Origin: Prochlorococcaceae cyanobacterium jk18x22bins.40
GTDB lineage: Bacteria; Cyanobacteriota; Cyanobacteriia; PCC-6307; Cyanobiaceae
NCBI GenBank assembly: GCA_022826155.1
Contig: JAJDVL010000005.1
Location: forward strand, 1 to 20,070
Direction: 5' to 3'
DNA: 20,070 bases
Part shown: piece after piece, positions 1-20,070 of the stretch
How the letters are laid out: every line of letters begins with the position of its first letter
How positions within the stretch are numbered: the stretch's first letter is position 1
Program-made: the position numbers and the translations under genes
Notes under the pieces: model-generated
Told to the model about the DNA's origin: nothing
The model's input: the letters and a program-made list of their open reading frames with translations, nothing else
The model's database searches: none

Positions 1-1
1 T

Positions 2-586
2 ACCACCATGGGCTGGTTCTTTGGCTTCAAGCTCCATCTGCGCATCAATCACAAGGGCCGGATCATGCCCTTCAGGATTACGGATGGAAGCAGAGACGAC
101 CGCAAACCGCTTGAGGATATGACCGCTGCTCTACAAGGGAAGATCTTTGCTGATCAAGGCCATGTTTCCAAGTCGCTGCTGGAGCGACTCCGGCAACGGG
201 GCCTTCACTTGCTCACCAGCATTCGCCGCAACATGAAGAACGACTTGATACCCATGCTGGACAAAGAGCTGGTGCGCAAACGATTCATTATTGAAACCCT
301 CTTTGACCAGCTTAAGTCCAGCATGGGCCTGGAGCACACCCGACACCGATCCGCCATCACCGCCTTCGTCCACATTCTCTCCTGCCTGGCGGCTTACACC
401 CTGGCACAACCCAAGGTCAACATTGCCAACATCGGTATCCCCAACACCATGCCCAGCATCACAACCTCCTCTTCATCTTATCCAGAATTGAGGTTAACTA
501 CAATTCTCCACCTTCCATTGGCATCTATCGCACGGGATGGGAGATTGAGCAGTTTATATCTGCCTGTAATGTTCCCTTTGAAGTGA
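2..586 (+). mobile_element. IS982-family DDE transposase, C-terminal portion. The 5' end is cut by the window edge, and the ORF runs on past the expected family C-terminus.
   Basis: The frame of ORF 8..586 stays open back to base 2. The translation GWFFGFKLHL..ITDGSRDDR..FADQGHVSK..IRRNMKN..RKRFIIETLFDQLK..LEHTRHRS matches the D-D-E core and the IETxxxxLKxxxxxEHxRHRS tail that I recall for IS982-type transposases. Confidence 0.7.
484..507. repeat. 24-nt imperfect palindrome (agaattg / aggttaacta / caattct) centred on GTTAAC. Possibly an IS terminus or boundary hairpin.
   Basis: Read directly: 484-490 agaattg is the exact reverse complement of 501-507 caattct. It lies where recognisable transposase similarity fades out. 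Confidence 0.45.
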
Positions 587-823
587 GTGGTTCTCGCGTG
601 TCCTTGTTGAGCAACTGTCTTATGGAGCTCAATAACAGCTTCAAAGTCAAGCAGGTGTTCCCACTGGCCGCCACTGTCTTCTTCTGGTGACCTGGGACCT
701 GGCCTATTGCGATGTCTCAGAACTCCCTGACAAACCCATGACCATCAGAGGCAATCATCCCTCCACCAACTTCCTGCTCCCTCTTCTTCCCATTTCTCGT
801 GGTGCCCGTGAGGACGCTCAGTA

Positions 824-1594
824 TTATTGTACATTCATTGATCTTCCTTCCCCTCTTGAAACCCAGAAAACTGGTTCACCTGTCCCCCAAGGCTCCCAGC
901 CGACTTGAAGATTATTCGCAGCGGCAACGGAACGAATCTTCTGATAGGCTGCAAAGCCTTCTTTCTCGAGAATAACATATATTGCTTTATTCTCCGCTGC
1001 TGCTTGATTTAGCCGACGTCTCAGGGAACTATCATCTTTCTCTAAATCTTCTATGGCATATGTGGGTTTCCCTGATCTCTGAGTACGAATCTCAAGACTC
1101 TTAAGAATATCTAATAAATTCTCATAATAATTACCAATATTATTAAGAAAATAACGATCAGAATCAAAAATAATATCAACCAAGGCCGATTTAATTTGGC
1201 TTTTGGCGAATGAATATTCTTCGTTGATAGACTTCGTCTGTTTTTCTATACAATTAATATCATATCGTAGAGAATAAAAGTAATTTGAATAGTCGTAGTC
1301 CAAACATACCCAAGAGACTTTAGAACCTACTGCACGTCGCAACTCGTGCCCCAGATCCCTGGCAGGTTGCAGATCCCAGATGCCAGCCTCACCGGCTTGC
1401 AATACTACAAATTCTTTATAGGTTTCTTGTGCTAATGGTGTACGAATTCTCAGGGAGGCATTGACGACTACGATGGCAGATAAAGCAGCCACCAAGGTGA
1501 GCACTCCCACAAGGTTCGCCAGCACATCCATGATCCCGTCCTGGTCCGGAGGCAGGCCACCAACTGCAGCAGCCTTGCGGCGCCGTCTTTTCAT
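824..1594 (-). CDS. Single-pass membrane protein, ExbD/TolR-like paralogue with a large AT-rich central insertion (third gene of the island operon).
   Basis: ATG at 1592-1594 overlaps the upstream stop (ATGA). It has a basic N-terminus (MKRRRRK) and a TM helix starting IMDVLANLVGVLTLVAALSAIVVV with Asp23 (GAT, 1526-1528). The C-terminal AIYVILEKEGFAAYQKIRSVAAANNLQVGWEPW parallels RYLIIGVRPEGFSDFEALRERAENAGIDIGYEPL of the upstream ORF. Confidence 0.6.
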   Translation of the reverse strand: MKRRRRKAAAVGGLPPDQDGIMDVLANLVGVLTLVAALSAIVVVNASLRIRTPLAQETYKEFVVLQAGEAGIWDLQPARDLGHELRRAVGSKVSWVCLDYDYSNYFYSLRYDINCIEKQTKSINEEYSFAKSQIKSALVDIIFDSDRYFLNNIGNYYENLLDILKSLEIRTQRSGKPTYAIEDLEKDDSSLRRRLNQAAAENKAIYVILEKEGFAAYQKIRSVAAANNLQVGWEPWGTGEPVFWVSRGEGRSMNVQ

Positions 1595-2067
1595 AGGAGT
1601 GCTCCCCCAGGGGCCCGGATTCGCCAGTCCTCATGTAGAGGTTCATAGCCAATGTCGATACCAGCGTTTTCCGCTCGCTCTCGCAGCGCTTCGAAGTCTG
1701 AAAATCCCTCTGGGCGGACACCAATGATTAAGTATCTTGACCTTTTGCTGGCTTGAATCGAGTTGATTAGTGAATCAACACGGGGATCTTCAAGATCTGT
1801 CTGAAAGCTTTCACCACCATCGTGAATCTCGATTAAGTTTGATCCATTGCAGATAATATAACTGGCAGTTCGAGTTTGCTCTTGAAAAGTCAAGGTCTCT
1901 TCCTTGGCTATGAGCTCAATAATCTGATATCCAGATCTCATCTGGCTGATGAGAACTGAGATAATCAGAACAAGCACTCCAACTGTTCCACCAAGGATGT
2001 CGAGGAAGGAGAACAGGCTCACCGGTGGTTTGGACATCCTACGATTAGCAACAATACGCGCCATCAC
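1591..2067 (-). CDS. ExbD/TolR-like single-pass membrane protein (second gene of the island operon). The start is GTG at 2067 or ATG at 2064.
   Basis: A strong SD GGAGGAG (2073-2079, minus strand) lies 8 nt before ATG 2064. The TM helix SLFSFLDILGGTVGVLVLIISVLI carries Asp23 (GAC, 1999-2001), as in the ExbD PLIDV motif. The roughly 100-aa C-terminal domain has the strand-helix-strand pattern and the final AGI..G motif typical of ExbD periplasmic domains. Confidence 0.65.
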   Translation of the reverse strand: MMARIVANRRMSKPPVSLFSFLDILGGTVGVLVLIISVLISQMRSGYQIIELIAKEETLTFQEQTRTASYIICNGSNLIEIHDGGESFQTDLEDPRVDSLINSIQASKRSRYLIIGVRPEGFSDFEALRERAENAGIDIGYEPLHEDWRIRAPGGALL

Positions 2068-3305
2068 TAGTTCTCCTCCACCAGCACAATCTTGCGTGGT
2101 CTGCCCACTTCGGTTAAAGCATTTTTGAGTAGACTTAATGTACTGTTCAGCTCAGTCAAAGATTCATGTAAGTGGGCGCTTGCTTGAAGCTGGGCCAATT
2201 CTGATGAAAGACTGGAGAGCTTGTTAAGCTGTTCCAGTAGGGGCTGAAGGGCATCAACGGAGTTACCCAATCCCTTGGCACTCCTGTCAAGGGCATCACA
2301 GATCTCTTCACCTTGCTGTTGGACGTTTATCCTTGCGGATTCGATCCCGGCGATGGCTTCATCAGCCATTTTATGTAGAGGCTGCAAGTGTTCCACCAGA
2401 TTCCGGGCCGCTTTCTCCGCATAGACCTTGGCTGGCTCCACCAGCACCTCCGGGTTGGGTAAGTGGGTGGTAAATGCGGCAGAGATGGCCCTCTCGAGGG
2501 TGGCTTCGTCGATGCCATCCGTTTCCGGCAAGGCTTCAAGAATCTTATTCCTTAAGTCCAGATCAATCTTCGTCAACAATCGTTGTTCCAGACGTTCAAG
2601 GAGGGTCAGTGGTAGCATAACCACCAGGGAAATTGTCAATGCCAGAAACGTTGTGTCAAAAGCTGTACCCAGACCTTCCGTGACCTGGCTGAGGCCATCT
2701 CTGAGAACATTGAAATCTTCAACTGAGGCGGCAATAAATGATTCAAAACTCCCAATTGCCTCGCCTATGCCCAACACAGTCCCAATAAATCCCAATACAG
2801 GGATAGCCCAAATAAGAATCTTCGGCAGTGCATAACTTGCCTGATAGGCCAGGTCATAGGCTTCAGTGTCATGATCCAGAGTACGCTCCACCTGTGTGGT
2901 GGAGCCACTATCAATCCATAAGGTCAAAAGTTTATTGGTGCGACGGGCCAGGAGACTGGGATCCTGTTCACTGAGGCTGAGCATCATTTCTGCAGTTTCT
3001 CGGCTGGCATCGTTCAGCTTGACAATACTGGATTGATCATGGGCCCTGATTGCCCTGATCAACAGGATCGCCTTGGCCACCAGAAATCCGAGGACCATGC
3101 CTCCGACAATCATACTGATCGGTTGAATCATTCCCCGTTGATGCAGAAGGGCATGGGCCCAGGAATCCGATGGACTTGCTGCTTGCCATAGGATCAATCC
3201 CAGCCCGGCACCTCCCAAGAGCCAATAGGGGGACCGGGGATCCAGGTCACGACGTACGGAAAGACGCTTTTTCTGCCACTGCCGAAAGATCGAACTCCTT
3301 GACAA
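2067..3305 (-). CDS. MotA/TolQ/ExbB-family proton-channel protein with a roughly 170-aa helical or coiled-coil C-terminal extension (first gene of the island operon).
   Basis: It has four predicted TM segments. The core motif PVLGFIGTVLGIGEAI...LSQVTEGLGTAFDTTFLALTISLVVMLP aligns with PLLGLLGTVLGMIKAF...IWEALLTTAVGLGVAIPVV of the ExbB at 19441-20070. The only canonical start is TTG 3303-3305, preceded by GGAG at 3310-3313. An in-frame stop lies at 3369-3371. Confidence 0.75.
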   Translation of the reverse strand: MSRSSIFRQWQKKRLSVRRDLDPRSPYWLLGGAGLGLILWQAASPSDSWAHALLHQRGMIQPISMIVGGMVLGFLVAKAILLIRAIRAHDQSSIVKLNDASRETAEMMLSLSEQDPSLLARRTNKLLTLWIDSGSTTQVERTLDHDTEAYDLAYQASYALPKILIWAIPVLGFIGTVLGIGEAIGSFESFIAASVEDFNVLRDGLSQVTEGLGTAFDTTFLALTISLVVMLPLTLLERLEQRLLTKIDLDLRNKILEALPETDGIDEATLERAISAAFTTHLPNPEVLVEPAKVYAEKAARNLVEHLQPLHKMADEAIAGIESARINVQQQGEEICDALDRSAKGLGNSVDALQPLLEQLNKLSSLSSELAQLQASAHLHESLTELNSTLSLLKNALTEVGRPRKIVLVEEN

Positions 3306-3328
3306 AATGCTCCGATACCAACAATACC

Positions 3329-3337
3329 ATAATAATA
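3329..3337 (-). promoter_or_regulatory. Candidate -10 element(s) (TATTAT, twice, offset by 3 nt) for the island operon.
   Basis: The minus strand reads GTGTATTATTATGG about 25-30 nt upstream of the TTG start, in an AT-rich leader. I see no convincing -35. Confidence 0.2.
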
Positions 3338-3602
3338 CACACAGAGAAAGGGGGTTTAGCCTTGCTACTTAACTAAGGGAAACAGTCCAGGAGTTGATGG
3401 GGATCGACAAGGGAACAGTGGCTTGCTGTTGCCCTGAATCCTGACCAGGGAAACGGGCTCGCCACCCACTCCATGGGACCGTTTCCGAGGGGGAGCCTGG
3501 TCAGCTTCTCCGGTCCGGTCCAGTGTCCTGGAAAGCCCTCCTGGGGGAGGGGAGTGGGCTCTCCCGTGGGAGCATTTGAATTGCCTTGGGGTCTATTGGG
3601 AA

Positions 3603-3689
3603 CGGAGAGGGTGGGATTCGAACCCACGAGGGTTTTGGCCCTACACGATTTCGAGTCGTGCGCAATCAACCGGACTCTGCCACCTCTCC
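3603..3689 (-). tRNA. tRNA-Ser (anticodon CGA), class II with a long variable arm. CCA is not encoded.
   Basis: Manual fold of the reverse complement: acceptor GGAGAGG/CCTCTCC, 3-bp D stem GCA/TGC, anticodon stem CACGA/TCGTG with loop CTCGAAA, variable arm TAGGGCCAAAACCCTC, T arm GTGGG-TTCGAAT-CCCAC, discriminator G. The downstream bases are TTC, not CCA. Confidence 0.9.
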
Positions 3690-3707
3690 CAGGGAAACAG
3701 CCTTAGC

Positions 3708-5402
3708 TTAACGAACCGGGGGCAGCGGCGGCCAGGCATCGAGCAGGGCGGCGCCGTCACCACTGGCCCACCGCCGGGCAGCAGGGCCGATCAGCACTCG
3801 GGCACGGCGGCCACCGGCCACTACCCCATAGGCATGGGCCTCGTAGCTGAGGGGAACCAACATCAATCCCGGACTCTCCAGACGCACCCCGGGCACCAGG
3901 CGCCCGTCACGACCCCGCACCAACTGTTGACTGAGGGAGTCCCAACAGCGGCGCTGCTCCTCGCTCATGCGGTAGGTGACCAGGATCCAGTCAAAGCCGT
4001 CCAGGCCCAGGCGGTGGAGTTCCCGGCGGGCGCGGCGACAAAAGGGTAGCCTCGCGGTGGCGGAAATCAAGGCGGCGCGGCCCCCGTGACGGGCCACCAG
4101 AAAGGGGACGGGCTTCCTGCTGCGTTCCGCAGTGGCGCTGCGCCGCTGGGACCAACCCAGTTGGCGGATCTCATCGGAGAAGCGCATCTGCAACTGCAAG
4201 AGCAGAGCCAACAGCAGGAGCATGGGGGCCAACCATGGCCGCCGCCAGGGGCGACCGGCTGCGCCAGCGGGTCGGGGCACCAGCCACCAGAGGCAGGCCG
4301 TCACCAGCAGGACTGCCGCCAGGGGTACGGGCTGGCCCAGGGGCACTTCCGCCAGGGGCAGGCTGGCCGCGCCATGGACCATCCACAGGAAACACCACAC
4401 CACCAACTGCAACACAGGCCGCACCACCACCAGCAGCCAGCCCGTGAACACCGGCGGCAGCAGCAACACCGGCGCCATGACCATGGCCGCCAGGGTGAGG
4501 GGCGCCAGGACAGGAGTGAGCAGCAGATTGACGGGGATGCCGTAGAGGGGCAGCCGGCCGAAGTGGAGTAGTTGGAGGGGAATGGTCCAACAGGTGGCCG
4601 CCAGGGGGACCGCCATGGCCATGGCCAGGCGCTGGGGCAGCCAACGGCCCAATCCCTCCCCCATGGGTCCTGCCGAGACCACCAGCCCCATGGTGGCCAC
4701 CACACTGAATTGAAAGCCCAGGGATTGCACCCACACCGGCGCAATCAGCAGCATGGCGATGACCGCCACCAACAACACCCCCACAGGCCGTTGGCGGGTC
4801 TTCAAGCTGAGGAGGAGCAGCCCCAGCCCGGCCATGAGCGCGGCCCGCACCACCGAGGGCTGGGGACCGGCCAGGGCGATAAACCCCAGGATCACCACAG
4901 CCCCCAGCCCCAACCGCAGCACCCGCCGCTGCCCGGCCATGAGCAGCACGCTGCTGAGCAACACCGACAGGTGGAACCCTGATGCCGCCAGGGCATGGGA
5001 AAGCCCGGCCCGACGAAAATCCTCCCGGATCATCTCCGGCACCTGGGCCATTTTCTGCCCCATCACCAGGGCAGCCAGCAAGGGACCGGACGGGGAGGAC
5101 AAGGCCTCGGTATAGGACTGCACCAAGTGGCTGCGCACCTGGGCCACCACCGCCACGGCCTGCTGTTCGTCCACAGGGGTGAAGGCGGAACCGGCCACGG
5201 CCAGCTCCGCCCGCCACTGCCCATAGCCCGCAAAGGCCACCACCAGCAGACAAGGCAAGCACCGCACCCCCCAACCCTGCCCACCAGCAAGGCGGGACGT
5301 CAGCAGCAGCAAACCTACCCCCACGGGCAGGGACCAGAAAAACTGCTCCAGACCCCCCAACACCAACCCGGCCAGCACCCCGGCACACCCCAGCCAAAGC
5401 AT
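3708..5402 (-). CDS. comEC: ComEC/Rec2-family polytopic membrane protein (competence-domain core).
   Basis: ATG start at 5400-5402. It is very hydrophobic and multi-TM, and it carries the family signature FRRAGLSHALAASGFHLSVL (compare the ComEC GxxHLLAISGLH motif). Confidence 0.7.
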   Translation of the reverse strand: MLWLGCAGVLAGLVLGGLEQFFWSLPVGVGLLLLTSRLAGGQGWGVRCLPCLLVVAFAGYGQWRAELAVAGSAFTPVDEQQAVAVVAQVRSHLVQSYTEALSSPSGPLLAALVMGQKMAQVPEMIREDFRRAGLSHALAASGFHLSVLLSSVLLMAGQRRVLRLGLGAVVILGFIALAGPQPSVVRAALMAGLGLLLLSLKTRQRPVGVLLVAVIAMLLIAPVWVQSLGFQFSVVATMGLVVSAGPMGEGLGRWLPQRLAMAMAVPLAATCWTIPLQLLHFGRLPLYGIPVNLLLTPVLAPLTLAAMVMAPVLLLPPVFTGWLLVVVRPVLQLVVWCFLWMVHGAASLPLAEVPLGQPVPLAAVLLVTACLWWLVPRPAGAAGRPWRRPWLAPMLLLLALLLQLQMRFSDEIRQLGWSQRRSATAERSRKPVPFLVARHGGRAALISATARLPFCRRARRELHRLGLDGFDWILVTYRMSEEQRRCWDSLSQQLVRGRDGRLVPGVRLESPGLMLVPLSYEAHAYGVVAGGRRARVLIGPAARRWASGDGAALLDAWPPLPPVR

Positions 5403-5520
5403 GGGATCCTCCCCAAGCCATCACTGCCCATGGTTCCCTCACCCTCAGCCCGTGGACACGGGCAAGCAACAGCAAACCGGAGAGCTAACGTCCATGGCAG
5501 CCTGTGCCCCAGCCCGCACC

Positions 5521-6822
5521 ATGAAAGGCCTGTTTGAAAGCCAGGCGCCCCAGCCCCTTGCCGACCTGTTGCGTCCGGAGCGGCTGGATCAGGTGGTGGG
5601 GCAGGGTCATCTGCTGGCGGAGGATGCACCCATTGGTCGCATGGTGGCGCAACGGCGGGTGGCATCCATGATTCTTTGGGGGCCGCCCGGTGTGGGCAAG
5701 ACCACCATTGCCCGCCTGCTGGCCCAACAAACGGATTACGCCTTCGAGCCCCTGTCGGCTGTTTTTTCCGGCGTGGCGGAGTTGCGCAAGGTGTTTCAGC
5801 GGGCAACGGAGTTGCGCCAAACGGGGCGGGGGACCTTGCTCTTCATCGACGAGGTGCATCGGTTCAACCGCGCCCAGCAGGACGGCTTCCTTCCTTACGT
5901 GGAAAACGGCACCGTGGTGCTGGTGGGGGCCACCACGGAAAATCCATCCTTTGAACTCAACGGGGCGCTGCTGTCCCGTTGTCAGGTCTTCGTGCTGCGG
6001 CGCCTTGACGAGACGGCATTGGAGACCCTGCTGATGCGCAGCGAGTCCGCCGTTAACCGGCCATTGCCCCTGGACGGCTCCGGCCGGGATGCCCTCAAGG
6101 CCATGGCGGATGGTGACGGCCGTTTTCTGCTCAACCTTGCCGATGAACTGCTCCATCTGCCCGACGACACCCGGCTTGACGGGGCGGCCCTGGCCCGCAC
6201 GGTCCAGAAACGGGCGCCCGTGTACGACAAAAACCGTGAGGAGCACTACAACCTGATCAGCGCTCTCCACAAATCCCTACGGGGCTCCGACGTGGATGCC
6301 GCCTTGTATTGGCTGGCCAGGATGCTGGCGGGTGGCGAGGATCCCCGCTACATCTTACGGCGCTTGACCCGGTTCGCCTCTGAAGACATTGGCCTGGCTG
6401 ATCCCCAGGCACTCCCCCAGGCCCTGGCCTGCTGGAACGCCTATGATCGCATCGGATCACCCGAAGGTGAACTGGCGGTTGCCCAATGCACCATCTATCT
6501 GGCCACCGCCCCCAAATCCAACGCCGTCTATAGGGGACTTGCCGCCGCCAAACGGGCGGCGCGGACCACAGGATCACTCATGCCGCCGGCCCATATCCTC
6601 AACGCGCCCACCCAATTGATGAAAGATCTTGGCTACGGCGCCGGCTACGCCTATGACCACGACACTGCGGACGGCTTCTCGGGGCAGAACTATTTTCCGG
6701 ACGCCATGGAACGGCAACAACTCTATCACCCCATCGAACGGGGCTTTGAACGGGAAATCATCAAACGGCTGGCCTGGTGGGAGAAGCTGCGCAGGAAGAG
6801 GAATCTTTCTCTTAGCAGTTGA
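5521..6822 (+). CDS. rarA: Replication-associated recombination protein A (RarA/MgsA AAA+ ATPase).
   Basis: MKGLFESQAPQPLADLLRPERLDQVVGQGHLL..ILWGPPGVGKTTIARLLA (Walker A), LFIDEVHRFN (Walker B), and the C-terminal MgsA-type region YNLISALHKSLRGSD. ATG 5521 fits the family N-terminus. ATG 5494 or the ORF-track start at 5401 are alternatives. Confidence 0.9.
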   Translation: MKGLFESQAPQPLADLLRPERLDQVVGQGHLLAEDAPIGRMVAQRRVASMILWGPPGVGKTTIARLLAQQTDYAFEPLSAVFSGVAELRKVFQRATELRQTGRGTLLFIDEVHRFNRAQQDGFLPYVENGTVVLVGATTENPSFELNGALLSRCQVFVLRRLDETALETLLMRSESAVNRPLPLDGSGRDALKAMADGDGRFLLNLADELLHLPDDTRLDGAALARTVQKRAPVYDKNREEHYNLISALHKSLRGSDVDAALYWLARMLAGGEDPRYILRRLTRFASEDIGLADPQALPQALACWNAYDRIGSPEGELAVAQCTIYLATAPKSNAVYRGLAAAKRAARTTGSLMPPAHILNAPTQLMKDLGYGAGYAYDHDTADGFSGQNYFPDAMERQQLYHPIERGFEREIIKRLAWWEKLRRKRNLSLSS

Positions 6823-6893
6823 GCATTTCCACTCGTAAGTCCTGACCTAGAGCAGGATTTGTACCGTTTTGCCTAACACAGACCCTTAAAATT

Positions 6894-7814
6894 TCACCAA
6901 TCAGCTCCTTTTTTTTGTTGATTAGGTAGTTTATTGAATATATGCCATCCATTTATCTTTTCTTTAGAGTATAACATACGTTCATCCTGCGTGACTCTCT
7001 CCTTGACGATAATTGGTCGGTCAGCAGAAAAGCAGATTTCGCTCAACTTCTCATAATAATTATCTGCTCCATCCTTATTTTGCTGTCCACACCACTCTAC
7101 GATGGACAACATCAAACGTGTGGCATCGGGGAATTGGATCCAGGCTTTCCCATCAACGCAGTACTTCGCCATACGACTTGTTGATCTGCGCTGCCTCGGC
7201 TGATGGTTCATATCTGAAGAGGTTAGCGCAGAACTCACCTGCTGCAACGGTGTATCCACAAGTTCATGGAACGCTTCCTGTGGTTGACGGTTCTGACCCA
7301 AAGCCGGCCCCTGCGCTGTGACAGGCTGTCCCGAAGTCAGATTCGGCCGCCACAGTAGCAACAATTGCAGGGCCAGTTGGTGAGCAGGTGTGTTGATGAT
7401 CTTTACGCTGAGCAAGCGGCGTTCATTCAAGTGGGCAGGCTTGAAAATGTCGTATAGCTCCCAGCAGTCGCCGTTGGTAAGAATAGCATACTTTACTCCT
7501 TCCATGTTTGCATAGGTCAACATCTGATTGCGTTCGCGGTCATTGAGGAAGCTATCAAGGGATTTTGCTTCCACGATGGCTACAGATCCAGGTCTCGGCC
7601 CACCGTCGATCAAAGCGTAGTCGGCTCTGCCTTGGCCCACAGTGTACTCCGGCGTCACCAGACCGGGATCCGACACATCCCATCCCAACGCCGTCAACAA
7701 CGGGTCGATCAATGCTGTCCGTGTACGTATTTCGTTCTGTGAGAGCGACTGGTGGTACATCGTCATGCGCCTTTTGAGCATCTCAATGACGTTGATCAGG
7801 TCGTCAAGCGGCAT
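6894..7814 (-). CDS. Stand-alone HsdR-N-terminal-type (PD-(D/E)xK fold) nuclease-like protein with an uncharacterised C-terminal domain.
   Basis: ATG start at 7812-7814. SQNEIRTRTALIDPLLTALGWDV matches the NExxTRxxxIDPxLxxLGW opening of type I restriction R-subunit N-terminal domains. RADYALID..VAIVEAKSL supplies a D...ExK catalytic-type motif. The last roughly 130 aa have no motif I recognise. Confidence 0.65.
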   Translation of the reverse strand: MPLDDLINVIEMLKRRMTMYHQSLSQNEIRTRTALIDPLLTALGWDVSDPGLVTPEYTVGQGRADYALIDGGPRPGSVAIVEAKSLDSFLNDRERNQMLTYANMEGVKYAILTNGDCWELYDIFKPAHLNERRLLSVKIINTPAHQLALQLLLLWRPNLTSGQPVTAQGPALGQNRQPQEAFHELVDTPLQQVSSALTSSDMNHQPRQRRSTSRMAKYCVDGKAWIQFPDATRLMLSIVEWCGQQNKDGADNYYEKLSEICFSADRPIIVKERVTQDERMLYSKEKINGWHIFNKLPNQQKKGADW

Positions 7815-7842
7815 GTTTTATCGGCATGAGGATAAAATCATA

Positions 7843-9042
7843 TCAGAGACCCGCCGTCAGCCGCGTCTCCGGGGACACGGGTGGGTTCATGGGCAGGGTC
7901 AGGCGCACGGACGCCCCCCCCTCGGGGCGGTTGAGGGCGCGCACGTGCCCCCCGTGGGTGGTGGCAATTTGCTGCACAATGGCCAATCCCAACCCACTGC
8001 CACTCAAGCTGCTGACCCGCGCCCGGGAGGCGTCACCCCGATAGAAACGCTCAAAAGCGTGTTGCAGGTCACGTTCACTGAAACCGGACCCCTGGTCCTC
8101 CACGTCCAGCTTGAGCCAGGTCTGGTCCTCCACGATTTTCACCTGGATGGTGCTGTGGTTGGGGCTATAGCGCAGGGCGTTGTCCAGCAGGTTCAGCAAT
8201 GCCCGTTGCAAACGGGATGGGTCAGCGGGAATCGTGGCTGCCGGACTGGTGCTGGTGACGGTCAGGCCCACATGCCGTAGCTCCGCCAGGGGCAGCAGAA
8301 ACTGCCAGGCCGTCTTCACGTGGTCCTCCACCGTCACGGGCGTGGTGTGGTGTTGCAGCGGCGTGTTTTCCAACCGCGAGAGTTCCAGCAAATTCTCCAC
8401 CAGGCTCTGTAGCCGAACGATTTCCTTCTGCAACCGCTCCATCAACCTGGCTTGGCGGGGATTACAATTTTCCGCCAGACTTTCACTCACCAGCCTCAGG
8501 GCGGTGAGGGGGGTTTTGAGTTCATGGGCCACGTCGCTGACCCAGCGCTCCTGCTGTTCCCTCTGGGCCAGCAGGGCGTGGCGGTTGAGGAGAAAGATGC
8601 CCACCCAACCCTGCTGGCCGGGCAGAGCCACGGCTTCCAGTTGTTCGGTGGTGACGGGTTCCAGGTGGTGGGGATTGCTGCTGGTGGAGGTGAAGACCCA
8701 CTTGATGCGTTGCCGTTGCCCTGTACGGCGCGCCCGATGACTCACCTCTTCCAGTTGATGGCAGCGGATGGCATCCAACAGGGGACGTTGTTCCCGTGCG
8801 GTCCCTTCTCCCTGGAGATGGAGCAGGCTACAGGCCTTGCCGTTCACCAGGCGGATGGTTTGCCGCCGATCCAGGACCAATACCCCCACGGGTGCCTGTC
8901 GCAGCCATTGGAGCATCTGGTCGTCCAAGGGCAAATGGCGCCTTGACGAGCGCTGCCGCTGCACAAGCCATGGGGCCAGCAGCCCCATGCCCACCCCCAG
9001 CAGCAGGGCCACGGCTTCAGCCAAAGCGATACCCGAAGCCAC
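7843..9042 (-). CDS. Sensor histidine kinase, PhoR/SphS-like (N-terminal hydrophobic segment, PAS-like region, HisKA, HATPase).
   Basis: H-box SDVAHELKTPLTAL, N-box LLNLLDNALRYSP, G-boxes DQGSGF and GSGLGLAIVQQIATTHGG, plus FERFYRGDASR. The ORF-track start is GTG at 9040-9042, which would overlap the regulator gene by 26 nt, so the true start is uncertain. Confidence 0.85.
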   Translation of the reverse strand: MASGIALAEAVALLLGVGMGLLAPWLVQRQRSSRRHLPLDDQMLQWLRQAPVGVLVLDRRQTIRLVNGKACSLLHLQGEGTAREQRPLLDAIRCHQLEEVSHRARRTGQRQRIKWVFTSTSSNPHHLEPVTTEQLEAVALPGQQGWVGIFLLNRHALLAQREQQERWVSDVAHELKTPLTALRLVSESLAENCNPRQARLMERLQKEIVRLQSLVENLLELSRLENTPLQHHTTPVTVEDHVKTAWQFLLPLAELRHVGLTVTSTSPAATIPADPSRLQRALLNLLDNALRYSPNHSTIQVKIVEDQTWLKLDVEDQGSGFSERDLQHAFERFYRGDASRARVSSLSGSGLGLAIVQQIATTHGGHVRALNRPEGGASVRLTLPMNPPVSPETRLTAGL

Positions 9043-9742
9043 GAACCGTGGTAATCAGCACAGGTTGGCTGGGGTTCTCCTCCAGTTTCTCCCGCAGCCA
9101 GCGGATATGAACATCCACGGTTTTGATGTCGCCGATAAAGTCCGGTCCCCAAATCCTCTCCAGCAGCTTGTCCCGGCTCCAGACGCGGCGGGGATGGCGC
9201 ATGAAAAACTCCAGCAGCTTGTATTGCTTGGGGGGCAAGTTCAGAGGTAGCCCTTTCATGGTGGCGCAATACTCTTCGGGATAAAGCGCCAGCTCCCCGT
9301 GTTTGAGTACATCCACGGCAGGTTGATGGGCGGTGCGGCTGGAGCGACGCAACAGGGCCCGGCAGCGGGCCACCAATTCCCGCATCCCGAAGGGCTTCAC
9401 CAGATAATCGTCTGCTCCCACCTCCAGGCCCACCACCCGGTCGGTTTCCGAGTCCTTGGCGCTCACGATCAGGATGGGGGTGGTGAAGCCGCGACGGCGG
9501 AGGTAGCGGCAGAGATCCAGGCCATGGACACCCGGCATCATCAGATCCAGGAGGATCAAATCAAACTTGCTAGTCTCCGGGGTGTCCTGAAAACGCTCCA
9601 GTGCCCCATTGCCGTGGGCCACGGCGTCCACCAGAAATCCTTCGGCCGTCAGGCTTTCGGCAATGATTTCACGGATGGTGTCGTCGTCTTCCACCAGAAG
9701 AAGCTTGGAAGGGGCCAACGGTGTGGGGGCTTGGATGGCCAA
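9017..9742 (-). CDS. OmpR/PhoB-family response regulator (receiver domain plus winged-helix DNA-binding domain).
   Basis: LLLVEDDDTIREII, DLILLDLMMPG (phospho-acceptor Asp context), VSAKD, GADDYLVKPF, and the C-terminal TVDVHIRWLREKLE..ITTVRGFGYRF. The start codon in the track is TTG (9740-9742). Confidence 0.9.
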   Translation of the reverse strand: MAIQAPTPLAPSKLLLVEDDDTIREIIAESLTAEGFLVDAVAHGNGALERFQDTPETSKFDLILLDLMMPGVHGLDLCRYLRRRGFTTPILIVSAKDSETDRVVGLEVGADDYLVKPFGMRELVARCRALLRRSSRTAHQPAVDVLKHGELALYPEEYCATMKGLPLNLPPKQYKLLEFFMRHPRRVWSRDKLLERIWGPDFIGDIKTVDVHIRWLREKLEENPSQPVLITTVRGFGYRFG

Positions 9743-9750
9743 GGCGGTGA

Positions 9751-10245
9751 TCAGCGGCGGGGTTCAAAGAAGTCGAAATCTGCGGCGGCGAAGGTGCCCT
9801 TCTCCACTTGCCCCATGAGGTCCTCCAACTGTTGCCAGAGCCCGGCGCCGGTGGCCACCGCCAGAAGAAGGGCCAGAAAAAAGCTGCTCCCGGCCCCGAA
9901 GCCGAACACTTGCAGACCGGCGCCAATGAACAGGACAGTCCCCACCACGATGCCCCCATAGGGAATCACCGTTGTGAAGCGCCCCAAGGGCAGCAGAGGG
10001 AGACGGTCCTGCTTCCAATCCTCCAGACGCCGGCCAATTTGGCGGGCAAAGGTCAAGCCGCACAACAAGGCCATCAGCAGGCCCATCCCGCTGAGGGCAT
10101 AGGGAGGATGGCTCTGCCAGTGGTAGGGGGCCACCAGAAGCGCGTCCAGTTGCTCCTGCAGTGCTGGACTCACAACATCTTCACCCACAATGCACAGTGC
10201 CGATCGGGTGGGGTGCAGTGTAGGGCAACCCACTAGCAGGGGCAA
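9751..10245 (-). CDS. Hypothetical small membrane protein.
   Basis: It is an ORF with at least three hydrophobic stretches (GMGLLMALLCGLTF, IVVGTVLFIGAGLQVFGF, FFLALLLAVATGAGL). It is wedged between the ABC1 kinase stop (10251) and the regulator start (9742). The track start is TTG and the first ATG is at 10086, so the 5' end is uncertain. I recognise no family. Confidence 0.4.
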   Translation of the reverse strand: MPLLVGCPTLHPTRSALCIVGEDVVSPALQEQLDALLVAPYHWQSHPPYALSGMGLLMALLCGLTFARQIGRRLEDWKQDRLPLLPLGRFTTVIPYGGIVVGTVLFIGAGLQVFGFGAGSSFFLALLLAVATGAGLWQQLEDLMGQVEKGTFAAADFDFFEPRR

Positions 10246-10250
10246 CCACC

Positions 10251-11954
10251 TCAGACGGCGAGGGGATTCAGGCGTTTCCAGAGGGACTGGGCCAGACCCT
10301 TGGCCACGTCGGCAGCCCCAAAGTGACGCTGCAGCAGGCTCAGCAACCCCACCAGATCCTGGGTCTGCAGGCGATCGTCCCGCACCAGGGTTTGCAACAA
10401 GCGCTGGCGCAACATCTGGCCATCCGCCGTGAACAGGAGACGGAGTCCGGAACCGGCCAGGGGCAGCACGTCTTGCCCATCCCCCGTGTCCCGGGCAACC
10501 CTCAACAGGCTATCCAGCCGCTCCAGCCGCAGCCGCCCTTCCTGGTCAAAGAGCACGTCCAGCAGCTTGTCCCGCAGCTCCGCCGTATCCGCCGCCAACA
10601 ACCGCCGCGCCACGTAGGGATAGGCCACCCCCACAATCCGAAAACCCGGATCCAGCCGCAGGGCGACACCCTCCTGGCTCACCAGGGCGCGAATGATCAA
10701 GGCAAACCGGGCGGGCACCCTGAAGGGGTAGTCGTACATCAACTCCGAGAAGCGATCCGTCACTTGCTTGAAGTTGAAGTCGCTCACCGCATTGGCCAGC
10801 TTCATGGCCAGCACCTCCCGGAGTGCGGGCACAATGCGCCGCCGGTCCACGTCGGGCCGTAGAAAGCCCAGGCGGATAAAATCGTCCGCCAGGCTCTCGT
10901 AGTCCTTGTTGATCAGATGGATAATAGAGTCCGTGATGATCAGGCGGTCACCCTGACTGATCTCGTCCATCATCCCGAAGTCCACGTAGCCCAGATGGCC
11001 CTTGTCACCTGTCCGGCCAGGCAGGGCAATCAGGTTGCCCGGGTGGGGGTCCGCATGGAAGAAGCCGTGCTCCAGTAACTGCTCCAGTCCCGCGGTCACG
11101 CCCGTGCGAATCAAGGCGGTGGGATCCAGGCCATGGCGGCGCAACTCTTCCGGATCCCGAAGCTTGGGACCTTGTAGCCAGACGGTGGTAAGAATCCGCT
11201 GGCTACTGTGGCTGCCCACCACCGCTGGCGCCATCACCGTTGGATTATCACGGAACTGCTGGGCAAAGCGGCGGGCGTGGCGGGCTTCGGCGTCGTAGTC
11301 GATCTCTTCAAAAAGCTTGCCGCCGAACTCGTCCACGATGGCCGGCAACCCATCCCCCAGGTTAAGGGGTAGGGCAGGGCCGAACACCATGGCAAGAAGC
11401 CGCAGCAGCACCAGATCCCGACGGATCACCGCCTCCAGACCGGGCCGCTGCACCTTCACCGCAACCCAGAGGCCGTTGTTGAGTCGCGCCTTATAGACTT
11501 GCCCCAAAGAGGCGGCGGCAATGGGTTCCTGGGGAAAGGTGCGGAACAACTTGTCCACGGGCTGCCCCAGGTCTGTTTCCACCATCTCCCTTGCGGTATC
11601 CAGGGGGAAGGCCGGCAGTTGATCCTGCAGCTTGGTGAGCTCGTCCAGCCAGGCGCCGGGCACCAGATCGGGGCGGGTGGAGAGGGCCTGGCCCACCTTG
11701 ATGAAGCAGGGGCCAAGCTGGGTAAGGGTTTTCAACACCGTCTGGGCCAGGCGGCTCTGGACCCCGTGGTCCGTGCTGCTCCCCTGGGTCACCAGCCGCA
11801 CCGCCAGCCCGGTGAAGTGCATCAACAGCACCAGAAGACGGCTGATCAACCGCCATGGCCGCAGCAGCAGCCAGAGCAGGTCCCTGCCGTGGTCATAACG
11901 CAGCGGCTGCTCAGCCTGCAATACAGAAGACGCCAAGGGACCTTTGCTCAACAT
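10251..11954 (-). CDS. ABC1/UbiB (AarF) atypical kinase family protein.
   Basis: GPCFIKVGQALSTRPDLVP, PIAAASLGQVYKARL, VAVKVQRPG, FFHADPHPGNL and LGYVDFGMM are the canonical ABC1-domain motifs. ATG start at 11952-11954. Confidence 0.9.
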   Translation of the reverse strand: MLSKGPLASSVLQAEQPLRYDHGRDLLWLLLRPWRLISRLLVLLMHFTGLAVRLVTQGSSTDHGVQSRLAQTVLKTLTQLGPCFIKVGQALSTRPDLVPGAWLDELTKLQDQLPAFPLDTAREMVETDLGQPVDKLFRTFPQEPIAAASLGQVYKARLNNGLWVAVKVQRPGLEAVIRRDLVLLRLLAMVFGPALPLNLGDGLPAIVDEFGGKLFEEIDYDAEARHARRFAQQFRDNPTVMAPAVVGSHSSQRILTTVWLQGPKLRDPEELRRHGLDPTALIRTGVTAGLEQLLEHGFFHADPHPGNLIALPGRTGDKGHLGYVDFGMMDEISQGDRLIITDSIIHLINKDYESLADDFIRLGFLRPDVDRRRIVPALREVLAMKLANAVSDFNFKQVTDRFSELMYDYPFRVPARFALIIRALVSQEGVALRLDPGFRIVGVAYPYVARRLLAADTAELRDKLLDVLFDQEGRLRLERLDSLLRVARDTGDGQDVLPLAGSGLRLLFTADGQMLRQRLLQTLVRDDRLQTQDLVGLLSLLQRHFGAADVAKGLAQSLWKRLNPLAV

Positions 11955-12029
11955 ACGCGCTCTTCAACCTAAAAAGTTTCTTCCGTCCTGGTGGCGGGAA
12001 TAGGGTGAGCGTTGGTTTTTCTGCGTTCC

Positions 12030-13184
12030 ATGCCTGCCCAGGAGTTGATTGCCGCCCTGCCCGTTGCGCTGGCCAAGCTGGTGGGCGGGCTGGTGGTGGT
12101 CTGGCTGCTGGGGCGTGTCGGTCTGGCCACGGCCACACGGCTCACCCGGAGAACCGCCACCAGCATTGATGACTTCATCACCAAGGCAGTCCACAAGGCC
12201 CTGGTGCCCGTGTTCTCCATGGTGGTGGTGGCCTGGGCTTGGGAAGGGATTCCCTATGAGGGAATTGGTGATCGGATCGTCACCGCCATGACCGCTCTAG
12301 TGACCACAGTGGTCATTGTGCAAGCCGCCAACCGCATCCTGGTGCGACTACTGGTCAGTGCTTTTCGTCGAATCGGCAAGGGCGACGATGCCAGTCTGGA
12401 AATCCTCACAGCCCTGAAACCCATGCTGCGAGCCGTGACTTGGATGCTGGGCGGGGTGATCTACTTGCAGTCCCTTGGCATCCCCCTTGGTGCCCTGTGG
12501 GCACTGCTCAGCGCCGGCGGCATCGGTGCCGGCCTGGCACTTCAGAAGCCTGTAGCCGAATTCTTCGAATACATCTACATCCTGATGGATAAGCCGTTCC
12601 GCAACGGAGACTTTCTCCACGTTGGCAACAGCGGCACCTGGGCCAGGGTGGAGCAGGTGGGCATCCACTCCACACGGTTGCGCAGCGTGGACGGGGAGTT
12701 GGTGGTGATGACCAATTCATCCCTGGCCAACCAGACCCTCTCCAACTACACGGTGATGGAGCGCCGCCGCCGCATCTACCGCTTTGGCGTCACCTACGAC
12801 ACCCCCCCTCAGGTGTTGAAGCGGATCCCCACCATGGTGCGGGCCATTGTGGAGGGGGTCAAGGATGCCGACTTCGACCGTTGTCACTTCGTCGAATTTG
12901 GCGCCAGCAGTCTGGATTTTGAACTCTGCTACAACATCCCCACCAACAACTACGTGCAGGCTCTTGATGCCCAGCAGCAGGTGAACGTGGCCCTGGTGCA
13001 AATGTTCGCGGAGCAGGGCATCGAGTTTGCCTTTCCCACACGGACCCTTTATCTCAATGCCCAGGCATCCGGGCACGACTCACCAGCAGGGCAAACCACA
13101 GACAAACTGCCACAACGGCAAACGCCACCCCTGAACCAATCCCCAAGTGGACCATCAACCGTGGCACCACCTGGGGAACGATGA
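12030..13184 (+). CDS. Small-conductance mechanosensitive channel (MscS family).
   Basis: LLSAGGIGAGLALQKPVAEFFEYIYILMDKPFRNGDFL...VEQVGIHSTRLRSVDGELVVMTNSSLANQTLSNYT is the MscS pore-helix and beta-domain signature. The first ATG is 12030; the track uses TTG 12012. Confidence 0.85.
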   Translation: MPAQELIAALPVALAKLVGGLVVVWLLGRVGLATATRLTRRTATSIDDFITKAVHKALVPVFSMVVVAWAWEGIPYEGIGDRIVTAMTALVTTVVIVQAANRILVRLLVSAFRRIGKGDDASLEILTALKPMLRAVTWMLGGVIYLQSLGIPLGALWALLSAGGIGAGLALQKPVAEFFEYIYILMDKPFRNGDFLHVGNSGTWARVEQVGIHSTRLRSVDGELVVMTNSSLANQTLSNYTVMERRRRIYRFGVTYDTPPQVLKRIPTMVRAIVEGVKDADFDRCHFVEFGASSLDFELCYNIPTNNYVQALDAQQQVNVALVQMFAEQGIEFAFPTRTLYLNAQASGHDSPAGQTTDKLPQRQTPPLNQSPSGPSTVAPPGER

Positions 13185-13220
13185 TCACCCCCGCCAGGGG
13201 GAGGAGTTTCCACACCCGTC

Positions 13221-14360
13221 TCAAAACCACTCCCCTACAGCGTCTGAGGCGGTGTTGGTGTTGTCGCAGGGGGTTGTGCGCTGGAAGGCCATGGTGACTT
13301 CACGCTTCTGCTCCCCATCGGCCGCCACCGCCTTGATGGCATAGTGCTGCTGGCCATCGCGGAAGGGCACCTGGATGCGGAAGGTGCCTTCCGGTGTGAG
13401 GGGCACCGGCTCTTCACCGATGGTAAGGGAGGCGGAAGGATCGGTGGCGCCGTAGACAATGAGTTCGGCATCCGCCACCAGCCAGAAGGAGCGCTGGCGC
13501 GCCATCCCGGCGCCGGAGTCCGTACGACCACTAGCCCAGATGCCGGCGGCGGAATCGGAGAACCCGGCTTGCTCCTCTTGTTCTCCAAGTTCCGGCACCG
13601 GTTGCTGGAACACTTCCGAGCCTTGCCTGCGGAGAGAGAAGCCAGTGGCCACCTGGTAGAGCCGTTCGTGAATGGTGCTGTCCAGAGGGGCCTCCTCCGG
13701 GGTGGGCAGGGGGATGGGGGTGGCGGTATCCAGGGAAAACGGCACAAACTGATCCAGAATCTGCTGGCTGGGCTTGGCTGCAGGCACCCTTGCCTTGGCG
13801 GAGAACGCCACGGACAGCCAGCCGGCATCCTCAAGCCGGAAACCCAGCTCAACCCGGTAATCCCGATTGCTGAGGGGCATCGGCACATGCCAATCCGTGA
13901 CGTTTGCATCCACAGGCACCTCCTGGAGGGTGTGGGGATGGGCAGCGCCCTCCCCCAGGCCTGTCACGTCACTGACCCGCAAGCACAGTTGCTGGGCTCC
14001 AGCTTTCTCGGCAGCCTTGCGTGTTTCCGGGGACATCTCCCAGAAGACGTAGCCCCACTCCGGGTCACGGGGCAAGAAGACAACGCGGTCATTGTCTTCG
14101 GGAACTGTCGATGTCTCTGCTTCGGGCTGGGGCTGAGGCGCAGCAACGGCACCGTTCCTCTGCACGAATTCGGAACCTTTGGATTCAGAGGCCTGGGGTG
14201 ACGCCGGGTCTTCGGCCTCTGATGAATGCTGGCCAATCTCTTGAACCAGAGAATTTTTGCTTTTGCGGCTATAGAGGCTGACGCCCAGTTGACTGGCAAT
14301 GGCGCGGAGTTGCCTCAGGGTGAGGCGTGCCAAGGAGGAAAGGGGAGGAAGATCGGCCAT
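13221..14360 (-). CDS. Conserved hypothetical protein with an N-terminal Rho_N/SAP-like helix-extended-helix motif, probably of the DUF4912 type.
   Basis: The N-terminus LTLRQLRAIASQLGVSLYSRKSKNSLVQEI resembles the Rho-N/SAP motif. FLPRDPEWGYVFWEM resembles the PRDPxWxYxxW motif that I associate with cyanobacterial DUF4912 proteins. ATG start at 14358-14360. Confidence 0.5.
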   Translation of the reverse strand: MADLPPLSSLARLTLRQLRAIASQLGVSLYSRKSKNSLVQEIGQHSSEAEDPASPQASESKGSEFVQRNGAVAAPQPQPEAETSTVPEDNDRVVFLPRDPEWGYVFWEMSPETRKAAEKAGAQQLCLRVSDVTGLGEGAAHPHTLQEVPVDANVTDWHVPMPLSNRDYRVELGFRLEDAGWLSVAFSAKARVPAAKPSQQILDQFVPFSLDTATPIPLPTPEEAPLDSTIHERLYQVATGFSLRRQGSEVFQQPVPELGEQEEQAGFSDSAAGIWASGRTDSGAGMARQRSFWLVADAELIVYGATDPSASLTIGEEPVPLTPEGTFRIQVPFRDGQQHYAIKAVAADGEQKREVTMAFQRTTPCDNTNTASDAVGEWF

Positions 14361-14466
14361 CTCTAAAGAAAGGCTTTGGGATCACTATGGAGAGATTTTG
14401 CCAAAGTCACAACCATTCGGTCGCCATCGGTGAGGCTTCCCTAACCGTGTCTCCCATCCCCGTGGC

Positions 14467-15225
14467 TCAGATCTTGCGATAGCGCACCTTGCTCATGTAA
14501 TCGAAGGACGTGTTGGTGCTGCCGCCGGCAACACACCGGGTTGCGCCCACGGCGCCAACCCAGGCGCGGTAGTCGTTGGGATTACCGCCACGGCTTACCC
14601 TGGCTCGGGAAGGCAACTTCTTGGTAGCAGCACCGACAAAAACAGCCCTGGGGAAGCCCAGAATACCGCGCCAGTAGGACTCGTAGCGAGGAGACTTGAT
14701 GTTGAACGGCGTTTCTCCCAACTCGCGCCCCGGCAGCACCCGGTGACGCTGGTAGGGGACCGTGTCGTAGCCAAAGTTATCGATGTACTCCTGGGAATCC
14801 AGCAGGGCGTCCACGAGTCCCACCAGACCCTTGTTGCAGATGACGATGGACCAGGCAATGGTTTCCGCCTGGCCATGGACATCCCGCCCCAGAACCCGCT
14901 GCACCATCTGGGTCACCACTTGGTAATTGCTGTTGAAGCGGTAGAAGGAGCTTCTGAAGGTGTCCGAGAGCAGGAGGCCGCGGATAAAATCCCGCACCGT
15001 GATCTGGTTATTGCGCAGTTGGGACTCCAGAAAGGCGTCCCGGCTATACTTGAAGGCGTGGAAGAAAATCTGCCGATAGGCCGCTTCAATGAGGGCCGTG
15101 TAGTCGGCGTCGCTGAGCACCTTCTGGGTGCTGAAGATGCGTGCCTGGTCATCGTCAGCACCCCCGTAGTCTTTCACCCGGGAATTCTGGGTTTCAAGGG
15201 CGTAGTTGAGAAGCGGAAGTGCCAC
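14467..15225 (-). CDS. cpcG: Phycobilisome rod-core linker polypeptide CpcG.
   Basis: MALPLLNY..., then IEAAYRQIFFHAFK..RDAFLESQLRNNQITVRDFIRGLLLSDTFRSSFY..NSNYQVV..VLGRDV..IVICNKGL..VDALLDSQEYIDNFGYDTVPYQR is the PBS-linker domain with the CpcG-type N-terminus. GTG start (15223-15225). Confidence 0.9.
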   Translation of the reverse strand: MALPLLNYALETQNSRVKDYGGADDDQARIFSTQKVLSDADYTALIEAAYRQIFFHAFKYSRDAFLESQLRNNQITVRDFIRGLLLSDTFRSSFYRFNSNYQVVTQMVQRVLGRDVHGQAETIAWSIVICNKGLVGLVDALLDSQEYIDNFGYDTVPYQRHRVLPGRELGETPFNIKSPRYESYWRGILGFPRAVFVGAATKKLPSRARVSRGGNPNDYRAWVGAVGATRCVAGGSTNTSFDYMSKVRYRKI

Positions 15226-15317
15226 GGGTCACCGGCTCGGTACGGGTTGGATGCTAGAGGACAATCCGCTGAGACATGGTCGGCAGAGTGCGGTGGAATC
15301 ACAGTCCTTAACGTTGC

Positions 15318-15896
15318 TCACCAGCCCAGGGCGGCCTGCCGCAGTGCTGTGTCCGGCGGTGGATCGGGTGCCGGTTCAGGTCCAATGGTGTCTTGAATCC
15401 GGGTTTCAACAGACAGGGACGCCGTATTGGAGAGCCCCTCCACCGTGCTGGTGCGTAGACGCACCTGGGGGCTGACGAACCAGAAACGTTCCCGGCTGTG
15501 CATGGTCTCGTAGGCGGTGATCAACTCCAGGCCATCCTCGTCGTCCATGCGGAACTGTCCCGCCACCGTTGCGGTCTCGGCATAGCCACGGTCCCGCAGC
15601 AGCTTTCCCTGGCGACCGTGGTCGTCGGTGGGAATCAGGGCAAAGACCGTCTCTCCCTGATGATCCTCTCCGGCCCGGTCCCAGGCCATGGACCCTAGCC
15701 AACGCACATGGCAGCCGCCCCGGACGGCCTCGGGCGATTCGCCGTGAAGACGGGCAATGGCCGCCAAGCGCCCGTCCTCCGGGGCCAGGGTGACCACCTC
15801 GATGTGGCTGATACCTGCCTCGGTGCGGCGGTGGAGTAAATGATGGCTGGTGCGCTGGGAACGCCAACGGCCCGCACTGCGGGCAAAGAAGGCCAT
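15318..15896 (-). CDS. CpcS/CpeS (CpcS/CpcU)-family phycobiliprotein bilin lyase.
   Basis: MAFFARSAGRWRSQRTSHHLLHRRTEAG matches the family N-terminal signature FFxxSxGxWxSxRxxHHL. ATG 15896 is preferred over the TTG at 15938 used by the track. Confidence 0.8.
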   Translation of the reverse strand: MAFFARSAGRWRSQRTSHHLLHRRTEAGISHIEVVTLAPEDGRLAAIARLHGESPEAVRGGCHVRWLGSMAWDRAGEDHQGETVFALIPTDDHGRQGKLLRDRGYAETATVAGQFRMDDEDGLELITAYETMHSRERFWFVSPQVRLRTSTVEGLSNTASLSVETRIQDTIGPEPAPDPPPDTALRQAALGW

Positions 15897-15975
15897 GGCG
15901 TCGGGAATGGGCTCCACAGTTGCCTCCTGTTGCCGCAAAATAACTGCCTCTGGGGAACTCTAGGGCTTCAACCCG

Positions 15976-17100
15976 TCACCCGGCAAGTGGCGTCGCCGGA
16001 CGGCGATAGAAGGGACGACGCGCCACACGGGCGGCCACCTGCTGGCCCCGCACCTGCACCAACAGGTCTGTACCGGGTTTGGCCATGGCGGGGGGCACGT
16101 AACCCAGGGCAACGGCATGTCCCAGGCTGGGGGACCAGGCGCCGCTGGTGACCACGCCAACGATGGTGCCCGTGGCGTCCAGGATGGAATGACCCTGCCG
16201 GGCAATGGCGCGCCCCCGCAGGGTGAGCCCCACCAGCCGCCGTGGCGCACCCGTCCGGGTTTGGGCTTCCAAAACCTCGCGACCGATGAAGGGATGGGGC
16301 ATTTCCAGATGCACCAACCAGCCCAGGGAGGCCTCCAAGGGGGTGTGGCGGGTGTCCATGTCCTGGCCATAGAGGTGGAGGGCAGCCTCAAGGCGCAGGG
16401 TGTCCCGTGCGGCCAGTCCACAGGGCTGCACCCCGTGCTCCAGCAGCTCCTGCCACAACCGTTGCCCCCCTTCACGGGACAACAACACCTCCACGCCGTC
16501 CTCGCCGGTGTATCCGGTGCGAGCCAGAAACACCAGCTCATCTCCCCAGTCCAGTTGGCGATGGCCAAAACGGGGCAGCCCTTGCAGGTCCCAGCCCCGC
16601 AAACGCTCCAGCAGGGGCACGGCCCGGGGACCCTGCAGGGCCAGCAGCACCCCGTCGCCTTTGCGGTCGGAGATGGTGCAGTCCCTGGGCACAAGATGGC
16701 GCTCCAACCAGGCGGTGTCCGCAGCGCAGCGGGCGGCATTGACAACCACCGCCACTTCGTGCCCACCTGCCACCAGGCCACGGTCATAGACGATCAAGTC
16801 ATCAAGGATGCCCCCCTGTTCGTTGAGCAGGACCGTGTACTGGGCTTCCCCTGGTCCGATGCGCCCCAGATCCGAAGGCACCAGGCCCTGGAGGGCATCC
16901 TTCACCGCCGGTCCCCGCAGGGTAAGCACCCCCATATGGGAGATGTCGAATATCCCAACGGCGCTGCGCACAGCCCGGTGCTCCGCCACCACGCCGGTAA
17001 ACTGCAAGGGCATGATCCAGCCGGCAAAGGGACTGAAGCGGGCTCCAGCGGCTTGGGCGGCTTCATGGAGGGGGGTGGTTTTACCAGTGCTGTGATCCAT
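15976..17100 (-). CDS. gcvT: Glycine cleavage system aminomethyltransferase (T protein).
   Basis: TPLHEAAQAAGARFSPFAGWIMPLQFTGVVAEHRAVRSAVGIFDISHMGVLTLRG, then ARTGYTGEDGVEV and ARDTLRLEAAL, are classic GcvT motifs. ATG start at 17098-17100. Confidence 0.92.
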   Translation of the reverse strand: MDHSTGKTTPLHEAAQAAGARFSPFAGWIMPLQFTGVVAEHRAVRSAVGIFDISHMGVLTLRGPAVKDALQGLVPSDLGRIGPGEAQYTVLLNEQGGILDDLIVYDRGLVAGGHEVAVVVNAARCAADTAWLERHLVPRDCTISDRKGDGVLLALQGPRAVPLLERLRGWDLQGLPRFGHRQLDWGDELVFLARTGYTGEDGVEVLLSREGGQRLWQELLEHGVQPCGLAARDTLRLEAALHLYGQDMDTRHTPLEASLGWLVHLEMPHPFIGREVLEAQTRTGAPRRLVGLTLRGRAIARQGHSILDATGTIVGVVTSGAWSPSLGHAVALGYVPPAMAKPGTDLLVQVRGQQVAARVARRPFYRRPATPLAG

Positions 17101-17160
17101 GGGATCGGAGGAATCGCCGGGATCCTCAGTCTGCCGTGGCGGGGAGAGCGGAGTGTCGGA

Positions 17161-17802
17161 TCAGGGCGCCGGGCGGGGCTGGCTGGTGATCTCCAACACC
17201 TGGTGGATGGTGTCGGGGGTGTCGAGGCACTCCAGGCAGTAGCGGGCCACCAGGCGGCGAGGAATGGTGCCCTGCTGCTGGGTGGCGGCGCCACTGACCA
17301 CCAACTGCTGCTGCTCCAGACGGGCTTCTGTTTCCTTCAGACCCCCTGGCCGCACAACGGTCCAGTCCAGATCGCTGTGCTCCAGGGCCTCCTCTCCCCA
17401 GCGCTTGCACACCAGGATCAGGCCAAACAGGTTGAGATTGTGCCAGAGTTGGCCACTGCACAGGGAACTCACCAGCACCACCCGCGCCACACCGACCTGT
17501 TGACAGGCCTGCGCCTGCCGTTGTACGGCCTGGGTGTCCACTTGAAACGGCCCGAAGAGATTGGCGGATGGCCGCGCCCCTGTGGCCATCACCAGGCTAC
17601 GGCAACCGCGAAGGGCCTCCACAAGCTGGGGCAACCGGCCAAAGTCCAGGCGCCGGATGTCGCAATGGGCCAGGGACGGGGGCAATTTCGAGGCTGGCCG
17701 CACCAGCAGCCGCACGGCCAGGCCCCGGGCCAGGGCTTCTTCGGCAATGCGCAATCCCGTCCGGCCACTGGCGCCACTGACGGCCACAATGTTGCTGTTC
17801 AT
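17161..17802 (-). CDS. NAD(P)H-binding (atypical SDR / NmrA-like) protein.
   Basis: The N-terminal Rossmann motif IVAVSGASGRTGLRIAEEAL, the roughly 210-aa length and RPGGL near the C-terminus are typical of the NAD(P)-binding PF13460-type family. Confidence 0.7.
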   Translation of the reverse strand: MNSNIVAVSGASGRTGLRIAEEALARGLAVRLLVRPASKLPPSLAHCDIRRLDFGRLPQLVEALRGCRSLVMATGARPSANLFGPFQVDTQAVQRQAQACQQVGVARVVLVSSLCSGQLWHNLNLFGLILVCKRWGEEALEHSDLDWTVVRPGGLKETEARLEQQQLVVSGAATQQQGTIPRRLVARYCLECLDTPDTIHQVLEITSQPRPAP

Positions 17803-17817
17803 TGTTAGACCAGGATT

Positions 17818-18585
17818 TCAGCGCAATTGGAATGGTATTGTAACAAGCACCGTGATGGTGTCCCTGACTTTTGCCAGTTCATCAGGGAAAACAGGCAAAG
17901 GCTGGGCGCGTTGAATCAGCGCCAAAGCTTCCTTGTCGAGCAGGGTGTTACCACTGCTGCGCTCCAGCCCATAACTCAAAACTTCACCACGGCGATTCAC
18001 GATAAACTTCACCAGGACTGTCCCCTCATCCCCACGATACTCCGCACGGCGAGGATAGCGTTTATGTTTGTTCAACCAGTGATGGGCAGTCTTGCCGTAC
18101 TGGCTCCGTAATTGCGCCAAGTCCACGGTATCCAGAACAGACGTGGGCGCCGCCGCCGTAGTCGGGGTTGCAGGCGTCTCCGGGGTGGGGGTTCTGTTGT
18201 TGCTGCTGACAGCGGCTGTTGACGGGCTGGGGGGCGTCCGTGGGGTGGCCGCTGGCGTTGGATTGACGGCAGCCACGGATGGTCGCGTCAATGGCTCCTG
18301 CTGGACCGTGGTTGGTACGGGTGCGGGCTGGGGCGGCACAACCTCCGGTGTTGGTGGCGACGCCTCAGGGTCGGGCTGCCTGGCCGCCGGCGATGTGGGG
18401 CGGGGCGCAGGGGTAGGGTGGGCTGGTGCTGGTGGTGGGGTGGCCAGGGATACCAGAACCGGCTTGGGGGGAGGGGGAGCGTTCCGGCGCCCGGACAGGG
18501 TCTGGGGCAGCCGCGCCGCCCCCAGGGCATGAATTGTGAGGGCGGCGGCAAACGCCATGGTCCATTGGCAGGGGGTGAGCGTCAT
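17818..18585 (-). CDS. tonB: TonB-family energy transducer.
   Basis: It has an N-terminal signal-anchor, a long Pro-rich spacer (PPPPKPVLVSLATPPPAPAHPTPAPRPTSP...), and a C-terminal TonB domain YPRRAEYRGDEGTVLVKFIVNRRGEVLSYGLERSSGNTLLDKEALALIQRAQPLPVFP. It lies directly downstream of exbB-exbD-exbD. Confidence 0.85.
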   Translation of the reverse strand: MTLTPCQWTMAFAAALTIHALGAARLPQTLSGRRNAPPPPKPVLVSLATPPPAPAHPTPAPRPTSPAARQPDPEASPPTPEVVPPQPAPVPTTVQQEPLTRPSVAAVNPTPAATPRTPPSPSTAAVSSNNRTPTPETPATPTTAAAPTSVLDTVDLAQLRSQYGKTAHHWLNKHKRYPRRAEYRGDEGTVLVKFIVNRRGEVLSYGLERSSGNTLLDKEALALIQRAQPLPVFPDELAKVRDTITVLVTIPFQLR

Positions 18586-18591
18586 GGAGCG

Positions 18592-19035
18592 TTAGCGACG
18601 GTCCGCAATGGTCAGAAGCTGAAGTTGGTCAATCCCGACCTCCCGCAGGCGACTCATCACCGCCACCACCTTAGTGGCCTCTACCGCTGCCGAAGCCCGC
18701 AGAACCAGGGGTGAATCCATGGTCCCCACGTCAGGGTGCCGGGCCATGGCAAGCTGCAGGCTTTCCTGAGGCACGATCTGGGCATTGAGGAAAAGGCGGC
18801 CCTGGGCATCCATGGACAGGATCACGGCCTGGGGGGAAGACGGATCCTGGCTGGCGGAAAGGGGAGGCTCGATCTTCATTTGCTCCGCTGTCAGCTTCCC
18901 TGCCAGCATGAAAAAGATCAACAGCAGAAACACCATGTTGATGAGGGGCAGCACCCGCTCGTCGTCGTTCTTCTCGCCTCTCCCTTGCAGGCCTATGGGG
19001 AGAAGGCCCATGGGGCGTCGCCTTTGAAGGTGCAT
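18592..19035 (-). CDS. exbD: ExbD/TolR-family protein (second copy; the TM Asp is replaced by Asn).
   Basis: VLPLINMVFLLLIFFMLAG plus an ExbD periplasmic domain (VILSMDAQGRLFLN...LVLRASAAVEATKVVAVMSRLREVGIDQLQLLT). ATG 19033-19035 lies 4 nt after the upstream stop. The track's 19092 start would overlap the previous gene by 53 nt. Confidence 0.8.
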   Translation of the reverse strand: MHLQRRRPMGLLPIGLQGRGEKNDDERVLPLINMVFLLLIFFMLAGKLTAEQMKIEPPLSASQDPSSPQAVILSMDAQGRLFLNAQIVPQESLQLAMARHPDVGTMDSPLVLRASAAVEATKVVAVMSRLREVGIDQLQLLTIADRR

Positions 19036-19039
19036 GGGC

Positions 19040-19444
19040 TCATTCCCCCGGCGTTGCTTCCAGAAAAGACACCTGACTGGCTCCTGCGCCACGCAACTGG
19101 TCCAGCACAGTTACGATGCGTTGTAAAGGCACCCCGTCTGCAGGTTCGAGGGCCACCTGCCGCTGCGGTTGAAGCGCCACCTGTTCCCGCAACTGCGCCA
19201 GGGAAACGGGTTGACCGTCCAGTTGCAGGATATCCCGGCTGATGGTCACCAGCAACGCCCTGTCTCGTACTTGCGTGGGAGTGGCGTTCCTGTCCACCAC
19301 GCGGAGGTCAATCATATTGGTGCTCTGCAGGTTGGAGACCAGCATAAAGAAGATGAGCAGGATAAAGACAACGTCAATCAACGGTGTCAAGCTGACGGCG
19401 GCCCTGGAACGGCGGCCCTGGAACAGCGGGACACGCAACTTCAT
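19040..19444 (-). CDS. exbD: ExbD/TolR-family protein (first copy; canonical TM Asp).
   Basis: SLTPLIDVVFILLIFFMLVS, and the periplasmic domain LLVTISRDILQLDGQPV...VALEPADGVPLQRIVTVLDQLRGAGASQVSFLE. The ATG overlaps the exbB stop (ATGA at 19441-19444). Confidence 0.88.
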   Translation of the reverse strand: MKLRVPLFQGRRSRAAVSLTPLIDVVFILLIFFMLVSNLQSTNMIDLRVVDRNATPTQVRDRALLVTISRDILQLDGQPVSLAQLREQVALQPQRQVALEPADGVPLQRIVTVLDQLRGAGASQVSFLEATPGE

Positions 19445-20070
19445 GGCGTGACCTGCTGATCCTGGGACAGGTCGGTGGTGAACACCCGTGTGGTCACGTC
19501 GGCCAATCCATGGGTGAAATGCTCAACGCGCCCCTCCAGCCAGTTGTGAACGGCCACCACGGGGATGGCAACGCCGAGGCCAACGGCCGTCGTGAGCAGG
19601 GCTTCCCAAATGCCTCCCGAGAGGGTGGACGGGTTGATGGAGTTTTCCGCTTGGGCAATCTGCTGAAAGGCCTTGATCATGCCCAGGACTGTCCCCAGAA
19701 GGCCAAGGAGGGGCGCCAGGGAGGCGGTCACCTCCAGCAGCCGTAAGTTGGCCCTGAGGGAGATCACAAGGGCATGGCTGGCCCGCTCCACCTCCTCCCG
19801 CACCACCGCGGTGGGTATCTGGCGACACTGGCCCCGAATCGCCTGGGCCAGCACAGCGGCAGCAGGGTTGCGGCAACGCCGCGCCACGGCCAACGCCTCG
19901 GTTGATTCCCCCTCCAGGTGCAACGCCAGCGTATGGCGCACCGTCCGCAACTGATTCAACTCAAGGGAAGCAAATTGCCAAACCTTGGCCACCACCACTG
20001 TCAACGCCAGAATCGACATCCCGAGCAACACCACGATCACCGGGCCGCCAGCGCCAATCAACTGCCCCAC
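19441..20070 (-). CDS. exbB: ExbB (MotA/TolQ/ExbB proton channel). It reaches the window edge, so the 5' end is possibly incomplete.
   Basis: LAPLLGLLGTVLGMIKAFQQI and GGIWEALLTTAVGLGVAIPVVAVHNW are canonical motifs. The first codon in the window is GTG at 20068-20070, which is either the true start or simply the edge. Confidence 0.88.
   Translation of the reverse strand: MGQLIGAGGPVIVVLLGMSILALTVVVAKVWQFASLELNQLRTVRHTLALHLEGESTEALAVARRCRNPAAAVLAQAIRGQCRQIPTAVVREEVERASHALVISLRANLRLLEVTASLAPLLGLLGTVLGMIKAFQQIAQAENSINPSTLSGGIWEALLTTAVGLGVAIPVVAVHNWLEGRVEHFTHGLADVTTRVFTTDLSQDQQVTP

Follow-up and report, generated by a model that had tools for sequence, protein, structure and literature searches.

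The window, by which we mean the whole stretch of 20,070 nucleotides that was analysed, includes three genes, g1, g2 and g3, that follow one another in this order on the minus strand and are referred to here as the triad or the cassette (Table 1). The ORFs were defined from the sequence, and a new reading of it returned their coordinates, both gene junctions, the GGAGGAG element and the Asp codons of g2 (in FLD) and g3 (in IMD) exactly as an earlier note on this DNA had given them. At the first junction the TAG stop codon of g1 (nucleotides 2069-2067) overlaps a GTG at 2067 and lies 3 nt ahead of an ATG at 2064, the latter being the likelier start of g2 because its homologues begin with M(T/A)R. 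Promoter and terminator scans detected nothing above chance. The genes are considered real: homologues of each were found by the dozen, and their order is repeated in contexts unrelated to one another. In this genome the three ORFs are intact, and the coupling signals as well as all invariant residues are kept. A dN/dS of about 0.3, obtained for the cassette against a relative at 76-80% identity, was cited beside the homologues as a sign of real genes; the value against the closest relative is 0.55.

Table 1. Features of the three-gene cassette and its edges (positions refer to the window).
Feature	Coordinates	Strand	Description and basis
g1	2067..3305	-	MotA/ExbB-family channel subunit, 412 aa, TTG start
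MotA_ExbB domain of g1 (residues 127-247)	2565..2927	-	Both pore-lining helices; Pfam, family alignment, hydropathy
g1 C-terminal tail (residues 238-412)	2070..2594	-	Helical/coiled-coil-like; PDB profile matches, homologues
168-bp (56-aa) tail unit	2289..2456	-	blastn, TRF on L089 and the window, P0001 alignment
g1 C-terminal motif PRKIVLVEEN	2070..2099	-	Consensus PR(R/K)(V/I)xLxEE
Shine-Dalgarno-like GGAGGAG	2073..2079	-	At the 3' end of g1, ahead of the g2 start codon; sequence reading
g2	1591..2067 (GTG) or 1591..2064 (ATG)	-	Single-pass, 158 aa or 157 aa
g2 Asp23 codon (TM helix)	1999..2001	-	Kept in the close clade; many family members have S, N or A
ATGA overlap, g2 stop/g3 start	1591..1594	-	Translational coupling; sequence reading
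g3	824..1594	-	Single-pass paralogue of g2, 256 aa
g3 Asp23 codon	1526..1528	-	Invariant, 31/31 family members
AT-rich insert (27% GC) in g3 periplasmic domain	1085..1300	-	Lineage-specific; alignment, GC
tRNA-Ser(CGA)	3603..3689	-	ARAGORN, Rfam
IS982-family transposase fragment	8..586	+	Distal cassette edge; synteny with relatives stops here

The product of g1 matched the Pfam family MotA_ExbB (PF01618) with 35.9 bits against a cut-off of 22.9, over profile positions 14-125 of 127, which bears out its earlier description as a MotA/ExbB-like protein. The same domain was found in all listed full-length g1 homologues and is absent from the fragment matches P0037 and P0052 and from P0057. The characteristics of the protein include a basic N-terminus that carries RRDLDPRSPYW, a conserved motif, and, according to the hydropathy profile, three strong hydrophobic helices and a weak one followed by the C-terminal helical tail. 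The database entry (P0002, 354 aa) is short at the N-terminus, the 412-aa form being backed by the homologues. Two motifs of the pore helices, G175-T176-V177 and D217-T218-T219, are invariant in the family alignment (A1). It had been proposed that g1 aligns motif for motif with the ExbB encoded elsewhere in the window; this was found for one pore-helix motif, the first (G175-T176-V177), and not for the rest.

The g1 tail, of about 175 residues, is conserved in the homologues and reaches about 290 aa in relatives that have three repeats. The 168-bp unit is found once here versus about three times in tandem in close relatives. The topology of the family predicts a cytoplasmic location for this tail. 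When the g1 profile was compared with the PDB only coiled-coil and helical-bundle chains were recovered, and no ExbB, MotA or ZorA. The C-terminal consensus motif of the tail is kept from picocyanobacteria to Kiritimatiellia and Verrucomicrobiota.

Both small partners have a basic N-terminus followed by a single TM helix (residues 18-44 in g2 and 21-46 in g3) with an Asp at position 23. Beyond it, g2 has a periplasmic domain assigned to the TolR/ExbD fold (beta-beta-beta-alpha-beta-alpha-beta); in the AF2 model the pLDDT exceeds 90 from residue 67 to residue 143. A Foldseek comparison of the model with the PDB returned E. coli TolR (5by4) as top match (E 9.3e-4, probability 1.0), in a list where TolR/ExbD entries are mixed with unrelated folds, and the target-normalised TM-scores with TolR 2jwk and ExbD 8vgd/8p9r were 0.68-0.69. 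The model of whole g3 had no significant fold match in the PDB or among viral structures. Its C-terminal alpha-beta-alpha-beta unit is homologous to that of g2, and the two family alignments, A2 for g2 and A3 for g3, matched each other in hhalign with a probability of 97.3% and an E value of 2.7e-11, which identifies g2 and g3 as paralogues. A TolR/ExbD fold in g3 may be proposed through this homology and is thus supported only indirectly. Two periplasmic cysteines of g3, Cys 97 and Cys 115, are both invariant in A3, and its AT-rich insert is missing in most homologues and longer in P0190.

The description of both partners as Asp-bearing applies to the proteins encoded here. Across the family it is true of g3, whose Asp is also retained in all distant g3-position proteins inspected; the equivalent position of g2 is occupied by D in 48, S in 31, N in 22 and A in 8 of 119 members.

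Neither g2 nor g3 matched a family in Pfam, NCBIfam or PADLOC, and the earlier statement that the triad fits no described system agrees with the fact that nothing in these libraries names either protein. The ExbD profile (PF02472) in particular did not match g2, g3 or their distant homologues, and was grazed by 1 of 119 family members (E 0.002). PDB profile searches with g2 and g3 found no ExbD/TolR, phmmer searches with the ExbDs of the window against all locus ORFs gave no route to g2 or g3, and an hhalign comparison with a four-sequence ExbD/TolR alignment, two of the sequences being from E. coli, was not significant. The likeness of g2 and g3 to ExbD/TolR claimed before holds therefore for fold and architecture and not for the sequence profile. 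The earlier note had named the lack of a significant ExbD hit as a reason to give up the assignment, and such a hit was not obtained for either protein; we nevertheless keep it because structure, not sequence, supports it. Pfam detected no OmpA-like (PF00691), TonB or TolA domain in g2 or g3, as anticipated for the peptidoglycan-binding motif of the OmpA type. The possibility that g2 is a TonB/TolA-like transducer was considered and rejected, since the protein lacks an SHLS/His motif and the fold of its periplasmic domain is that of ExbD.

The G+C content of the cassette is 48%, versus 63% for the rest of the window. The cassette lies directly 3' of the tRNA-Ser gene, as expected at an island insertion site, and this tRNA was the sole match in the Rfam scan. 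Direct repeats of the tRNA 3' end of the att type were not found, and just a short motif of its 5' side recurs. Identity to the locus of a relative (L089) is 95-99% in the cassette and only about 86% in the flanking genes comEC and mgsA. The triad has been found at at least five different chromosomal sites and on two plasmids. At this tRNA-Ser island hot spot the cassette is an accessory module that was exchanged recently; the horizontal acquisition suggested before was supported by the low G+C content, the tRNA and IS edges, and a cassette identity above that of the flanking core genes. In the relative GCA_022820765.1 g1 is a pseudogene with two in-frame stops, which fits a dispensable accessory gene, and in one assembly, L001, it carries a frameshift. 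Searches of IMG/VR, the GenBank phage collection and PHROGs gave no matches, and a phage origin was rejected.

The triad is not unique to this genome and belongs to a large unannotated family. The same gene order was found in picocyanobacteria, Microcystis, Anabaena, Gomphosphaeria, Paraprochloron, Chloroflexaceae (Chloroflexota), PVC phyla and SAR324, so that the three genes recur together as a conserved unit, and the g2-like family comprises 1,778 representative clusters, with long coiled-coil periplasmic spacers in many members. In the loci read no fourth gene is conserved with the triad and the neighbours vary from locus to locus. A TonB/TolA transducer was not found beside it in the window or in any locus read, in line with the missing partner remarked upon earlier, and the loci examined likewise had no OmpA-like domain linked to the triad.

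In cyanobacteria the g2-like family is carried on integrative elements and plasmids. The neighbours in L089 include NotI and type I restriction-modification genes and IetAS, those in L090 and L091 include HEPN and helicase genes and PADLOC candidate systems, and L087 and L096 are tycheposon-like elements with an integrase plus a primase. On a Microcystis plasmid the triad follows SMODS+SLATT and PLD-SNF2 helicase genes, and a methylase gene is also present there. In the Anabaena cylindrica plasmid pANACY.03 it is located, on the same strand, 79 bp past a type III-B cmr2-cmr6 operon and a gene for a 510-aa hypothetical protein, with a viperin gene nearby. The copies of Paraprochloron, Gomphosphaeria and Chloroflexaceae are found among housekeeping genes, those of PVC bacteria appear chromosomal and core-like, and a sub-clade (L007 and L101-103) has genes for a cNMP/C39-ABC exporter and an HlyD protein and a small ORF immediately upstream. 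The association with defence proposed earlier stands, then, in that many neighbourhoods are rich in defence and mobile genes, but it does not extend to the relatives in housekeeping or type I secretion contexts. The exporter-linked sub-clade also raised the idea of the swimming motor of marine Synechococcus, which was dropped as no evidence for it was found.

Ion-driven motors of 5:2 stoichiometry are the power source of flagella, of gliding, of transport by Ton and Tol, and of immunity by Zorya. The data presented here support the view that the triad encodes an additional motor of the MotA/ExbB type, with two single-pass partners and no recognisable output partner; it is most likely a proton-driven 5:2-type motor. 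In such a machine g2 and g3 would form a heterodimeric axle ringed by five g1 subunits, and the invariant Asp of g3 would exchange protons against the g1 Thr ring, leading to rotation or to a conformational cycle. In their periplasmic part the axle proteins may serve as a plug or anchor for the complex and as an envelope sensor, and the g1 tail could be the cytoplasmic output. We judge the chances evenly balanced that this account as a whole, a self-contained ion-driven 5:2 machine that has a Zorya-like role here, is correct.

The neighbourhoods make an anti-phage or conflict role, Zorya-like and effector-less, plausible but unproven; of the roles considered for this genome it is the likeliest, and we put it somewhat short of an even chance. 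The motor itself would then be sensor and effector, for example by collapsing the proton motive force in a controlled way or interfering with the entry of DNA. A more specific and rather tentative proposal is that the triad works on its own as an anti-phage system of a new type. It would be a minimal ion motor free of effectors, with a tail of variable length as output and a heterodimeric axle that needs the Asp of one subunit only, g3. Its action could be a proton leak triggered from the envelope or a block of genome entry, the tail acting as a signalling or output element. If this were the case, the g2/g3 family of about 1,800 clusters would join Ton/Tol and the flagellar stators as the third large branch among 5:2 motors.

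Alternatively, the triad could be an envelope energiser of the Ton, Tol or SiiAB kind with no part in immunity, acting through the g2/g3 periplasmic domains or a borrowed TonB-like protein of the host on, for instance, an outer-membrane transporter, envelope maintenance or type I secretion. The architecture it shares with the ExbB-ExbD-ExbD-TonB cluster of the window itself points in this direction, as do the sub-clade beside the ABC exporter and HlyD genes, which recalls SiiAB, the copies in housekeeping contexts, the long coiled-coil periplasmic spacers, which would be expected of force transducers, and the description, for PVC bacteria, of uncharacterised motors whose TolR-like proteins form heterologous pairs (PMC12204202). 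However, a TonB/TolA, TonB-dependent receptor, Pal or secretion gene is not linked to the triad in the window or in most cyanobacterial loci, Ton and Tol have no counterpart of the conserved tail predicted to be cytoplasmic, and the cassette is sporadic, mobile, decaying in some lineages and set among defence genes. We regard this explanation as unlikely, though a serious one. That other immune systems, such as type III CRISPR or nucleotide signalling, use the triad as an auxiliary effector at the membrane, and that it is not a stand-alone unit, is suggested by its positions after the cmr operon of pANACY.03 and after the SMODS+SLATT and helicase genes of the Microcystis plasmid; but each association was seen once, Pfam, PADLOC and NCBIfam detected no CARF, SAVED or other nucleotide-sensor domain in g1-g3, and most loci, the window included, have no CRISPR or cyclase genes nearby, all of which makes it very improbable. 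Equally hard to credit is the view that the cassette of this genome, carried along by a mobile element, is a decaying island remnant with no function, since the IS982 fragment at the cassette edge, the stops and frameshift of g1 in GCA_022820765.1 and L001 and the dN/dS of 0.55 are set against intact ORFs, coupling signals and invariant residues in this genome, a dN/dS of about 0.3 at greater distance, and a cassette that is more conserved than the flanking core genes.

What is new is a widespread branch of 5:2 motors that has no name in the annotation libraries, in which an A subunit with a tail is joined by two divergent partners of the ExbD fold, with no need for a transducer or effector linked to it. 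Should the cassette give protection from phage, such a motor alone can be an immune system, and the picocyanobacteria, major primary producers with islands shaped by phage, would gain a new defence module. If it is an envelope energiser instead, a Tol/Ton-like function that is missing from cyanobacteria and PVC bacteria would have been identified. In both cases three small genes and their point mutants would allow a direct test of the hypothesis.

No named system with the composition of the triad was found in the literature. From the flagellar stators MotAB/PomAB the triad differs in that g1 scored 11.6 bits with the NCBIfam MotA model against a cut-off of 380 and an OmpA-like domain is lacking. 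The TolQ-TolR-TolA system has the same motor architecture, and its TolR is the best structural match of g2; unlike it, the triad has no TolA, TolB or Pal and is not a core locus, and TolQ is tail-less. The Ton system, including the separate ExbBDD-TonB cluster of the window (17818-20070, with tonB at 17818-18585), is similar in having a PF01618 A subunit, tightly coupled genes and small single-pass partners with a TM Asp and a periplasmic domain of the TolR/ExbD fold. It also has two paralogous small subunits of which just one needs the Asp, the cluster of the window pairing an Asp ExbD with an Asn ExbD. In contrast, the triad has no TonB and is missed in g2 and g3 by PF02472, its g1 is extended by an additional N-terminal segment and a long tail, and it is accessory, mobile and not linked to TonB-dependent receptors.

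SiiAB is a MotAB-like proton channel of the type I secretion system of Salmonella SPI-4 (general knowledge and PMC12204202). The likeness to it resides in the sub-clade found directly after the ABC exporter and HlyD-type genes; on the other hand, the window and most loci have no secretion genes, and SiiA has a MotB-like peptidoglycan-binding domain. The gliding motor of Myxococcus, AglRQS, is composed of one TolQ-like and two TolR-like subunits (general knowledge and PMC12204202). It shares with the triad one A subunit with two distinct B-type subunits, a likeness of composition, and differs in that Agl acts with the Glt trans-envelope complex, partners of which have no equivalent here. TolQ-like 5:2-type motors with heterologous TPH-vWA or TolR-like pairs, which are uncharacterised, are common in PVC bacteria (PMC12204202). 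Their axle proteins also form heterologous pairs with a conserved Asp, but their periplasmic domains are vWA folds. The fold of g2 and g3 is ExbD-like, its signature being VRPxG...G(Y/W)EP, and the triad has no linked vWA or TPR genes.

The differences from Zorya are several. The NCBIfam ZorA_2 model gave 17.2 bits for g1 against a cut-off of 100, and the weak match to PADLOC ZorA2 (E 4e-5) covers the coiled-coil tail only, which is about 175 aa long here versus several hundred in ZorA. Neither g2 nor g3 has a ZorB match or a peptidoglycan-binding domain of the ZorB type, the triad has two different B-type subunits where Zorya has one, and no ZorC/D/E/F/G effector is linked to it in any triad locus examined, the absence noted earlier for this DNA being general. 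The resemblance to ZorAB lies in an A subunit that is MotA/ExbB-like and carries a C-terminal helical tail, and in a residence in defence islands and mobile elements.

The three genes of the triad are tightly coupled and form a self-contained module whose components are those of a MotA/ExbB-type motor: g1 encodes a channel subunit with a tail, and g2 and g3 encode small single-pass partners. Inspection of the sequence showed the three minus-strand ORFs and their junctions as the earlier note had described them, and its placement of the Asp codons in g2 and g3 was correct. The g1 TAG stop overlaps GTG 2067, and ATG 2064 is found just beyond; because the g2 homologues open with M(T/A)R in the alignment, ATG 2064 is the probable g2 start. 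The public g1 annotation, protein P0002, consists of 354 amino acids beginning at Met59, and the 58 N-terminal residues missing from it include a conserved motif and a hydrophobic helix, both supported by g1 homologues. Since the homologues align across these 58 residues, including the nearly invariant RRDLDPRxPYW, a 412-amino acid g1 is right.

Coordinates of the triad and of other features in the window
Feature	Position	Strand	Remarks
g1	2067-3305	minus	TAG stop at 2069-2067
GGAGGAG	2079-2073	minus	ahead of the g2 start
g2	1591-2064 (2067 from GTG)	minus	
ATGA	1594-1591	minus	common to the g2 stop and the g3 start
g3	824-1594	minus	
Tail unit, 168 bp	2289-2456		g1 tail; 56 amino acids, 8 heptads; single copy
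AT-rich insert	1085-1300		27% GC; g3 residues 99-170, periplasmic domain
CTGTTTCCCT[G/T]	3363-3385; 3445-3459; 3678-3703	minus	three occurrences
Cassette, as compared with L089	480-3500		
comEC and mgsA, as compared with L089	3700-6800		
ORF of 306 amino acids	6894-7814		50% GC; beside mgsA, at the mgsA-side synteny break
Genuine ExbB-ExbD-ExbD-TonB cluster	17818-20070		
Genuine ExbD pair	18592-19444		

Pfam MotA_ExbB matched g1 with 35.9 bits (cut-off, 22.9), which bears out the earlier assignment of g1 and places the triad in the MotA/ExbB family. The hydropathy profile of g1 consists of a basic N-terminus, one weak N-terminal helix and three strong helices. Alignment of the g1 family showed that the G-T and D-T-T motifs, located in the last two hydrophobic helices, are invariant, and the first of them aligns with the ExbB encoded in the window. 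The tail extends for about 175 residues beyond the last helix. Its profile matched only coiled-coil or helical-bundle chains in the PDB, and its matches to ZorA were weak and far under the curated thresholds. The tail ends in PRKIVLVEEN, and the pattern PR(R/K)(V/I)xLxEE is kept at this end from picocyanobacteria to Microcystis, Anabaena, Kiritimatiellia and Verrucomicrobiota. The 168-bp tail unit is found as about three tandem copies in three relatives (loci L005, L006 and L089; L089 coordinates 8812-9306), whose otherwise near-identical full-length g1 has about 524 amino acids versus 412 in the window.

Neither g2 nor g3 had a match in Pfam, NCBIfam, PADLOC or PHROGs, and no ExbD, TolR or MotB chain was found when their profiles were compared with the PDB. 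An hhalign comparison with a small ExbD/TolR alignment was not significant overall; its best local alignment placed g2 VSLFSFLDIL on ExbD VSLTPLIDVV, with the two Asp residues paired. In its AlphaFold model, g2 has a single TM helix and a beta-beta-beta-alpha-beta-alpha-beta domain predicted with confidence. Foldseek comparison of this model with the PDB gave E. coli TolR as best match (E 9.3e-4), and the target-normalised TM-scores of the TolR and ExbD periplasmic domains were 0.68-0.69. The whole g3 model gave no significant fold match. The C-terminal alpha-beta-alpha-beta units of g3 and g2 are nevertheless homologous (hhalign 97.3%, E 2.7e-11), and both proteins have a common N-terminal architecture, to which g3 adds two invariant periplasmic cysteines. 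The fold match and the g2-g3 homology, taken together with the lack of profile matches, indicate that g2 and g3 are ExbD/TolR-like by fold and architecture within a separate, unannotated sequence family. The earlier description of both as ExbD/TolR-like consequently holds at these levels but not for the sequence profile, as PF02472 matched neither protein. The g2/g3 family comprises 1,778 representative clusters at E ≤ 1e-3, and PF02472 touched only one of 119 members scanned. The AT-rich insert in g3 is confined to the sub-lineage of the window, is longer still in the homologue P0190 (312 amino acids), and is absent from most homologues (216-220 amino acids); it may be a hypervariable region.

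The two Asp-bearing partners proposed before are present in the window and throughout the close clade, in which both g2 and g3 have Asp23, but across the family only g3 has its Asp without exception (in 31 of 31 family members and in all distant g3-position proteins inspected). At the g2 position, 119 members include 48 with D, 31 with S, 22 with N and 8 with A, and both cyanobacterial plasmids code for Ser. The same one-Asp asymmetry is seen in the genuine ExbD pair of the window, where LIDVVF in the first protein retains the TM Asp and LINMVF in the second shows Asn instead. This shared asymmetry suggests a heterodimeric axle in which one subunit would be the obligatory proton carrier. In such a motor a g1 pentamer would surround the g2-g3 axle, and proton flow via g3 Asp23 against a g1 Thr ring could drive a cycle of rotation or conformational change. 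The ExbD-fold domains in the periplasm might plug, anchor or sense, and the cytoplasmic tail of g1 would be the output.

The gene content of the window, which includes CpeS and a phycobilisome linker, is cyanobacterial, and its average G+C content is 63%. In the triad the figure is 48% (g3, 43%; g2, 47%; g1, 51%). The triad is located directly 3' of tRNA-Ser(CGA), with an IS982 transposase fragment at its other end. The motif CTGTTTCCCT[G/T] occurs twice in the spacer between the tRNA and g1 and a third time close to the 5' end of tRNA-Ser, on its upstream side; this recurrence may be due to chance or reflect a promoter-related element. A close relative, L089, shares the mgsA-comEC-tRNA-triad locus. 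Identity between the two is 95-99.5% for the cassette but 76-93% (about 86% on average) for the adjoining core genes comEC and mgsA, and synteny breaks on both outer sides, at about 480 and 6800. The cassette is more alike than its flanks, which suggests a recent exchange or sweep relative to the surroundings, at a variable hot spot. At the break on the mgsA side, the 306-amino acid ORF has an N-terminus of the HSDR_N type, and its PHROG match was phage endonuclease-like; it probably represents a further remnant of an island or a defence system.

The g1-g2-g3 order is kept as a unit across many lineages. At moderate distance dN/dS is about 0.3. The triad was found in picocyanobacterial metagenome contigs and MAGs, on plasmids of Microcystis aeruginosa NIES-2481 and Anabaena cylindrica PCC 7122, in Gomphosphaeria, Paraprochloron and one Chloroflexaceae MAG, and in many Verrucomicrobiota, Kiritimatiellia, Planctomycetota, Lentisphaerae and SAR324 genomes. 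The loci compared share no conserved fourth gene, and no similar sequences were found in phage collections. At the same comEC-side locus of L094 (GCA_022820765.1, 8290-9531), g1 has two in-frame stops (W49, Q206) beside intact g2 and g3.

In cyanobacteria the neighbors of the triad are often mobile or defensive. They include transposases, NotI and type I R-M systems, IetAS, HEPN, helicase and PADLOC candidate systems, and integrases with Prim-Pol/DUF3987 or PriCT_2/AAA_25 primases, elements that resemble the tRNA-targeting tycheposons of picocyanobacteria (10.1101/2020.12.28.424599). On the Microcystis plasmid the triad is near SMODS+SLATT, a PLD-SNF2 helicase and a large methylase. On A. cylindrica pANACY.03 (L105, 1-15816) its start is 79 bp downstream of a type III-B cmr2-cmr6 operon and a 510-amino acid hypothetical protein, which has no Pfam match and a possible RxxxxH motif, and a deoxynucleoside kinase-viperin pair is found about 3 kb downstream. 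On three different picocyanobacterial elements (L002 1616-2623, L087 5627-6961, L096 1160-2053) a gene for a LysM-domain protein is at most a few kb away from the triad; it may belong to the element or encode an accessory that binds peptidoglycan. Because these contexts are mobile and defence-rich, we tentatively rate an anti-phage or conflict role, judged from the neighborhood, as the most likely function in the lineage of the window. The triad could then act as a Zorya-like sensor lacking a nuclease, with the motor itself as effector.

Other contexts call for caution on the defence reading. The Paraprochloron triad lies among pntAB and thiamine genes, and the Gomphosphaeria and Chloroflexaceae triads also have housekeeping surroundings. 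PVC triads are near glycosyltransferase genes and include an extra protein of about 660 amino acids. In the distant triads of Kiritimatiellia and Verrucomicrobiota (L012, L016, L018, L022, L023) this protein, which has no known domain, is encoded between g1 and the two small genes; genes for a YfhO-like protein and for a GT2 glycosyltransferase are located upstream, and one for a CxxCxxCC protein downstream. In a sub-clade about 37% identical to g1 of the window (L007, 237-6094, and L101-L103; two independent loci), a cNMP-binding/C39-like ABC exporter, an HlyD-type protein and a 90-107-amino acid ORF always precede the triad, and in L102 and L103 a 161-amino acid ORF follows it. The arrangement is reminiscent of SiiAB and its type I secretion system. 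The main rival to defence, a Ton/Tol/SiiAB-like envelope energiser, is rated less likely; the triad includes neither TonB nor TolA, which sets it apart from Ton and Tol. A defence module remains a credible and easily tested candidate, although the contexts are heterogeneous, and the earlier view of an additional acquired motor with a plausible defence role is supported with the corrections described.

Compared with Zorya, the triad misses the ZorA thresholds and lacks both a peptidoglycan-binding ZorB and the effectors; it also fell outside the flagellar stators in the membership tests applied. Recent surveys class such proteins as "generic ion transporters" (PMC12505986), and other uncharacterised heterologous-pair motors with vWA domains have been described (PMC12204202); our literature searches found no description of the family of the triad. 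In its predicted mode of action the triad comes closest to motors of the ExbB-ExbD1-ExbD2 or AglRQS type, to which a ZorA-like tail is added, and it represents a large unnamed motor family.
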